From contig JBBRWS010000005.1 in assembly GCA_038249055.1 (NCBI GenBank), positions 1,822-65,821 on the forward strand: DNA of 64,000 nucleotides, written 5' to 3'. The position numbers and the translations under genes are program-made. The notes beneath the pieces were generated by a model. That model saw only the letters and a program-made list of their open reading frames with translations. It did not search any database and was not told the origin of the DNA. Source of the DNA: Minisyncoccia bacterium. GTDB taxonomy: Bacteria > Patescibacteriota > Minisyncoccia > Phycocordibacterales > UBA9973. Shown here piece by piece: positions 1 through 64,000 of the stretch; the first letter of the stretch is position 1; every line of letters starts with the position of its first letter.

Positions 1-329
1 ATGTTGTCCAACAGCAACTCCAAAAGTACCTAGTACTAATAGAATTATTAATACTCTTTTTTTCATTTTTATAAAGTTTTAGATTGTTTTATTTGCTTCC
101 TATGCGAAAAAATAAGAAATAAATAAAACAACCTAAAACCCGACATTTGTTTAAATAGTATCATATTTAACTAAATTTGTCAATCTCCCAAGAAGGCGCC
201 CTGATATGGTTCGTTTGTCAAAATAATATTATATTAAAAAGGTTTTTATAAAAAAAACAACATATTTTATATGATGAAAATCATACTAAATATCATATTA
301 AATTTTAATTTAATATTTTTTTAATAAAA

Positions 330-366
330 AAAAGAACCTTGATTTTATTAAGGTTCTTTTTTTTAT
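330..366. terminator. Intrinsic terminator hairpin (GAACCTT-loop-AAGGTTC) with A-run upstream and T-run downstream; it serves the minus-strand gene 385..981
   Basis: Perfect 7-bp GC-containing stem followed by TTTTTTTTTATTT; mirrored A-run allows bidirectional use. Confidence 0.55.
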
Positions 367-384
367 TTAATGAAGGATATAAAA

Positions 385-981
385 TTATTTTTGGTTTATA
401 CCTTCAGCATTTTCTTTGATTTCTATTTTTACTTTATCCTCAAAGGAGTAGAAATAGATTCTGCAAATCTCATTTTTTTCAGTTTTTGCTTTAACTGGGT
501 ATTTTTTACCTTTAAATAAAAGAAATGCATTGGGATCAAGAACAAAGGTTGTATCTCTAATATTGAATAAGAAATTTACCTCATAAGTAGCATCTACTTT
601 TGAAAAATTTACGGTCACAGGAGAAGTTGCTCCTTGTCCATTTTTAATTTTAAAAGCACCGGGTGTTTTTAATAAAATGGTTTTTTCCACTGAACAAATA
701 GTGTCTATTAAGTGAACTTCCCCATTTGTAACAAAATACTTCTTTGAAAAGAAATCTCCTTCCATAATTATTTCTTTATCATTATAAAATGATACCGAAT
801 TAATTAAGTCTCCTAATTTTTTATAAAATTTTGGATGCCACGGAATAAAATTATTCTCTTCTGTTTGAATTTGTACTTTTGGGCTTTCAACAACAACTTG
901 GGGTGTTTTACAACTACTGAATATTAAAATATTCAGGCCAAAAATAGAAATCAAAAATAAAATACTCATTTGTTTTTTCAT
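385..981 (-). CDS. Hypothetical secreted lipoprotein
   Basis: 198-aa ORF with N-terminal signal/TM and lipobox-like IFSSC; no recognisable catalytic motif. Confidence 0.45.
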   Translation of the reverse strand: MKKQMSILFLISIFGLNILIFSSCKTPQVVVESPKVQIQTEENNFIPWHPKFYKKLGDLINSVSFYNDKEIIMEGDFFSKKYFVTNGEVHLIDTICSVEKTILLKTPGAFKIKNGQGATSPVTVNFSKVDATYEVNFLFNIRDTTFVLDPNAFLLFKGKKYPVKAKTEKNEICRIYFYSFEDKVKIEIKENAEGINQK

Positions 982-1128
982 CTACTGTCCTCCTTTTTAA
1001 ATTTACATTTTTATTTTTTTCTATATTCGATGAGATGATAGAAAATTATCGATTTAAGCGAACAATATAATCTTTTACGACACTTGTCAAGTATAGATAT
1101 GATTATATATACGTTATAATAAAGGAAT

Positions 1129-1381
1129 ATGAGTCTTGTTAGGAGTCACGGTCTCAGTAAATAACGGAAAAAATGAAATAAAAAAAATTAATTAATTTAA
1201 CACGAGTAGACTGTAGTTAGTTTTAAGCTAACCACTACCTGCTTCTAAATGGGATGAGTCCCTGTTCGCGATGTGCATGTTATACTTCTAACAGAAATTT
1301 CAAATTTTGATAAAATAAATATTATTAACTAAAATTAATCAGATACGTCCCGTCTAAGGAGGGACTATCTCTAACGGGATG
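1129..1381 (+). promoter_or_regulatory. Structured 5'-leader inverted-repeat element, instance 1 (5' arm ATGAGTCTTGTTAGGAGTCACGGTC; 3' arm TATCTCTAACGGG abutting the pilB ATG)
   Basis: Member of a recurring arm pair (see findings); TATAAT-like -10 hexamer ends about 8 nt upstream of the 5' arm; SD-like AAGGAGGG lies about 15 nt upstream of the ATG inside the element. Confidence 0.5.
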
Positions 1382-3079
1382 AGTATTCAATTTGATGACG
1401 AAAAACAGAAAAAAAATCTAATAGACATACGAAGACAAGAGGAAGAAGATTTAGTCCAAGTATTAGCTGAAGCTAGATATGGAATTCTTCCTATAAATCT
1501 AGCGGGGGTAATAATAGACAATAATGCATTGCGCTCTATTCCAGAAAAAGATGCTGTTTCTTTGGAAATAGCTCCTTTTAAGCTCGTGGGTAAAAACATA
1601 CATGTTGCAGTTAGATCTCCACAACCAGAAAAATTGGAGAGTTTAAATAATTATTTTACTGACCATGGATATGTGACTCATTTTTATATGGCTTCTCTTG
1701 CAAGTCTAGAAAAAGCATGGGAAAGATACAAAGAAATATCATATGCATCAGAATCAAAAATGGGAGCTGTTACTGTTTCAGGGGATATCCTAAAGTCACT
1801 CATGGCTGGTATTAAAAATATGGATGATATTAAAAATGCTATTATTGAAGCTGAAAAAGGTAAAACTCATACTACCTCTCATATTCTTGAAATTGTTTTA
1901 GCTGGTGCGATTGCAATAAATGCTTCAGATGTACACTTTGAGCCAGAAGAAAAAACTGTTCGATTAAGATTGAGACTTGATGGTGTTTTACATGAAGTAA
2001 TGGAACTAACTCCTTTTGTTCATAAATTTATAAATTCTAGAATTAAGCTTATCTCTGGGCTTAAAATTACAACTTCAGCAATTGCACAAGATGGGCGTTT
2101 CAGTATATTCTTAGATGAAAGTGAAATAAGTCTTCGTGTTTCTATAATGCCTGGAGCTTATGGGGAATCAATCGTGATGAGAATTCTTAATCCAAAATCA
2201 ATACGGGTAAAATTAGAAGATATGGGAATAGAACCAAAATTATTTGAAATTTTTATGAATGAAATAAAAAAACCAAATGGTCTTATTCTTCTTACTGGAC
2301 CAACTGGATCTGGTAAAACAACCACTCTTTATTCTTTTTTACAGAGAATTTACTCTGAGGAAATAAAAATTATTACAATAGAAGATCCTATTGAATATCA
2401 CCTACCTGGAATATCTCAAACACAAACTGATGAAGAAAAAGGTTATACATTTCTAGAGGGATTGCGTTCAGCTCTGCGCCAAGACCCTGATGTAATAATG
2501 GTGGGAGAAATCAGAGATGCTGAAACAGCCAAGACGGCGGTGGAGTCTGCTCTTACTGGTCACTTGGTTTTTTCAACTCTTCACACAAACAACGCGGCCG
2601 GAGTTATTCCCCGTTTAATTGATCTTGATATAAATCCAAAAACTTTGGTTTCGGCCTTATCTTTATCTATTGCTCAACGTTTAATAAGAAAACTTTGTAA
2701 TGATTGTAAGAAAGAAAAAATAATTTCAGAAAAAGAATCCGTAACAATAAAAAATATTATTGAGGTGGCAAAAAATAATAATAAAGATTTTTCAACTTAT
2801 GGAATAGACTTAAACGCTCCCTTTAAAATATATGAGCCTGTTGGGTGTGAAAAATGTAACAAGACTGGATATAGGGGTCAAATGGGAATATTTGAAGCAA
2901 TTTATAACGATGCGGCAATTGAAGCAATAATTCCACAAAATCCTAGTGAGCGTGAAATTAAAAAAATAGCAGCAAAACAAGGTACTTTAAATATGAAAGA
3001 GGATGGAATTGTTAAGGTGTTAAAAGGGATTACCTCTCTTGAAGAAGTAGGAAGTGTTGTAGACTTACTTGAAGAATAA
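1379..3079 (+). CDS. pilB: Type IV pilus/type II secretion assembly ATPase, PilB/GspE family
   Basis: 566 aa; GspII_E N-terminal-like region, Walker A GPTGSGKTT, Asp/His boxes, C-terminal tetracysteine (CNDCKK...CEKCNKTGYRG) typical of PilB/GspE. Confidence 0.88.
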   Translation: MSIQFDDEKQKKNLIDIRRQEEEDLVQVLAEARYGILPINLAGVIIDNNALRSIPEKDAVSLEIAPFKLVGKNIHVAVRSPQPEKLESLNNYFTDHGYVTHFYMASLASLEKAWERYKEISYASESKMGAVTVSGDILKSLMAGIKNMDDIKNAIIEAEKGKTHTTSHILEIVLAGAIAINASDVHFEPEEKTVRLRLRLDGVLHEVMELTPFVHKFINSRIKLISGLKITTSAIAQDGRFSIFLDESEISLRVSIMPGAYGESIVMRILNPKSIRVKLEDMGIEPKLFEIFMNEIKKPNGLILLTGPTGSGKTTTLYSFLQRIYSEEIKIITIEDPIEYHLPGISQTQTDEEKGYTFLEGLRSALRQDPDVIMVGEIRDAETAKTAVESALTGHLVFSTLHTNNAAGVIPRLIDLDINPKTLVSALSLSIAQRLIRKLCNDCKKEKIISEKESVTIKNIIEVAKNNNKDFSTYGIDLNAPFKIYEPVGCEKCNKTGYRGQMGIFEAIYNDAAIEAIIPQNPSEREIKKIAAKQGTLNMKEDGIVKVLKGITSLEEVGSVVDLLEE

Positions 3080-3087
3080 TAAATAAA

Positions 3088-3117
3088 AAACCCGACTTAA
3101 ATAGTCGGGTTTTTTAT
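3088..3117 (+). terminator. Intrinsic terminator after pilB (CCCGACT-TAAATA-AGTCGGG + T-run)
   Basis: Stem-loop immediately after the pilB stop, followed by TTTTTTATTT. Confidence 0.7.
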
Positions 3118-3345
3118 TTATTTTAAGAAGAAAACATAAATCTCTAAACAATCCTTTGAGAGCATACACTTACAAAGTAATATAGGATTACAGGATAGGC
3201 CCAGTAAATTTGACTAAACCAGATCGTCCTACGCACAGATATAGAGCACGGGGCCGATTGCTTAGAGATTTATATCCTCTTAATTAAAATGCTATAATAA
3301 AAACGTATCAAATTTCTATAAAGAGTATATCATATTAAAAATATA

Positions 3346-4371
3346 ATGTCAAGTACAAATAAAACAAACAAATACATTCGTCCGGAGTCCTCAGTACCTT
3401 CACGGGATGAGGGTTTTTTAGACCAAACACTTCGCCCAGAGGTGTGGGGAGAGTATATTGGCCAAGAAAACATCAAGGCAAACCTCAAAATTCTACTTAC
3501 TGCTGCAGAGGAACGTGCTCATCCCGCTGAGCATATTCTTTTTTATGGTCCGCCAGGACTTGGTAAAACAACACTTGCACATTTAATAGCAAAAGAAACA
3601 CGTAGACAAATAAAAATAACGTCAGGGCCAGCAATAGAAAAAGTGGGAGACCTCGCTTCTATTTTAACAAACCTTTCACCTGGAGATATTGTTTTTATAG
3701 ATGAAATACACAGACTAAATAAGATGGTAGAGGAAATACTTTATCCAGCCATGGAGTCAGGTGTACTTGATATTATTATTGGTAAAGGACCCTCAGCTCG
3801 AACCATACAACTTGAACTTCCTCCCTTTACTCTTATTGCTGCAACAACTCGAATAGCATTGCTTTCGTCCCCTCTTCGTTCTAGATTCTCTGGGGGTGTG
3901 TTTCGTTTAGAATTTTATACTCATGATGAAATTAAAAAAATAATAAAGCGGTCTGCAAAAATCCTTGGCGTGGAATTAGAAGATGAAGCACTTGATGAAA
4001 TAGCAAAACGCTCTCGTTTTACTCCCCGTACTGCAAATTATTTTCTAAAACGCTGTCGTGATTATGCCCAAGTAAACAAAACACCTCTATCAAAAGAAGC
4101 TGTTAAAAAAGCCTTGGCATTACTTGAGATAGACGAGCTTGGGTTATCTTCTTCTGATAGGCGTATTTTAGATATAATAATTTCAAAATTTAACGGGGGT
4201 CCAGTTGGTTTAAAAACAATTGCTGCAGCTACAAGCGAAGAAGAAGCAACAATAGAAGAAGTTGTGGAACCATATTTAATTCAACTTGGGTTATTAGACC
4301 GTACTACACGTGGAAGAATTGTGACTAAAAAGGGTTACGAGCATTTGGGTTATGAGTTTACAGATAATTAA
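3346..4371 (+). CDS. ruvB: Holliday junction branch-migration ATPase RuvB
   Basis: 341 aa; Walker [10 protein letters not shown], Walker B DEIH, sensor motifs and C-terminal winged-helix typical of RuvB. Confidence 0.93.
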
Positions 4372-4465
4372 AAATTAATAATTAACCCAGTAGGTGATTT
4401 TACTAAATCAGAATTAATAATTTAAATACTAAAATACAAATATTTATTTTTAATTTAAATAGTCT

Positions 4466-4564
4466 TATTGTGGGGGCTTGTAAAGCTGTCGAGCTGAGCA
4501 CGAGGAATTTTTCAGCAGAAAGTATTTGATTCAGCTGAATCACCTCACGGGCGTGCCCCACAAG
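4466..4564 (-). repeat. Structured repeat element E1 (outer stem CTTGTGGGGC/GCCCCACAAG enclosing the CCCGTGAGGTGATTCAGCTGAATCA motif) in the ruvB-ruvC intergenic region
   Basis: Shares a 25-nt motif with elements at 5441..5531 and 55718..55745; the inner hairpin shows compensatory base changes between copies. Confidence 0.4.
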
Positions 4565-4599
4565 AAGAGCTATTTAAATTAAAAAATTGAAACTTAATT

Positions 4600-5097
4600 A
4601 TGAAAATTTTATCAATTGATCCGGGATTTGAAAGAATAGGAATAGCTATTATAGAAAAAACTTTTTTAAAAAAAGATATTTTAGTTTATTCAACTTGTTT
4701 TAAGACATCAGCAAAAATTCCATTTCCAGAAAGACTTAAAAACATCGGCAATGAAATTGAAAAAAATATAAAAAAATATAAACCTGAAGCACTTGCGATT
4801 GAAAAATTATATTTTACAACAAACCAAAAAACGGTTATGGGTGTATCTGAAGCTCGTGGAACTATTATTTACGTAGCGGCAAAAAATAATCTCGCTGTTT
4901 ATGAATACACACCTCCACAAATAAAAGTGGCTGTGACGGGGTATGGTAAGGCAAGTAAGGATATGATTATGTCGATGGTTCCAAAACTTATAGATATAAA
5001 AACTACCATAAATTCTGATGACGAAATGGACGCAATAGCTGTTGGTCTTACTTGTCTAGCTTGTAAAAATATTGATTTAATAAAAAAATTATTATAG
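4600..5097 (+). CDS. ruvC: Holliday junction resolvase RuvC
   Basis: 165 aa; N-terminal ILSIDPG(F)ERIGIAI motif and acidic catalytic residues of the RuvC family; follows ruvB. Confidence 0.85.
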   Translation: MKILSIDPGFERIGIAIIEKTFLKKDILVYSTCFKTSAKIPFPERLKNIGNEIEKNIKKYKPEALAIEKLYFTTNQKTVMGVSEARGTIIYVAAKNNLAVYEYTPPQIKVAVTGYGKASKDMIMSMVPKLIDIKTTINSDDEMDAIAVGLTCLACKNIDLIKKLL

Positions 5098-5249
5098 GGC
5101 TATTTATAGCTTGTTTTAAAAGTGTTTTTTAGTGTATAAAATTTTTTATTTTTAATAATTAAACTAAAGGTTATCCACAACCCATAAGGTATTGCAAAGC
5201 AAATTAGATTTTGCTACAAATAGTAAATTATAATTTGCTTAAATTTTTT

Positions 5250-5429
5250 ATGAGCTATATTGACGATGAAGAGTTAAAATTGGGTGACACTGTTGAGGAG
5301 GAAGAATTAGAAGAAGACCTTGATCTTGAAGATGGTCTTGGTGATTTAGTTGATGATGATCTCGAAGAAGATGATCTTGCTGATGATCTTTTTGCTGATG
5401 AAGTAAAAGGGTTAGAAGACACAGAATAA
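5250..5429 (+). CDS. Small extremely acidic protein (D/E-rich), hypothetical
   Basis: ATG at 5250 (the track ORF starts at an upstream TTG at 5211); more than 50% Asp/Glu; a perfect DnaA box TTATCCACA lies at about 5172-5181 upstream. Confidence 0.3.
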   Translation: MSYIDDEELKLGDTVEEEELEEDLDLEDGLGDLVDDDLEEDDLADDLFADEVKGLEDTE

Positions 5430-5440
5430 TATAAACAAAA

Positions 5441-5531
5441 AATAGCCCGTGAGGTGATTCTACTGAATCAAGGTTGTATGTCTACAAGAGACGCTTAACC
5501 TTCAATTACCAAATTGATCTACTGGGCTATT
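5441..5531 (+). repeat. Structured repeat element E2 (outer stem AATAGCCC/GGGCTATT + T-run; contains CCCGTGAGGTGATTCTACTGAATCA) between convergent genes; possible bidirectional terminator or small RNA
   Basis: A-run/T-run-flanked long stem-loop; its motif is shared with E1 and E3. Confidence 0.4.
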
Positions 5532-5541
5532 TTTTTATTAT

Positions 5542-6738
5542 TTATATTATTATTTTACAAAATCTTTTTTTACCTATTCTGTATACACCCTTCTCAACTT
5601 TGTCTGAATGAGAAGAAACTTTTTTGTCTAAATCTAAATTTGTTATTGCCCCTCCATCTACAAGCCTACGAAATTCTCCTTTTGAAGCAACGATTTTATT
5701 TACTAAAAACAAATCAATTAATAAGTCGTTTTTTTCAGCCTTAATATTTTCAATATCATCAGGAATTTCATTTTTTTGAAAAGTATTTACAAAATTTTCC
5801 TCTGCTTGTTTTGCTTTTTTTTCTCCATGATAAATAGAAACAATTTCTCTTGCTAATCTCATTTTGAAATCACGAGGGTTAGCTTTACCAGAAATTATAT
5901 CTTTTTTAATTACTTCAATTTCAGACATCGACACATTTGTGCATAGTTCAAAACCAGAAGCTATTAGTCCGTCAGTCCAACTCATAATCTTTCCATATAT
6001 TTCTTCTGGAGAATCAGAAAGTGCTGCCATATTGCCTTCCGTCTTACCCATCTTTTTTCCAGAGTTATCTTCAAGAAGTTTTACAGCAATAACAAACTTT
6101 TCTTTATTTTTCATTGTCTTCATTAAATCCCGGCCACAAAGCATGTTGAAGGTTTGGTCATTACCCCCAATTTCCCCGTCAACATTCATAGCAACAGAAT
6201 CATAGGCCTGCATGAGTGGATACATAAATTCATTTATATGTATTGGCTTACCTTCTTTCATTCTCTTTTCAAACATGTCGCGTTCGAGCATTTGCTGTAC
6301 TGTCATTTGTGAAGCTAAGTTTAGGACATCTTCGAAATTCATTTTTTTAAGCCAGGTTGAATTAAATTTAAACTGAGCAGGATTTTTACCAGAAAATGAC
6401 AACAATGAACTTGCTTGTTTTTTATAATTTTTTAGGTTGGCCATCACTTCTTTATGTGAAAGCTGTTTTCTTGTAGCACTTTTATCTGTAGGATCCCCAA
6501 TCATTGCAGTAAAATCACCCATCAATAAAACAACATGGTGTCCGGACTTTTGAAAATCACTTAAAATTTTAATAGGAATAGAATGTCCTAAGTGAAGGGT
6601 TGGTCCAGTTGGATCAATCCCTAAATAAAGAGTAAGCTTTTCACCGCGATTCATTTTGCTTAAAATAAAATCTTTAGATGGGTATGTAGCTGAAATACCT
6701 CTAGTTAATAGGTTATTATTTTGTATATTGCTGTTCAT
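5542..6738 (-). CDS. tyrS: Tyrosyl-tRNA synthetase
   Basis: 398 aa; class I HIGH-type motif (GIDPTGPTLHLGH), KMSKS-type KMGKTEGN, C-terminal S4-like domain. Confidence 0.88.
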   Translation of the reverse strand: MNSNIQNNNLLTRGISATYPSKDFILSKMNRGEKLTLYLGIDPTGPTLHLGHSIPIKILSDFQKSGHHVVLLMGDFTAMIGDPTDKSATRKQLSHKEVMANLKNYKKQASSLLSFSGKNPAQFKFNSTWLKKMNFEDVLNLASQMTVQQMLERDMFEKRMKEGKPIHINEFMYPLMQAYDSVAMNVDGEIGGNDQTFNMLCGRDLMKTMKNKEKFVIAVKLLEDNSGKKMGKTEGNMAALSDSPEEIYGKIMSWTDGLIASGFELCTNVSMSEIEVIKKDIISGKANPRDFKMRLAREIVSIYHGEKKAKQAEENFVNTFQKNEIPDDIENIKAEKNDLLIDLFLVNKIVASKGEFRRLVDGGAITNLDLDKKVSSHSDKVEKGVYRIGKKRFCKIII

Positions 6739-6807
6739 AATAATACTTTACCACATTAATAAATCTTTGTCCGCAAAAAATCAAATATTGTGATATGATA
6801 GCAAAAT

Positions 6808-6942
6808 ATGAGTCCCGTTAGAAGCTGCGGTCGCAGTGAAAGGTGGGAAATATAAGTAATTTTAGTAATTTTAGTAATTTAAGTTTAATTTAGCGGGTTG
6901 ATATCATTTTATAAATGAACGCAACCTGTTTCTAATAGGATG
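6808..6942 (+). promoter_or_regulatory. Structured 5'-leader inverted-repeat element, instance 2 (5' arm ATGAGTCCCGTTAGAAGCTGCGGTCGCAGTG; 3' arm CGCAACCTGTTTCTAATAGGA abutting the PBP ATG)
   Basis: Arms pair with G-U wobbles; the loop carries a (TAGTAATTT)x3 microrepeat; extended -10-like TGATATGAT just upstream of the 5' arm; no SD next to the ATG. Confidence 0.5.
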
Positions 6943-9522
6943 AGAAAAAACACAAAAAAAGATTTTATTAAAAAGATTATTTCAATTGTCCGTGGTCTTC
7001 CTCTTTTTATTATAAAAACAACAAAAAAACACTTTAAAAAGGGAACTTTTAAAAATATTATTTTAATTATTTTGGGGCTTGGTCTTGTTTTTACTGGTAT
7101 TTTAATGGTTTGGATTAGTACATTACAAATTCCGGATTTTAAATATTTTAACGAAAGAAGGATTCAAAGTTCAACAAAAATATACGACAGGACTGGAACA
7201 ATACTACTTTATGATGTTCATCAAAACATCAAAAGAACTGTTATTCCTTATGAACAAATAGGAGCAAGTATTTTAAATGCAACAGTCGCGATTGAAGATT
7301 CTGAATTTTACAAACATAATGGTATTCGTATTTCTTCTATAATTAGAGCAACCTTTTGGGCCAAACTAACAGGTAAAAAAGTTCAAGGTGGTTCAACTAT
7401 CACACAGCAATTAATTAAAAATACACTTCTTACTCCGGAGGTATCTCTTTCTCGTAAAATAAAAGAATGGATTTTAGCCGTAAAACTTGAAAAAGTAATG
7501 GGTAAAGATGAAATTTTAACTCTTTATCTTAATGAAGCTCCTTATGGTGGAAATATTTATGGAATAGAAGAAGCAACAAAAGCTTTTTTTGGTAAGACTC
7601 CAAAAGAAATAACTTTAGCAGAGGCTGCTTATTTAGCTGCTATTCCAAATGGTCCAACTTATTATTCTCCTTATCGTAAAAATAAAGACAAACTTGATGA
7701 GCGCAAAAATTTAGTATTAAGAAGAATGCTTGAATTAAATTTTATAAATGAGAGTGATTATAATAATGCCAAAGCTGAAGTAGTAACATTTTTACCAGAA
7801 CAACCTATGCATATTGCAGCTCCTCATTTTGTGTTTTACATAAAGGAATATTTAGAAAATAAATATGGTGTTGATATGGTTGAAGGAGGTGGATTAAAAG
7901 TAATAACTACATTAGATTACGACCTTCAAAAAAAAACTGAGGAAATAGCGGAACAAAAAGCAAAAGAAAACGAAAAAAATTGGGATGGTAAAAATGCGGC
8001 CGTAGTTGTAATAGATCCTAAAACAGGACAAATACTTTCCATGGTTGGTTCTCGAGATTATTTTGATACAACTACAGATGGAAATTTTAATGTGGCAACA
8101 GCGGCAAGACAGCCGGGTTCTTCTTTTAAACCAATTATTTATTCCTTGGCTTTTGAAAAAGGTTACACAGAAAAAACAACATTATTTGATGTTAAAACAG
8201 AATTTAATTCTTCTTGTAACCCATCAGCTTCTTCTACTTCTCAAACATGTTATTCACCAGATAATTATGATAATGCTTTTCGTGGTCCATTAACACTTAG
8301 AGAAGGACTTGCTCAGTCTATCAACATTATTGCTGTAAAGCTTTTATATTTAGTTGGTGTATCAGATTCTATTAAACTAGCACACAATTTAGGTGTTAGT
8401 ACCTTAAAAAATGACCCAAATCAATATGGTTTGACTTTAGTTATTGGAGGTGGAGAAACTACCCTTCTTGATATGACTTCTGTTTATGGTGTTTTTGCTA
8501 ATAATGGAATAAAAAATCCTACCCAGGGTATTTTGTCTGTTGAAGATGGTCTTAATAATATTTTAGAAAAATATGAAAGTAAACCACAACAAATACTACA
8601 ACCAAACACTACGCATATTTTATCTAGTATTTTATCAGATGATATAGCAAGAACTCCTACTTTTGGAGCAAATTCTATTTTAAATATTCCAGGAAGAGAA
8701 GTAGCTGTTAAAACTGGTACTACAAACAACAACAAGGATGCTTGGACTATTGGATATACGCCCTCTGTTGCTGTCGGTGTTTGGGTTGGTAACAATGACA
8801 ACAAACCAATGAAAAAAGGTGGTGCTGCCCTTGCTGGGCCCATCTGGAATGCTGTAATGAGAGAGTCTCTTAAAAATTTACCAGTGGAGTCTTTTGAAAA
8901 ACCAAACGAAACAGACAAATCAATTCCTCCTATTCTTCGTGGTTTTTGGCAAGGAGGAGAAACCTTTACTATGGACTCTGTATTTGGAGGGTTAGCAACT
9001 GAATACACCCCAGAAGCACTAAAGAAAGAAATATCTATAACTAATGTTCATACTATTTTATATTGGATAGATAAGAAAAATCCTCTTCAGCCTTTTATTT
9101 CACCTCAATTAAATGATTCACAATATGAAAATTGGGAATATGGTGTTCAAAAATGGTGGGAGGTTAATAGTTATAAATATAAAATAGTAACATTGCTTGA
9201 TAAACCAACCACATACGACACAATTCACACAGATGAACAAAAACCTATTTTAGAAATAAATGGAATTGAAAATAAAATATATAAAAATGATGAAAATATT
9301 ACAATTTCAATAAATTCAAAAAATATAAACCCTCTTGTAAAAGTAGATGTTTTTATAAATAATATATATTTAACATCATTAAAAACAACTCCTTTTTCTA
9401 CATCTTTTATACCAAATGACATTAATGGTATTTCAAATTTAAATATTATTCGTGTTATGGGTGTTGATACCTTAGGAAACAAAGGGGAGCAAAGTATTTC
9501 TTTTAAAACAGAAAATATATAA
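6940..9522 (+). CDS. mrcA: Class A penicillin-binding protein (bifunctional glycosyltransferase/transpeptidase, PBP1A-like) with C-terminal extension
   Basis: 860 aa; N-terminal TM; GT51 motifs (EDSEFYKHNG, GGSTITQQL); transpeptidase motifs SSFK, SxN-like, KTGTT. Confidence 0.88.
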   Translation: MRKNTKKDFIKKIISIVRGLPLFIIKTTKKHFKKGTFKNIILIILGLGLVFTGILMVWISTLQIPDFKYFNERRIQSSTKIYDRTGTILLYDVHQNIKRTVIPYEQIGASILNATVAIEDSEFYKHNGIRISSIIRATFWAKLTGKKVQGGSTITQQLIKNTLLTPEVSLSRKIKEWILAVKLEKVMGKDEILTLYLNEAPYGGNIYGIEEATKAFFGKTPKEITLAEAAYLAAIPNGPTYYSPYRKNKDKLDERKNLVLRRMLELNFINESDYNNAKAEVVTFLPEQPMHIAAPHFVFYIKEYLENKYGVDMVEGGGLKVITTLDYDLQKKTEEIAEQKAKENEKNWDGKNAAVVVIDPKTGQILSMVGSRDYFDTTTDGNFNVATAARQPGSSFKPIIYSLAFEKGYTEKTTLFDVKTEFNSSCNPSASSTSQTCYSPDNYDNAFRGPLTLREGLAQSINIIAVKLLYLVGVSDSIKLAHNLGVSTLKNDPNQYGLTLVIGGGETTLLDMTSVYGVFANNGIKNPTQGILSVEDGLNNILEKYESKPQQILQPNTTHILSSILSDDIARTPTFGANSILNIPGREVAVKTGTTNNNKDAWTIGYTPSVAVGVWVGNNDNKPMKKGGAALAGPIWNAVMRESLKNLPVESFEKPNETDKSIPPILRGFWQGGETFTMDSVFGGLATEYTPEALKKEISITNVHTILYWIDKKNPLQPFISPQLNDSQYENWEYGVQKWWEVNSYKYKIVTLLDKPTTYDTIHTDEQKPILEINGIENKIYKNDENITISINSKNINPLVKVDVFINNIYLTSLKTTPFSTSFIPNDINGISNLNIIRVMGVDTLGNKGEQSISFKTENI

Positions 9523-9524
9523 AC

Positions 9525-9788
9525 TTATTTAATATCTAAAAAATGGGTGTCGGGTATTAAACTTTCTAATTTTATTAAAATTTGTTTTTTATAAATAAGA
9601 ACCTCACTACGTAAGATGGGGGAACCTTGTATATAAATATAACCTCCTTTTATTTTAATTGCGTCTTTTTCTATTTTATAAGAAATTTGTTCAGATATTA
9701 TTTTAACAACAAGTTCCTTTAATTCTTCTTTTTGATAAATTAGTTGTTTAAATTTATCTAAAAAATTTTTTATGTGATTATAGTCCAT
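9525..9788 (-). CDS. Small DUF721/DciA-like protein (hypothetical)
   Basis: 87 aa, basic; sits next to dnaN, where DUF721/DciA-type genes are commonly found; weak sequence signal only. Confidence 0.3.
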   Translation of the reverse strand: MDYNHIKNFLDKFKQLIYQKEELKELVVKIISEQISYKIEKDAIKIKGGYIYIQGSPILRSEVLIYKKQILIKLESLIPDTHFLDIK

Positions 9789-9830
9789 ATTTTTTAATTA
9801 TTAATTACTAATTAGTAATTAATAATTGTT

Positions 9831-10928
9831 CTACTTATTCATTGGCATAACTAAATACATAAAAGAAGGATCTCCTACTCCTTTAATAATCATTGGTTTA
9901 TTACTTCCATCCAGCTCAATACTTAAACTGTCTCCGGAAATAGATTGAAAGCAGTCTAATATATATTTATAATTAAAATTAGCAGAAACACTGTCTCCTG
10001 ATAATGCTCCAGATATTTGAGTTGTATTTTCTCCTACATCAATATTTTTTGATTCTATTTCAAATACTTTATCATTTGGTTTAATGGTTAAAATAATTTG
10101 ATTATATTTACCCGAAAAAATATTAGATATTTTTAAAGATGAAATAAAGTCTTGTTTTAAAACAATAGCTTGAGTTGTTGGATTTTTAGGAATAATTTGT
10201 TTATAGTCTGGAAAACTTCCATCCACAATGCGTGAGGTTAAATAAATGTTTTCTACAGAAAAAGATATTTGGTTTTTTTGAAGTGTAACTTTAATATCAT
10301 CCTCTATTCCATCAAAAACTTTTATTATTTCAACCACGTTTTTATAAGGTATTAATATACCAGAAAAAGATAGTTTTTGTTTTATTTTTATTTTCTTTTC
10401 TGCTAAACGGAAAGAATCAGTTGAAACAAAAACCAACATATCATCTTCTGGATAAATATAAACACTTCCTATTTCTGGTTTTATTTCTGAAATAGAAGCA
10501 CTATAATAAACTGATTTAATGCCGTCAATAAATTTTTTTGTTTGGATTAAAAAACTTTCTCCCTCCACTATTGGTATAGTTGGAAAGTCTTCATGTGAAA
10601 TACTTTTCAATAAAATTGTACTTGTTTTTGTTTTAACTAATAAGTTTCCATTTATTAATTCAAAACTAACCATTAAGTCTCCTTGTAAAATAGAAAACAA
10701 AGAAGATAAAATATCTCCACGAACAGCAACAACTCCTTCTTTTTCTATTTTAGCAGGAATTTCAATCTCTATTCCTATATTTAAATTTGTAGCCCTAAGT
10801 TTTAATGTTTTACCGGTAGCAACCCATAAAACAGAACCGAGAACAGGGAGTGTTAAATTTTTACCTGTTATTCTTTCTACTGAAACTAATGCTTTTTTAA
10901 TTCTATCTATTGAACATTCTATTTTCAT
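9831..10928 (-). CDS. dnaN: DNA polymerase III beta sliding clamp
   Basis: 365 aa; three-domain clamp-like pattern; immediately downstream of dnaA on the same strand. Confidence 0.9.
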   Translation of the reverse strand: MKIECSIDRIKKALVSVERITGKNLTLPVLGSVLWVATGKTLKLRATNLNIGIEIEIPAKIEKEGVVAVRGDILSSLFSILQGDLMVSFELINGNLLVKTKTSTILLKSISHEDFPTIPIVEGESFLIQTKKFIDGIKSVYYSASISEIKPEIGSVYIYPEDDMLVFVSTDSFRLAEKKIKIKQKLSFSGILIPYKNVVEIIKVFDGIEDDIKVTLQKNQISFSVENIYLTSRIVDGSFPDYKQIIPKNPTTQAIVLKQDFISSLKISNIFSGKYNQIILTIKPNDKVFEIESKNIDVGENTTQISGALSGDSVSANFNYKYILDCFQSISGDSLSIELDGSNKPMIIKGVGDPSFMYLVMPMNK

Positions 10929-11180
10929 AATATTTTTTTTATTAAATGACTAATTGTAATCTACTATTGTTTATAACTTATATATTAATACTTACTATTA
11001 CTATTATAGGTGTGAATATGTGAATTACTAATAAACACAATAAAACTAAACCTTTTTTTATAATTATTAATTTAATTATAATTATAACTTGTTGATTATT
11101 TTTTCTTTTTTAAATTAACAACTATTTTTCCACATTTTTAATTTCTTTAAACACAACTTTTCCACAGACTTATTAGTTTT
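10929..11180. other. oriC segment 1 (dnaA-dnaN intergenic): AT-rich with DnaA-box-like 9-mers (TTTTCCACA x2; TGTGAATAT)
   Basis: 252-nt, about 15% GC, noncoding region between dnaA and dnaN containing 8/9 matches to TTATCCACA. Confidence 0.6.
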
Positions 11181-12554
11181 TTATTTAAACATAATTCTAA
11201 TCTTTTCTATTTCTTGTAATAAAGATGGATCTGTTTTTAAATCCACCTTTATTTTTAAATGAGAGTGGATTACGGTTGTGTGGTCTCTATCCCCTAATTT
11301 TTGACCTATTAATGGATATGAAATATTAAAATCTTCACGAAGTAAATACATTGCAACTTGCCTAGCTCTAACAATTTCTTTTCTTCTTGTTTTTTCATAA
11401 ATAACTTCTTCCGCAAGGCCGTAATGGTCTGCTACAATTTTAACAATATCTTTAATAGCAACAGTTTTTTTAGGTCTAATGTTGTTTTTTATAAGTGTTT
11501 TAACTTCAGATAAAGTTAATGCTCTATTTTTTAATTGAGACTGACAAATAACAGTATTTAAACTACCCTCAAGTTCTCTTATGTTCCCTTCTAGTGATTC
11601 TGCTAAAGAAGAAACTATTTCTGGTTCAATTATACAATTAGTAGATTCAAATTTTGCTTTTATTATAGCAACACGAGATTCATAATCTGGTTCAACTATT
11701 TGAACCGTCATACCAGAAGCAAAACGAGACTGTAATCTGTCCTCAAGTCCTTGAATAAAATTTGGGTGCTTATCAGAAGAAAAAATTATTTGTTTATTGT
11801 TTTCATATAAGGTATTAAAAAGATGAAATAGCTCTTCTTGTGTTTTGTCTTTTCCAGAGATAAATTGAATATCGTCCATTATAATTACATCATATTTTCT
11901 ATATTTTTCTTTAAATGAATTAGGGTTTTTATTTTGAATAGAATTTATATAATCGATAGTAAACCGCTCTAAAGAAACATAATAAACCTTTTTTAAAGGG
12001 TGGTTTATTTTAATAGTATTACCTATTGCTTGAATCATGTGTGTTTTACCCAACCCTGTTCCCCCATAAACAAAAAAAGGATTATAGTTTTGACCAGGGT
12101 TTGTTATTATTGCTTGAGCAACAGCATAAGCAAGCTCATTAAAAGGGCCAACAATAAAAGAATTAAAATTATATTTGGGGTTTAAATTATCTTCTTTGTT
12201 TATATATAAATCATTTAAAGGAAGTTCTTTGTTTATGTTTACGGGTGTTTTTATTATAACCCGATCATTATTTTTAATTTCTTGATCATATTTTGATTCT
12301 TGTTTGTGTATAAAATATTCAACACCACGAATACTATCTTCGTTACCAATAAGAGTTTTTAGAATAAGTTTATGAAATTTATTATAAAGCCAATCTTTAA
12401 CAAATTCATTTGGAACTCCTACGTGAATAACACCTGCATCTTCCTTTATTATATAGGTATTTTTGAACCAAGTTGTAAAATTAGCTTTTGAAATACTTAA
12501 TTCAATTTCTAATAGGCACTTGTTCCAGAGTTCTTTTGTTTCCATAGGGCCCAT
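11181..12554 (-). CDS. dnaA: Chromosomal replication initiator DnaA
   Basis: 457 aa; AAA+ Walker A GGTGLGKTH, Walker B, C-terminal DnaA-box-binding helix-turn-helix. Confidence 0.95.
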   Translation of the reverse strand: MGPMETKELWNKCLLEIELSISKANFTTWFKNTYIIKEDAGVIHVGVPNEFVKDWLYNKFHKLILKTLIGNEDSIRGVEYFIHKQESKYDQEIKNNDRVIIKTPVNINKELPLNDLYINKEDNLNPKYNFNSFIVGPFNELAYAVAQAIITNPGQNYNPFFVYGGTGLGKTHMIQAIGNTIKINHPLKKVYYVSLERFTIDYINSIQNKNPNSFKEKYRKYDVIIMDDIQFISGKDKTQEELFHLFNTLYENNKQIIFSSDKHPNFIQGLEDRLQSRFASGMTVQIVEPDYESRVAIIKAKFESTNCIIEPEIVSSLAESLEGNIRELEGSLNTVICQSQLKNRALTLSEVKTLIKNNIRPKKTVAIKDIVKIVADHYGLAEEVIYEKTRRKEIVRARQVAMYLLREDFNISYPLIGQKLGDRDHTTVIHSHLKIKVDLKTDPSLLQEIEKIRIMFK

Positions 12555-12672
12555 TATACATTGTTTTTGGGTTCTTCAATAATAAAATACCTTAATTAAC
12601 ATGTTGATATCATGTGGATATGTTTTTGTTTTTATGTTGCAATATTGAGTAATATAGTATATATTATCCAAT
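12555..12672. other. oriC segment 2 (dnaA-rpmH intergenic) with DnaA-box-like TGTGGATAT and TTATCCAAT
   Basis: Divergent dnaA/rpmH arrangement; AT-rich; two near-consensus DnaA boxes. Confidence 0.6.
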
Positions 12673-12813
12673 ATGTCTCAAACGTACCAACCAAATAAAA
12701 GAAAAAGAGCAAAAACACATGGCTTTCTTGTTCGAGCTAAAACACCAAACGGCAGAAAAGTAAACACTGCACGACGCCAAAAAGGTAGAGCAAACGTATC
12801 AATAAAGAAATAA
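12673..12813 (+). CDS. rpmH: 50S ribosomal protein L34
   Basis: 46-aa [49 protein letters not shown]; below the ORF-track length cutoff; canonical position before rnpA. Confidence 0.9.
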
Positions 12814-12815
12814 AT

Positions 12816-13136
12816 ATGCTTCCAAAAAAAAAGCGGGTAACAAAAGGGGTTTTTCAAGTCCTATTAAAGGAAGGAAAAACTTTTTCTACCAAGCTTTTTT
12901 TGTTGTATTTTATAAAAAATGAAACCCCTCAATATGCGGTAGTTGCACCCAAAGGGGTGTTTAAAAGTGCAGTAAAAAGAAATAAATTTAGAAGAATTGG
13001 TTATAATATTCTTCGTTCCCTTCCAATAAAGTCAGGTATTGGGGTATTTATGTATAAAAAACAAGCAATTACAGCTGAAAACCTAGAAATAAAGGAAAAT
13101 ATTATATCTTTATTAAAAAAAATAAATATTATTTAA
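12816..13136 (+). CDS. rnpA: RNase P protein component
   Basis: 106 aa basic protein right after rpmH; RnpA-like KKRVTKG...FRRIGY motif region. Confidence 0.8.
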   Translation: MLPKKKRVTKGVFQVLLKEGKTFSTKLFLLYFIKNETPQYAVVAPKGVFKSAVKRNKFRRIGYNILRSLPIKSGIGVFMYKKQAITAENLEIKENIISLLKKINII

Positions 13137-13343
13137 ATGACTAAAATTATTGTTTGGTTAATAAATGTTTATCAAAAAACACCATTAAGGTCTCATTCAT
13201 CCTGTGTTTTTTTGCCAACGTGTTCAGAGTATACAAAACAATCTGTATTAAAATACGGGGCTTTTATGGGCATTACAAGAGGTTTTATAAGGATATTACG
13301 CTGTCATCCTTGGCAAAAGAACCACTATGATCCGGTTAAATAA
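13137..13343 (+). CDS. yidD: Membrane protein insertion efficiency factor YidD
   Basis: 68 aa; conserved C..PTCSEY motif (SCVFLPTCSEYT). Confidence 0.85.
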   Translation: MTKIIVWLINVYQKTPLRSHSSCVFLPTCSEYTKQSVLKYGAFMGITRGFIRILRCHPWQKNHYDPVK

Positions 13344-13437
13344 TTAAGAATTAATAATTAATAATTACGAACTGGAAACAACAAAGGAATAATCACAATC
13401 CTTTCTACTTTTTAACTTCTTATGATACAATAGACGA

Positions 13438-14178
13438 ATGTCAGAACTATGGAATACTGCATTTTACGAGCCAATATATAACATACTTATCTTTATAATT
13501 AACAACGTCACCTTTGGCGATGTTGGTTTTGCTGTTATTTTAGTGACTATTATTGTTAAATTAATACTCTCCCCTCTTACAAAAAAATCTATAAAAAGTC
13601 AGATTCTTATGAAGAGAATGGAGCCTGAAATAAAACAGATTAAAAAAGATTATCCAAACAAAGAAGAACAAGCCAAGCAAACATTTTTATTGTATAAAAA
13701 ATACGGGACAAACCCTTTTTCTGGTTGTTTAGTAATAATTCTTCAGCTACCAATTATTTTTGCTTTGTATTATGTTTTTTATAACGGTCTTTCTATTGAT
13801 GCCACTAAAATATATTCATTTATTCAAATACCCACTAACCTCTATACAAACTTTTTGGGCTTATTGGAAATGGGACAGAAAAGTATCTTTTTAGGATTAT
13901 TGGCTGGAGTAACACAATTTATACAAGGATATCTTGCAATCCCAATAAAAGCGAAGGTTGAAATTGTAACGGGTGCTGATTTAAATACTCCAAAAACTTT
14001 TCAAGAACAACTTTCAGATAGTATGCAAATGAACGTAAAATATATACTCCCTGTGTTTATAGCCTTTATAGCTTGGAAGATTTCTGCAGCAGTAGCATTG
14101 TATTGGGTTACAAGTAACATTTTTACAATTGTTCAAGAATGGTATATTCGAAGACAATTAGAAAAGAATTCAATATAA
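13438..14178 (+). CDS. yidC: Membrane protein insertase YidC (short form)
   Basis: 246 aa; 5 predicted TMs; YidC/Oxa1 core; position after rnpA-yidD. Confidence 0.85.
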   Translation: MSELWNTAFYEPIYNILIFIINNVTFGDVGFAVILVTIIVKLILSPLTKKSIKSQILMKRMEPEIKQIKKDYPNKEEQAKQTFLLYKKYGTNPFSGCLVIILQLPIIFALYYVFYNGLSIDATKIYSFIQIPTNLYTNFLGLLEMGQKSIFLGLLAGVTQFIQGYLAIPIKAKVEIVTGADLNTPKTFQEQLSDSMQMNVKYILPVFIAFIAWKISAAVALYWVTSNIFTIVQEWYIRRQLEKNSI

Positions 14179-14189
14179 ATATTTATTTA

Positions 14190-14292
14190 TCCCGATAGAA
14201 ATTTAACAAACAAACAAAACATGGTAAGTTTTAAAGGGATAAAAATAAAGTAAGTCCAAACCATTAGCAACTAATAAATTTCACACGGGATG
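14190..14292 (+). promoter_or_regulatory. Degenerate instance 5 of the 5'-leader inverted-repeat element (TCCCGATAGAAAT ... ATTTCACACGGG abutting the jag ATG)
   Basis: Outer 5 bp of each arm complementary (TCCCG/CGGGA, GAAAT/ATTTC); weaker than the other instances. Confidence 0.25.
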
Positions 14293-14763
14293 TATAAAAA
14301 TAAAATAAAAGAAACAGTTGAAGAAATTTTTAAACACACAGCATGTACTATTACTAAGTGTGAGTTTTCTGAAGAAAGCGGAATGCTTTGGTGTATGATA
14401 GAAACACCAGATTCAAGTTATATGATTGGAAGAGAAGGAGAAACACTTCGTTCTTTAAATCACGTCGTTCAAAAAATAGTAGAGAAAGATGTAATAAAAA
14501 CAGAGGAAAAAGGGCCAAGTATTTTTATTGATATCAATGGCTATCAAAAAAAACGATTCGAAAATTTAAAAAACATAGCTCACATGATGGCTGAACGCGC
14601 AAGATATTTTAAGAGTAATATTGAAATTGATCCAATGCCAGCATTTGAAAGAAGAATAATACACATGTTTTTAGAAGGAATTAAAGATATAAAAACAGAG
14701 TCAGAAGGATATGGTCCAACAAGAAGAGTGGTTATTAAGTACATCGGTGATAGTAGTATGTAG
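14290..14763 (+). CDS. jag: Jag/KhpB-like RNA-binding protein (KH-like + R3H domains)
   Basis: 157 aa; R3H-like motif near the C-terminus; canonical position after yidC. Confidence 0.75.
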   Translation: MYKNKIKETVEEIFKHTACTITKCEFSEESGMLWCMIETPDSSYMIGREGETLRSLNHVVQKIVEKDVIKTEEKGPSIFIDINGYQKKRFENLKNIAHMMAERARYFKSNIEIDPMPAFERRIIHMFLEGIKDIKTESEGYGPTRRVVIKYIGDSSM

Positions 14764-14802
14764 TAAGTAGTAAGGAAAAAAATAAATTTAATAAATACAA
14801 AA

Positions 14803-14834
14803 CAAAAAACTTAGACATTGTCTAAGTTTTTTGT
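14803..14834. terminator. Bidirectional intrinsic terminator (CTTAGACA-TTG-TCTAAG + T-run)
   Basis: Sits between convergent jag (+) and 14879..16384 (-); A-run on one side and T-run on the other. Confidence 0.65.
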
Positions 14835-14878
14835 TTGATGCTACCCATACTACATATTACTTTCTACCTTATCCCCTA

Positions 14879-16384
14879 TTAATTTAGTTTCAAACTCCAC
14901 AAAGTGGAATCCTTTTTGTTTGTAAAGAATAATGTATTTTCTGATTTATCTAAAAACAAATTAGTACCGTCGACAGATTTTTCATCTGAAGAATTTGCGA
15001 GTGTTTCTACACTACCATCTACTGTGTTTATTTTTATAAAATAATCATCAAAAGAAATAAGCCCTTGATACCAATAATCAGGATATTGATTACCTTTGAT
15101 GACATTTGGTACAGCACAGTAAATATTAACATTATCAATACTCCAAACACATTTTTCTGGTAAACCAAAGGTTTTAAGATCTTTTGTTGTATTTTTTTCA
15201 ATATCAAAAATACCAAGCTTTGGTCCTTCTGTTGTTGATACACTGTATAAAACAATAGAACCACTTTTGTTAATTAAGGTTGTTAGTCCTTCAATTCCAC
15301 CAAATATTTTTGAAATTGTTTTATTTGTTGTATTTAAAATAAACATACTACCAGGAACACTATAAGACGGTTTTGTTGTTAGGTATATTCTTTGGCGATT
15401 ATCCCATTGCGACAACCACTCCGTAAAAGGAGAAGAGAAAACATTATCTTTTCTAGACTCCCCAAAAGTTCCAGTAGTACCAGTTACCCCGTTACTATTT
15501 TCTGTTAAATAAAAGAATTTAGTTTTATCAATCGATATACTTAAATCGGAAATATTTTGTGGTAAAAATTCTCCATTTGAAGTACTTAATGTTGCTAGAT
15601 AAGTGTTTATTAATTTTTCACTAGAAAGATATCTATAGATAACTGTTTGACCCGTTTTATCAAAAAATGCTTCATAAATACTAGGAATTGTTGAGTTTGA
15701 AATTTTTTCCTTTGTTTTTGTGTCTAAAAACATTTTATATATATGACCATTTAACCTTTCTACATATCTTATGGAAGGAGCTTCTTCATAAAGACTTTTT
15801 TCTAAAGAACTTCCATTGGGCTGTACTGTTTTTGTAAAAAAAGGAGCAGTTTCTGTGTCTATTTTACCTGTAATAGTTAAATTATTTAATTTTTGAAAAG
15901 CTTTTATTGCTTCTATTGCTTTTTTACCCAAAGCACCATCTACTACTAATGGTGGCACAAGCGACAATTTTTCATTTAAAATTATTTGGATTTCTTTTCT
16001 TCCTTCTTTTGTCAGTGGATTGATTACTATCTGAATAGGCTCAGGTTGAGCTTCAACTGCAGTGTTTGGGTTGATTTCTATTAACCTTGTATCTTCCATA
16101 AAGGTAGCACCAGCCACAGCAAAATCCGTTATTTGAGAGAATCTTGATATTTGTGGTGTACTTCCGTTTTGGCCAGGTTCTTGACCTCCTGTTGTACCTG
16201 ATGTGTTAACAGGTGGTTCTGTTTGCCCTCCTCCACCAAAAGGATAAAATGTTTGATACCAAGGAACATCAACTTTAGTTGTTCCATCAGTTGGAGTTTT
16301 TTTCCCTAATAAATAAAGTCCAAAAACCATCGCTCCAACGATTGCAAACACTGTTGTAAAAATAATGATTGTTTTTTTAGGCAT
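14879..16384 (-). CDS. Secreted/membrane-anchored protein with peptidoglycan-binding (PG_binding_1-like) domain; last gene of the T4SS-like cluster
   Basis: 501 aa; N-terminal TM; Gly/Thr-rich linker; motif LVVDGALGKKAIEAIKAFQKLNNLTITGKIDTET resembles the PG-binding domain. Confidence 0.5.
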   Translation of the reverse strand: MPKKTIIIFTTVFAIVGAMVFGLYLLGKKTPTDGTTKVDVPWYQTFYPFGGGGQTEPPVNTSGTTGGQEPGQNGSTPQISRFSQITDFAVAGATFMEDTRLIEINPNTAVEAQPEPIQIVINPLTKEGRKEIQIILNEKLSLVPPLVVDGALGKKAIEAIKAFQKLNNLTITGKIDTETAPFFTKTVQPNGSSLEKSLYEEAPSIRYVERLNGHIYKMFLDTKTKEKISNSTIPSIYEAFFDKTGQTVIYRYLSSEKLINTYLATLSTSNGEFLPQNISDLSISIDKTKFFYLTENSNGVTGTTGTFGESRKDNVFSSPFTEWLSQWDNRQRIYLTTKPSYSVPGSMFILNTTNKTISKIFGGIEGLTTLINKSGSIVLYSVSTTEGPKLGIFDIEKNTTKDLKTFGLPEKCVWSIDNVNIYCAVPNVIKGNQYPDYWYQGLISFDDYFIKINTVDGSVETLANSSDEKSVDGTNLFLDKSENTLFFTNKKDSTLWSLKLN

Positions 16385-16393
16385 AACTATTTT

Positions 16394-17875
16394 TTAATTA
16401 AAAGCAGAACCGCAATATCTTTTATCACCAAGCCAAGCACTTTTATTTGCTGTGTATAAACTTTTTGCAATCTCTAAGTTTTTAGTTGAATCTAGTAGTA
16501 TATTTTTACATTTTTCATATAATGCTTCTTTTCCTGGTAGTAAAGAACAACTAAAACCATTATTATATTTTGGCTCTATTGCATCTTTTCCGGCTACTTT
16601 TTTATCAAACAAACCTACACATTCACTTCCCGCAAGTATACCATTTGCAGATAAATTTATTTGAAATAAACCAAAAGAAAAAGGTGTTTTACCTGGATTG
16701 CAAACATCGGTTCCACTGATTGCGTTTGTTCCACTACTTTCCATATTACAAATTTTTGACATTGCTACTGCATCATTCGGAAAATATTTAGTTAAATTTT
16801 GAACGGTGCAAGGAGAGCTAGGAGTTGTAACTGGTGTGCAGCGAATACTTTCACCATTTGAATTTTTGGGATCAGCAATACCTCTATCGTATAAAGGTTC
16901 GATACTCGCATTAACTGATTTAATGTTTATACCACCCTTCCCTAACAAGTCAGGGTTTATAGTATTTAACAAAGCGTAAGAACCAAGAGCAATTAATAAA
17001 CCTAAAATTGCCGAAGTAATTCTACTCTTGGCCTCAGTTTTTCCAAAAATAGATTCATCTCCCATATATTGAACTCCACCAATAACAATCATAATGACAG
17101 CAAGAACTCCACAAAGACCGATGGCCATTAAAAATATAGTATTAAAATATTCACCTATATTTTCAGGTGCAGTAGTTAATTTTCCTATAGGTGCTAGGAG
17201 TTTATATACCGCCGGTGTTTTGTTTGAAATATCTGTTTTAGGTGTTACAACAAAAGGTTTATCGTCTGTTCCAAGAGGTAAAATTTCTAAAAATTTTCCA
17301 TCCTCCAAGCAAGTTGCACCGTCACATTCGTAATATAGATTACCACTGGGTTTATTTAATGACTGATAAACAACACTACCATCTTTGTATAATTTAAAAT
17401 ATAAATTACAATCAAAACCTGGTCCATGTTCGCACACCTCTTCACCCAGTTGAATATGTATTGCAGAGTTGTCTGTTGGAAGTTTAATGTTTTGTTCATA
17501 TAAACCAGAATCAGTTAGAGGGTCATCAAAAGCCAGACCATCAGTTTCATAAACACTAAAAGAGATATCTGGGTAATTAATACAATCTTTTGTCTTAATT
17601 ATAATATCAGCAGTAGTTGTTCCTTCTTTAAAAAATCCATCTGGTTGTTCACCATACGGATCCCACCCAGCTGAATTAATAGTACAATCGGCTGCAGAAA
17701 CAAGGTTTTTTTGAAAAGATAAGTTATTAAAACCACTTAAGACGATATTAAAAGGTAATAAAATATTAAATATTAAAAAAACTATTAATATATAAAATGA
17801 TGTTTTTTTCATCACATTAGAAACTAATGATAATGAATTATTTTTTACTATTATATTTTTTTTATTAATTTTCAT
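16394..17875 (-). CDS. T4SS-associated cell-wall hydrolase candidate: membrane protein with C-terminal VirB1/SLT-like lytic transglycosylase domain
   Basis: 493 aa; signal/TM at N-terminus, two central TMs, C-terminal ESSGTNAISGTDV...FSFGLFQINLS matching the SLT catalytic Glu and GLxQ motif. Confidence 0.5.
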   Translation of the reverse strand: MKINKKNIIVKNNSLSLVSNVMKKTSFYILIVFLIFNILLPFNIVLSGFNNLSFQKNLVSAADCTINSAGWDPYGEQPDGFFKEGTTTADIIIKTKDCINYPDISFSVYETDGLAFDDPLTDSGLYEQNIKLPTDNSAIHIQLGEEVCEHGPGFDCNLYFKLYKDGSVVYQSLNKPSGNLYYECDGATCLEDGKFLEILPLGTDDKPFVVTPKTDISNKTPAVYKLLAPIGKLTTAPENIGEYFNTIFLMAIGLCGVLAVIMIVIGGVQYMGDESIFGKTEAKSRITSAILGLLIALGSYALLNTINPDLLGKGGINIKSVNASIEPLYDRGIADPKNSNGESIRCTPVTTPSSPCTVQNLTKYFPNDAVAMSKICNMESSGTNAISGTDVCNPGKTPFSFGLFQINLSANGILAGSECVGLFDKKVAGKDAIEPKYNNGFSCSLLPGKEALYEKCKNILLDSTKNLEIAKSLYTANKSAWLGDKRYCGSAFN

Positions 17876-17907
17876 ATTTTTTACTATAGTTTCTAACTAG
17901 ACAGATA

Positions 17908-18939
17908 TTACAAATTTATTTTTAATTGATTACTAGCTTTTTGGAATAATTCATTCATGTTTTCCATTGTAAAATTTATAGTCGCATATCCTCCACGTGA
18001 AGCCGGTCTAATGGTTAATTCGTTTCTTTTTGAAGGAGTTAATATATCTTCACTGTTTATTTTCCAATTATAACTAAAATCAGATTCATTTCCTTTTGTT
18101 GAAAAAAAATAAGGTTCAGCAACTACGGTCATTTCATCCTCATTCATAACAGTTTCTTTGTCAAGGGCATTATTATATAATATTCCCTCCGTTGGTGATT
18201 TTTTGTAAAATATTACAGTTGGTTTATACATAGGTATTTCTATTGTATTTTCTGATCCATAATTTCCACCAACAGCAGAAGCAGTTACTGATATTTGACT
18301 TTTTTCATCAAAAATACTATTTTTAAAAACATAAGAATTTTTACCATAACCAGAGGCATCTAGGTTGGTTTGACTATTATTTTTCCAAGTATATGAAATA
18401 TTTCCACTTCCAGATTTTATGCTATTAGTGTTAGGTATTGCTACTGCTCTAACAAGATCACCCATAATCGGTAAGGCTTTACCTTTGTAAAATGGAGGTG
18501 TATATCCATTAATAGATTCCCACATTATTTCAACTTCCGAAGGAATTATAATAATTTTTTTTGTTATTGTATTTAAAGACCCCACTAGCCTAATACTTAT
18601 ATTTATAATACTTGTAACATCTGGACCTTGTGCTTTAAAGGTATAGCTTTTTTTACCGATACCAGAAAGACTTGTAGTAGAGTCGGTTTGCCATGTTATT
18701 ATGGCTTTATTCAAATCAGTTGCGTAACTAGATAGAGTGATTGTCACATCTTGATATGGTTGCGGATTATTTGGAACTGTTTCAACATTAATTTCACCTT
18801 CTTGTACTTCTATTTGTGTCTCCGCAAAAGAAAAACCGGGCATATTTATTATTCCTAGAATAAAAAACCCAATAAGAAAAAATTTTATTTTTATAAATTT
18901 CACTATGTATATTATATAATAATCTTGTAAACCAAACAA
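17908..18939 (-). CDS. Secreted beta-rich protein with N-terminal membrane anchor (possible VirB8/TcpC-like channel component)
   Basis: 343 aa; N-terminal TM then soluble domain; assignment by position and topology only. Confidence 0.3.
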   Translation of the reverse strand: MFGLQDYYIIYIVKFIKIKFFLIGFFILGIINMPGFSFAETQIEVQEGEINVETVPNNPQPYQDVTITLSSYATDLNKAIITWQTDSTTSLSGIGKKSYTFKAQGPDVTSIINISIRLVGSLNTITKKIIIIPSEVEIMWESINGYTPPFYKGKALPIMGDLVRAVAIPNTNSIKSGSGNISYTWKNNSQTNLDASGYGKNSYVFKNSIFDEKSQISVTASAVGGNYGSENTIEIPMYKPTVIFYKKSPTEGILYNNALDKETVMNEDEMTVVAEPYFFSTKGNESDFSYNWKINSEDILTPSKRNELTIRPASRGGYATINFTMENMNELFQKASNQLKINL

Positions 18940-18991
18940 CTAAAGAAAGTAATATGTAGAAAGTAGAAAGAATATAAATCTATAATAAATA

Positions 18992-20824
18992 CTATTTATT
19001 ATTTGAAGCCAATAGTTCACTTTTTGCTTTTTTAATAGCAAGAATTTGAGAAGGGTCTGAGGTTATAATCTGGTCTTCTGTATATGAAGCAATTGTCTTT
19101 ATTGCGACGTGTTTTAAACCAGCAAAGAATATACCCTCCCCCACATTTGCTTCAAGTAATAGATATTTTTCTTCGTCGGTAAGATTGAAGGTTTTTTGGA
19201 GAACATCTATGGTTGCTGGCGATTGCTTTAGGAGTAATTGTATAGATGAGTTTGTAACAATAGGAATACCATACGGGCTTTTCATAAAATCCCCTACGTC
19301 TTGAGTAATAGTAGCAAGTCCTAAATAGTATTTTCTTCCACGTTTTGCAATTGAATATAAGAATGAAGCAGTATCTTCTGATTTCATCATCCACCAAGCC
19401 TCATCAACTACAAGTAATCTTTTTTTAATATTTTTACGAATAGCATTCCATATATAATGAGTAATTATATACATAGCAACAGGTTTAAGTTCGTCTTCCA
19501 TGTCTCTCACAGAGAAAACAATAAATTTTCTATTAATATCTACGTTTGATGGCTGGTTTAAGAAAGCAGACCATGAACCATGTGTATATTTAACTAAACG
19601 TTGCATAAGTGATTCACTCCCCTCCATACCAGAAAGAACAACTTCGAAGTCTGATAACATAGGAGGTTCAATATTCATAAAATCTGAATCAGTAGTAATA
19701 TCTTTTAGAGCGTATGTTTCAGTAATAGCCGCATCAATAATAGAATCTTCTTCTGGAGTAAGACCTCCAAGCATTATACGAAACAACCCAACAAGGTTTA
19801 TTGTGTTTGCTCTTAAAACATCTGCCCCTGTTTCTTCTCCTGTAGGTATTGGTAAATCAAATGGATTTATATGGTGGTCTGAAGATAAGGCAATATTAAA
19901 GTATCTACCTCCTACTGCTTCGGCTAAATATTCATATTCACGTTCAGGGTCTATTACAATAACTTCAGTATCAAACATTAGAGTACGAATTATTTCTAAT
20001 TTTGTTGCATAAGATTTACCCGCACCAGCAGTTGCAAAAGTTATAGAGTTATAGTTAGGTAAAGAAAATCTGTCAAAAAGAATTAAGCTGGAGTTGTGGC
20101 GGTTTACTCCATAGAGTATTCCTTTGTCTTCGGTTAGGTCAAAAGAAACAAAAGGAAAAATACTTGAAAGTGGTTCAGTGTTTAATTTTTGGTGTATACC
20201 TAATAGGTCTGTACCTAGAGGTATTACGCTCTTAAAACCCTCATTTTGCTGGAATAAAGCAGGTTTAAGATAAATAAGTTTTGATTCAAGAAGAGATTTT
20301 ATTTCATTCTCAATTTTAAATAAATCGTTATCATTTTCAGCATAAACTGTAATATAAAGTCCTACATCAAACATTTTTTCTTGGGCTTGCATAAGATTAT
20401 CTCTTAAATCTTCAAGATCTCTATATGCAGTATCAAGCATTGGATCACGAACAAGTCCTTTAGATTCACGAATAGAAATCTGACTTTGTACTTCAGCAAC
20501 CTTTTTTTGAAATGATCTTAATATTTCGGCGGTTTCAATTGGGTGTATAAAAATAGAAATATCAAAAACCTTATCCAAATTAACAATAGGAGAAAACCAA
20601 TTGTCACTCAAATATCTAGGATATGATATAACGAAAAAGGTTCTTGCTATTTTATCTCCAAGATTTAGTGATTTGGGTGTGATTTGAAGAGCAGAAGGTG
20701 CAATAATATCTTGAAGTTCAAGAGTTGCAGCTTTATATATTTCACTCGGCAAAACCGGCATAACCATGCTTTTATGGCTAGATAAATCTTTTTTGCCTCC
20801 AAATAATGATGATAATATTGACAT
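18992..20824 (-). CDS. virB4: VirB4/TraC/TrbE-family conjugal-transfer ATPase, ATPase (C-terminal) portion
   Basis: 610 aa; Walker A FATAGAGKSY, Walker B LLVVDEAWWMM (VirB4-type DEAW), conserved C-terminal motifs. Confidence 0.8.
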   Translation of the reverse strand: MSILSSLFGGKKDLSSHKSMVMPVLPSEIYKAATLELQDIIAPSALQITPKSLNLGDKIARTFFVISYPRYLSDNWFSPIVNLDKVFDISIFIHPIETAEILRSFQKKVAEVQSQISIRESKGLVRDPMLDTAYRDLEDLRDNLMQAQEKMFDVGLYITVYAENDNDLFKIENEIKSLLESKLIYLKPALFQQNEGFKSVIPLGTDLLGIHQKLNTEPLSSIFPFVSFDLTEDKGILYGVNRHNSSLILFDRFSLPNYNSITFATAGAGKSYATKLEIIRTLMFDTEVIVIDPEREYEYLAEAVGGRYFNIALSSDHHINPFDLPIPTGEETGADVLRANTINLVGLFRIMLGGLTPEEDSIIDAAITETYALKDITTDSDFMNIEPPMLSDFEVVLSGMEGSESLMQRLVKYTHGSWSAFLNQPSNVDINRKFIVFSVRDMEDELKPVAMYIITHYIWNAIRKNIKKRLLVVDEAWWMMKSEDTASFLYSIAKRGRKYYLGLATITQDVGDFMKSPYGIPIVTNSSIQLLLKQSPATIDVLQKTFNLTDEEKYLLLEANVGEGIFFAGLKHVAIKTIASYTEDQIITSDPSQILAIKKAKSELLASNNK

Positions 20825-21103
20825 CCCGTTAGAGATAGGAAGCGCCTAATCTATTTTTAAGATAACGCTTTCCCATTCCCGATTTTAAATATAATTCTCT
20901 CGACCGAGATTTTTCTTCGCTCTTACATGCTTCATAATAAATAATTTCAAACGGTCCTCTTCCTTTTGCATAAACAGACAGACCATTGTTGTGTTGTAGA
21001 AGGCGTTTCCGTAAATCTTTTGTACTTCCTGTGTATATATTACCATCTTTTTTACTTTTTAATATATAGGTGTAATAAAACATATATAATCTCTAACGGG
21101 ACC
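20822..21103 (-). promoter_or_regulatory. Instance 3 of the inverted-repeat element: 5' arm GGTCCCGTTAGAGAT directly before the GIY-YIG ATG; 3' arm CTATCTCTAACGGG directly before the virB4(C) ATG; the GIY-YIG ORF occupies the loop
   Basis: Perfect 13-nt arm complementarity (TCCCGTTAGAGAT / ATCTCTAACGGGA); TACAAT -10-like hexamer just upstream of the 5' arm. Confidence 0.5.
20829..21083 (-). CDS. GIY-YIG domain-only endonuclease (UPF0213/YhbQ-like)
   Basis: 84 aa; YTYILKSKKDGNIYTGSTKDLRKRLLQHN matches the GIY-x10-YIG / R / E catalytic layout. Confidence 0.7.
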   Translation of the reverse strand: MFYYTYILKSKKDGNIYTGSTKDLRKRLLQHNNGLSVYAKGRGPFEIIYYEACKSEEKSRSRELYLKSGMGKRYLKNRLGASYL

Positions 21104-21108
21104 AGTTA

Positions 21109-21762
21109 TTATTGTATTTTCATTCCCTGGCTAGTATCTCCTGGGTTAAATGTCTTATAAAAAAGTTCGACAACTTGATCTGTTTTAAGTTCAGATGTTC
21201 TTATTCCAACTCTACCGAGACCACTCATAATAACTCCTACTCTTTGGTCGAGTTGTGTTCTTTTTTCTTCAAAAGAAGCCAAATCCATAGCCTTCTTCGT
21301 ATCCTCTACTTGTTTTTTAGGAGCACTTCCACCAAGGAAACCCTCCATTATTTTATTGCCGGATTTTATTACAGTAGGACTATATGGAACAACAATAAAG
21401 AATGTTTTTGTCATTATGTTTACTTCGTCTGTAAAAGATTTAATAAAATCTATATATTCTTTGGTCTGAATTTTCAAAAGAGGCTCTGCTTGTTCTTTTA
21501 GTCTAACTTCTAGAGTAAGAAGATATGGTCGTATATCTAATCTGCGGGATTGCATACATATTTGAGTAGGAAAATCTAAGCCGTTTATAAAATTTTGGAA
21601 TTCATGTATGATGGCAGCTTGTTCGTCGGATGATTTTAAGGAAAGGTTTAAGGAAGATGCCAATAAAACAGCACGAAGACTACCATCTTTTAAAACAATG
21701 ATACCATTTCGAACTTCTTTTATTGGGACAAACTCTTGTGAACTCTTTGCGCTAATAGCCAT
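21109..21762 (-). CDS. VirB4/TrbE N-terminal domain protein (CagE_TrbE_VirB-like), separate ORF upstream of the ATPase portion
   Basis: 217 aa; IVLKDGSLRAVLLASSLNLSLKSSDEQAAIIHEFQNFINGL resembles the VirB4 N-terminal region (hydrophobic-KDGS-hydrophobic, EE..-rich second block). Confidence 0.5.
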   Translation of the reverse strand: MAISAKSSQEFVPIKEVRNGIIVLKDGSLRAVLLASSLNLSLKSSDEQAAIIHEFQNFINGLDFPTQICMQSRRLDIRPYLLTLEVRLKEQAEPLLKIQTKEYIDFIKSFTDEVNIMTKTFFIVVPYSPTVIKSGNKIMEGFLGGSAPKKQVEDTKKAMDLASFEEKRTQLDQRVGVIMSGLGRVGIRTSELKTDQVVELFYKTFNPGDTSQGMKIQ

Positions 21763-21874
21763 AAATATAATTAACCCATAGGGTGATTCTGTTGAATCAT
21801 AATTAACAATTACTAATTAAAAACAAAATAAGAACTTACTACAAACATTGTATCATAATATTATTAATTCTAAA

Positions 21875-22294
21875 TTATTTACTCCCCTCATCTTTTCCCT
21901 GCACGTCTAAACTCCAAGAAAGATCCTTGATTTTATTAGTTGTTGTCATTGGTACAATAGATACCAACGGCGCAGTCTGTGAATCTTCCTCTTTTTCTTT
22001 GTCACCCGGTTTTACTAGTCTTTGTTTCCATATATATAATTTACTGGACATAAGATAATTAATGCCAGCCTCAAGATAAAAGATAAAAGGTTTTTCATTA
22101 ATTTTATAAAAAACCAGAAGAAAAGATAAAGTTCCTACTATTAGAATCGGAATAAGTCCAAGCCAAAAACCAAGAATTTTATATATAACAAATATTATTC
22201 CTCCCCCACCTAAAAGATATATAAATTGACGAAAAGAAAATGGGCCAAACAGCTTATCTTCGACGTCAATAAATTGTGGAACTTTAAATTGCAT
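21875..22294 (-). CDS. Small two-TM membrane protein, VirB3/PrgI-like candidate
   Basis: 139 aa; hairpin of two TMs at residues about 25-75; directly upstream of the VirB4 N-terminal ORF as in Gram-positive T4SS operons. Confidence 0.35.
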   Translation of the reverse strand: MQFKVPQFIDVEDKLFGPFSFRQFIYLLGGGGIIFVIYKILGFWLGLIPILIVGTLSFLLVFYKINEKPFIFYLEAGINYLMSSKLYIWKQRLVKPGDKEKEEDSQTAPLVSIVPMTTTNKIKDLSWSLDVQGKDEGSK

Positions 22295-22338
22295 AATTAT
22301 TTTTTTATTTCAATAACACTTCCTACTTCCTACTTATC

Positions 22339-23394
22339 CTAAAACGCTTCTCGATATGGGTCGTGTGATTTTAGAGGCTGTTTTAATTTATCTCCTGTGT
22401 CATTTGCAGAAGGGGTCGTCATTTTTGTGGCAGTATAATCAGATACTGTGTGATCACTCATGGTCACACTTTTTAATTTCTCTTCCAAAATACTCATTGG
22501 AATATCTTTTGGCATACTATCTATACCGGGAGTAGTTTCGATTTTTTTTATTGGCCAAGAATCTTTTAATTCATCTTTTGTGGTGAGAGGTAATTCTATC
22601 CCTTCTGTTTCCATATTGGTTTGCTTGGTTTTTTCTTCAATTTCTGGAGCACTGCTTATTTTAGCTTCTTTTTTTGCATAAGGAGGAAGAGGTACATCTT
22701 CTCCACTTTCAACTTCTAGTGGTGCACTTTTTGTTATCTCATCTCCTTTATGTAACATTAAATCTCTAATATTTTTTAAAATATTTTCATTTACATCTTT
22801 TACAAGATTTGTAAGATTTTCTTTTGAAAGGACTATTTTAGAGTTTATACCACCTTCATATTCATCTGGGTGTATTTTATTTTGAATTAAACTAACCGTA
22901 AGGTCCTCCAAAATACCCTGCTGTTCAATATTGAGTTTATATTCTTTTGATATTTCGTAAAGTTTAATTCTCCAATCAGAGATGGCTATTGCTTCTTGAA
23001 TATCTTTTGGCATGCTAATAAAACGAGGGTCAAGAATTAATGGCTTGTTAACAAAGACTACTTTTTCTTTTTCAAAAATCTTTTTTTCTAACCCTGATTG
23101 TATTTTTTTGAAGATTTGCCTATCTAATTCATTTAATAGGTCAGACACTTCATTTTTTGATAACAATAATCTTTTTTCCAGTTCACTCTCATACTCATCA
23201 GGGTTTAAAATTCCGCAAAGAAGAAGCTCTGTTTCTGTTGTTAGGTTGTCAATTTGTTCGACTGTATATTTATCGTTCATCCCTTCTATAACATATTTCC
23301 AATTTACAGCATCAATAGCCTCCTTGCTTTCTTTTGTAAGTAGTTTTTTTGCTTCATCTATTTTAATTTGTAATATGTCTGTTGTGTAATCCAT
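22339..23394 (-). CDS. Hypothetical acidic coiled-coil protein (paralogous N-terminal domain shared with 23409..23861)
   Basis: 351 aa; N-terminal approx. 100 aa align with the neighbouring ORF (ILQxKI, AIxxVxW, IxxLxxETxLxLxGxxN). Confidence 0.45.
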   Translation of the reverse strand: MDYTTDILQIKIDEAKKLLTKESKEAIDAVNWKYVIEGMNDKYTVEQIDNLTTETELLLCGILNPDEYESELEKRLLLSKNEVSDLLNELDRQIFKKIQSGLEKKIFEKEKVVFVNKPLILDPRFISMPKDIQEAIAISDWRIKLYEISKEYKLNIEQQGILEDLTVSLIQNKIHPDEYEGGINSKIVLSKENLTNLVKDVNENILKNIRDLMLHKGDEITKSAPLEVESGEDVPLPPYAKKEAKISSAPEIEEKTKQTNMETEGIELPLTTKDELKDSWPIKKIETTPGIDSMPKDIPMSILEEKLKSVTMSDHTVSDYTATKMTTPSANDTGDKLKQPLKSHDPYREAF

Positions 23395-23408
23395 TTTTTT
23401 ATTTTTGT

Positions 23409-23861
23409 TTATAAACGATTATTTAAAGACGGAAGTTTAATATTTGTATTATTTTCTTCGTTTAAAAAAGCTGAATAATCTCCACCCGAAATAATAAAAT
23501 TTATTGTTTGCTTCCAATTTAATTGTTTGCTTCCTAAATTATTTCTTATATCGTCTTCAATTTTTATTGCTACTGGTTTAAATATTTTTTCAGTAATTTC
23601 ATCCGTTATTTTTTTGAGATCATCCTCTTTTAATTGAATCTCGTTTTGAATATTAAAAGAAAAATTATTTAAATTAACTAAACCCGTTAAAATTAATCCT
23701 GTTTCTACTTGTAATCTTTCTATCTCTTCATCAATAAGTCCAAATTTTATTCCAACCTCTTCAGTTTTTTTAACCCAGTCAACAGAATTAATAGCATCCC
23801 GATTTATTTTTGGAAGCTTTAATATTTCATCTTTAATTTTTTGTTGTAATATTTCTGTCAT
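23409..23861 (-). CDS. Hypothetical protein, paralog of the N-terminal domain of 22339..23394
   Basis: 150 aa; see alignment above. Confidence 0.45.
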   Translation of the reverse strand: MTEILQQKIKDEILKLPKINRDAINSVDWVKKTEEVGIKFGLIDEEIERLQVETGLILTGLVNLNNFSFNIQNEIQLKEDDLKKITDEITEKIFKPVAIKIEDDIRNNLGSKQLNWKQTINFIISGGDYSAFLNEENNTNIKLPSLNNRL

Positions 23862-23870
23862 AAATTTATA

Positions 23871-26621
23871 TTAATGAGTTGGTGCGTGCCCAGCACTTGC
23901 GGGGGCTGTTCCTGCTGGTTTTGCTGCTGCTGCAGGTGTTGGGTGTGCAGGCGCAGGACTTCCCCCTCCTCCATGTGAACTAACACTTTTGGTTACAATA
24001 CCTAATCTTATATTATCTACGGCTTCATCGGTACCCTTTCTTGTACTTCCTGCAGATAAAATATTAGCCCATTTGTTTAAATTACTGCCAAGCATTGTCG
24101 CGTATTCTTTTGCAAGCTGATTACTGTCGTGTTCAATTTTGTGATCAATATCTTTAATTTCTTTGGTAACACCTATTATATTTTTACCGTTTTGTGCACC
24201 TGTATCAGTATAATAATTATTCGTTCCAGCAATTTGACCACCAGATTTAATATTACTTAATTTACTATTTTCTACTCTAATTTCAGTAGAAATTCTAGCC
24301 CTTTCACCTGGGTCTGCTTCATCACTTAGTTGTTGTCTTAGTCTAACTAGGTTAGCGTCAATATCATGAATATCTTTTGAGTATTTATCCTCAATAATTT
24401 TTTTATCAACATTTGCCTTTCTTTTTTTGATTTCACTATCTTTATTAACAATTTTCTTGAGGTCTTCTGCTCTCTTTGTTCTTTTTGCAAGTTTATCTTC
24501 TTCTGCTTTTTTATAGCCACCCTCTTTTGGCTTACCGAGACTCTTTAATCCAGTATCAGAGAGACCTTTACCTGCAATTTTTACTCCACGAAGGTCCATA
24601 CTTCCACTACCCGCAGCTGCTCCACCCTTCAATAACATTTTAGCCCCAAATCCCTTAATTCCACCTTTTGATTCAATCTCAGCTAATTTACTTGAACTGG
24701 CCATTTTACTACCCAATCTACCAAGTGTTGCCCTTCCAGCTATTGCTGCTCCTCCAGTTGCTACTCCAAGAGCAAGTCCTCCTGCAACTGCTCCAACTTT
24801 TGATATAGCAGCACCTACTTCTCCAGACATATCTACAGCGATACTTTTTGCTTTCATTAGAAGAATCATTATAAAAGCGAAAGGAACTACGATAGCAATA
24901 ACAAAAGTCAATCCACCCTTACCTGTTTTCATACTAGCATCAATGATACCAAGTCCTTTATCCATAAATCCCACAATAATATACATAAAAAATGCAAACA
25001 CAGGAGCAACAAAAGCCATTTTTAAAGTATCTGGCCACCATTTTTTCCACCCTATCATTTTTATATCTTGAAGTTGGGGTACTATATAACTAAAAAATGC
25101 GAGAGGTGCCAAAATCATTGCTAGCCATAGTCCGACAACTCTTGCTATAAAAACAAAAGCGGAAGACAAAAAAGCTATAGTTCCAACGATGTTTACGGCC
25201 GTTGCAAGGAAAATAACTATTATAAAAGTACCAGTTGAAATACCCTGTTTTGTTTTTGTTTGGTCTTCACCGGTCATAGTTCCTCTAATTGGTATAGACT
25301 CAACTTCACTGGCTCTCATTATAAGTTCTTGTGGATTTACTTTTGAAACAATAGCTTCAGATAATTTAATTTCTCCAAAATCACCCAATTCACTTTTAGT
25401 TGGAAGAGGGTTACCACTAGCATCTTTTTGGGCAGTACCAGTAACAATTGTTTTTTGATTATAAAATACTCGAGTTAAAATATTTGAAGCATCTATTATT
25501 ACTTGGGTTGCAAACAAACTAAAATTTATCAAAAGCCCGATAATAACAACATTTATTATCATTTCTTTTGTTTTGACATTGTGTAAATTTAAAATAGTTC
25601 CAAATGCAATATAGAGCAAAACGAAAATAAAGAACATATTACAAAAATCTTTTACTATTCCCCATCCTTCTACAACAAAAGATGAACGATAAGAAGTGTC
25701 ACTAATAGAATACATCAATGTAAAGTCTAATGCTTTTCCAGAAAGACCAAAAACAAATGAAGATGTTTTAAAAAATAAGTAATATAGAGCTTGAGCAATA
25801 CAACCTGAAAACCAAGAACTTGGGCTAGTAACATCACAAGTTGGAAGATCTCCAGCATTGCTTCCTTCTGATATTTTAACTTCACCACTACCCAGAGCAC
25901 CTATATTTTGTTGTATTTTGTTTGCAGTTGTTAAAGGATTTAATGTTGCTGCAGGAAAGTAACTTTTTTCTTCTGTAACTCCAGAAATTGATTCTCCATT
26001 ACCCTCCGCACTTCCGCACTGCGACGCCGTACAAGCAAGATAGTATAATGTTGTTTTATAAGAAGTATCTGGTTCCAATTGTGTAAAGTCGCCATTTATA
26101 TTTTTTCTAATAGAAATATCCAACTCTATACTAGTAGGCATTGTAGATTCCCCTCTCATTTCTGTATAATTTTTACCAGGTGGAGTTAAAATAAATGAAG
26201 TAGCATCTAACCACCCAACTTTATTTGTTTTTAAATTTTCAAATTTTAAAATAAAAGTATTAGGAGTTTCAAAATTTTTACAAGCACCCCCTAAAGTAAG
26301 AACACACGTCGCAATATTACCTGAAGTTGCTACATATTTCCAAGCATCGCTTGCGTTGGAATTTTTAGGTAATCCCGTATCTAATATAAGATGTAGGTCT
26401 GCAGTTGCCAGTGTTTCATCTACGTAAGTTGTATTATTGCGACTTAAAATACTAGCTGAAAAGTTTTGAGTGAATGCTTCTTTTGAGCCATCTCTTTCTA
26501 CTGCTTCTGCTTTTGAACTTTTTATTTCTATACTTTTTCCATCTAACCCAACACTAATAGGCGCGAAGAGATTCGCGAAGATGATAAAAGATATTAAAGT
26601 ATATGATAAAACTTTTTTCAT
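23871..26621 (-). CDS. Large polytopic membrane protein with signal peptide and Pro/Ala-rich C-terminal tail; VirB6/TrbL-like candidate
   Basis: 916 aa; N-terminal signal; about 300-aa periplasmic region; at least 6 TMs between residues about 290-620; coiled-coil; C-terminus GGGGSPAPAHPTPAAAAKPAGTAPASAGHAPTH encoded by a locally GC-rich segment. Confidence 0.35.
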   Translation of the reverse strand: MKKVLSYTLISFIIFANLFAPISVGLDGKSIEIKSSKAEAVERDGSKEAFTQNFSASILSRNNTTYVDETLATADLHLILDTGLPKNSNASDAWKYVATSGNIATCVLTLGGACKNFETPNTFILKFENLKTNKVGWLDATSFILTPPGKNYTEMRGESTMPTSIELDISIRKNINGDFTQLEPDTSYKTTLYYLACTASQCGSAEGNGESISGVTEEKSYFPAATLNPLTTANKIQQNIGALGSGEVKISEGSNAGDLPTCDVTSPSSWFSGCIAQALYYLFFKTSSFVFGLSGKALDFTLMYSISDTSYRSSFVVEGWGIVKDFCNMFFIFVLLYIAFGTILNLHNVKTKEMIINVVIIGLLINFSLFATQVIIDASNILTRVFYNQKTIVTGTAQKDASGNPLPTKSELGDFGEIKLSEAIVSKVNPQELIMRASEVESIPIRGTMTGEDQTKTKQGISTGTFIIVIFLATAVNIVGTIAFLSSAFVFIARVVGLWLAMILAPLAFFSYIVPQLQDIKMIGWKKWWPDTLKMAFVAPVFAFFMYIIVGFMDKGLGIIDASMKTGKGGLTFVIAIVVPFAFIMILLMKAKSIAVDMSGEVGAAISKVGAVAGGLALGVATGGAAIAGRATLGRLGSKMASSSKLAEIESKGGIKGFGAKMLLKGGAAAGSGSMDLRGVKIAGKGLSDTGLKSLGKPKEGGYKKAEEDKLAKRTKRAEDLKKIVNKDSEIKKRKANVDKKIIEDKYSKDIHDIDANLVRLRQQLSDEADPGERARISTEIRVENSKLSNIKSGGQIAGTNNYYTDTGAQNGKNIIGVTKEIKDIDHKIEHDSNQLAKEYATMLGSNLNKWANILSAGSTRKGTDEAVDNIRLGIVTKSVSSHGGGGSPAPAHPTPAAAAKPAGTAPASAGHAPTH

Positions 26622-26654
26622 TTATTATCTAACAAAACCATTATAGCATTTTAA

Positions 26655-26690
26655 TTTAATATTAAATTAAAATGCTAATTTTTTAAACAA
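26655..26690. repeat. Perfect AT-only palindrome TAGCATTTTAATTTAAT/ATTAAATTAAAATGCTA between two co-oriented cluster genes
   Basis: 16-bp perfect inverted repeat; candidate operator or weak attenuator. Confidence 0.4.
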
Positions 26691-26800
26691 AAACTTAACT
26701 AAAAACTTCAGATTCATTTCATCTCCACTTCCTAATTTAATTATTAATTAGTAGTTTTGATTTAATAAAATCTCTCCTAGATTAATTATTAATTAAACCA

Positions 26801-29800
26801 CTACCAAATATTTAAAATTCTTTCTGTGCTATTCATATCTATGCTATCTACCCATTTACAACCCCTATCTATATTTTGATAATAATTACTAGGAAGTCCT
26901 CCCTCTGATCCTGTTTTTAATCCAGTTCCCCATGCCCAACAGTTTGAATATTCATTATTACCTATATTAAAGTTATTAAAGGTATCACAATCAATTCCGT
27001 CTGTAGTTTTACCTGTAAAATATCCAGATGCAACCCTGCATGATACATTTCTACCACTAGCATTATATATAGGTTCTAATAAACCAACTTCAGTGTAGCC
27101 AAATTGATCAGTGTCGGTGTCTGCTATTTTGTAAGGGTATGAACCATTTGTTCCTTTTGTATACCATGGATTTCCATGTCTAATTCCTGTAAAACCATTA
27201 GCATAAGGATTCGTTCCAAGATTAAATACAAAATTACTGTTTGCTTCTCTTGCAAATTCTGCTCCAGAATTAGCTTCACACAAATCTTTGTTACGTGAGC
27301 AAAAATCATTAAAACCACTATTATCATTTAGTTCCAAGTAGCATTTTTTTGTTAGGTTATCAATTTGACTAGCAAAATTTGTATTCTGTTCAATCTCATT
27401 ATATATTGTTGAAATATCTTCTACTGTTTTAAGGGATGATGATATTAGATAAAATTTGCGAAGCAATATGTCCAGTTGTGCTTTTTCTGCATCGTTAAAT
27501 GTTAAAGGGTTTTGTTCTATTAATAAACATTTATTGGCTCCACCACTTTCACATTTGTCCCCGTTTACAACTTTAGGTGGCTTACAGTCAGATTTATTTA
27601 TACATGCTTTTGTCTCAGTATCAGTTATCATCGGAGAAACACAAGGTCCAGGAACTTCACACTTGTCCCCAATTACAATTTTAGGTGACTTACAATCAGA
27701 TTTATTTATACATGCTTTTGTCTCAGTATCAGTTATCATCGGAGAAACACAAGGTCCAGGAACTTCACACTTGTCCCCAATTACAATTTTAGGTGACTTA
27801 CAGTCAGATTTATTTATACACAGTTTAGTTTCAGTGTCTGTGATTTTTGGAGAAAGACAAGGTACTGGTAATGAACTTGTTACTGTAAATGTTGTCCAGG
27901 CTCCACAGTTATTGTTTTCATTTACTTCTGTAATTAATCCATCGTCTACTGCTGATTTTTTATCTGCACAGGCACGTATATAATATGTACCCGCAGAAGT
28001 AAATTTATATGAAACTTTTGCAGTGTTACTAGTTTTTGGTGACATTATTGGAATAGTAACATCAAGCGACACCAGAGAAGAAGAGTTAGATGAGCTACTT
28101 GTACCAGGATTACTTTGAGTTATTGCAAAGAAAGATGAAAATGTTTTTAAAGTAGAACCACCCCCAATATTTGTTATTGTTGAGGAAAGCGTTGTTTGTG
28201 TATTTATAAGAGAGCTTGCAGGAGTAACATTTCCAGCTGTTAAATCAGGTTCTGTTCCTGAAGGAGAAGTTGATTCTGAGTTGTGTTCAGCTACATATTC
28301 TTTATTTAAATCCCCATTAACGTGACACTCAGGATCCGCATTGTCTATTAGTAAGTCGTTGTCGTTATTATTTATTTTATCGTTACATTCATATTTTGTT
28401 TCACCAAATCCACTTACAAAAATATTTACAAAACCAGCACCTGAGCCGAGATCTCCTTTACAGGTTACAGAGTATGAAGTATTTTCTGTAAGTGGTCCTG
28501 TTTCAAAAGAGCCAGCAGTAGCAGTTCCTCTTCCAGTTCCTGCATCACAAGATGTACTGTTTGTTGAGGTCCAATTAATAGTTGAAGAAGCTCCAAGTGC
28601 AACTGAACTCGGACTGGCAGTAACTTTGACTGTTGGAAAAGTATTACTTCCACCGGTAACAAAAACATAAACACTATTGTTGCTTGAACCGTTTAATCCC
28701 GTACATGTTACTGAATATGAATTACTGTCTTTGAGTGGTCCTGTTTCAAAAGAACCAGAAGTTCCAGACCCCCTTCCAGTTCCTGCGTCACAAGACGTAC
28801 TGTTTGTGGAAGTCCAACTTATAGTTGAAGATGCACCAGGAGCAACTGAACTTGGGCTAGCTGTAACACGGACTGTTGGAAATTTATTTCCAAAACCAAA
28901 ATCGTCACAAGTAGGAGGATTTATTGCTCCGTTTATACATTTATTAGAATCAATAGGACCAGTAGTACAAACAGGAGGATTTGTTGCTCCATTTATACAT
29001 TTATTAGAATCAATAGGACCAGTAGTACAAACAGGAGGATTTGTTGTTCCATTTATACACTTGTTGTCGGTACCCACGTTACAAATCTCAGGATTTATTG
29101 CTCCATTTAGACATTTATTATCAGAAGTAATAGTACAAAGCGGAGGATTAATTGTTCCATTTATACACTTATTGTCAGAAGTAATAGTACAAAGCTGAGG
29201 ATTTGTTGCCCCATTGAGACACTTGTTGTCAGAGCCAATAGTACAAAGCTGAGGATTTGTTGCCCCATTGAGACACTTGTTGTCAGAGCCAATAGTACAA
29301 AGCTGAGGATTTGTTGCCCCATTAAGACATTTATTATCGGAGCCCACAGTACAAATTGGAGGATTAATTGTTCCATTTATACATTTATTATCAGAAGTAA
29401 TAGTACAAAGTGGAGGATTAATTGTTCCATTCACACATTTATTTTCAGAACCTATAGTACAAAGCGGAGGATTAATAGCTCCATTAATACATTCACTTTC
29501 TAAAATACTATCGCAAAGAGGAGGGTTGTTTGCTTTGTTTAGACACGTATTGTCAGAGTTAATAGTACAAAGCGGAGGATTAATTGTTCCATTTATACAT
29601 TTATTATCAGACCCTACAGTACAAAGCGGAGGATTAATTGTTCCATTTAAACATGAACCATTTACTAAAATAGTACAAAGTGGAGGATTAATTGTTTCGT
29701 TTAAACATAAATTACGTGAAACTGTAGTACAATTTGGGGGGTTGTTTGCCCCATTTAAACATAAATTATTTGAGTCTATAGTACAAAGTGGAGAATTAAC

Positions 29801-30775
29801 CGCTCCGTTTACGCATGCTTTTTTAGAGGGAGTCACGTTAAATAAATTATTTAAAAATCTAGAGAAAGAATCAAAAAAAGTATTTGTAGCTCCACTGTTT
29901 CTTATTGTAATTCTACCACTACCCTCATTGGATATATTTTCATTTGCGATACCGAATACCGAACTTCCTGCGGTTGTTTTTATTATTGTAGGATTGAAAA
30001 GAGATACGCCATCACCTTTTTTAAGATCTTCACCTGCTTGAGCTATTATTTTTAAAGAATTACCAAAAAGATTTTCGTCTCCTGGAGAACCCCAAGCTCT
30101 TGTGTTGGGATTAAACAACCACTCTCCTCCACTAGGATTCAATGTCCAAACTTTTGTATTTGAATCATAAACCCAACCACCTGTTGGTGGTACAGGGACG
30201 GTCTCAGGTGAAACCCAGGCTCTAGCTGTTGAATCATAAACCCAACCTCCGCCAGTTGTACTTAGTGTCCATTTTCTTGTATCGGAACTGTATATCCATC
30301 CACCTACTGGCTGTGATGGAATACCTTGCGGTGCAATCCATTTTCCTGAATTAGAATTAAATACCCACTCTCCTTTGTTTGGATTAAGTGTCCATTCGCC
30401 TTTTCCTGGGTTAAATTTCCAACCCCCAATATTTAAGGTATTGTTATTTATTAAAATTTCCCCTTTATCATTATATTTTATGTCACTTAATGCAAAACCA
30501 AACACATCCGTGCCCCCGGTTGCTTTTATTACAATTGGATTTACTAGAGATACCTCATCCCCCTTTTTTATATCACCACCTGCTTTAGTTGTTATAGATA
30601 CACCTTTTGAGTTACTTGATGGTAACAAAGGAGAAAATATTTTAGCAATAGTGTTTGAAGTTTTTACACCAAAAATATCTCGATTTTTGATTAATAAATA
30701 TCCCAAAATCAAAAGAAATAGAATAACAATCAATGTTATTATTAGCGCTTTACTTTTTTTGGGTTTATTTTCCAT
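26801..30775 (-). CDS. Giant repeat-rich cell-surface protein (1324 aa) with Trp-repeat region, about 12 Cys-containing 19-20-aa repeats (CxNGxxNPPxCTxxSDNK), two ~75-aa Ig-like repeats and three ~40-aa CxSPxITDTETKxCINKSDCK repeats
   Basis: N-terminal TM/signal; internal periodicity visible at protein level and as perfect DNA repeats (e.g. 57-60-nt units at about 28.96-29.32 kb; ~120-nt units at about 27.6-27.85 kb). Confidence 0.55.
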   Translation of the reverse strand: MENKPKKSKALIITLIVILFLLILGYLLIKNRDIFGVKTSNTIAKIFSPLLPSSNSKGVSITTKAGGDIKKGDEVSLVNPIVIKATGGTDVFGFALSDIKYNDKGEILINNNTLNIGGWKFNPGKGEWTLNPNKGEWVFNSNSGKWIAPQGIPSQPVGGWIYSSDTRKWTLSTTGGGWVYDSTARAWVSPETVPVPPTGGWVYDSNTKVWTLNPSGGEWLFNPNTRAWGSPGDENLFGNSLKIIAQAGEDLKKGDGVSLFNPTIIKTTAGSSVFGIANENISNEGSGRITIRNSGATNTFFDSFSRFLNNLFNVTPSKKACVNGAVNSPLCTIDSNNLCLNGANNPPNCTTVSRNLCLNETINPPLCTILVNGSCLNGTINPPLCTVGSDNKCINGTINPPLCTINSDNTCLNKANNPPLCDSILESECINGAINPPLCTIGSENKCVNGTINPPLCTITSDNKCINGTINPPICTVGSDNKCLNGATNPQLCTIGSDNKCLNGATNPQLCTIGSDNKCLNGATNPQLCTITSDNKCINGTINPPLCTITSDNKCLNGAINPEICNVGTDNKCINGTTNPPVCTTGPIDSNKCINGATNPPVCTTGPIDSNKCINGAINPPTCDDFGFGNKFPTVRVTASPSSVAPGASSTISWTSTNSTSCDAGTGRGSGTSGSFETGPLKDSNSYSVTCTGLNGSSNNSVYVFVTGGSNTFPTVKVTASPSSVALGASSTINWTSTNSTSCDAGTGRGTATAGSFETGPLTENTSYSVTCKGDLGSGAGFVNIFVSGFGETKYECNDKINNNDNDLLIDNADPECHVNGDLNKEYVAEHNSESTSPSGTEPDLTAGNVTPASSLINTQTTLSSTITNIGGGSTLKTFSSFFAITQSNPGTSSSSNSSSLVSLDVTIPIMSPKTSNTAKVSYKFTSAGTYYIRACADKKSAVDDGLITEVNENNNCGAWTTFTVTSSLPVPCLSPKITDTETKLCINKSDCKSPKIVIGDKCEVPGPCVSPMITDTETKACINKSDCKSPKIVIGDKCEVPGPCVSPMITDTETKACINKSDCKPPKVVNGDKCESGGANKCLLIEQNPLTFNDAEKAQLDILLRKFYLISSSLKTVEDISTIYNEIEQNTNFASQIDNLTKKCYLELNDNSGFNDFCSRNKDLCEANSGAEFAREANSNFVFNLGTNPYANGFTGIRHGNPWYTKGTNGSYPYKIADTDTDQFGYTEVGLLEPIYNASGRNVSCRVASGYFTGKTTDGIDCDTFNNFNIGNNEYSNCWAWGTGLKTGSEGGLPSNYYQNIDRGCKWVDSIDMNSTERILNIW
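27560..29720. repeat. Intragenic perfect and near-perfect tandem DNA repeats inside the giant surface-protein gene
   Basis: Identical 57-60-nt units in tandem (x2 and x3) and ~120-nt units; all in-frame coding repeats. Confidence 0.7.
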
Positions 30776-30801
30776 AATTTATTTAATATATTAACTATTT
30801 A

Positions 30802-33800
30802 TTATCTTCGATATCCACTACCACCACTAACAGATGTTCTTGTTCCACTAGTACCTGGATTTACATAACCAGGACAAGTTGGGTCGTTCTTGTCTGCTAA
30901 TCCATTTAAGTCATCATCTATTCCGTTAAAACATCTTTCAAAATCAACAGATATATTTGAAATAGAGCTTGCATCATAAACTTGAATATTTTCTTCAGCA
31001 AAACATTCCTTATATTCTTTTAAGTAGTCTTCCTTAGATAGAATTTTACCAGTAGTTACTAATTCATTTATACATGCGTAATATTCTCTATCACAAGCGA
31101 CAGTACCACGTTCATTTTCCATACACTCAGTTTTAGCATCTTCACATGTTGATGTTGCGGTTGAATTAATTTTATTTATTTGTAGTAATAAATTAGCATC
31201 GCGTCTGTTTTGAGCGGCCACAATTATTTTACTAACTTCAGTTCTAATAGATTCAAGTTTAGAAATATTTATTTTTGCCTGAGCGACAGAATCACTGTAT
31301 TCTTGTTTTGATTTATAAATCTCATTATCATAAAAGATAATGTCTTTTGTTAAATCATAACCACCTGCAGCCATTGGCATATATGATGGATTTTTATAAG
31401 TATTTGCGGGTTCAGATTCTACTTCAACGTATTCCTTAGTTACATTATTGAAATATAGTCTATTGATCATTTTATCAAATGAGTCATAAAACCCCTGGAA
31501 CAAGAAATTGTTTACATAATCTGTAAAGCTGTCTTTATATCTTGTCCTCAATTGTATTCTGTCGTCTTCATCTGAACTTAATTTAGAATTATTGTCGTAA
31601 GTATAACTTCCCCCACTAGCATCCCAAAATCTAGTAAAAGTCCATATCAAATTCCATTGAGATTTCCACCCAGTTAAAAGTGTTGCCCATACTTTTTGGT
31701 TATCTTTATAAATATTTTGCAAATTATCATATGTCCATTGACCAGGACCATCTATTTTTACTCCAAATCTTTTATTTGAGCTATCGATTGCACCCACAAA
31801 TATTGAACCAACCCAATTTTGATATGCACTTTGTGCCTCAGCTGAATTTGATTTGTAGCTTGGATTTGGGCCAGGAAGACAGTAATCTAACTCTCCTAGT
31901 TTTGGCATTACTGTGGGTAAAACTTTTAGTATTTCAGTTGCAGCAACTACATAATCTTGTTGTATTTGAATGACACCACGGTTTTTTATAGGACTAGGTT
32001 GTCCTTTTTTCCAGTTTTGCCACTCATATCCATTCCAGAAAGCTCTATCGCCAACTTGCCATCCGTTATATCCATTATCAACAATCTTTGTGTTTCCTGG
32101 AGTTGTTACTTCCCAATATATATTTGTAGATATTTGGTTTTTGTTGTCATCATATACTGGAGGCAGATAACCACTCATTATTTGATCAAATTTGTCTGTT
32201 CTATTTATACTAGAATTTGCATTCCAAGTTCCTGCTTTATATGTATTTTCGTGTATATAAGTATTTCCTAAATCTCTGGTTAAATTAAACCCATCATAAG
32301 CGCCGTTGTTATCATATGGAGTGTTTCCATCTAAACTAGTAAAACTATTTATGTTGTCAGTCCAATTTGATGTATTTTCTACTTTATCTGAAAGCCCAGA
32401 AAGACCACCACCTTCTAGTTTTGAAATTAAAATAGAAAATAAAGCATTTAGCGAGTCATTTATGGTTTTTGCAAGTTCGAGCTGGCGTTCTGGGGAGTTT
32501 AGATAATTGGTTGTCTTATCTCGGATAATGCTTCCTGGTGTTGTTATTTTCCAATCAACACACTTGTCGAAATTTGGAGTTGTTGTACTTTTTGTTGGTT
32601 TAAATACCGATGTGGTCATAGTTTTTAAACCAGCAGCGGCAGATTTGGCAGAGATGGATGGAGTTTCTTTAAGAGGGTCACCTTCTTTGTCGTACCACTG
32701 CCACAATATGCACTCCTTTTGACTTAAAAATCCATTATTTTCAGCGAGTTGAGATTTTTGTTCCGTAACCTGTTGGACTTGGGTGTTTGTTAAATATTGA
32801 TTAGCAAGCATACTAAAACCCAAAGGATTGTTTTGGTCTCTTTGTGTTAATGCCATATACCCATCCCAACCACCCACAGAAAAATCATTTTGAAAATTAT
32901 TGTTTGCTTGTTGAGCTCTTTGAAGAGCTGTTTGAGTATTGTCTACTTGGTTTAATTGATCATTTGAATAAAAAGATTTTGGGTCTGAAATAAAAGCTCC
33001 TAAATCAGATTGAAGTCCCCCAAGAAAACCAGAGGAACTTGCCCCCACTCCTAAATTGCTTCGACTACTTGTTATTTTTGTTTCAGCAAATTCTCTAGCA
33101 TATGGATTTCCAAAAGCTTTATCAAGAAGGATGTCTGTTCCTGTTTCGATTACATTTCTTTCAATACTATTTGTAAAATTACGCATATTTTGAACGAAGA
33201 AGGGGTTACCTCCATATCCAGAATTCACCCAATTCATTGCACTACGAGTCATAGCGGTAAGTTGATTCTTTGCAAGAGTAATAGCAATTCCATCTAAACA
33301 TTGCTCCTTTGTGGATGTTTCAGCTGCTTGCTCATTTGCCTTATTTAATTCTTGGATAGTTTCTTTGCTTGTTGCATCAACGGCAGCTTTACACGCGTCT
33401 TCTCCTCCAATTTTTAATTCTTCAAGCCCTGTTTTTAATGCAGTAACTAAATCATTAACAAAAGGAATTGAACCTACTCCTGCTTCAGCACCTGTCTTTA
33501 TTCCAGCACAGGCTGTTCTAAGTTGTTCCCTTGTTTTTTTTATTTTATCTGCAGCAGCAAGTGCTGTTTTTTTAGGAGATTGTATAAATTTAATCATCCA
33601 AGTTGAAACTTTGTTTACAATACCTGTACACCCAACAACGTTTGTAAGTAAGTTTGAATTTACAACATCACTAATTTTAAATTTGTATGGATTGCTGCCT
33701 CCTTGGTTTGGGTTAGAATAAAGGTCGGACATATTAGTGGCTGCATATGTAGGTAAAGCAAATTGAAAAATAGATACTATAAATACAAACATAATCAATC

Positions 33801-33834
33801 CTGAAATTATTTTTGTGATAGTTTGTTTATTCAT
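30802..33834 (-). CDS. Large secreted protein (1010 aa), hypothetical; Cys-rich C-terminal module
   Basis: Cleavable-looking signal (..FALPTYAATN); no recognisable enzymatic motif. Confidence 0.45.
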   Translation of the reverse strand: MNKQTITKIISGLIMFVFIVSIFQFALPTYAATNMSDLYSNPNQGGSNPYKFKISDVVNSNLLTNVVGCTGIVNKVSTWMIKFIQSPKKTALAAADKIKKTREQLRTACAGIKTGAEAGVGSIPFVNDLVTALKTGLEELKIGGEDACKAAVDATSKETIQELNKANEQAAETSTKEQCLDGIAITLAKNQLTAMTRSAMNWVNSGYGGNPFFVQNMRNFTNSIERNVIETGTDILLDKAFGNPYAREFAETKITSSRSNLGVGASSSGFLGGLQSDLGAFISDPKSFYSNDQLNQVDNTQTALQRAQQANNNFQNDFSVGGWDGYMALTQRDQNNPLGFSMLANQYLTNTQVQQVTEQKSQLAENNGFLSQKECILWQWYDKEGDPLKETPSISAKSAAAGLKTMTTSVFKPTKSTTTPNFDKCVDWKITTPGSIIRDKTTNYLNSPERQLELAKTINDSLNALFSILISKLEGGGLSGLSDKVENTSNWTDNINSFTSLDGNTPYDNNGAYDGFNLTRDLGNTYIHENTYKAGTWNANSSINRTDKFDQIMSGYLPPVYDDNKNQISTNIYWEVTTPGNTKIVDNGYNGWQVGDRAFWNGYEWQNWKKGQPSPIKNRGVIQIQQDYVVAATEILKVLPTVMPKLGELDYCLPGPNPSYKSNSAEAQSAYQNWVGSIFVGAIDSSNKRFGVKIDGPGQWTYDNLQNIYKDNQKVWATLLTGWKSQWNLIWTFTRFWDASGGSYTYDNNSKLSSDEDDRIQLRTRYKDSFTDYVNNFLFQGFYDSFDKMINRLYFNNVTKEYVEVESEPANTYKNPSYMPMAAGGYDLTKDIIFYDNEIYKSKQEYSDSVAQAKINISKLESIRTEVSKIIVAAQNRRDANLLLQINKINSTATSTCEDAKTECMENERGTVACDREYYACINELVTTGKILSKEDYLKEYKECFAEENIQVYDASSISNISVDFERCFNGIDDDLNGLADKNDPTCPGYVNPGTSGTRTSVSGGSGYRR

Positions 33835-33869
33835 AAATAATTATTTATAGTATATCATTTTTATGTCTT

Positions 33870-34763
33870 TTATTGCAAAATTAAAGAAATTTTTTCTAGG
33901 TCAGAAGCAAGGGCGTCGCTATAATTCTTATAATTTAAAATTGCTTTCATTCCAAGAATTGGATCAGATAACACTTTTGATAAATCTAATATTGATTGAC
34001 CAGTTTTTTCATAATTATTTGCAGCACTTAAATGAGCAGGAATTAAAGATCTAGGAACAGATAATCCTATCATATTGTCACCAAAAGATTGATATGCACG
34101 AGCTACTGTAATTGCTGCATATAGTGCCTGTTCGTCTTGATTACTTATTCCCTGGATAATAAATGTTAGTTCACTGCCTATATCAGAATTAGAATATTTG
34201 CTTACAAGACCACCCAATTCATCATGATATGTGTTAAAAGATTCTTCTGAATCACTTACTACTGTTAGCATTTTTACTTCATACATATCAGGAATAGGAG
34301 TAGGTGAAACATTTTGTCCCAAAGCTTCTGAAACCGAGTTCATTGATTCCTCGTTTAATTCTCCTGTTTGTTGTAGTGAAATAATTGTTGCAAAAAATTG
34401 CCTAGAAAGTAAATCATTGTCGGTTATTGATTCTGAATCATCCATGTTTGTTATTATCCCATTTTGTTCAAGAGTTTTTTTCTTTGCTAGTATAAACTCT
34501 TTATTTTCGGGGCCACTTTTAGTAGGATCTAATCCCCATAAGTATTCCTCATAATCCGGAATACCATTTTTATTACTATCCTTTTGTGAAATACTTTCAG
34601 GAGTTCCAATAGTTAGTTTTATCGGTTCATTGTTTGTGGTATTTTTATTATTAAAAAAAGAAATTATTCCTCTAACTGTGAAAAATAAGATTATAATTAC
34701 AGCAATAATTAGGATTAATGTTATGAATTTTTTACTTGGAAGATAATTTTTATAATTATTCAT
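33870..34763 (-). CDS. Membrane-anchored hypothetical protein (first gene of the minus-strand cluster)
   Basis: 297 aa; single N-terminal TM. Confidence 0.4.
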   Translation of the reverse strand: MNNYKNYLPSKKFITLILIIAVIIILFFTVRGIISFFNNKNTTNNEPIKLTIGTPESISQKDSNKNGIPDYEEYLWGLDPTKSGPENKEFILAKKKTLEQNGIITNMDDSESITDNDLLSRQFFATIISLQQTGELNEESMNSVSEALGQNVSPTPIPDMYEVKMLTVVSDSEESFNTYHDELGGLVSKYSNSDIGSELTFIIQGISNQDEQALYAAITVARAYQSFGDNMIGLSVPRSLIPAHLSAANNYEKTGQSILDLSKVLSDPILGMKAILNYKNYSDALASDLEKISLILQ

Positions 34764-34850
34764 ATTATGATTAGCTCTAGAAAAAATAAAGAAAAGTAGT
34801 AAATTTCAGAAGTTTTACTACTTGATTATACAACTTAATATTTAAATATC

Positions 34851-35711
34851 CTAAATATCTGTGGATAAATAGCGTGATATTTCAAGCCAAATTTCAAATT
34901 TTATATCTTCAGCGCGGGCTTTTGAGTTTATTTTTAATTTTTCAAAAATTTCATCTATTTGACCGGGGGTTTTTTGAAAAAATTCAAGATTTTTACGAAG
35001 AACTTTTCTTTTGTGCGCAAAACCCGCTTTAATTATATTAAAAAAGTTTTTTTCATCGTAATTATCCTTAAAATTAGCCTTAGAAATATTGGTTATTGCG
35101 ATAATTGCAGAATCCACCTTTGGTGCCGGGTTAAAAAATCTTTTGGCTACTTTCATCATATACTTTGGGGTTCCATAGGTTTTTACGCTTAAAGACAAGA
35201 TACTTTCTTTCCCGTTACGCGCAACAATACGCTCGGCAACCTCTTTTTGCACCAAAAGCACCATTGTTTTTGGTTGTTCTGTTGAAGATAAAAACTTTTT
35301 GAAGATTGCCCCCGTAATATTGTACGGGATGTTTGCAATTATTTTATATTGCCCACTTTTTAAACCATAATTTTTTACATCTATTTCTAAAATATCTCCA
35401 TTTATAAGTTCTAGTTTTCCGCTTTTTATTTCTGATGAAAATTTTTCTTTTAAAAAATCAAAGAGTTCCCTGTCTTTTTCTATTGCTAAAACTTTTTGAG
35501 CAACAAGGAGAAGTTTTGTTGTTAGTGCACCTTTACCGGGACCGATTTCGAGAACCACATCATGGTTGTTCACTTCTCCTGCTTCACACATTTTTTTAAG
35601 AGCAGGTTCAGATTTTAGAAAATTTTGTCCCAAAGACTTTTTAGCGTGAAAAGAAGAAGTTTCGTTGTGAAACTTTTTTATTTCAAATGACTTTTTTTCT
35701 TTGTGAAACAT
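34851..35711 (-). CDS. rsmA: 16S rRNA (adenine1518/1519-N6)-dimethyltransferase KsgA/RsmA
   Basis: SLGQNFL motif near the N-terminus when started at MFHKEKK (ATG at 35711); SAM-binding VLEIGPGKGALT; the track ORF extends 12 codons further to 35747. Confidence 0.8.
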   Translation of the reverse strand: MFHKEKKSFEIKKFHNETSSFHAKKSLGQNFLKSEPALKKMCEAGEVNNHDVVLEIGPGKGALTTKLLLVAQKVLAIEKDRELFDFLKEKFSSEIKSGKLELINGDILEIDVKNYGLKSGQYKIIANIPYNITGAIFKKFLSSTEQPKTMVLLVQKEVAERIVARNGKESILSLSVKTYGTPKYMMKVAKRFFNPAPKVDSAIIAITNISKANFKDNYDEKNFFNIIKAGFAHKRKVLRKNLEFFQKTPGQIDEIFEKLKINSKARAEDIKFEIWLEISRYLSTDI

Positions 35712-35732
35712 AATTATATAGTAGCACTTTTG

Positions 35733-35769
35733 GAGGTCCAACCTCAAATTGGCTTCGGAGGTTGTACCT
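35733..35769 (-). other. 13-bp imperfect stem-loop (GAGGTACAACCTC ... GAGGTTGGACCTC on the minus strand) between the uvrD stop and the rsmA start
   Basis: Not followed by a U-run; more likely a processing or attenuation structure than an intrinsic terminator. Confidence 0.35.
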
Positions 35770-37719
35770 CTATAAATAAACTATTTTTTCTCGGCCAGAA
35801 TTGTGTGCTTGTTCAAAGACCGTGAGATGTGCAGGAATGTCATAAATAAATTCACTGGGTTGATTTACTTGTTTCATTCCATAAATTGTACGGAGGGTGG
35901 CGTAAGATAAAAATAATTTTTCTCTTGCACGAGTGATGGCTACATAAAATAATCTTCTCTCTTCTTCTGTGTCCTCTTTTCTTTTCATACGATCTTTAAT
36001 ATGAGGAAAAAGATCTTGTTCTAATCCAGTAATAAAAACATATTTAAATTCTAATCCCTTTGAAGCATGAACAGTCATTAGTCTCACACCCCTACCTTTA
36101 TTTTCATGCATAAGTGTATCTTGATCACTTGATAAAGATGCATCTTCGAGAAGTTTTTCCATTCCTATTCCATCTGGTAAATTATCATATTTAATAGCTA
36201 GAGTTACTAATTCCATCATATTTTCCAAGCGTTCTTGCTCGTCTGTAGTACCATGAGATAATTCATCTTTTATTCCACTTTTTTCTATTACGTATCTAAT
36301 TGATTCCGAAGGTTTGTGTGTTTCTACATAATTATGAATATCATCAACTATTTTATAAAAATTATTAATTTTTTCTTGAGTACCACGTGGTAACTCATTC
36401 ATTTGGTTTGCAAAAAGTTTTGCAATTGTAACCTTACCTATTCCTCGAGCGGGAATATTTATTATTCTTTTAATGTCCGATAAACCCTCCTTGTTATAAG
36501 AGACACGTATATATGCAAGTACATCTTTAATCTCTTTACGTTCAAAAAACTTAACACCAAGAACTTGATAAGGAATTTGTTTATCAAGTAGTGCTTCTTC
36601 TATTACTCGGGATTGGAAGTTGGCACGATAAAGAATTGCAATATTTTCAGGGTCATTATTTTTTAATAATTCATCTATTTTTGATGCAACAAAAGAAGCT
36701 TCACTTTGTTCGTCAAAAGCTTCACAAATACTAATCTCTTCACCTGCGACATTTTCTGTAAATAAAATTTTAGGAACACGATATTGATTCTTTTCTATAA
36801 TACTATTTGCAGCCTCAATAATATTTTTTGTTGAACGATAATTTTGTTCTAATAAAATTATTTTTGCTGTAGGAAAATCTTTTTCAAAATGAAGCATGTT
36901 TTTAATATTTGCTCCACGCCAGCTATAAATGTTTTGGTCAGTATCACCAACAACACAAATATTTTCCTCTTTTCCTACTAATAGTTTTGTCATCTCATAT
37001 TGAACTTCATTTGTATCCTGATACTCATCAATATGAAGATACTTCCATCTAGCTTGATAGCGAAGTTTTACTTCCGGATATTTTTTTAGTATTAAAACAC
37101 TTTCAAGTAATAAATCATCAAAATCTAAAGCCTTTTCTTTTTTGAGCTGAGCTTCATAATCACGCCATATAACAGATACAATACTCTGCACTGCACTATT
37201 CACATTATCACTAAAAGTATCTACAGTTATAAAATCACCTTTTGATTTAGAAATAATAGATTTGATTTTTCTTGGCTCGTGTTGTTTTGGGTCAATGTCA
37301 CGCACCTTCATAATATTTTTAATAATACTCAAAGCACCACCTTCATCCATAATTGTAAAGTATTTATTTAATCCAATTAAATGAGAATTTTCTTTTATTA
37401 TATGCACCCCAAGAGAATGAAAAGTAGAGACAAATGGCACATTATCTGTATTACCAAAATTATCTTTTTTGATATCATTTCCATGAATTGGCTCGTTTAA
37501 CATAGTCATTATTCTATCCCGCATCTCCTTTGAAGCTTTATTTGTGAATGTTACTGCCAGAATGGACTGTGGATCTATTCCCTTGTGTATAAGGTGTATT
37601 ATTCGATGAGTTATTGTTTTAGTTTTTCCTGCCCCTGCTCCAGCTACAATTAAAAGTGGTCCTTCTGTGTAAAGAACGGCTTCTTTTTGTTTTTCATTTA
37701 AAGAATCAAGATATTTCAT
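35770..37719 (-). CDS. pcrA: UvrD/PcrA/Rep-family DNA helicase
   Basis: 649 aa; Walker A AGAGAGKT, helicase motifs II-VI (DEYQDT, ..GDTDQNIYSWRGA, VTFHSLG...), C-terminal motif region. Confidence 0.88.
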   Translation of the reverse strand: MKYLDSLNEKQKEAVLYTEGPLLIVAGAGAGKTKTITHRIIHLIHKGIDPQSILAVTFTNKASKEMRDRIMTMLNEPIHGNDIKKDNFGNTDNVPFVSTFHSLGVHIIKENSHLIGLNKYFTIMDEGGALSIIKNIMKVRDIDPKQHEPRKIKSIISKSKGDFITVDTFSDNVNSAVQSIVSVIWRDYEAQLKKEKALDFDDLLLESVLILKKYPEVKLRYQARWKYLHIDEYQDTNEVQYEMTKLLVGKEENICVVGDTDQNIYSWRGANIKNMLHFEKDFPTAKIILLEQNYRSTKNIIEAANSIIEKNQYRVPKILFTENVAGEEISICEAFDEQSEASFVASKIDELLKNNDPENIAILYRANFQSRVIEEALLDKQIPYQVLGVKFFERKEIKDVLAYIRVSYNKEGLSDIKRIINIPARGIGKVTIAKLFANQMNELPRGTQEKINNFYKIVDDIHNYVETHKPSESIRYVIEKSGIKDELSHGTTDEQERLENMMELVTLAIKYDNLPDGIGMEKLLEDASLSSDQDTLMHENKGRGVRLMTVHASKGLEFKYVFITGLEQDLFPHIKDRMKRKEDTEEERRLFYVAITRAREKLFLSYATLRTIYGMKQVNQPSEFIYDIPAHLTVFEQAHNSGREKIVYL

Positions 37720-38120
37720 GAGTAGTATTGTAGCATTTTATTTGTGAATTTAGTTTTGATTTAAAAATATTTTATTGCTTTACCCTTTTTTGAATTTTTG
37801 GCTAAATTTTTCATATGTGTTCTAATAAATAAACTGTGGATTACTTTATTGACTATGAAACTTATCTGAGATACCCTTATATGTAGGACCTCTAACAAGG
37901 GTTCTAAAGTACTGAAATCTCATAAAAAGCTTTATATTATAAGCTTTCTCAGAAAAGATTGTAACAATTATACTAACTTTACTTACAATTACAGCTCTCG
38001 CTTATAGCGGTCGCACTGTGATTCCTAATCGAGGGGTAGGATAGTACAATTACTTAACTTAGGCTTATTCAACAAAAAATAAAAGATTCTAAAGACAGTC
38101 CCTATAGAGGATATCTTAAG

Positions 38121-39233
38121 ATGAAAATATCGTTATTTTCCAAGCCTTATATCAATAAGGTCTATTCTTTTTTATTAATGATTACTTTGATGAGTGGTAC
38201 TCCTTTGTTCGCTAGTGCAAACTGGATTTCCGATTTTTTTACAGGAGAACAAGTCCAAGCTAGTGATGAAGTTGTGGATATAGATAATACCGGTACAGAT
38301 TCAAATTTACAAAATATGGACCTATTTAATTCTGAATCATCGGTTAATCCTGACAGAAAAAATATTGATGAACAAAAAGATAAAGTTATAGTTCAAGAAG
38401 ATTCTTTTATCTACAGTGATGGATTGTTTGGTTCAGATGTAAGTTTTGAGAAAAGTCCACTTTCTGACCAAATTAACGTCTATACAGTAAAAGAAGGCGA
38501 TACTATATCTGAGATAGCAGAATTATTTAACATATCTATAAATACTATCCGCTGGGAAAACAATATATCTGGTCAAAATATCTCAGTTGGACAGAAACTC
38601 AACATTCTACCAGTTACCGGTGTTAAATATATTATAAAAAGTGGTGATACTATAAGTAAAATAGCAGATATACATGAGGCGGAAACAGAGGATATTTATA
38701 TCTTTAATGATATAACAAAAGATAGTGTTCTTAAAAAAGGAGATGTCATCTTTGTGCCAAACGGTATTATTAAGCCAGTTGTTGTAAAGAAGACACCTTC
38801 TACTACTCCAAGTAAGGTATCCCCTTCAAATACTAAAATTCAATCAGGTTATTATATGAGGCCAGTTGTTGGAATTACCACCTCACCATATGGCTCAAGA
38901 CGTGGAGGATTCCATGCAGGAGTTGATATTGGGAACAAGAGAGGAACACCGGTAGTAGCTGCTGCTTCAGGTTTAGTTGTTAAGGTTGTAAGTGGTTGTG
39001 TAGAAGGAAGAACAAGTTGTGGTGGACGTTACGGAAATTATATTGAGATAGAACATTCAAATGGTACTAAAACCATTTATGCTCACCTAAGTAAGGTCTC
39101 TGTAAGGGTAGGCCAAACAGTTTCAGCAGGTTCACATATTGGTTCTCTCGGTAATACAGGTAGGTCTACCGGCCCACACCTACACTTTGAAATAGAAAAT
39201 TCAAATGGTTCAAAGATGAGACCTTCATTTTAA
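38121..39233 (+). CDS. Cell-wall endopeptidase: two LysM domains + M23 (LytM) peptidase domain
   Basis: 370 aa; signal/TM; LysM repeats (YTVKEGDTISEIA..., YIIKSGDTISKIA...); M23 motifs HAGVDIG ... HSNG...YAHL ... GNTGRSTGPHLHFE. Confidence 0.88.
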   Translation: MKISLFSKPYINKVYSFLLMITLMSGTPLFASANWISDFFTGEQVQASDEVVDIDNTGTDSNLQNMDLFNSESSVNPDRKNIDEQKDKVIVQEDSFIYSDGLFGSDVSFEKSPLSDQINVYTVKEGDTISEIAELFNISINTIRWENNISGQNISVGQKLNILPVTGVKYIIKSGDTISKIADIHEAETEDIYIFNDITKDSVLKKGDVIFVPNGIIKPVVVKKTPSTTPSKVSPSNTKIQSGYYMRPVVGITTSPYGSRRGGFHAGVDIGNKRGTPVVAAASGLVVKVVSGCVEGRTSCGGRYGNYIEIEHSNGTKTIYAHLSKVSVRVGQTVSAGSHIGSLGNTGRSTGPHLHFEIENSNGSKMRPSF

Positions 39234-39256
39234 TTCTAAATTTTAAATACAAATAA

Positions 39257-39287
39257 ATCCCCCGAAGTGAAGTCTCGGGGGATTTTG
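39257..39287 (+). terminator. Intrinsic terminator after the LysM-M23 gene (ATCCCCCGA-loop-TCGGGGGAT + T-run)
   Basis: 9-bp GC-rich stem followed by TTTTG. Confidence 0.7.
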
Positions 39288-39349
39288 ATAGGGCTATCTC
39301 TTTGGTTGTGTTTTTGTCATAGAGGTTTATTTTCAACCTCAGACCTCTT

Positions 39350-39949
39350 TTAAAGAGCGCTTGTTTTTTTTCTTTTACAAATTTTTTCAATCATAGATAT
39401 TCTCTTTTTAAGAATTGGGTGCAAGATTTCATTACGATAAGAATTAATAAAATCTTGAGCAAAAACTTTTTCCCAATTATCTTCATAAAAGAAGGCCTGT
39501 TCAATTGATTGGTATTTGTCTATTTCTTTAGCAAAGATGGAATTTTTGTCTTCTCCTTTTTCAAACCGAAGCCAGAGATTAAACATTTCTTTTCCCTTAA
39601 ATCCAAGCGGCTTTGTAATTTCAAGCATGGCAGCAAATTCACGTTTGAATTTTTCAGCTTTTAGACGTTTCTTTTCTTCAGGGTCATTAGTTACAATAAC
39701 TTCATCCCCGTTAATTTTTTCTGGATAATCATGAACTTCAAGTATATCTAGAATTTCTGAAATATCATTATTTGAAAATTCTGTAAGATAAATTATTAGT
39801 TCACAAACTAATTCTCTACAAGAGGTGGTGTGTTTTTGGACTGATTCAGGGTTTTTGACTCCTCTTCTTACCCAACCCTCTCTATGTATTTCGTCTAGAG
39901 CATTCCAAACATCAGGAACAATTTTTGCGTACTTAAGTTCAGAGTTCAT
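39350..39949 (-). CDS. HD-domain phosphohydrolase (YfbR-like 5'-deoxynucleotidase family)
   Basis: 199 aa; H...H ... HD..E ... D spacing (QKHTTS ... EVHDYPEKINGD). Confidence 0.55.
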   Translation of the reverse strand: MNSELKYAKIVPDVWNALDEIHREGWVRRGVKNPESVQKHTTSCRELVCELIIYLTEFSNNDISEILDILEVHDYPEKINGDEVIVTNDPEEKKRLKAEKFKREFAAMLEITKPLGFKGKEMFNLWLRFEKGEDKNSIFAKEIDKYQSIEQAFFYEDNWEKVFAQDFINSYRNEILHPILKKRISMIEKICKRKKTSAL

Positions 39950-40045
39950 AAAGATAAATTTTAATGATTTTTCTTTAGATTACTTTTTACTAAACAATTT
40001 GTCAATTGAATGTTTTAGTTTATTTTGTCTGTGTTTTAATTGTTA

Positions 40046-41635
40046 TTAATTTATTTCTCTTGGTCTATATTGAAGTGCTTCTAGTATATGTGATGTTAAA
40101 ATATTTTCACTTCCAGATAAATCTGCAATAGTACGAGCAAGTTTTATTGTGCGATGATATGCACGGGCAGAAAGTTGTAAACGCTCCGCACTTTGATTTA
40201 GTATTTTTTTTGTTTCATCAGAAAGAGGAGCATATATATTTAATTCCTTAACATTAATTTCACTATTGGTATTTATTTTTCTTGTAGAACCTTTAAATCT
40301 TTTTGTTTGAATATCTCGGGCATTTTTTACTCTTTCTTTTATTGTTTCTGTTTTATCACCTTCTTGAATATTACTTGAAAGTTTTTCATAATCTACATTT
40401 CCAACTGTGACCCAGATATCAATGCGGTCCATAATGGGACCTGAAAGTTTTCTTTTATATCTATCTAAATCATTGGGTTTACAAATACAATCTTTTTGTT
40501 TACTTCCCTTATTGCCACAAGGGCACGGATTCATAGCTGCAACTAAAATAAAATTTGATGGGAAAATAGCTGAACCCCGAGCACGGGAAATGGAAACAAT
40601 ATTATCTTCAAGGGGTTGGCGTAATGATTCTAAAACTCTTTTTTCAAATTCAGGAAATTCATCAAGAAAAAGAACTCCCTTGTGAGCAAGGGTTACTTCT
40701 CCCGGTTTTGGGTTTGCTCCACCACCAATCATCGATACATAGCTCGCGGTGTGATGAGGGGCACGAAATGGTGATTCGGTTAGAAGCGTGTCTTCTAACA
40801 GCCCCACAATTGAATGTATCCCAGTAACTTCAAGACAGTCCTCTGTATTTAAATCTGGAAGTATATGAGAAAAAACACGAGCCAGCATTGTTTTACCAGT
40901 TCCTGGAGGCCCAGACATTGCAATATTATGACCACCTGCTGCAGCAATTTCTAATCCACGTTTTGCACCTTCTTGACCTTTAATATCAGAAAAATCTATA
41001 TTACTATTTTTTTCCTTCCTTTTAATTTCTGTTTTTGGAAATGGTGATAATTTTGGTTTTTCTTTTTCTAATAAATTTCCATTTCTATCTTTTTTGCAAA
41101 TATAAATATGATCTATTACTTCTTTTAAATTTTTAGCACCATAAATTGTTATCCCTTCTACAAGAGCAGCTTCATTAGCATTTTCATATGGTAAAAATAT
41201 TTCTTTATAACCCAATTTTTTGGCTTCTTGAGTAAGAGGTAATGCTCCTTTTATTGGACGTAATTCACCATTGAGGGATAACTCCCCCAAGAAAATTCTT
41301 CCTTCCGGGTTAAAATTTATATCTTCTGCTGAAAGAAGGTATGCAAGAGCGATAGCTAAATCAAAATAAGGACCTTCTTTTTTAAGGTCGGCAGGAGAAA
41401 GAGAAATAACTATTTTTTGATTCTGATTTTTAGGAGAATTAAACCCAGAATTTTTTAAAGCAGAACTCATTCGGTCTTTTGATTCATCGACAGCTTTATC
41501 TGGTAGACCAACAAGAGTAAAAGAATGCAAAGTTTTTTTGGTAATATCTATTTCAACAGTAACGATTTTGCCTTTTAATAAATTTGTTTGAGCCGAGTAT
41601 ATTCTTGAAAATGACATGTAAATATAAAAACCCAA
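40046..41635 (-). CDS. comM: Mg-chelatase-family AAA+ protein ComM/YifB (Lon-like N-terminal domain + ChlI ATPase)
   Basis: 529 aa; Walker A MSGPPGTGKTMLAR, Walker B LFLDEFPEF, C-terminal ChlI-like region. Confidence 0.85.
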   Translation of the reverse strand: MGFYIYMSFSRIYSAQTNLLKGKIVTVEIDITKKTLHSFTLVGLPDKAVDESKDRMSSALKNSGFNSPKNQNQKIVISLSPADLKKEGPYFDLAIALAYLLSAEDINFNPEGRIFLGELSLNGELRPIKGALPLTQEAKKLGYKEIFLPYENANEAALVEGITIYGAKNLKEVIDHIYICKKDRNGNLLEKEKPKLSPFPKTEIKRKEKNSNIDFSDIKGQEGAKRGLEIAAAGGHNIAMSGPPGTGKTMLARVFSHILPDLNTEDCLEVTGIHSIVGLLEDTLLTESPFRAPHHTASYVSMIGGGANPKPGEVTLAHKGVLFLDEFPEFEKRVLESLRQPLEDNIVSISRARGSAIFPSNFILVAAMNPCPCGNKGSKQKDCICKPNDLDRYKRKLSGPIMDRIDIWVTVGNVDYEKLSSNIQEGDKTETIKERVKNARDIQTKRFKGSTRKINTNSEINVKELNIYAPLSDETKKILNQSAERLQLSARAYHRTIKLARTIADLSGSENILTSHILEALQYRPREIN

Positions 41636-41665
41636 AATAATAAATACTTTGGGTTTTTAATAAAG

Positions 41666-42028
41666 TTAAATAATTTTATCCATACACTCTTTACAAGTTT
41701 TTGAAGCTGGGTTTACTTCTAAACGATCTTCTTCAATTTCTTTTTTACAATTTTCACAAATTCCAAAATTTTCTCCGCTAATCTTTCCTAGAGCTTTGTT
41801 TATATCTTCAAGTCTTGTTTCAAGAGAATTTAATTTAAGAGAACGTTCCTCGTAATCTTCGGCCCGCTCTGCCATGTCAGCCTCATCTTGTACTTCCTGA
41901 GTACTCATATCAGCTTCTGGGGTTGCTTCCCAATCACCAGTTTTATCTACCTTGCCAAGAGAGCTTAGCTCATCTTCTAGTAATTTCTTTTCTTCTTCTA
42001 ATTTTGTTTTGTAATTATTTGCATTCAT
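41666..42028 (-). CDS. DksA/TraR-family C4 zinc-finger protein (general stress protein 16O-like)
   Basis: 120 aa; N-terminal coiled coil; C-terminal CENCKK...CKEC four-Cys finger. Confidence 0.6.
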   Translation of the reverse strand: MNANNYKTKLEEEKKLLEDELSSLGKVDKTGDWEATPEADMSTQEVQDEADMAERAEDYEERSLKLNSLETRLEDINKALGKISGENFGICENCKKEIEEDRLEVNPASKTCKECMDKII

Positions 42029-42171
42029 TCTGTAGTGAAAAATGGATTATAGATTTCCCATTTTTTATTAATATTAATAGACTTTAAATTTATTCCTAAA
42101 ATTTTTAATCCCATTTTTTACTAAAGGATTAACATTTATATATTAACAATTTATAAAATAAATAACAATAA

Positions 42172-43077
42172 TTACAATACTGGAGCATTTTTTGTAATCA
42201 GTCTTGTAATTATTTCTCTTAATGTTTCTATGTTGTTAGTAATTACGAAATTATTTTTATTAACAAAAGTATAATAAAGTATTCCTTCCCCGCTCTCTCC
42301 ATATAGGACACGAGCATCTTTGTTGTTTACTATAATATCCTTCCATTCTTTTTCAAATAACTCAGAGTTTGATTCTGGTATATTAATATTAAAAAGAATA
42401 TATAAATCACTTAACATATTTTTTTCCCAATCGAGCATAGACGCATAAGCAAGACTGTAGTCAGTAGTTTGAAAAATTAAAAATATAGTTGACTCACTAT
42501 TTAAAGCGCCAACATTCATATTTGAATATTTACCAACAAGATATTTATCTGATAGCGACCTTGTTAGTGCCCCAGGAGCACGGGCCCCAATTAATGAAAG
42601 AAAATTATTAGACGTTATTATTTCTGATAAGCCGTTTATTTTTTTTATAGGGAATAATGCTTTTACTAAACCAGGCCCAGCTAAAGATGATTGTTTGATT
42701 GTGTTTGAAATCTCACTAATATTTTTTGAATTAGTTATATCTATATTTTCATGAGAATCATAAGCAATGAAAGTATCGATGTCTTTTGTAATGCTTACTG
42801 GGGTTTCCTCGGCCTTCTTTTTTTGAATTAAAAAATAAGAACCAAATAGAGCTGCTGCGATTAAAATAACTCCTCCTATTATTAGGAAAATTTTTGAAGT
42901 GTTTGTTCCCTCTGCCTCTTTGTAGATTTCTTCTCGTTCTCTTTTATCTTTTTCAGCGAGGGCAATTTTAATAACAGATACTTCATTGGTTCTGATTACA
43001 TCTGCCATATCTGAAGTATAGGTTCTTAGGGTTTTTATATCTTTTTCGCTATTTAGTTGTGTTTTATTTTCTTCCAT
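42172..43077 (-). CDS. Membrane-anchored hypothetical protein
   Basis: 301 aa; single TM at residues about 62-85. Confidence 0.4.
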   Translation of the reverse strand: MEENKTQLNSEKDIKTLRTYTSDMADVIRTNEVSVIKIALAEKDKREREEIYKEAEGTNTSKIFLIIGGVILIAAALFGSYFLIQKKKAEETPVSITKDIDTFIAYDSHENIDITNSKNISEISNTIKQSSLAGPGLVKALFPIKKINGLSEIITSNNFLSLIGARAPGALTRSLSDKYLVGKYSNMNVGALNSESTIFLIFQTTDYSLAYASMLDWEKNMLSDLYILFNINIPESNSELFEKEWKDIIVNNKDARVLYGESGEGILYYTFVNKNNFVITNNIETLREIITRLITKNAPVL

Positions 43078-43263
43078 ATTGTAGTAAAAATGAAATTATC
43101 TCTTTATCATTTTAATTATTTTTTTAACAATAATTTACTTTATTTGTTAAAACAAAACTTACATCCCTATTCTAACATAATTGTAATTGTTTTTTATTTT
43201 TAAATTTAATTTTTATTAATTTAAATTACTTTATAAGCAGTTTAAATTGATAAAATAATTAAT

Positions 43264-45402
43264 TTATATTTTTAGTGGTTCTTCTTTTTTAAAGAAGTTT
43301 GCGTTTGCTTCCTTTATAGATAAATTTAGGCGTCCTCTTTCATCCACCTTTATAACTTTTACTGGAACAATTGCTCCTTCTTTAAGGATGTCAGTAACTT
43401 TTTCTACGCGAAATGGTGCAATTTCAGAAATATGAACTAGTCCTTCTGTGTCATGTCCTATTTTTACAAAAGCTCCAAAATCCATAATTTTTACAACTTC
43501 ACCTTCTGCTGTGTCACCAATTTTATATTCATGAGTCATGCTTTCAATGATAGCTACGGCTTTTTCTGCTCCACCATTTTTACCTGTTACAAAAACAGTT
43601 CCATCTTCTTCTATTGTTATTTCTGTTCCTGTTTGTTCACGAATAGCATTTATATTTTTTCCACCTGGTCCGATAACCATTCCTATTTGATCTTTTTTAA
43701 TTTTAACAGTCAAAATCATTGGAGCATTTGGAGAAATATTTGCACGTGGTGTTGAAATTTCAGCTGTGATTGCTTCAAGAATTTTTAGACGTGCTACTTT
43801 TGCACGACCTAGAGCCTCCTTTAGTATAGATAGTTTAACGCCATCAACTTTAACATCTAGCTGAATAGCAGTGATTCCATTTTTAGTTCCGGCAACTTTA
43901 AAGTCCATATCACCATAATGGTCTTCTGGTCCTTGAATGTCCGATAGAAGCACATATTTATTTGTGTCCTTTTCATCTGACATTAGTCCGATAGAAATTC
44001 CAGCCACAGGAGTTTTGATTGGCACACCACCATCCATAAGAGCAATAGTTGCTGCACAAATAGAAGCTTGAGAGGTAGAACCATTTGATGCAGTTGATTC
44101 TGATACTACGCGAATAGTATAAGGGAATAAACTTTTTTCTGGAATAACAGGAGTGAGTGCTTTCTCAGCTAAAAATCCATGACCCATTTCTCTTCTGTTT
44201 ATTCCACCAACACGACCTGTTTCACCGCCAGAGTATGGAGGGAAATTGTAGTGATGCATGAAACGTTTCTTTGATTCCGACTCCATTCCTTGAACAGCCA
44301 ACATATCTTCTGGTCCTCCTAGTGCAAGAACTGAAAGAACATGAGTTTCACCTCTGTAGAAAATTCCAGAACCGTGTAACACATCGGAGATACCTCCAGC
44401 CTTAGCATAAAGAGATCTAATTTCATCTACAGCTCTTCCATCTGCACGAATTCCTTGAAGCAAAGCCATCTTGTGAAACGCACCGTCTAAGTAATGATGT
44501 AGATAATCTTCGGCAACAGCTTTTTCTTTACTATCTTCATCGTCTTTGTATTTTTCATCTAATATTTCATTCCAAAGAGTTTCAGCTTCGCTTGTAACCT
44601 TTTTACTTTCTTTTGAAAAAAGTTTTTCTTCAAGCATTGGTCTTATTTTTGCATCAAAAATAGATACGATGTCCGTGTCCATTTGAGTTTTTGGAAATAG
44701 TAGTTTTTCTTTACCAAGTTCAGTTGATAATGTCTTTTGGAAGTCTTCCCATTTTGAAATTTCAATTGATGCTAAATCAAAACATTGACCCATTTCTTCA
44801 TCAGACAATTCAAAGGCCATAGCCTCAATCATGTTGATTGTTTTGTCTTTTCCACAAACAAGTAAATCTAGTTCATAAACCGCCTCGTCCGCGTTTGGAA
44901 TATAATTGTTAACTTTTATTGTTTGGTCTTCTTTTGTTTTACTTATTTGAATAGCACCAATTGGTCCATTCCAAGGAATATCTGATGTATGAAGTGCAAT
45001 TGAAACCGCATTTATTCCTAAAGTTTTTGGGTCTGTATTCCCAACTGCAATAACAGTGACAATAACTTGTACAGCATTTTTTATATGCTGATCGAAAAGA
45101 GGTCGGATTGTGCGGTCTATCATACGAGCAGCCAATATAGATTGGTCACTTGGACGGCCCTCTCTCTTATTGTATTGACCTCCTAGTATTTTACCGGCAG
45201 CATAAAACTTTTCTAAATACTCAACAGTTAGATTGAAGTAGCCCATGTTTTTACTTCCATCTTTTGAAATCACAGCTGTTGCCATAACTACTGTTCCCTC
45301 ACTTTTTAAAATTACAGAGCCATTTGCCTGGTTTGCTAAATCTGAAAAAATTGCGGTAATAGTTTTTCCGCCTATTTCTACTTCGTATTCTTTACTTTGC
45401 AT
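43264..45402 (-). CDS. pnp: Polyribonucleotide nucleotidyltransferase (PNPase)
   Basis: 712 aa; two RNase PH domains, KH and S1 domains (FGAFVKIGHDTEGLVHISEI). Confidence 0.95.
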   Translation of the reverse strand: MQSKEYEVEIGGKTITAIFSDLANQANGSVILKSEGTVVMATAVISKDGSKNMGYFNLTVEYLEKFYAAGKILGGQYNKREGRPSDQSILAARMIDRTIRPLFDQHIKNAVQVIVTVIAVGNTDPKTLGINAVSIALHTSDIPWNGPIGAIQISKTKEDQTIKVNNYIPNADEAVYELDLLVCGKDKTINMIEAMAFELSDEEMGQCFDLASIEISKWEDFQKTLSTELGKEKLLFPKTQMDTDIVSIFDAKIRPMLEEKLFSKESKKVTSEAETLWNEILDEKYKDDEDSKEKAVAEDYLHHYLDGAFHKMALLQGIRADGRAVDEIRSLYAKAGGISDVLHGSGIFYRGETHVLSVLALGGPEDMLAVQGMESESKKRFMHHYNFPPYSGGETGRVGGINRREMGHGFLAEKALTPVIPEKSLFPYTIRVVSESTASNGSTSQASICAATIALMDGGVPIKTPVAGISIGLMSDEKDTNKYVLLSDIQGPEDHYGDMDFKVAGTKNGITAIQLDVKVDGVKLSILKEALGRAKVARLKILEAITAEISTPRANISPNAPMILTVKIKKDQIGMVIGPGGKNINAIREQTGTEITIEEDGTVFVTGKNGGAEKAVAIIESMTHEYKIGDTAEGEVVKIMDFGAFVKIGHDTEGLVHISEIAPFRVEKVTDILKEGAIVPVKVIKVDERGRLNLSIKEANANFFKKEEPLKI

Positions 45403-45548
45403 ATATTGATGTCTAGTCTCCAGACTCTAGTTTTGAAACTCATATTTATGGCTTCAACTCTAATTGTCCGGAGATTAGAAATTAAACTATTAATACCTAG
45501 AGCATAGCAAAAATCCCTCCTTTTTCAAAGAGAGATTTAATAGGTAGT

Positions 45549-45740
45549 TTATTTATCTTTTTCGTTTCGCCCAATAGAATAAGCAATCAGTGCTATTCCA
45601 AAAATAAGACATATCCAAGAATAATTATCTTGAGCATGAAATTCTGGCATATTTATTTCCATCTTTCTGTATGAAAATAAAGTTATTATAGAACCAATAC
45701 TTACAATAATTCCGATAATTAAGGAAGATTTTTCTTTCAT
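45549..45740 (-). CDS. Small two-TM membrane protein, hypothetical
   Basis: 63 aa; two hydrophobic helices; between the NYN gene and pnp. Confidence 0.25.
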   Translation of the reverse strand: MKEKSSLIIGIIVSIGSIITLFSYRKMEINMPEFHAQDNYSWICLIFGIALIAYSIGRNEKDK

Positions 45741-45840
45741 GATTGTTTTACTTTTTGTTTTTTTGAGTATGATATTTATTTAATAAATTGTCAAATAAAA
45801 AACCTAGAGAATAATCTAGGTTTTTTATTAAATTTATTTT

Positions 45841-46347
45841 TTAGTATATTAAATACTTTCTGTAGTTGTTCGATAAATCTAAGAAATCATCTGCTTGTTC
45901 TTTTAGTTTCATAGATGCACTTTTTCCAAAAGATACTACTTCTACTTGAACTCCAGATGTACTTTGCAAATATTCTACTAGTGGTACGAAATCTCCATCT
46001 CCTGCGACTAAAATAACCGCATCAAGTTTTGGGGCCATCTTCATTGCATCAACTGCAAGTCCAACATCCCAATCCCCCTTTTTGGCTCCACCAGCAAAGA
46101 TTTGTAAATCTTTTGTCCTTGTTTCTATTCCAAGTTTTGTTAATGCTTCAAAAAAATTTTTCTCTTCACCTCCTTCACTTGTAATAACATAAGCAATTGC
46201 ACGAACGAGTTTACGTCCAGCAACTGCATCTTTTAAAACTGCTCCAAAGTTTACTTTTCTTTTATATAAATTTTTAGCAGAGTGATATAGATTTGATGTA
46301 TCTATAAAAACTCCCACTCTTTGTTCTTTGTGTTTGATTACACTCAT
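45841..46347 (-). CDS. NYN/LabA-like domain protein (predicted RNase)
   Basis: Start taken at ATG 46347 (MSVIKHKEQRVGVFID...), which directly follows the element's 3' arm; NYN motifs GVFIDTSN ... VLVAGDGDF; the track ORF begins at an upstream GTG (46383) inside the element. Confidence 0.65.
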   Translation of the reverse strand: MSVIKHKEQRVGVFIDTSNLYHSAKNLYKRKVNFGAVLKDAVAGRKLVRAIAYVITSEGGEEKNFFEALTKLGIETRTKDLQIFAGGAKKGDWDVGLAVDAMKMAPKLDAVILVAGDGDFVPLVEYLQSTSGVQVEVVSFGKSASMKLKEQADDFLDLSNNYRKYLIY

Positions 46348-46468
46348 CCCGTTAGAAGCAGGTCGTGGTCTTTTAAAACTCACATACCTACCTAATTAAA
46401 TTGTTATATTATATGAACCCGCCATATTTTCTATAGATGCCATGACCACGGCTTCTAACGGGACTCAT
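46345..46468 (-). promoter_or_regulatory. Instance 4 of the inverted-repeat 5'-leader element (5' arm ATGAGTCCCGTTAGAAGCCGTGGTC; 3' arm GACCACGACCTGCTTCTAACGGG + ATG) between rpsO and the NYN gene
   Basis: About 22-bp near-perfect long-range stem enclosing about 65 nt; the start codon immediately follows the 3' arm. Confidence 0.55.
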
Positions 46469-46576
46469 ATTTTTTATTCTTTGTATTAAAAATTAATCAT
46501 CGACCATTGTTAGGTTAACAATATTGTTATTATATAACAAAAGACCCTCCCGAGTAAGTCTCAGAAGGGAATTTTG

Positions 46577-46837
46577 TTATGATTTTAATTTTTTAGTTTC
46601 AGTTGCAAATCTTTCTTTATCTGTCTTTTCTAGGTATTTTAAATGATTTCTGCGATCAGCAACCATTTTAATAAGTCCACGGCGTGAGTGATTGTCTTTC
46701 TTGTGTTCTTTTAAGTGACCTGCAAGTTCGTCGATTCTTTTGCTTAAAATAGCAATCTGCACTTCTGGACTACCTGTATCTGTAGCGTGCAATTGACTCT
46801 TTTTTATAATATTTTGCTTTTTCTTTGTTGTTAACAT
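46577..46837 (-). CDS. rpsO: 30S ribosomal protein S15
   Basis: 86 aa; conserved S15 sequence ([34 protein letters not shown]); classical rpsO-pnp neighbourhood. Confidence 0.9.
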
Positions 46838-46994
46838 TGTGCGTGTATATTAGCATAAATTATTAAATAATGCAAGAGCTCCCCCGTAGGCCTATTTTTA
46901 GGGTCTTTTTTCCTGTTTTTAAAAATTTTATAAAAATATAGTTATCCACATACTTTACTTGACTAAAGTACTTTACTAAGATAAAGTATAGAGT

Positions 46995-47315
46995 ATGAAA
47001 GAATTAAATTGGGACACAAAAGAAAATCGACAACTGATAGATGCTTTACTTTCTATTAAAAATAAAGACGAAGCAAGTCGATTTTTACGCGATCTCATGA
47101 CTCAAGGTGAAATTGAAGAATTTTCAAATAGACTAGAAGCTGCTCGCCTACTTATGAATAATACCCAGTACGCTGCAATTATAGAAAGGACAGGTCTTTC
47201 TTCTACAACAATTGCTAGAATCTCAAAATGGCTAAAAGGTCCACTTGGTGGATATCGTTTGATTTTAAATAAACTACATCATCCTATCTCAAAAACTGAG
47301 AAAGGGTTGTCTTGA
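46995..47315 (+). CDS. YerC/YecD-family TrpR-like DNA-binding protein
   Basis: 106 aa; helix-turn-helix region STTIARISKWLKG; a perfect DnaA box TTATCCACA at about 46943-46951 upstream. Confidence 0.6.
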   Translation: MKELNWDTKENRQLIDALLSIKNKDEASRFLRDLMTQGEIEEFSNRLEAARLLMNNTQYAAIIERTGLSSTTIARISKWLKGPLGGYRLILNKLHHPISKTEKGLS

Positions 47316-47346
47316 TGTGTGTAATTAATTTTTTATATAAAGCCAA

Positions 47347-47380
47347 CCCCTTCTCAATTTTTGAGGAGGGGTTTTATTTA
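47347..47380 (+). terminator. Intrinsic terminator (CCCCTTCTC-AATTTTT-GAGGAGGGG + T-run)
   Basis: 9-bp stem with one G-U pair; followed by TTTTATTTATT; it overlaps the TTG start of track ORF 47361, so ATG 47400 is the likelier start. Confidence 0.6.
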
Positions 47381-47399
47381 TTATTCTTATATAAAAATT

Positions 47400-47936
47400 A
47401 TGAAAACAAATCAAAAAATTCAAATAGGTGTTATGGGCTCAGCTAGCGACCTTGGTTATTCTGAAAAGATTGCCATTCTTGCGGAGGAAGTAGGTTTTTG
47501 TGTAGCTCAAAAAGGAGCAGCTCTTATTTTTGGAGCTGAGAAAGATTGTGACTCTCTATCTACCTCTGCTTGTCGTGGAGCTAAAAAAGCAGGTGGTCTA
47601 ACTGTCGGTGTTACTTATGGAAAAGGAAAAGATGTATATGAGAAGGAAACAGCAGATATTATTATATCAAGTGGACTTGAGAGAGGTGGTGGCAGAGAGC
47701 TGACATTAGTGCTTAGTTGTGATGGCATTATCACAATTGGAGGAGGTTCAGGAACTCTTACGGAGATGGCAATTGCATATCAGGCTAACATTCCAATTGT
47801 CGCAATTGAAGATACTGGAGGGTGGAGTGATAAGTTGGCAGGAGAGTATATAGACGAAAGAAAGAGGTTTAAGGTCGAAAAAGCCAAGACGCCAAAAGAA
47901 GCCGTTGATTTATTATTAGAATTAATCAACGAATAA
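47400..47936 (+). CDS. LOG/TIGR00725-like Rossmann-fold nucleotide-binding protein
   Basis: 178 aa from ATG 47400; GxMGSAS N-terminal motif, GGGSGTLTEM motif typical of LOG/SLOG superfamily. Confidence 0.55.
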   Translation: MKTNQKIQIGVMGSASDLGYSEKIAILAEEVGFCVAQKGAALIFGAEKDCDSLSTSACRGAKKAGGLTVGVTYGKGKDVYEKETADIIISSGLERGGGRELTLVLSCDGIITIGGGSGTLTEMAIAYQANIPIVAIEDTGGWSDKLAGEYIDERKRFKVEKAKTPKEAVDLLLELINE

Positions 47937-47938
47937 TT

Positions 47939-48624
47939 ATGAAAAATATTTCTAACATAGATAAAAATAAGCCGACAATATTTTTAGATCTAGATGGAAC
48001 TTTATATCTTTTTAAAAGTGGCAGTTTTTCTAAATCAAATCTAAAAAAATAGTTATCAAAAATGCAAAACTTTTTATAATGAATAAATTAAAAGTAAATT
48101 CTGCTGAATCAAATAAAGTATTAATAAATATAAATAATTTATATGGAGAAAATATTAGTACTGGATTGGAGGAGTTATATCAAATACCTAAAAAAACATA
48201 TTTTGATAATGTTTGGAATATTAAAGCAAAAAATATCATTAAATATGATAAGAGACTGAATAATTTAGTAACAAAACTAAAAATTAAATTTAATGTTTTG
48301 GTTGTTTCTGATGCACCTATAGTTTGGATTATAAATGCTCTTAAGGAAATGAAGATATATTCATTATTAAAAAATAACATAATTTCAGGTGAAGGAAAAT
48401 ATCGTAAAGGTCTGGGTAATCAGTTTGCAAGAATATTAAAAATTTATAATTTAAAACCAGATAAATGTATTGCTGTAGGAGATCAAGAAAAAAGTGATAT
48501 TATACCAGCTTATAATTTGGGGATAAGAACAATATTTGTGAGTAAGGTACAAAGTGAATATGCAGATTATACTACTTTAAATATCAATAATATTTATAAA
48601 ATAATTACAAAACTAAATATATGA
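47939..48624 (+). pseudogene. HAD-superfamily hydrolase interrupted by a frameshift at an A7 run (N-terminal 37-codon ORF with DxDGT motif I; remainder in another frame)
   Basis: 47939..48052 encodes MKNISNIDKNKPTIFLDLDGTLYLF... then TAG; the frame carrying 48079..48624 is open back to about 48034; motif AVGDQEKSDI in the downstream part; shift site within CTAAAAAAAT. Confidence 0.55.
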
Positions 48625-48905
48625 AAAAAATTAACTACAAAAATAACATCAAACACCATATAAACCTTTTCTTAGAAGAGGCTTGTTGTAGATAGAATTA
48701 ATTTTCTCTACAGAATACCTCTTCTCGGAAGAGGTATTTCTTTTGAAGAAGAGTAGTTAGTTCTTTAACAATTAAATAAATATTATTTTGATGAATTAAT
48801 TTAATTAAAATAAAGATATTTTTTCAACAGACATTTATCTACTCTTACTAAGAGATTAAAGTAGATTCAGTTGTTATAATTTTTTAACCAATTAATAACT
48901 TTAAA

Positions 48906-49769
48906 ATGAAAACAAAATCTTATGTTGTTTCAGCAGATATCTATCTGCTTCTTACTAAGTGGGCAAAAGAAAAAAATTTCATTTTGCCGAGTAAAGAATT
49001 CTTTGATAAATTAAGAAAAGAATTCTCTCTCTACATGCTTCAAATTTTTTCTTCTTTTGAATTTATTTCAGAAGAAGAAATTTTGAAGCACATGCAAAGT
49101 GTTACAATAGAAAGTTTTCTTCCTGTTGTAACACTCGATTAAGTTTATTGCCCTTCTGTTTATGGTATAGATCTTACTAGGAAAGTAGATTTAAAGGGTG
49201 TAGACAAGGGTCTCTATGGCCGTTTTGGTAGCCCATCATTTTTGAAACAAATTAATGATTTAAAAATGAAAGGCATAAGACAAATTTGTTTAGTTGATGA
49301 TGTCATTTTTTCTGGAGTACTCATTGATAGGTTGATAAAGGTGCTTTGTGGTTATGGAATAACTGTTCCCCTAGTGTGTGCAGGTATAGGAATAATAGAA
49401 GGCATAGATCGTATCACAAATGGGAAAAAGATTAAAATTGATTGTGCAAAAGTTTATGATGATGTAATTGATGAAGTATGTGAAAGAGATTTTTATCTTG
49501 GCGTACCTTATTCTGGAAGATCAGTAATAGATAACGAGAATATCAGTATTCCTTATTTTCTTCCTTATGGTAAACCAGGAGATTGGGCATCTATTCCAAT
49601 CCCCTTTGAAATTGAGTTTTCAAAATTTTGCATAGGCCAATCAATTTCTTTATTTGAAGAAATAGAGATAGTGTCAAAAAGAAAAGTTTGCTGTTCAGAT
49701 ATTGAACGCAAAATACCAAAACAACCTAAAGTAGGGAATTATGTTGATTTCTTAAAAAGTATTATTTAA
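48906..49769 (+). pseudogene. Phosphoribosyltransferase (PRT)-type protein interrupted by a single in-frame TAA (49140-49142)
   Basis: ORFs 48906..49142 and 49242..49769 are in the same frame with no other stop between; PRPP-binding-like CLVDDVIFSGVL would lie at residue about 130 of the fused 288-codon frame. Confidence 0.5.
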
Positions 49770-49847
49770 ATTTATTAAAACCTTGGATTAAGCGATTCAA
49801 GGTTTTTATTTTACGACATTAAAAAATAAAATGATATAATCTATCAT

Positions 49848-50783
49848 ATGGTAAGTGAACTAGAACAACTAAAAAGGGAATTTCTTGAACACGTTGAAAT
49901 AGAAAAAGGAAACAGCCTAAAAACTGTAAATAATTATAATTATTACATTTCGCGATTTTTTGAATTTGCAAAAATATCGGAACCAAAAGAAATAACTGAT
50001 GAAAAAATTCGTGAGTTCAGGTTGTATTTGAATCGTCAACCGGGTGTAAAAATAAAAGGTCAACAATCAGGTACTCTTAAAAAAAATACTCAGAATTATC
50101 ATTTGATTGCTCTCCGAACTTTTCTTAAATATCTAATGAAAAGAGGCATTACTTCTCTCTCCCCCGAACGTATAGACTTGGCTAAAATAAAAGAGCGCTC
50201 GCTTGATTTGATTTCGTCTGCAGAATTAAATAGATTATTGAATGCACCGATGACACAACCCATTACAGATAAGAAATTTGATAATCAAAAAAGATTAAGA
50301 GACAAAGCAATTTTAGAATTATTTTTTTCAACAGGATTACGTTTGTCTGAACTTTGCTCTATTAATAGAGATTTGGATTTATCAAAAGATGAATTTTCAA
50401 TTCGTGGAAAAGGAGAAAAAGTGAGAGTTGTGTTTTTATCTGATTCAGCAAAAGAGGCAATTCGTGAATATTTAAAAAGTCGTAAAGATATGGATGAACC
50501 CCTATTTATTCAATATTCAAGTAATGTAGGAGAAAGTAATAGACTGACACCTCGTTCGATAGAAAGAATTGTAAAATATTATGCTATTGTAGCTGGTATC
50601 TCAAAAAAGGTTACACCTCATATTATTCGTCACTCTTTTGCTACAGATTTACTTTCAAATGGTGCGGATATACGTTCTGTTCAGATGATGCTCGGACATG
50701 CAAATATAGCAACCACACAAATCTATACACATATTACTGATAAGCAACTTAAAGATGTTCATAAAAAATTTCACAGTAAATAA
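49848..50783 (+). CDS. xerD: Tyrosine site-specific recombinase, XerC/XerD-like
   Basis: 311 aa; N-terminal SAM-like domain; C-terminal R..HxxR..Y catalytic set (RHSFATDLL ... LGHANIATTQIYTH). Confidence 0.8.
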   Translation: MVSELEQLKREFLEHVEIEKGNSLKTVNNYNYYISRFFEFAKISEPKEITDEKIREFRLYLNRQPGVKIKGQQSGTLKKNTQNYHLIALRTFLKYLMKRGITSLSPERIDLAKIKERSLDLISSAELNRLLNAPMTQPITDKKFDNQKRLRDKAILELFFSTGLRLSELCSINRDLDLSKDEFSIRGKGEKVRVVFLSDSAKEAIREYLKSRKDMDEPLFIQYSSNVGESNRLTPRSIERIVKYYAIVAGISKKVTPHIIRHSFATDLLSNGADIRSVQMMLGHANIATTQIYTHITDKQLKDVHKKFHSK

Positions 50784-50792
50784 ATATAAAAC

Positions 50793-50826
50793 GCTCACAG
50801 GTTTTTAATCTGTGAGCATTTTTTAT
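50793..50826. terminator. Bidirectional intrinsic terminator (GCTCACAG-loop-CTGTGAGC) between convergent xerD and 50823..51356
   Basis: 8-bp stem, A-run upstream, T-run downstream. Confidence 0.65.
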
Positions 50827-51356
50827 TTTATGTTTATTAAATTGGGATTTTGTAATACAATATCCCAAAGTCCATTATACCCCATTTTTTCAGGGTATGA
50901 GACTGCTTCTTCTGCAGAAAGAGCAAAAATAAAATTTTTAATGTCTTCTCCTTTAATAACAAGTCCCCAAAAATGATTACAGTTAATTTTCTTTGCAATT
51001 TCTAATTTTTCTTCGGGTCCTTTGTCTTTTAGAAATAGCTCAGTTTTTGAGGTTAGAGCGCCAGAAATCATTTTCCAAAAACCATGATGGTTTATTTTTT
51101 CTATTATATTAAAGGCGGTCACAACATCTGTGTCCTCTCTTGTAATGTAACTTATTGGAACTTTCCAGCTATCTCCCTCATAAGCAAAAGCAATAATTTC
51201 AGCTTCTCTGTTGGTTAATTTTGGGTTTAAAATTTCTGAAACCCATAATTCCAAATCGTTAATTTTTTTTAGAAGATGAACTTTATCTACCAACTGCTTG
51301 TCCTCGGCTCCGTTTGAGCCTTCATCAAAATTTTTTTTAAAGTCAAAATTTTTCAT
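50823..51356 (-). CDS. Hypothetical protein
   Basis: 177 aa; no recognisable motif. Confidence 0.35.
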   Translation of the reverse strand: MKNFDFKKNFDEGSNGAEDKQLVDKVHLLKKINDLELWVSEILNPKLTNREAEIIAFAYEGDSWKVPISYITREDTDVVTAFNIIEKINHHGFWKMISGALTSKTELFLKDKGPEEKLEIAKKINCNHFWGLVIKGEDIKNFIFALSAEEAVSYPEKMGYNGLWDIVLQNPNLINIK

Positions 51357-51442
51357 TTCAGGCCTCCTTTAATTTAAATGATTTTATCTTTTTCACATTA
51401 TAACACTTTTTAATAGTCAACGTATTTTTTATAATATATAAT

Positions 51443-52237
51443 ATGACAATGAAGATTATATCTTGGAATACAAATGGATTACGAGCAACAGTAAAACAAG
51501 GGAACTTTATTCCCCTCTTTGCTTTTAATAACCCAGATATTGTTTGTTTTCAGGAAACCAAATGTGAAAAAGATCAGCTTGACGAAAAAACGAGAAATTT
51601 AAATGGTTATAATTCATATTTTTCACATTCAAAAGACAAAAAAGGCTATAGTGGTGTAGCTATATATTCAAAATTAAAACCAGACAATGTAGAATATGGG
51701 ATTGGAATTCCTAAATTTGATGACGAAGGAAGAACAATCGTCGCATATTATAAAGATTTTATTTTAATAAACTGTTATTTTCCTAATGGAGGTGGGGGCC
51801 CAGAACGGTTAAAATATAAATTGGAATTTTATGACGCTTTTTTGTTGTTTATTAATAAATTAAAGGATGAAAAGAAAAATGTAATATTTTGTGGTGATGT
51901 GAATACTGCTCACGAAGAAATAGATTTAGCACGTCCAAAAGCAAACGAAGATAATACCGGTTTTCTTCCTGTGGAGCGTGCTTGGCTTGATGAAGTTATA
52001 AATAATGGATGGGTAGATATATTTCGAAATTTTTATCCAGAAAAAAGAGAAGTTTATACTTATTGGGATATGAAAACTCGGGCACGAGATAGAAATGTAG
52101 GATGGAGGATAGATTATTTTTTTACCAACCAGTCTTTTGTAAAAAATATAAAAAGTTTTAAAACAATGTCAGATTATTATGGATCAGATCATTGCCCTAT
52201 AATGATTGACATTAAACTCCAATCGGGCGTACAATAG
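51443..52237 (+). CDS. xth: Exodeoxyribonuclease III / AP endonuclease
   Basis: 264 aa; MKIISWNTNGLRA start, EEP-fold catalytic residues (FQETK, NGGG, SDHCP). Confidence 0.88.
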   Translation: MTMKIISWNTNGLRATVKQGNFIPLFAFNNPDIVCFQETKCEKDQLDEKTRNLNGYNSYFSHSKDKKGYSGVAIYSKLKPDNVEYGIGIPKFDDEGRTIVAYYKDFILINCYFPNGGGGPERLKYKLEFYDAFLLFINKLKDEKKNVIFCGDVNTAHEEIDLARPKANEDNTGFLPVERAWLDEVINNGWVDIFRNFYPEKREVYTYWDMKTRARDRNVGWRIDYFFTNQSFVKNIKSFKTMSDYYGSDHCPIMIDIKLQSGVQ

Positions 52238-52454
52238 AACTATATTTGTCCTTTGTGATTGATTGCACTATATATTGATTGATTGTATTTGATCCTGCCT
52301 TTGTTGGCGATTTAATTCTCATTGGTTAATAATAATGGTTTTCTTTCTTGTTTTTAAATGGAAAATAGGCTTAGTTTATCTAAGCCTATTTTTATTTGAC
52401 TAAATTCGTTATAAGTCGTAATATCAAGAAAAAATATACCTAAAATTTATAACT

Positions 52455-52910
52455 ATGAGTTTTGAAGAAGATGAAGAAGTATTTGATGTTGAAATATTAA
52501 ATACTGATATGCCTGAAGATTTGAAGGTTTTTATGGAAAAATGGGAGTTATCCTTACAAGATGAATTACCTCTAATTAGCCCTGGATTTAAAAAACTGGG
52601 ATTAAAAAATATTTCTATGAAACTGTCTGAAATTTATTTATATTTAGACCAAATTTCTTCTCAGGCGGACACGGCAAATGCCTGTCATCTTGGTTTTGCG
52701 TATGGTCTTTTGAATAACAAAGAAAAAATTCCTAAAGAACTAAAAGAATACATTCTTATTTTTAAGACAATCTTTGTAGACAAGCAAGGTCTTAAATCTT
52801 TTATGTGCTTAGATTGTGCTTATGGAAAAAAAGAATGGGGTTTTAATTTTATTGCTGAAGGTTTTATTACCCCACCAGAAAGAGCCCGTTTTCTTTGTTG
52901 TATTGAATAG
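52455..52910 (+). CDS. Hypothetical protein
   Basis: 151 aa; acidic N-terminus; no motif. Confidence 0.3.
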   Translation: MSFEEDEEVFDVEILNTDMPEDLKVFMEKWELSLQDELPLISPGFKKLGLKNISMKLSEIYLYLDQISSQADTANACHLGFAYGLLNNKEKIPKELKEYILIFKTIFVDKQGLKSFMCLDCAYGKKEWGFNFIAEGFITPPERARFLCCIE

Positions 52911-52956
52911 TATAAAAATAATAATTTAAAACCAGAACGATTTTTTCGCTCTGGTT

Positions 52957-53952
52957 TTAATTTTTTTCGGCTATTTTTTGTAGTGCTTTTTCTTGTTCCT
53001 CGTTTAGTAATCCATTAAAGAGATTTTTGAATACACTTTTTTTAATTTCAGGAGATAAATATTTCCATGGGCCAGCAAGTGGTTTTCCGGACTTTTCCCA
53101 TTTTGTAAATACATCTTGTAAAACATTATTGTTTATTTCCACATATATAATATCATCCACCTCAACACCACGCATTTTTGCTTTATTTATTTGCTCCATT
53201 TTGTGTTCTGATTTGCTTGTGTTTGTAGTAAATTGAACACCGATTGATTTTTCTTCAAATTGACTTTCAAGTTTATTTATACCCACTCCACGTTTTTTCT
53301 GTTTAGTATTAATAATAAAATCTATTTTATTATTAACATCCTGATATGCATTTGCTTCTAATATTGTAAAACCTAAGTCTGAGTGGTCTATAGATAAACC
53401 TTCAAGAACTCCGATAATAATTTGTTCAGCAATAACTCCAAATTGTTTACTTTCAACACCCGAACGAATCGCGATTTGATTATAAGCTTCAGCCTTTAGC
53501 GCATCATCATTTTTTGTTGTTTTTGAAAGACTTGAAGCTAATTCCTTGTTTAATTTCTGATATAAATGGTCATTTAATATAGATTCTGTCATCAATTTAC
53601 GAATTTTTTTGCCATCACCTGATGACTCTATTGATTCAGGTATTGTAAATTGTATACCTAATCTTCTTGCGCTAACAATATTACCAATACTTACATCTTT
53701 TTCACTTCCAGCAGAGAAGGTTTTTTTATATTTGTCATATCCTACTAGTCTACCTTCTTGTGTTTCCATAGTTTCTTTTATTTGTGGAATTTCTTTTTCA
53801 ATGTCTTTAATTATGCCAGAGATAGTATTTTGTTCAATAAATATAGACTCATCGCCCAAAAATGAATTGGCATTTTGATTTGAATTATAAAAATTAATAT
53901 TTTCTTTGGAAATATTGTTTTTTGTGGGGTTTGTTTCCATTTTAAATTCCAT
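52957..53952 (-). CDS. Hypothetical protein
   Basis: 331 aa; no motif recognised. Confidence 0.35.
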   Translation of the reverse strand: MEFKMETNPTKNNISKENINFYNSNQNANSFLGDESIFIEQNTISGIIKDIEKEIPQIKETMETQEGRLVGYDKYKKTFSAGSEKDVSIGNIVSARRLGIQFTIPESIESSGDGKKIRKLMTESILNDHLYQKLNKELASSLSKTTKNDDALKAEAYNQIAIRSGVESKQFGVIAEQIIIGVLEGLSIDHSDLGFTILEANAYQDVNNKIDFIINTKQKKRGVGINKLESQFEEKSIGVQFTTNTSKSEHKMEQINKAKMRGVEVDDIIYVEINNNVLQDVFTKWEKSGKPLAGPWKYLSPEIKKSVFKNLFNGLLNEEQEKALQKIAEKN

Positions 53953-53972
53953 AGGCCTATTATATCATTCTT

Positions 53973-55520
53973 TTAAACACCGTGCTTTTTATGTAACTTT
54001 TCAACTTCTTCTTCTTCCATTTTGTCTTTTTTCTCTTTACCCCTCTCCCCTAGAACTTTTAGTTCAGCATCTCCAAGCATATTTAGTGATTTTACTAATT
54101 CAGATAAGTGAATTTCTGTATTTTTGGATGGGTCATCTAGAACTTCTTCAAGAAGTGCACTTAAAATCCAGCCCATACGAGGAGATGGTTTCACATGTAA
54201 CGTTTTAATCATATATTCCCCATCTATAGCTAATTGGCCTACAGATATTGGATCATGTAGAACCTCTTCAATCATAGCGTGATATTTACGTAAGCGATAT
54301 GGGGCCTCTTTCTTTTTCATACCAACCCTATCACATTCTCGTACATTCATAAGTTCCCAAATATGTTCCTTCCCTACATTTTGAACAACACGACGGACTG
54401 CGGAAAGAGTGATTGTTTCTGTATCTGAGAAAAACATATGACCACGAACCAATTTCAACACCAAGTCGGTTGTTTTTTGGGGAAATTTTAATCTATCCAT
54501 TATTTGTTTCGTCATTCTGGCTCCAACAACTTCATGTCCGTAAAATGTATATTTCCCTTTTCCACCAGCTTTTGTTCCGTCCCAGCGTCTTGTTTTAGGT
54601 TTACCGACATCGTGAAACAGCGCCGCTAATCGAATTTCTAGAGACCAACTTTTTTTTACCGCATGGCCAAGAGCATGAAGTAAATGTTCCCATACGTCAT
54701 AAATATGCTCACCTTTTTGCTCACATCCAATTCCCTCTTCCAGTTCAGGAATTATATATTTAAGAAGATTAAGTTTAGAAAGAAGACTAAGGCCAAGAAC
54801 TGAGTCATCTGACATAATGATTTTTATAAATTCATCTCTAATGCGTTCAAAAGATATATTCTTGATTAATTCTGAATTATCAACAATTGCTCGTGTTATA
54901 TCACTAGATAATATAAATCCCAGTTGAGCTGAAAAACGGATAGCGCGAATCATTCGAAGGGCATCCTCATTAAATCTATCTTCGGGATTTCCGACTGCTC
55001 TTATAATTTTGTCCTTTATGTCCTTTTGTCCATTAAAATAATCAACAATTTGTCCTTTTCCTGGATTATATGCTAAAGCGTTTATTGTAAAATCACGTCT
55101 TTTAAGATCATCTTCTAAATTATTACTAAATTTTACATCATCTGGATGTCTAAAATCACTATATTTTGCTTCAATTCTATATGGAGTTACTTCAATTATA
55201 TAATACTTTGTTTCAGGTGAAACAATATTTTTACTCATTTCTGATGTTTCACATGTAACATTATTTAATTCCTTTGGTATACACACACCAACTGTGCCAA
55301 ATTTGTTCTCGTATATAGTCTTTTCAAATAATGAAATAATTTCGTCTGGTTTTGCGTTTGTAGTAATATCCCAATCGTTTGGTTCCCTGTTCATTATAAG
55401 ATCACGGACACAACCCCCGACTAAAAAAACTTGAAATCCGGATTTTTCAAGTGTTTCTGTTACACGTGTAACATATTTTGGGATTAAATTATTATTTATA
55501 GTCGTTAGTTTTTTTTCCAT
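53973..55520 (-). CDS. cca: CCA-adding tRNA nucleotidyltransferase with HD domain
   Basis: 515 aa; Pol-beta-type head FLVGGCVRDLIM..DWD; RNA-binding body; C-terminal HD (HDVGK). Confidence 0.82.
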   Translation of the reverse strand: MEKKLTTINNNLIPKYVTRVTETLEKSGFQVFLVGGCVRDLIMNREPNDWDITTNAKPDEIISLFEKTIYENKFGTVGVCIPKELNNVTCETSEMSKNIVSPETKYYIIEVTPYRIEAKYSDFRHPDDVKFSNNLEDDLKRRDFTINALAYNPGKGQIVDYFNGQKDIKDKIIRAVGNPEDRFNEDALRMIRAIRFSAQLGFILSSDITRAIVDNSELIKNISFERIRDEFIKIIMSDDSVLGLSLLSKLNLLKYIIPELEEGIGCEQKGEHIYDVWEHLLHALGHAVKKSWSLEIRLAALFHDVGKPKTRRWDGTKAGGKGKYTFYGHEVVGARMTKQIMDRLKFPQKTTDLVLKLVRGHMFFSDTETITLSAVRRVVQNVGKEHIWELMNVRECDRVGMKKKEAPYRLRKYHAMIEEVLHDPISVGQLAIDGEYMIKTLHVKPSPRMGWILSALLEEVLDDPSKNTEIHLSELVKSLNMLGDAELKVLGERGKEKKDKMEEEEVEKLHKKHGV

Positions 55521-55832
55521 AAGAAAATTAGACTACGATATTTTTGTGCGATAGATATCTAGGAGAATCGCGAGATACTCTAGCTGGTACTTTTCTATCT
55601 TCGATAAGGAAAAGTCTTCCGATTCTCCTATGAGAGCAAAACTATTTGCTCTCTATCCCGCACAAAAAGCTTAGCTTATTTTTGTGCGGGATACCCAGTA
55701 GGTCATTTTGCTAAATGACCCGTGAGGTCATTCTACTGAATGAGGATCATCAATTCCGATTCTCCTATTAAATTTAACCTGCAATATCGTTCTACTTGTT
55801 AACTTATACATAATAACCGTATATTTTTTTTG

Positions 55833-55903
55833 TGCGGGATAGGAGAATCGGACTCCTGTCTCATCCTTGGCAAGGACGTGTTCTACCACTAAACCAATCC
55901 CGC
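55833..55903 (-). tRNA. tRNA-Gly (anticodon GCC)
   Basis: Cloverleaf folded by hand: acceptor GCGGGAT/ATCCCGC, D-stem GTTT/GAAC, anticodon stem CGTCC/GGATG, loop TTGCCAA, T-arm AGGAG-TCCGATT-CTCCT; close to E. coli tRNA-Gly(GCC); no encoded CCA. Confidence 0.85.
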
Positions 55904-56034
55904 AACCATAAAATAACTTATAAAGTATAATCATTTTTAGTAAAAAATGCAATTATGAATAAATGCTTATTTTAAAAGCTGATTTACTAAAAAATAAAAT
56001 TAGTATACAATAATATTAATCAAATATTGTATAT

Positions 56035-56106
56035 GCGCCCGTAGCTCAACGGATAGAGTACTTGTCTTCGGAACAAGTGATGTGGGTTCGATTCCTGCCG
56101 GGCGCA
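56035..56106 (+). tRNA. tRNA-Arg (anticodon UCG)
   Basis: Acceptor GCGCCCG/CGGGCGC, D-arm GCTC-AACGGAT-AGAG(T), anticodon stem CTTGT/ACAAG, loop CTTCGGA (U33, UCG, G37), T-loop TTCGATT; no encoded CCA. Confidence 0.8.
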
Positions 56107-56310
56107 CAAAAAGCCCGAGCTCCGTCCCTGCGGACGGAGCGTGCAGGAATCGAAAGATTTTTCGATGTCGAGCTTGTGAGACCGAAAAATACCAGACTAA
56201 GTAATAGTCGATTCCTGCCGGGCTAAATCAAAATCTTAAACTTATTTTAAAATGTGAAATGTACACTGAGAATGGTAAATAATTCTACTCGCGGTCCTGC
56301 CGGGCGCACC
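56107..56310 (+). repeat. tRNA-Arg 3'-end-derived copies (TCGATTCCTGCCGGGC at 56208-56223; GGTCCTGCCGGGCGCACC at 56293-56310) plus structured module X1 (CTGCGGACGGAGCGT + expanded T-arm-like stem GCAGGAATCGAAAGATTTTTCG ... TCGATTCCTGC)
   Basis: Direct repeats of the last 16-18 nt of the adjacent tRNA; 11-bp stem that mimics and extends the tRNA-Arg T-stem. Confidence 0.55.
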
Positions 56311-56719
56311 CTATATTTCCTGAATATACAAATTAAATACGAGACCTTACTTTTGACCTTTATGCGTCCTTTATCCCCACAAAAAAGCCTTAAAAATTAA
56401 TAATTTTGTGGATAACTATGTGTGTATTGTTTATAAAAGACAATTATGTCATAGTAGTTTTGAAAGACATTATTTTAAAATTCAATAATATATGTTGTTA
56501 TATAAAGATATTTTTAGATTTGAGTCCTTAATCGAAGATTTTTGTCCATTAAAGACAAAATCGTTTCACGTGAAACGATTTAATTTGTTACACATGTAAC
56601 AAAGCTGTTAAATATATGAATTTACAAAAATTTTTTAATAAACATAGATTATTAGTAATATATTTTACACAATTCTATTATTTTAAATATAAAAATGAAT
56701 TGAGTAAATAATTTGGCTG

Positions 56720-57115
56720 ATGAAGAATTTTATATCTGGTACACAAAAAATAGGAGAATTAGGTGAAGGAGTTGCCTGTATGTTTCTTGTGAAACATGGT
56801 TTTGATATTTTGGAAAGAAATTATACTAAAAAATGGGGAGAAATTGATATTATTGCTCAAAAAGGTGATAAAAGATACTTTATTGAAGTTAAATCTAAAA
56901 GTGTACTAAGTTTAGATTTTGTATCAAATAATGAAGGAAGACCCGAAGAAAATATGCATCCATGGAAGATGAAGAGACTAAGAAGGGTAGTTGAAACGTA
57001 TTTAATCAGTCAAAGACTTGGGTATGTTGATTGGCAGTTTGATCTATTTGTAGTGTATTTGGATATAGATGGTAGAAAAGCGAGAGTTAAGGTGATGGAG
57101 AATATAATATTGTAA
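56720..57115 (+). CDS. yraN: YraN-family (UPF0102) PD-(D/E)xK-fold endonuclease-like protein
   Basis: 131 aa; GELGEGVACMFL...GEIDIIA..YFIEVKS pattern typical of YraN. Confidence 0.65.
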   Translation: MKNFISGTQKIGELGEGVACMFLVKHGFDILERNYTKKWGEIDIIAQKGDKRYFIEVKSKSVLSLDFVSNNEGRPEENMHPWKMKRLRRVVETYLISQRLGYVDWQFDLFVVYLDIDGRKARVKVMENIIL

Positions 57116-57164
57116 GATATTATTTGAGTTTTTATCAATTTTAGTGTATATTATTATGGTATTT

Positions 57165-57235
57165 GCGGGATTAGTTTATCGGTAAAATAACAGTTTTCCA
57201 AACTGTGGTGAAGGGTTCGACTCCCTTATCCCGCA
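57165..57235 (+). tRNA. tRNA-Gly (anticodon UCC)
   Basis: Acceptor GCGGGAT/ATCCCGC, D-stem GTTT/AAAT, anticodon stem ACAGT/ACTGT, loop TTTCCAA, T-arm AAGGG-TTCGACT-CCCTT. Confidence 0.8.
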
Positions 57236-57242
57236 CAATTAT

Positions 57243-57267
57243 AAAAACCAGCTTCGGCTGGTTTTTA
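57243..57267. terminator. Intrinsic terminator (CCAGC-TTCG-GCTGG) flanked by A5/T5
   Basis: GC stem with stable TTCG tetraloop immediately after tRNA-Gly(UCC). Confidence 0.7.
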
Positions 57268-57268
57268 T

Positions 57269-57492
57269 GTGCGGGATAGGAAGCAGACTACTCTGCTTCC
57301 GTAAGGGAGTCAAAGGGCTTTTCATTATAAATTTAGACCCTGTCTAAATTTATTGAAAAGGCATACTGTCCTCGTAGAGGAAGGCTCCCTTTGTTTTTAT
57401 CTGCGGACGGAGCGTAAGGGAGTCGAAAGATTTTTCTTTATTTTGATATTAATCAAAATAGAAAAATACCCGAATAGGTTGTATTCGACTCC
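57269..57492 (+). repeat. tRNA-derived fragments and module X2 (inverted copy of the tRNA-Gly(GCC) 3' end GTGCGGGATAGGA; CTGCGGACGGAGCGT + expanded T-arm-like stem AAGGGAGTCGAAAGATTTTTC ... TTCGACTCCCT mimicking the tRNA-Gly(UCC) T-arm)
   Basis: Shares the 15-nt CTGCGGACGGAGCGT block and the GAATCGAAAGATTTTTCG-type hairpin with X1. Confidence 0.5.
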
Positions 57493-57754
57493 CTAATTTA
57501 ATTTATCTGGATGCCATATTTTATTAAACCTGGACTATGAGTAGAACCGGGATATATTCCTGTATTCATGGCCGGGACCGGCATTAGCCTTATCGAAAAT
57601 TACAGGAATATTTGAATAGGGTCCGGGATCGTGAGTACACTTATCGACGATTACATCGTCAGGTACTTTTCGCTCTGGCTAATGCCAGAGAACGAAAAAT
57701 CTTTCGATTCCCGGGCACGAGTGAAGCAGTTCACTCGTTCACCCCGACAATAAG

Positions 57755-57788
57755 TAAAAACCACAATAATAAATTATTGTGGTTTTTA
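57755..57788. terminator. Bidirectional terminator (CCACAATAA-TAAA-TTATTGTGG) flanked by A5/T5
   Basis: 9-bp stem; downstream of tRNA-Pro on the minus strand. Confidence 0.6.
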
Positions 57789-57795
57789 CTTATTG

Positions 57796-57866
57796 TCGGG
57801 GTGCCGGGAATCGAACCCGGCCCTTATGTTCCCAAAACATAGATACTACCGATATACTACACCCCG
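57796..57866 (-). tRNA. tRNA-Pro (anticodon UGG)
   Basis: Acceptor CGGGGTG/CACCCCG, D-stem GTAT/GTAT (two G-U pairs), anticodon stem TATGT/ACATA, loop TTTGGGA (UGG, G37), T-arm CCGGG-TTCGATT-CCCGG. Confidence 0.75.
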
Positions 57867-57934
57867 ATGTAATTTATCTATCTTAGCATATTTTGTACTA
57901 AAAACAATTTTTAATATTTTGACAAATTTGTTAA

Positions 57935-58414
57935 TTGCAAGTGACTTGCATTTGTGATAAACTAAATATTGTGAAAAATACAAATGATAATATATTTAAT
58001 ATTGATAATTTATTAAAGGAGAAAGGATATAAAGTTACCCAAGCTCGAATCGCTATCTTAAATTTGTTTTTAAAAAGTAAATTTCCACTTAGTGCACTAG
58101 ATATTTATAAAGAAATAATTAAAAATAATAAAATAAAAAAAATTAATGAGGTTACAATATATAGAACTTTATCATCATTAGAAAAAAGTGAAATTTTAAA
58201 AAAAATAAACTTAAGAAGAGATTCAGTATATTTTGAATTAAATAATGATCATCATCACCATATTATTTGTACCAGCTGCGGGCTCCTTGAGGATTTTAAA
58301 GAAAATAAAGATATAGAAAAATTATTGGAAAATATTATAGAAAAGTCGACTAAGTTTAAAAAAGTAAAAGAGCACTCCTTGGAATTATTTGGGATTTGTA
58401 AGGTTTGTAATTAA
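57935..58414 (+). CDS. zur: Fur-family metalloregulator (Zur-like)
   Basis: 159 aa; winged-helix N-terminus; HHHHxxC..C and C..C metal sites; precedes a ZIP transporter. Confidence 0.8.
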   Translation: MQVTCICDKLNIVKNTNDNIFNIDNLLKEKGYKVTQARIAILNLFLKSKFPLSALDIYKEIIKNNKIKKINEVTIYRTLSSLEKSEILKKINLRRDSVYFELNNDHHHHIICTSCGLLEDFKENKDIEKLLENIIEKSTKFKKVKEHSLELFGICKVCN

Positions 58415-58419
58415 TAAAA

Positions 58420-59169
58420 ATGATAATAAATTATTTATATGCAATTATTAGTGTTGTCGCGGTGAGCCTTGTCTCACTCATAGGAGTATTTTCTCTTTCT
58501 TTAAAGGAAGATATTTTAAAGAAATATATTAATTTGTTTATTAGTTTAGCAATTGGAGCTTTGTTGGGAGACGCTTTTATACACATTATTCCTGAAGCTT
58601 TTGAGAGTAGACTCGGATCTAATCTAGCCAGTATTTTAGTTATTATTGGAATCTTATTATTTTTTATAATAGAGAAATTTATTCATTGGCATCACCACGG
58701 AGAAGATACAGAAGAAAGTCATGTACATCCAGTTGGTAAATTAGTTTTATTTACAGATGGATTTCACAATTTTATTGATGGCGTTATTATAGGAGCTAGT
58801 TTTATTGTTAGTATTCCAGTTGGGATTGCTACGACCCTCGCTGTTATTTTACACGAGATCCCGCAAGAAATAGGGGATTTCGCTGTTTTGATTCATGCTG
58901 GATATACAAAAAAACGTGCTCTATGGTTGAATTTGATTTCAGCTCTTGCTTCTGTTTTAGGATTAATTGTAGTTTTTATTTTTGGAAATATTATTGATGA
59001 TATTGCATTGTGGTTTATACCTATTGCAGCTGGTGGTTTTATATATATTGCAGTTGCAGATTTAATTCCAGAGCTTCATAAAACAAAAAATATCAAACAT
59101 TCATTTATCCAGTTGTCAGTAATAATGATTGGCGTTATGTCTATGGTTGCACTAACATTTTTAGAATAG
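58420..59169 (+). CDS. zupT: ZIP-family zinc transporter (ZupT-like)
   Basis: 249 aa; 8 TMs; HEIPQEIGDF signature in TM5; His-rich loop. Confidence 0.82.
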   Translation: MIINYLYAIISVVAVSLVSLIGVFSLSLKEDILKKYINLFISLAIGALLGDAFIHIIPEAFESRLGSNLASILVIIGILLFFIIEKFIHWHHHGEDTEESHVHPVGKLVLFTDGFHNFIDGVIIGASFIVSIPVGIATTLAVILHEIPQEIGDFAVLIHAGYTKKRALWLNLISALASVLGLIVVFIFGNIIDDIALWFIPIAAGGFIYIAVADLIPELHKTKNIKHSFIQLSVIMIGVMSMVALTFLE

Positions 59170-59271
59170 AATTGTTTGCTGATAATTTAATTATAAAAAG
59201 AAAAAAACCACTCATAGATAGAATAGAGTGATTTTTTTCTTAGATTTAATTGCTTTATAATAACAATCAAA

Positions 59272-59544
59272 TTATTTAACAGCGTCTTTAAGAGCCTTTG
59301 CTGCTCTAAACTTTGGAACTGTTGTTGCGGCTACTTTAACTTGTTCTCCTGTTTTAGGATTACGAGCCATACGTGCTGCACGTGCTTTTACTGAAAATAT
59401 TCCAATACCTGCTATTGATACTTCGCCTCCCTTTTTCAAGGTAGCAACGATTGCATCAAATATTCCATTCACAACTTCTTCGGCTTGAACTTTTGTTCCA
59501 CCAATTTTTTCATGAACGAGTTCTACTATTGCTTGTTTATTCAT
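59272..59544 (-). CDS. hup: Nucleoid-associated protein HU
   Basis: 90 aa; conserved HU arm RNPKTGE and GIGIFSV motif. Confidence 0.9.
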   Translation of the reverse strand: MNKQAIVELVHEKIGGTKVQAEEVVNGIFDAIVATLKKGGEVSIAGIGIFSVKARAARMARNPKTGEQVKVAATTVPKFRAAKALKDAVK

Positions 59545-59704
59545 TATTTATGTTCTGTATTTTTAAAGATACAGAATATTATTTGAATAATAATTCGACC
59601 GTTTTCAAACGATCCCTAATAAATAGGTATAATGTTATTATATACCAAGCCAATATTAATACAAGGGTTTTAGGTGTTTGACAAAATTACTCTTTGTGTT
59701 TAAT

Positions 59705-60496
59705 TTATTCACTAATTTTGTCGCTTGCTTGATTCCACGCGATCTCAAACATCATTTTCATAAAATCAGCTATAGATTTATTTGTAATAATTATTGAATG
59801 AAGTCCTTGATCCCAGATAGTAAAGACTGTATGATTTTTCCATGTAGAAAAATTTAAATTTGGATTTAATATTGATTTTGAAATAACCCTCGTTTCTCTC
59901 ATTTTTATTCTAGCTTCATTTAGTTCATCTATAGCAAGAGGAGAATCTGTTATTATGTTTCTAGAACGTATCCCTTTTTTTCTGCGAGCTACCCCGTAAC
60001 CCTTTAATCTATTGCGAGCTACGGTGAAAGTCTCTACATCTCCAGACATTCTTACAACTTCACCCCCTTTTTCTTGCTCTAGTGACCTAAAATATGTTTC
60101 AATAAACCCATCTTCTCCTTCTAAATACTCAACATCAATCTTTTCACTTTCACCACGAAGAGCAAAAAATGCTCTTAAGTCTGGAAGTACGGATTCAAGC
60201 TCAAGCATCTTATTATTCACAATATTTTGCTCGTATTCAACTAATTTCTTTATTTTTTCAGGCTTTTCGATATATATCATTCTCCTTTTACCTAATATTG
60301 TTATACCGAGAACATTTTTTGCAATTAGATTCTCTACTGCCAAGTGTATGGTGGAGCGAGGAAGTTTGACTCCTTGTGCAATATCAGCAATATTTGAAAC
60401 TCCATTTTTGAATAAGTAAAAAATAACCTGTTGTTCTGCCATATCTAGGCCGATATTCTTTAAAGTTTTTTTAATTTCTTGAGATATTTCTATCAT
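59705..60496 (-). CDS. Transcriptional regulator with N-terminal winged HTH (TrmB-like)
   Basis: 263 aa; N-terminal 70 aa helix-turn-helix (LDMAEQQVIFYLFKNGVSNIADIAQGVKLPRSTIHLAV). Confidence 0.45.
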   Translation of the reverse strand: MIEISQEIKKTLKNIGLDMAEQQVIFYLFKNGVSNIADIAQGVKLPRSTIHLAVENLIAKNVLGITILGKRRMIYIEKPEKIKKLVEYEQNIVNNKMLELESVLPDLRAFFALRGESEKIDVEYLEGEDGFIETYFRSLEQEKGGEVVRMSGDVETFTVARNRLKGYGVARRKKGIRSRNIITDSPLAIDELNEARIKMRETRVISKSILNPNLNFSTWKNHTVFTIWDQGLHSIIITNKSIADFMKMMFEIAWNQASDKISE

Positions 60497-60950
60497 AAAT
60501 GGATTATATCATATACATTAAAAATGACAAATATTTATGACAAAAATATGAAATATCTATATTTTACTTATATATTTAGACAAAATACACACAGAGTATC
60601 AAAATACCTTGTCAAAATACTTGACTATACATTAAATTATGTTAATCTATGCAAATAGTAATGAAAGACAATAATTCATTATATAAGTGTTCGTTAAAAG
60701 TTCTTGAAAGGTAGATTTTAGGTATTATTTTAATAAATGATACTCAAGATCTTCCTTTTAAGGATAAAGATGAGGCGGTGGCAACCGACGATCAGGGTTT
60801 ATTTACATAAGTGCACGCGTGTAATATAAACTACAAGCCTGGGTTATAGAGACTAGATAAAACTGAACATTAAAAATCGGAACAATTTTTAATGGACCAT
60901 TGTAGGTATGGAAAGTAGGCAGAGTCTACCCAACAAAATGTCTCAAAACA

Positions 60951-61085
60951 AAGGAGAAACAAATGCTTAGGCAAATGTTTCTCCTCATTATTCAGTTCGT
61001 AAGCGTGTCCCGTAGTGAGCTTTACTCTACTACCAGGATAATTTTGTGGATTGATAGTTAAATTGTTCTTTTAAATCACATGATA
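60951..61085 (+). repeat. Repeat unit R1 (copy a): terminator-like hairpin GGAGAAACA...TTTCTCC + conserved block TCATTATTCAGTTC...TTTGTGGATTGATAGT.A.ATTGTTCTTT.AAA preceding a small-peptide gene
   Basis: About 85% identical to 61575..61680. Confidence 0.55.
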
Positions 61086-61246
61086 TGAAAAAAATTAGAG
61101 AATTTGTGAGAGATTTTGCTGATAATTATCCATGGTTGACTGCGATTATAACCATTTGTTTGGTGATTTATTTGCTTCAGATTTCCGGATTTGTCGCTTG
61201 GCACCAACATTTTTTGGATTCTTTTTGGGAGAATAAAAGATTCTAG
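61085..61246 (+). CDS. Small hydrophobic peptide (53 aa, one TM), hypothetical
   Basis: MKKIREFVRDFADNYPWLTAIITICLVIYLLQISGFVAWHQHFLDSFWENKRF; follows repeat R1a; below the ORF-track cutoff. Confidence 0.35.
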   Translation: MKKIREFVRDFADNYPWLTAIITICLVIYLLQISGFVAWHQHFLDSFWENKRF

Positions 61247-61301
61247 GAAAATAAGTGAGCCTAATAGTAAAATCACTTACAATTAATTTAATTTTTTATA
61301 A

Positions 61302-61541
61302 ATGAAAAAACTGAAGTTGGCGATTGGACAAAAAGTATTTGTTGTAAACTTAATTCATGGGGTTGTAAGAAATAGTGAGTATGGAAAGTTATCGGAAGTT
61401 AACGAACCTAACAACATTATTTTATCATTACAACCTTTTGGTGAAAGTATTATCCCTATTGATAATGGGAGCGACAAGATACTTAAAATTTATGACAAAC
61501 AAGGATATGTCATTTATGATGCCGAAACCAGTATTAAATAA
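61302..61541 (+). CDS. Hypothetical small protein (79 aa)
   Basis: Track ORF; followed by the conserved GAGCCTnATAGTAAAATCA block and a palindromic terminator GGAGAAGAATTCTTCTCC. Confidence 0.35.
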   Translation: MKKLKLAIGQKVFVVNLIHGVVRNSEYGKLSEVNEPNNIILSLQPFGESIIPIDNGSDKILKIYDKQGYVIYDAETSIK

Positions 61542-61574
61542 TCCTGAAGGAAATGGATGAGCCTCATAGTAAAA

Positions 61575-61680
61575 TCATCTACAAACAGGAGAAGAATTCT
61601 TCTCCTCATTATTCAGTTCATAAATTAATTTGTGGATTGATAGTGAGATTGTTCTTTAAAACAAATTTAATTGGTTCCCA
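61575..61680 (+). repeat. Repeat unit R1 (copy b) preceding a second small-peptide gene
   Basis: See 60951..61085. Confidence 0.55.
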
Positions 61681-61723
61681 TAGTTTCTATTTGGAGGTTA
61701 TGGAAACCAATTAAATTTTAAAT

Positions 61724-61882
61724 ATGAAAAAGTTTTTTCTTCGAGCACTCATTTTAATTGTGTTACTGGTGGCGTATTTTATTAATCCTGGAGCAGCTCT
61801 ATTTTTAGCAGTCTATGTTTCATTGAGATTATTATCACCAACTATTGCCGTATTTCTATCTAATCATTTTAGAAAAAAAGTA
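61724..61882 (+). CDS. Small hydrophobic peptide (52 aa, two TMs), hypothetical
   Basis: MKKFFLRALILIVLLVAYFINPGAALFLAVYVSLRLLSPTIAVFLSNHFRKKVK; follows repeat R1b. Confidence 0.35.
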
Positions 61883-61908
61883 AAGTAGTCAGTTAAACAA
61901 TCATTAAG

Positions 61909-62202
61909 ATGTATGTGTGCCTTGAGGGCTATCAAACACCTCGTGAAATCGTGGAGCATGACGGAAAACTGTATTTTGAAGTGGCGGAACAAGGTCACTG
62001 CAGTATCTGTCAGTCACGAATCAGTCACATATATGGTGTTGTTGCTCGTAAGAAATTACAAGTAACATACGGCCATTTAATGGACCGATTCCCGCGTGAT
62101 GCGAGGACCTTATGGGTCGGGTTAGAAAAATCTAAGGTCGAGATGAGTAATGAAGAGATTAAAAACCTTTTCCGTGAAACTCTCGAGCTTCCGATATTCT
62201 AA
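61909..62202 (+). CDS. Hypothetical protein encoded in a GC-rich islet
   Basis: 97 aa; local GC visibly higher (about 43-45%) than the about 30% background. Confidence 0.4.
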   Translation: MYVCLEGYQTPREIVEHDGKLYFEVAEQGHCSICQSRISHIYGVVARKKLQVTYGHLMDRFPRDARTLWVGLEKSKVEMSNEEIKNLFRETLELPIF

Positions 62203-62518
62203 TCTATGCTGATAGCCTGGAAAAATCCAAACAAGGAAAACCGAAGTAAAGTAAGTAATCCGCTGGTTCTAGATTCTCATCTGGATTTGTCTTATAGACA
62301 TGAGAATAGTGTTTTGTCCCCATTTGTCACAGTAACAAAAGGAGAGCCTAGAGAAAGCAGAGTCTCAAAAGTCACGAGGAGAGATTAACTCTCTCCTCAC
62401 TATAACAAGATGAATGTCTTGTCTGATGAGTCCAAAAGGACGAAATAGTAAATAGTTCATTCATAATATAAATATATTTAATTTAAAACTGGGGACAGGG
62501 AACTGAACAAAATTTGAG

Positions 62519-63046
62519 ATGGAAAGTAACATTATTGGTCAAATCCAGAATAATGAAGGAATTAACGACACGCAAATTCTTAAATTGGTTAAAAACAAGA
62601 AATCACTTCTAGTTCATGCTGTTAATGGTTCTTTGTTTTTTACTTTATATCACGAAGAGATGGATATGAGAATTATCGGCTCTTGTATAAATGAAATTAA
62701 TATCAATGTACGAAGTTTACCAACCAAGCAAGCCCTTGTTGATATATACGACATAAAAAAAGACTACCCACAAGAAGATACTTTTAAATCCCTTGGAGTT
62801 AGTCTTGATGATTTGTGTTTAAATCAACATCAGATTATTGATTTTATTTATTCAAACCAAAAAAGAATTTGTAGCGAAAGACAAACTTACATCCCTTTTA
62901 AAATAGAAGATAATTTCTTTTTTGTTTCGGTCAAGAAATATAAAATGAAGGGAGTTTTTGCTCCTGTGCTCTGGTTTGGTGTTCTTAATAATGAATCGCG
63001 ATTCTTTAAAATGGATAATCCTCGTATTCTTGTTAAACACATATAG
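62519..63046 (+). CDS. Hypothetical protein
   Basis: 175 aa; no motif. Confidence 0.35.
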   Translation: MESNIIGQIQNNEGINDTQILKLVKNKKSLLVHAVNGSLFFTLYHEEMDMRIIGSCINEININVRSLPTKQALVDIYDIKKDYPQEDTFKSLGVSLDDLCLNQHQIIDFIYSNQKRICSERQTYIPFKIEDNFFFVSVKKYKMKGVFAPVLWFGVLNNESRFFKMDNPRILVKHI

Positions 63047-63101
63047 TTTATATATTTAATTGTGTTCAATAAGATTAGAACCCTGTCTGTAAAGATGGGG
63101 T

Positions 63102-63866
63102 TTGTTTTATTTAGTTTATAAATATTATTGGGAGTTGTTAACCAATTGTGAGATAATATATAGTATGAATTTTAATCCAAATAAATGGAACACAGTAGAT
63201 GATAATAAAAAAAATCAATTGAATAATAAACTTATTGATCATGAGTATAAAAGAAAAGATAATATTGAGTTTAAACTTGGAGATACAGATATAAAATTAA
63301 AATATTCTTCTCCTGATTTTAGTTATTTATTTAAGATGCTTTTTAAAAAACCAGCTAGTTTTGAACCATCTATTGGAAATTTAAACATATTAATAAATTT
63401 AAGAAAAATAGATGAATTAATTATTGAGAATTCTTCCGATACATATTCAACAAAAGATATTTTAACAAAAGATTGGCAAATATTTTTTTGGACAATTAAA
63501 AATATAAACTTTAGAAGTTCTATAAGTTTAGAGGAAAAAATAATTTTTTTAGAAGAAGATCCCTTAACCTCAAAAGGAATATTACAGCTGGCTCATGAAA
63601 TTGGCCATTTTGAGCAAGATCAAATTTTATCAAAAGAAGAAAAGAAAATAAGAGAAAATATTAGAGTTGGACTCAACTTAGGAATAGTTGATAATGAAAG
63701 TAAGGGTATTATTATCCAAGAAGAAAGAACCGCTTGGGCATATGCTTTAAATCATTTTAGGCATTTTAATAAAGATTTAAATATTTCCAACAATGATATT
63801 GAAGAAACTGTTCACAGAGAATGTCTTAAAAGTTATGAGGAAAATATTGAGAATTTAAACAATTAA
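63102..63866 (+). CDS. Putative zinc metallopeptidase (HExxH; ImmA/IrrE-like candidate)
   Basis: 254 aa; LQLAHEIGHFEQD HExxH motif, with a Glu about 20 residues downstream. Confidence 0.4.
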   Translation: MFYLVYKYYWELLTNCEIIYSMNFNPNKWNTVDDNKKNQLNNKLIDHEYKRKDNIEFKLGDTDIKLKYSSPDFSYLFKMLFKKPASFEPSIGNLNILINLRKIDELIIENSSDTYSTKDILTKDWQIFFWTIKNINFRSSISLEEKIIFLEEDPLTSKGILQLAHEIGHFEQDQILSKEEKKIRENIRVGLNLGIVDNESKGIIIQEERTAWAYALNHFRHFNKDLNISNNDIEETVHRECLKSYEENIENLNN

Positions 63867-63877
63867 TATAAAAAATA

Positions 63878-63918
63878 AAATCCCCCACATATTAAATATG
63901 TGGGGGATTTTATTTTTT
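63878..63918 (+). terminator. Intrinsic terminator (TCCCCCACATATT-AAA-TATGTGGGGGA + T-run)
   Basis: 12-bp stem followed by TTTTATTTTTTT. Confidence 0.75.
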
Positions 63919-64000
63919 TCTATCTTGCGTATTCTATAATTCTATTTTCTCTTATCATTGTAACTCTGATTTCACCTGGGTAGGTGAGCTCTTGTTCTAT

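Follow-up and report, generated by a model that had tools for sequence, protein, structure and literature searches.

Structured modules behind the tRNA genes of Patescibacteria as candidate nonautonomous insertion elements

Patescibacteria have tiny genomes, single-copy tRNA genes, and little noncoding DNA, yet a family of structured modules fills the space behind many of their tRNAs. The locus described here raises the question of what these modules are and how each came to carry the sequence of the tRNA beside it. A preliminary description of the window (a 64,000-nucleotide stretch of DNA from a Minisyncoccia bacterium, considered at its full length) reported two such modules, which follow tRNA-Arg and tRNA-Gly(UCC). 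Both are real, but the count falls short, as the window contains four intact modules, one behind each of its four tRNA genes, and four decayed or truncated units (X0p, X1b, X2a, and X3b).

The modules form a family of small noncoding elements of the Patescibacteria class Paceibacteria/Minisyncoccia, located at the 3′ ends of tRNA and tmRNA genes. We assign a probability of about one half to the reading that they are nonautonomous insertion elements aimed at tRNA 3′ ends and mobilized in trans.

Units in the window

The tRNA genes, modules, and spacer hairpins of the window are given below with the evidence for each.

55832-55903, minus strand: tRNA-Gly(GCC), neighbor of X0p and X0 (ARAGORN; Rfam tRNA, 64.8 bits)
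55684-55767, minus strand: X0p, an old degenerate module (sequence; direct-repeat families D9, D16, and D17; orthologue in locus L120)
55546-55683, minus strand: X0 unit, a spacer hairpin (55662-55683) plus an intact module (55546-55661) (covariance model CM R1, 93.9 bits; core pattern; fold z -4.8; indel versus L120)
Parts of X0, minus strand: acc5′ arm 55655-55661; P2 55632-55653; P3 5′ strand 55619-55630; core 55586-55618; P3 3′ strand 55560-55570; degenerate acc3′ copy ending CGCAC at 55546
56035-56107, plus strand: tRNA-Arg(UCG), neighbor of X1 (ARAGORN; Rfam, 65.8 bits)
56108-56224, plus strand: X1, an intact short-variant module (CM R1, 99.8 bits; RNA minimum free energy -54 kcal/mol, z -8.3)
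Parts of X1, plus strand: P1, GCCCG 56113-56117 with CGGGC 56219-56223; P2 56120-56139 (loop CTGC 56128-56131); P3 56143-56153 with 56208-56218; P4 56157-56164 with 56183-56190; P5 about 56195-56209
56256-56309, plus strand: X1b, 3′ fragment of a long-variant module (direct repeat D9, 100%; sequence)
57165-57236, plus strand: tRNA-Gly(UCC), neighbor of X2a and X2b (ARAGORN; Rfam, 63.3 bits)
57243-57270, plus strand: terminator-like hairpin with a UUCG loop, between tRNA-Gly(UCC) and X2a (sequence)
57271-57392, plus strand: X2a, a full but divergent module (fold -51.7 kcal/mol, z -5.7; repeats D6 and D10; orthologue M1 in locus L122)
Parts of X2a, plus strand: acc5′ GCGGGAT 57271-57277; P2 GGAAGCAGA/TCTGCTTCC; P3 AAGGGAGTC with GGCTCCCTT; core CTTTTC..GAAAAG
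57401-57494, plus strand: X2b, a truncated module that starts with the 15-mer (CM R1, 67.4 bits with P2 deleted; orthologue M2 in L122)
Parts of X2b, plus strand: P3 57416-57427 with 57484-57494; core 57427-57470
57795-57866, minus strand: tRNA-Pro(UGG), neighbor of X3 (ARAGORN; Rfam, 58.1 bits)
57748-57794, minus strand: spacer hairpin between tRNA-Pro and X3 (inverted repeat I1, 100% complementary)
57619-57747, minus strand: X3, a long-variant module (CM R1, 83.6 bits; core pattern; fold z -4.7)
Parts of X3, minus strand: acc5′ arm 57740-57747; P2 57717-57739; core 57662-57703; P5; P6 GTG-TACT-CAC; degenerate T3′/acc3′ copy
57570-57607, minus strand: X3b, 3′ fragment of a further unit, CGATAAG-GCTAATGCC-GGTCCCGGCC (direct repeat D7)

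The 15-nucleotide block first noticed at this locus, CTGCGGACGGAGCGT, occurs exactly twice in the window (56128-56142 and 57401-57415), where about 0.05 occurrences are expected even with 3 mismatches allowed. As first reported, the stem after each block joins the T-loop and 3′ T-stem strand of the neighboring tRNA to its complement, GCAGGAATCGA/TCGATTCCTGC for tRNA-Arg and AAGGGAGTCGAA/TTCGACTCCCT for tRNA-Gly(UCC). The 15-mer is not the mark of the family for which it had been taken. It consists of the P2 loop, the P2 3′ strand, and the adjoining junction, and it is lineage specific; joined to the core, it has 0 matches in metagenome_contigs. The expected recurrence was borne out for the module family, which recurs massively, and not for the block itself. 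Likewise, the sequence described as a “GAATCGAAAGATTTTTCG hairpin” forms no hairpin, and consists instead of the last part of stem P3, followed by the junction AAG and then P4’s 5′ strand.

Other assignments also changed. The inverted motif noted at 57690-57709 is genuine and forms part of a third module, which follows tRNA-Pro on the minus strand. In contrast, the supposed further copy at 56533-56548 gives no covariance-model match at E ≤ 10, and its fold z-score is only -1.5. The module starting at 57401 had been placed directly after tRNA-Gly(UCC), but the older full module X2a lies between them.

Several of the weaker units were recognized by their parts. X0p retains an antisense T arm (TAGGAGAATCGG), P5/P6-like remains, and a terminal copy of the tRNA 3′ end (GGGTATCCCGCAC). 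It carries a 25-nucleotide internal tandem duplication, the unit is common to L120, and the family models (CM R1 and nhmmer) do not match it. X1b, which is read as a module fragment from comparison with long variants, has a P6-like segment (TACTCGCGGTC) and ends in a perfect 15-nucleotide copy of the tRNA-Arg 3′ end (TCCTGCCGGGCGCAC). X2a has no CM R1 match at E ≤ 10. In X3b, the P6 variant GGC-TAAT-GCC covaries with GTG-TACT-CAC, and the same variant is present in locus L104.

The terminator-like hairpin at 57243-57270 forms one long palindrome with the 3′ end of tRNA-Gly(UCC) and the 5′ arm of X2a, a layout that is seen at many loci. Similarly, the spacer hairpin between tRNA-Pro and X3 is the center of a perfect 31-nucleotide inverted repeat (57740-57770 and 57773-57803) that takes in the 3′ acceptor strand of tRNA-Pro and the 5′ arm of X3. 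Comparison with L122, whose M2 is a complete orthologue of X2b with P2 TTTCGTCC-CTGC-GGACGAAA, reveals that a deletion removed the terminator, acc5′ arm, and P2 5′ strand from X2b. The 5′ truncation of X2b had been considered as a sign of reverse transcription, and this idea is weakened because X2b derives by deletion from a complete ancestral tandem copy.

Fold, tRNA match, and extent of the family

Units are noncoding and about 110 to 165 nucleotides long (about 120 for those behind the four tRNAs of the window), and the parts of a complete unit are arranged as follows. A terminator-like hairpin is often present at the 5′ side. Next is an antisense copy of the last ~19 nucleotides of the tRNA, which spans T-loop position 56/57 to a point slightly beyond the discriminator and in many cases takes in a few bases of the trailer; this copy is interrupted at the boundary of the T-stem and acceptor stem by a conserved hairpin, P2 (loop AACUGCUU). 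A conserved three-way-junction core then follows, (G)AAAG - P4 (ACUUUUC...GAAAAGU) - ACC - P5 (GUA loop), to which some modules add an extra hairpin, P6. The last part is a sense copy of the identical tRNA segment, which thus forms a direct repeat with the tRNA’s own end.

When a single strand is folded, the antisense and sense copies pair (P1 and P3) to form a rod, in effect a base-paired copy of the target site, from which P2, P4, and P5 branch off. Structure prediction with covariation across genomes gives strong support for this rod. Pairing holds in 94% of the cells in the alignment, compared to 31-50% after sliding of the partners. The covariation score reaches 0.598 versus about 0.1, and 21 of 29 pairs exhibit compensatory changes. 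On the tRNA-sense strand, G·U outnumbers A·C by 93 to 23 (about 4:1). Fold z-scores of the modules in the window range from -4.4 to -8.3.

The name “T-arm mimic” given to these structures is misleading, because the T-loop sequence pairs with its complement and no T-loop can form. Bases 56-60 of the T-loop are paired in P3, such that no free T-loop was found, and the modules do not encode CCA. P2 and the core are both conserved and bear no relation to tRNA, and identical 24-25-nucleotide P2 and identical P4 inserts adjoin different tRNAs with different arms. As a hypervariable barcode with which jumps might be traced, P2 proved only partly useful, because a consensus P2 is widespread.

The agreement between each module and its own neighbor, proposed from the two copies described originally, holds generally. 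In 59% of 102 module-tRNA pairs, 10 or more nucleotides match the tRNA 3′ end exactly, compared to 0.7% for mismatched tRNAs. Direct repeats span 19-30 nucleotides, and most of them (38 of 61) begin at T-loop C56/G57; the complementarity of the arms to the target spans about 19-28 nucleotides. Both the repeat and the antisense arm often continue into the non-tRNA trailer, and P1 pairs the discriminator and trailer bases as well. Mimicry for tRNA-processing enzymes such as RNase P, RNase Z, or the CCA-adding enzyme does not explain this extension into the trailer.

The informative positions are those where the tRNA has a G·U pair. At 32 of these 34 positions, the module 5′ arm is the Watson–Crick complement of the tRNA 3′ strand. 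This finding, together with direct repeats that bound indels, fits the templated or recombinational origin suggested in the preliminary description. Degenerate duplicates of tRNA genes with collapsed D and anticodon arms and an insertion in the T-loop would offer acceptor-like and T-like stems in tRNA order and a relation to the neighboring tRNA, but this explanation is hardly credible, since it is refuted by 5′ strands that complement the tRNA 3′ strand rather than copy its 5′ strand, by P1 pairing beyond the tRNA, by a conserved P2 and core unrelated to tRNA, and by the absence of any module match with the Rfam tRNA model or ARAGORN.

The core pattern matches four times in the window, once per tRNA, where 0.00 matches are expected. 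Searches with this pattern recovered at least 116 true loci in at least 86 Patescibacteria assemblies, and nhmmer recovered at least 154 modules, 122 of which (~80%) lie ≤600 nucleotides downstream of a same-strand tRNA; the counts are lower bounds, and the occupancy figures are biased because the loci were retrieved via the module pattern itself. The neighbors include at least 37 anticodon classes and one tmRNA, which also serves as the neighbor or target of a module. Up to at least 9 modules are present in the retrieved loci of one metagenome-assembled genome.

Modules are always codirectional with the tRNA and reside in its trailer or between the tRNAs of an operon, as in loci L067 and L029, where a module sits between two tRNAs of one operon. 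Some modules are located 0.7-2.6 kb from the matching tRNA, with co-oriented genes between them.

Insertion elements or tRNA companion RNAs

The insertion reading draws most directly on comparisons between filled and empty sites. Loci L020 (filled) and L049 (empty) have an identical tRNA-Gly(GCC), and the insert is bounded by a 20-nucleotide direct repeat. The 138-nucleotide X0 unit, present in the window, is missing at the same place in the relative L120 (86% amino-acid identity), where the flanks align, such that the unit is an exact indel between the two. Furthermore, the identical tRNA-Arg of the window and L120 is followed by different modules. As in island-type insertions, the tRNA 3′ segment is repeated at both ends of the insert and the tRNA is left intact. 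Occupancy is patchy among orthologous tRNAs in the syntenic clusters of relatives, many of which carry no module, and tandem arrays, truncated copies, and decayed copies are all present among the loci.

We propose that the fold of the tRNA-sense strand, as RNA or single-stranded DNA, would be recognized by a putative enzyme encoded elsewhere in the genome. The antisense arms would then act as an address, either as a guide or as a target mimic, steering insertion beside the matching tRNA end. The arms probably arose when a polymerase copied the target, and not by descent from a duplicate of a tRNA gene.

A more elaborate version, which we consider rather unlikely, is that each module is a self-retargeting, guide-bearing miniature mobile element. 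Its body (P2 and the P4/P5 junction) would be constant, while both guide arms and the terminal target copy would be rewritten from each target entered by polymerase copying, for example through template switching or fold-back. A single enzyme system would then be able to reach any tRNA end by base pairing, with neither a CRISPR array nor a protein encoded in cis.

Certain observations argue against mobility. No transposase, recombinase, or reverse transcriptase is linked to the modules, and no circular or excised intermediate was seen. Each observed indel could also represent a deletion via recombination between direct repeats. When 944 open reading frames from the loci were clustered for a cis-encoded enzyme, they revealed only housekeeping synteny (LepA, CCA-adding enzyme, YraN, RecG, ClpB, and ValRS); an exact-protein look-up for YraN returned no record. 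A Pfam scan of 20 open reading frames between tRNAs and distant modules identified NUDIX, HIT, DUF6602, histidine phosphatase, SmpB, DivIC, LepA, and one HNH, and no recombinase, transposase, or reverse transcriptase. No Y1 HUH transposase is found among the clusters or these 20 frames (8-kb loci and the 64-kb window). No integrase lies beside the modules, no recombinase family is enriched within the 8-kb loci, and the Xer-like gene near the cluster reflects conserved synteny. The retrieved loci contain no split modules of the kind expected from an autonomous parent with a gene inside P4.

It is possible, although less probable, that the modules are functional small RNAs made from the tRNA 3′ trailer. 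Such an RNA might mimic the acceptor/T-stem helix of its own tRNA as a rod, or in an open form might be antisense to the 3′ 19 nucleotides of the tRNA. Its roles could include tRNA 3′ processing or quality control, the capture of tRNA-binding enzymes or tRNA 3′ fragments by a decoy or sponge, or stabilization of the transcript. Patchiness would then reflect loss, and the tRNA match would be kept by selection or gene conversion.

The placement of the modules is consistent with this alternative, since they are always codirectional with the tRNA and their position would allow cotranscription with it. The strong covariation, the tolerance of G·U over A·C on the sense strand, and the occupancy of all four tRNAs in the window also point in this direction. 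In addition, the modules after tRNA-Cys in L016 and L093 are apparently orthologous across genera and share P2, while their arms follow local changes in the tRNA T-stem. Conservation of the core over many genera (at least 86 assemblies) and this tracking by the tRNA-Cys modules are explained by selection for a cellular function no less well than by mobility.

However, a module is missing behind many tRNAs, including those in syntenic clusters of relatives, and modules are decayed, truncated, and piled in tandem. A strong terminator-like hairpin often separates the module from its tRNA. Trailer bases outside the tRNA are present in both the repeat and the antisense arm. At positions where the tRNA has G·U, the arms avoid it, and an RNA mimic would have no need for this. 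Because the same body occurs with different arms, a copying mechanism would be needed in any case.

We consider it very unlikely that the modules are inert attR-type scars of integrase-driven islands or prophages that once integrated in tRNA genes and were later deleted. The directly repeated tRNA 3′ end resembles the attL/attR of tRNA-targeting islands, a tmRNA is among the targets, and the co-oriented genes that separate some distant modules from their tRNAs would suit such a history. This explanation is nevertheless largely refuted because the core is conserved: Independent scars would not share a structured, covarying core across at least 86 assemblies and at least 37 tRNA classes. Moreover, classical att sites lack an antisense copy of the att segment, no integrase adjoins the modules, and 0 module matches were found in IMG/VR viral contigs, INPHARED phages, and PLSDB plasmids.

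Relation to known elements and RNAs

Searches of Rfam 15 at the gathering threshold and at permissive E-values returned only tRNAs and chance-level matches to the spacer palindrome by tRNA-Pro. The tRNA covariance model (RF00005, to E ≤ 10) and ARAGORN found the four true tRNAs and no module. Split, permuted, or intron-containing tRNAs, hammerhead, HDV-like, or other ribozymes, T-boxes, and tmRNA were dropped by reasoning from the anatomy, as there is no Rfam match and the conserved cores are absent. A literature search with incomplete coverage gave no description of such an element, which is weak evidence of novelty. Scans for promoters and terminators were uninformative in this AT-rich DNA.

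Williams reportedly defined, in 2002, sublocation classes of integrative elements that target tRNA and tmRNA 3′ ends via tyrosine integrases. The modules resemble these elements in a target that runs from the T-loop to the 3′ end, in leaving the gene intact, in direct repeats at both ends, and in tandem accretion. In contrast, the module insert is only about 110-165 nucleotides, encodes nothing, and carries both an antisense att copy and a structured core. An integrase family normally serves one or few tRNA targets, whereas one module family covers at least 37 tRNA classes.

Like MITEs, the modules are short and noncoding, and they are numerous within genomes and lineages. MITEs have fixed terminal inverted repeats in common with a parent transposon and duplicate a short target site, whereas the inverted repeat of the modules is derived from tRNA and varies with the target, and their direct repeat is 19-30 nucleotides long. 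No parent element was found among the retrieved loci.

A second parallel is with integron attC sites and the forked attP(+) hairpin of CTX-phi (XerCD), in which inverted copies and a spacer fold to imitate a double-stranded site. P1 and P3 form such a palindrome in the folded strand of the modules, and this likeness is an architectural analogy only. In both, the structure is kept as the sequence changes; by that analogy, strand-specific function and an enzyme encoded elsewhere may also have counterparts in the modules. Unlike these sites, the modules have no conserved R-box or dif-like boxes, and their stem follows the sequence of the neighboring tRNA and is broken by P2.

The PATEs derived from IS200/IS605 and the REP/RAYT systems (“peel and paste”) are likewise small, noncoding, and rich in hairpins, and occur in one orientation just 3′ of a defined sequence. 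They move as single strands, and base pairing of the flanking target with a complementary internal guide determines where they insert; they are mobilized in trans, as we propose for the modules, which likewise contain a sequence complementary to the flanking target. PATE/RAYT guides span 4-5 nucleotides, compared to about 19-28 nucleotides of complementarity for the modules, which in addition repeat the target at their right end.

Group II introns (EBS/IBS) and the bridge RNA of IS110 resemble the modules in having two guide segments, split by structure, that are complementary to one contiguous target, and in combining the same body with different guides. In the modules, however, no ribozyme or recombinase is attached and the guides are fully paired in cis to the target copy.

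Among RNAs, the E. coli 3′ETS-leuZ sponge, mascRNA, the tRNA-like domain of tmRNA, and bacterial Y RNA offer parallels either in a 3′ external spacer position or in acceptor-like and T-like helices that stack as in tRNA. The modules differ in having a paired T-loop sequence, no D-loop analogue, and no encoded CCA; they thus lack the free T-loop with which such tRNA-like RNAs, viral TLS included, can form the tRNA elbow. In addition, the module helix pairs the discriminator and trailer, and each copy is fitted to a different tRNA.

If the modules are mobile, they represent site-specific insertion in which a constant body carries a ~19-base address that differs for each tRNA. This would imply guide-based targeting together with guide rewriting, would be relevant to programmable DNA insertion, and would bear on how reduced genomes acquire small cassettes at tRNA genes. 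Self-retargeting, if true, would establish for the smallest bacteria a new principle of integration that is guided by nucleic acid and templated by the target. Should the modules instead prove to be functional RNAs, no earlier example would exist of companion RNAs specific to individual tRNAs, with one for each tRNA species, and they would indicate a further step in the way tRNAs are matured or monitored across a third of bacterial diversity.

Under either reading, the family is a practical marker that is absent from Rfam and confuses the annotation of tRNA flanks. The inverted and direct repeats of the modules also drive the local inversions and deletions found in this analysis.

Structured modules downstream of the tRNA genes

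Four tRNA genes lie between 55.8 and 57.9 kb of the window, and when both strands are read, all four are followed on the 3′ side by one common architecture, always on the strand of the tRNA. From the common core of these modules we derived the pattern AAGAYTTTTC-N(8-38)-GAAAARTACC, which matches four times in the 64 kb against 0.00 expected. Beyond the four intact modules, the window holds four more units.

tRNA genes (ARAGORN and Rfam), core-pattern matches and additional units
55586-55618 (-), core match
55684-55767, X0p, an old degenerate module after tRNA-Gly(GCC)
55832-55903 (-), tRNA-Gly(GCC)
56035-56107 (+), tRNA-Arg(UCG)
56154-56193 (+), core match
56256-56309, X1b, 3′ fragment of a module after tRNA-Arg
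57165-57236 (+), tRNA-Gly(UCC)
57271-57392, X2a, a divergent, full-length module after tRNA-Gly(UCC)
57427-57470 (+), core match
57570-57607, X3b, 3′ fragment of a module after tRNA-Pro
57662-57703 (-), core match
57795-57866 (-), tRNA-Pro(UGG)

In a search of the window against Rfam, tRNA was the sole family matching, even at E<=10. The tRNA genes do not encode CCA. A CCA-adding enzyme gene (PF01743, PF12627, HD, PF13735; 53973-55520, (-)) directly follows X0, the intact module after tRNA-Gly(GCC), and a YraN/UPF0102 nuclease-like gene lies within the tRNA cluster (56720-57115, (+)). This synteny of tRNA cluster, CCA-adding enzyme and YraN/UPF0102 is kept in many relatives.

Anatomy and fold of a complete unit

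Parts in 5′ to 3′ order on the tRNA strand
1, terminator-like hairpin, often present
2, 7-9-nt arm complementary to the tRNA 3′ acceptor strand, discriminator and next base
3, hairpin P2, 8-9 bp, consensus loop AACUGCUU
4, GU
5, 10-12-nt arm, the complement of the T-stem 3′ strand plus T-loop bases 56-60
6, (G)AAAG
7, stem P4 (ACUUUUC...GAAAAGU) with a variable hairpin as its cap
8, ACC
9, hairpin P5, GUA loop
10, extra mini-hairpin P6 (GUG-UACU-CAC), "long" variant only
11, sense copy of the tRNA end, ~C56 to slightly beyond the discriminator

P1 and P3 form where the two antisense arms base-pair with the sense tRNA-end copy. The predicted fold of X1, the module after tRNA-Arg, is exactly this P1/P3 architecture (-54 kcal/mol, z = -8.3), and the remaining window copies give z values of -4.4 to -5.7. 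From an alignment of 53 modules, RNAalifold recovers P2, P3, P4 and P5, with compensatory changes in 21 of 29 pairs. Paired cells make up 94% of this alignment, compared with 31-50% after sliding the partners by 1-3 columns, and the covariation score (0.598 versus ~0.1) is reached by none of 500 shuffles. P6 covaries as well, with GCG/CGC, AUG/CAU and GGC/GCC replacing GUG/CAC. The structure is therefore selected or templated. Because G·U mismatches exceed A·C mismatches on the tRNA-sense strand (93 to 23 in P2, P4 and P5 of 132 distinct modules), the data point to a single-stranded sense strand, either RNA or DNA, as the active form, although the signal is less clean than that of tRNA stems at the same loci (109 to 6).

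The variable P4 cap frequently reads CGAGC-GAA-GCGAG, in which tandem G·A pairs surround a GCGAAGC mini-hairpin (e.g., L021, L028, L065, L075 and L086; L numbers denote loci fetched from other assemblies with the core pattern), and P5 of many modules carries a GNA triloop. The GCGAAGC mini-hairpin with tandem G·A pairs and the GNA triloop are unusually stable in both single-stranded DNA and RNA.

This anatomy accounts for what the preliminary description had noted after tRNA-Arg and tRNA-Gly(UCC). Its 15-mer, CTGCGGACGGAGCGT, occurs exactly twice in the window (56128 and 57401), each time followed by a stem as described, and covers P2 from its loop through its 3′ strand, together with the junction. 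What was taken for a separate GAATCGAAAGATTTTTCG hairpin is instead a stretch running from the terminal part of P3 through the junction into the 5′ strand of P4. Of two further sites proposed for this hairpin, 57690-57709 is real, belonging to the module after tRNA-Pro, and 56533-56548 holds no module. The observation itself is real, and its generality extends far beyond two copies.

Tailored arms, and filled and empty sites

The modules match their own neighboring tRNAs. When the last 23 nt of the tRNA are compared with the 110 nt that follow the core, the longest exact match is 11.6 nt on average, versus 5.4 nt when tRNAs are swapped between loci. Matches of >=10 nt to the tRNA end are found for 59% of own neighbors versus 0.7% of swapped ones, and antisense-arm matches of >=8 nt for 77% versus 10%. 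The module 5′ arms are antisense copies of the tRNA 3′ end: at G·U positions of the tRNA acceptor and T-stems, they are the Watson–Crick complement of the tRNA 3′ strand in 32 of 34 cases and a copy of the 5′ strand once. Therefore, the module is not a decayed duplicate of a tRNA gene. A single long palindrome spans the tRNA 3′ end, its trailer, the spacer hairpin and the module 5′ arm; at tRNA-Pro it is a perfect 31-nt repeat (I1). The earlier suggestion that the match to the neighboring tRNA is templated or recombinational thus gains support, whereas mimicry of tRNA-enzyme substrates is unsupported and in part contradicted.

Sites occur in filled and empty forms. In L049, tRNA-Gly(GCC) is directly followed by the CCA-adding enzyme gene; in L020, an identical tRNA is separated from that gene by a spacer, a module and GATTCTCCTACGCCGCACAT, which repeats 20 nt of the tRNA end. 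Similarly, the X0 unit (55546-55683) is absent from L120, a relative whose flanks match on both sides (CCA enzyme 86% identical; tRNA-Gly and tRNA-Arg identical) and which shares the older X0p. Exact direct repeats of >=10 nt start at C56/G57 in 38 of 61 cases and end at the discriminator or 1-2 nt past it, although in one fifth of cases they continue for 7-12 nt or more within the A-rich trailer; past the repeat, the two copies bear different hairpins. Among syntenic Gly/Arg/Gly/Pro clusters of 12 genomes, the tRNAs that carry a module may be any subset of the four. No module follows 76 of the 191 tRNAs in the fetched loci, which were chosen for having modules and do not represent genome-wide occupancy. 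An otherwise empty tRNA-Gly(GCC) site (L035, 416-450) carries the tRNA-end duplication CTACTCCGCAC twice, 8 nt apart, possibly the trace of a module since lost.

The identical tRNA-Arg is followed by a short-variant module in the window but by a different, long-variant module and a truncated unit in L120. L122 has two complete tandem modules 3′ of tRNA-Gly(UCC). The second (P2 TTTCGTCC-CTGC-GGACGAAA) is the orthologue of X2b, the core-matching window module at this tRNA, and is complete; therefore, the missing 5′ part of X2b reflects a deletion. X1 and X2b share a P2 type beside different arms. Moreover, one 24-25-nt P2 (GAGCAAGCAAACUGCUUUGCUUGCGU) and identical 17-22-nt P4 inserts adjoin different tRNAs in different assemblies, and thus a constant body is combined with tRNA-specific arms.

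For four "orphan" modules, the matching tRNA is found on the same strand 0.66-2.6 kb upstream, and all ORFs in the interval are co-oriented. Three modules alternate with small gene groups in L057 (1-7120; module - genes - module - genes - module), a layout that resembles a cassette array. Its genes encode NUDIX, unknown, histidine phosphatase and NUDIX proteins, and its modules have a common spacer hairpin and similar arms, with no tRNA on the contig. Nothing stands out among the intervening genes, which encode NUDIX, HIT, histidine phosphatase, DUF6602 and unknown proteins; no recombinase occurs between tRNAs and distant modules or between the L057 modules. In a single case (L017, 4065-5075), an HNH_5 endonuclease ORF (238 aa) immediately precedes an orphan module, and the arms of this module match a tRNA-Ser-like end.

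Distribution and possible nature of the modules

The modules constitute a new, widespread class of structured element in Patescibacteria. Species-representative genomes, scanned once with the reverse complement of the core pattern, yielded at least 119 loci. Among the matches listed, an independent profile search identified true modules at 116 loci in 86 assemblies, and three were non-modules, which equals the chance expectation; a same-strand tRNA lies <400 nt upstream in 102 of 135 listed pattern matches. Almost all source assemblies are labeled Patescibacteria, Paceibacteria, Minisyncoccia, Nomura-, Vogel-, Taylor- or Lloydbacteria or, by automated submission, "Saccharibacteria". The profile search found at least 154 modules beside at least 37 neighbor anticodon classes, and searches of 2.9 million viral contigs, of phage genomes and of plasmids found none. 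A full-text literature search, which is weak evidence given gaps in coverage, found no description of such an element.

One apparent orphan (L109) sits 3′ of a tmRNA gene. The order at 4267-5334 is smpB, the tmRNA gene (4792-5182), a module and more 3′ fragments; the module arms match the tmRNA 3′ end, and thus tmRNA is also a target. A second core type, GAAAGCCGGAGCG...GGGGTCGAGAGATTTTTCAGCAGAAAAATAC, lies between tRNA-matching arms in L048 (minus-strand offset ~414) and L068 (~2104), and also in L004/L098 downstream of a tRNA-Leu(UAA) module. Therefore, the family is wider than the pattern and model applied.

With the anatomy, distribution, antisense arms, repeats and insertion/deletion polymorphisms observed directly, we assign a probability of about 0.5 to the modules being non-autonomous insertion elements with specificity for tRNA/tmRNA 3′ ends, mobilized by something encoded elsewhere. 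The substrate would be a folded single strand in which antisense arms and target copy pair to remake a base-paired image of the target site, the arms serving as the address. Strict Watson–Crick complementarity, the inclusion of trailer bases and the use of the same body with different arms suggest that polymerase copying of the target made the arms. For arm rewriting on either side of P2, fold-back synthesis, template switching at the long palindrome and guide-dependent single-strand transposition are conceivable candidates.

The leading alternative, though less probable, is that the modules are cellular small RNAs derived from the tRNA trailer. This explanation stays viable given that the core is conserved across many genera, that the sense strand tolerates G·U and that the arms of apparently orthologous modules have tracked local tRNA changes. 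The two readings are not mutually exclusive. In position, the modules match functional 3′-ETS RNAs. The modules do not qualify as a tRNA, tRNA pseudogene or any Rfam family, a classical MITE, or a tRNA-like RNA with a free T-loop.

The modules resemble integrase-driven tRNA/tmRNA islands in target and repeat structure, but they have no integrase, island size or fixed specificity. Integron attC sites and the CTX-phi attP(+) hairpin are analogous in architecture, since there too a pair of inverted copies folds up to imitate the target. Orientation-specific, guide-complementary insertion may be shared with IS200/IS605-type elements, although the complementarity is far longer than in known members and the target is duplicated at the right end. 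Targeting by customized arms on a constant body merits experimental follow-up.

The orientation of the divergent tRNA-Gly(GCC)/tRNA-Arg(UCG) pair with respect to the CCA-adding enzyme gene is inverted between loci (window 53973-56224 versus L126 1890-3904, L127 and L110). tRNA-Gly(GCC) adjoins this gene in the window, L035, L118 and L006, and tRNA-Arg with its module does so in L126, L127 and L110; oppositely oriented modules may have been the substrates of the inversion. In a Patescibacteria MAG (L046, 3834-3907), a module lies 3′ of an ARAGORN tRNA with anticodon UUA (reading UAA, "tRNA-Stop"), which could represent a suppressor tRNA or indicate recoding. Finally, a 16-nt palindrome of the type TGTTTCACGTGAAACA / TGTTACACGTGTAACA (direct-repeat families D1/D3/D4) occurs six times around the window tRNA cluster, in some cases within ORFs (55209-55231, 55245-55267, 55458-55473, 56562-56584, 56586-56601 and 56781-56803); it may represent a binding site for a protein or a further family of small repeats.
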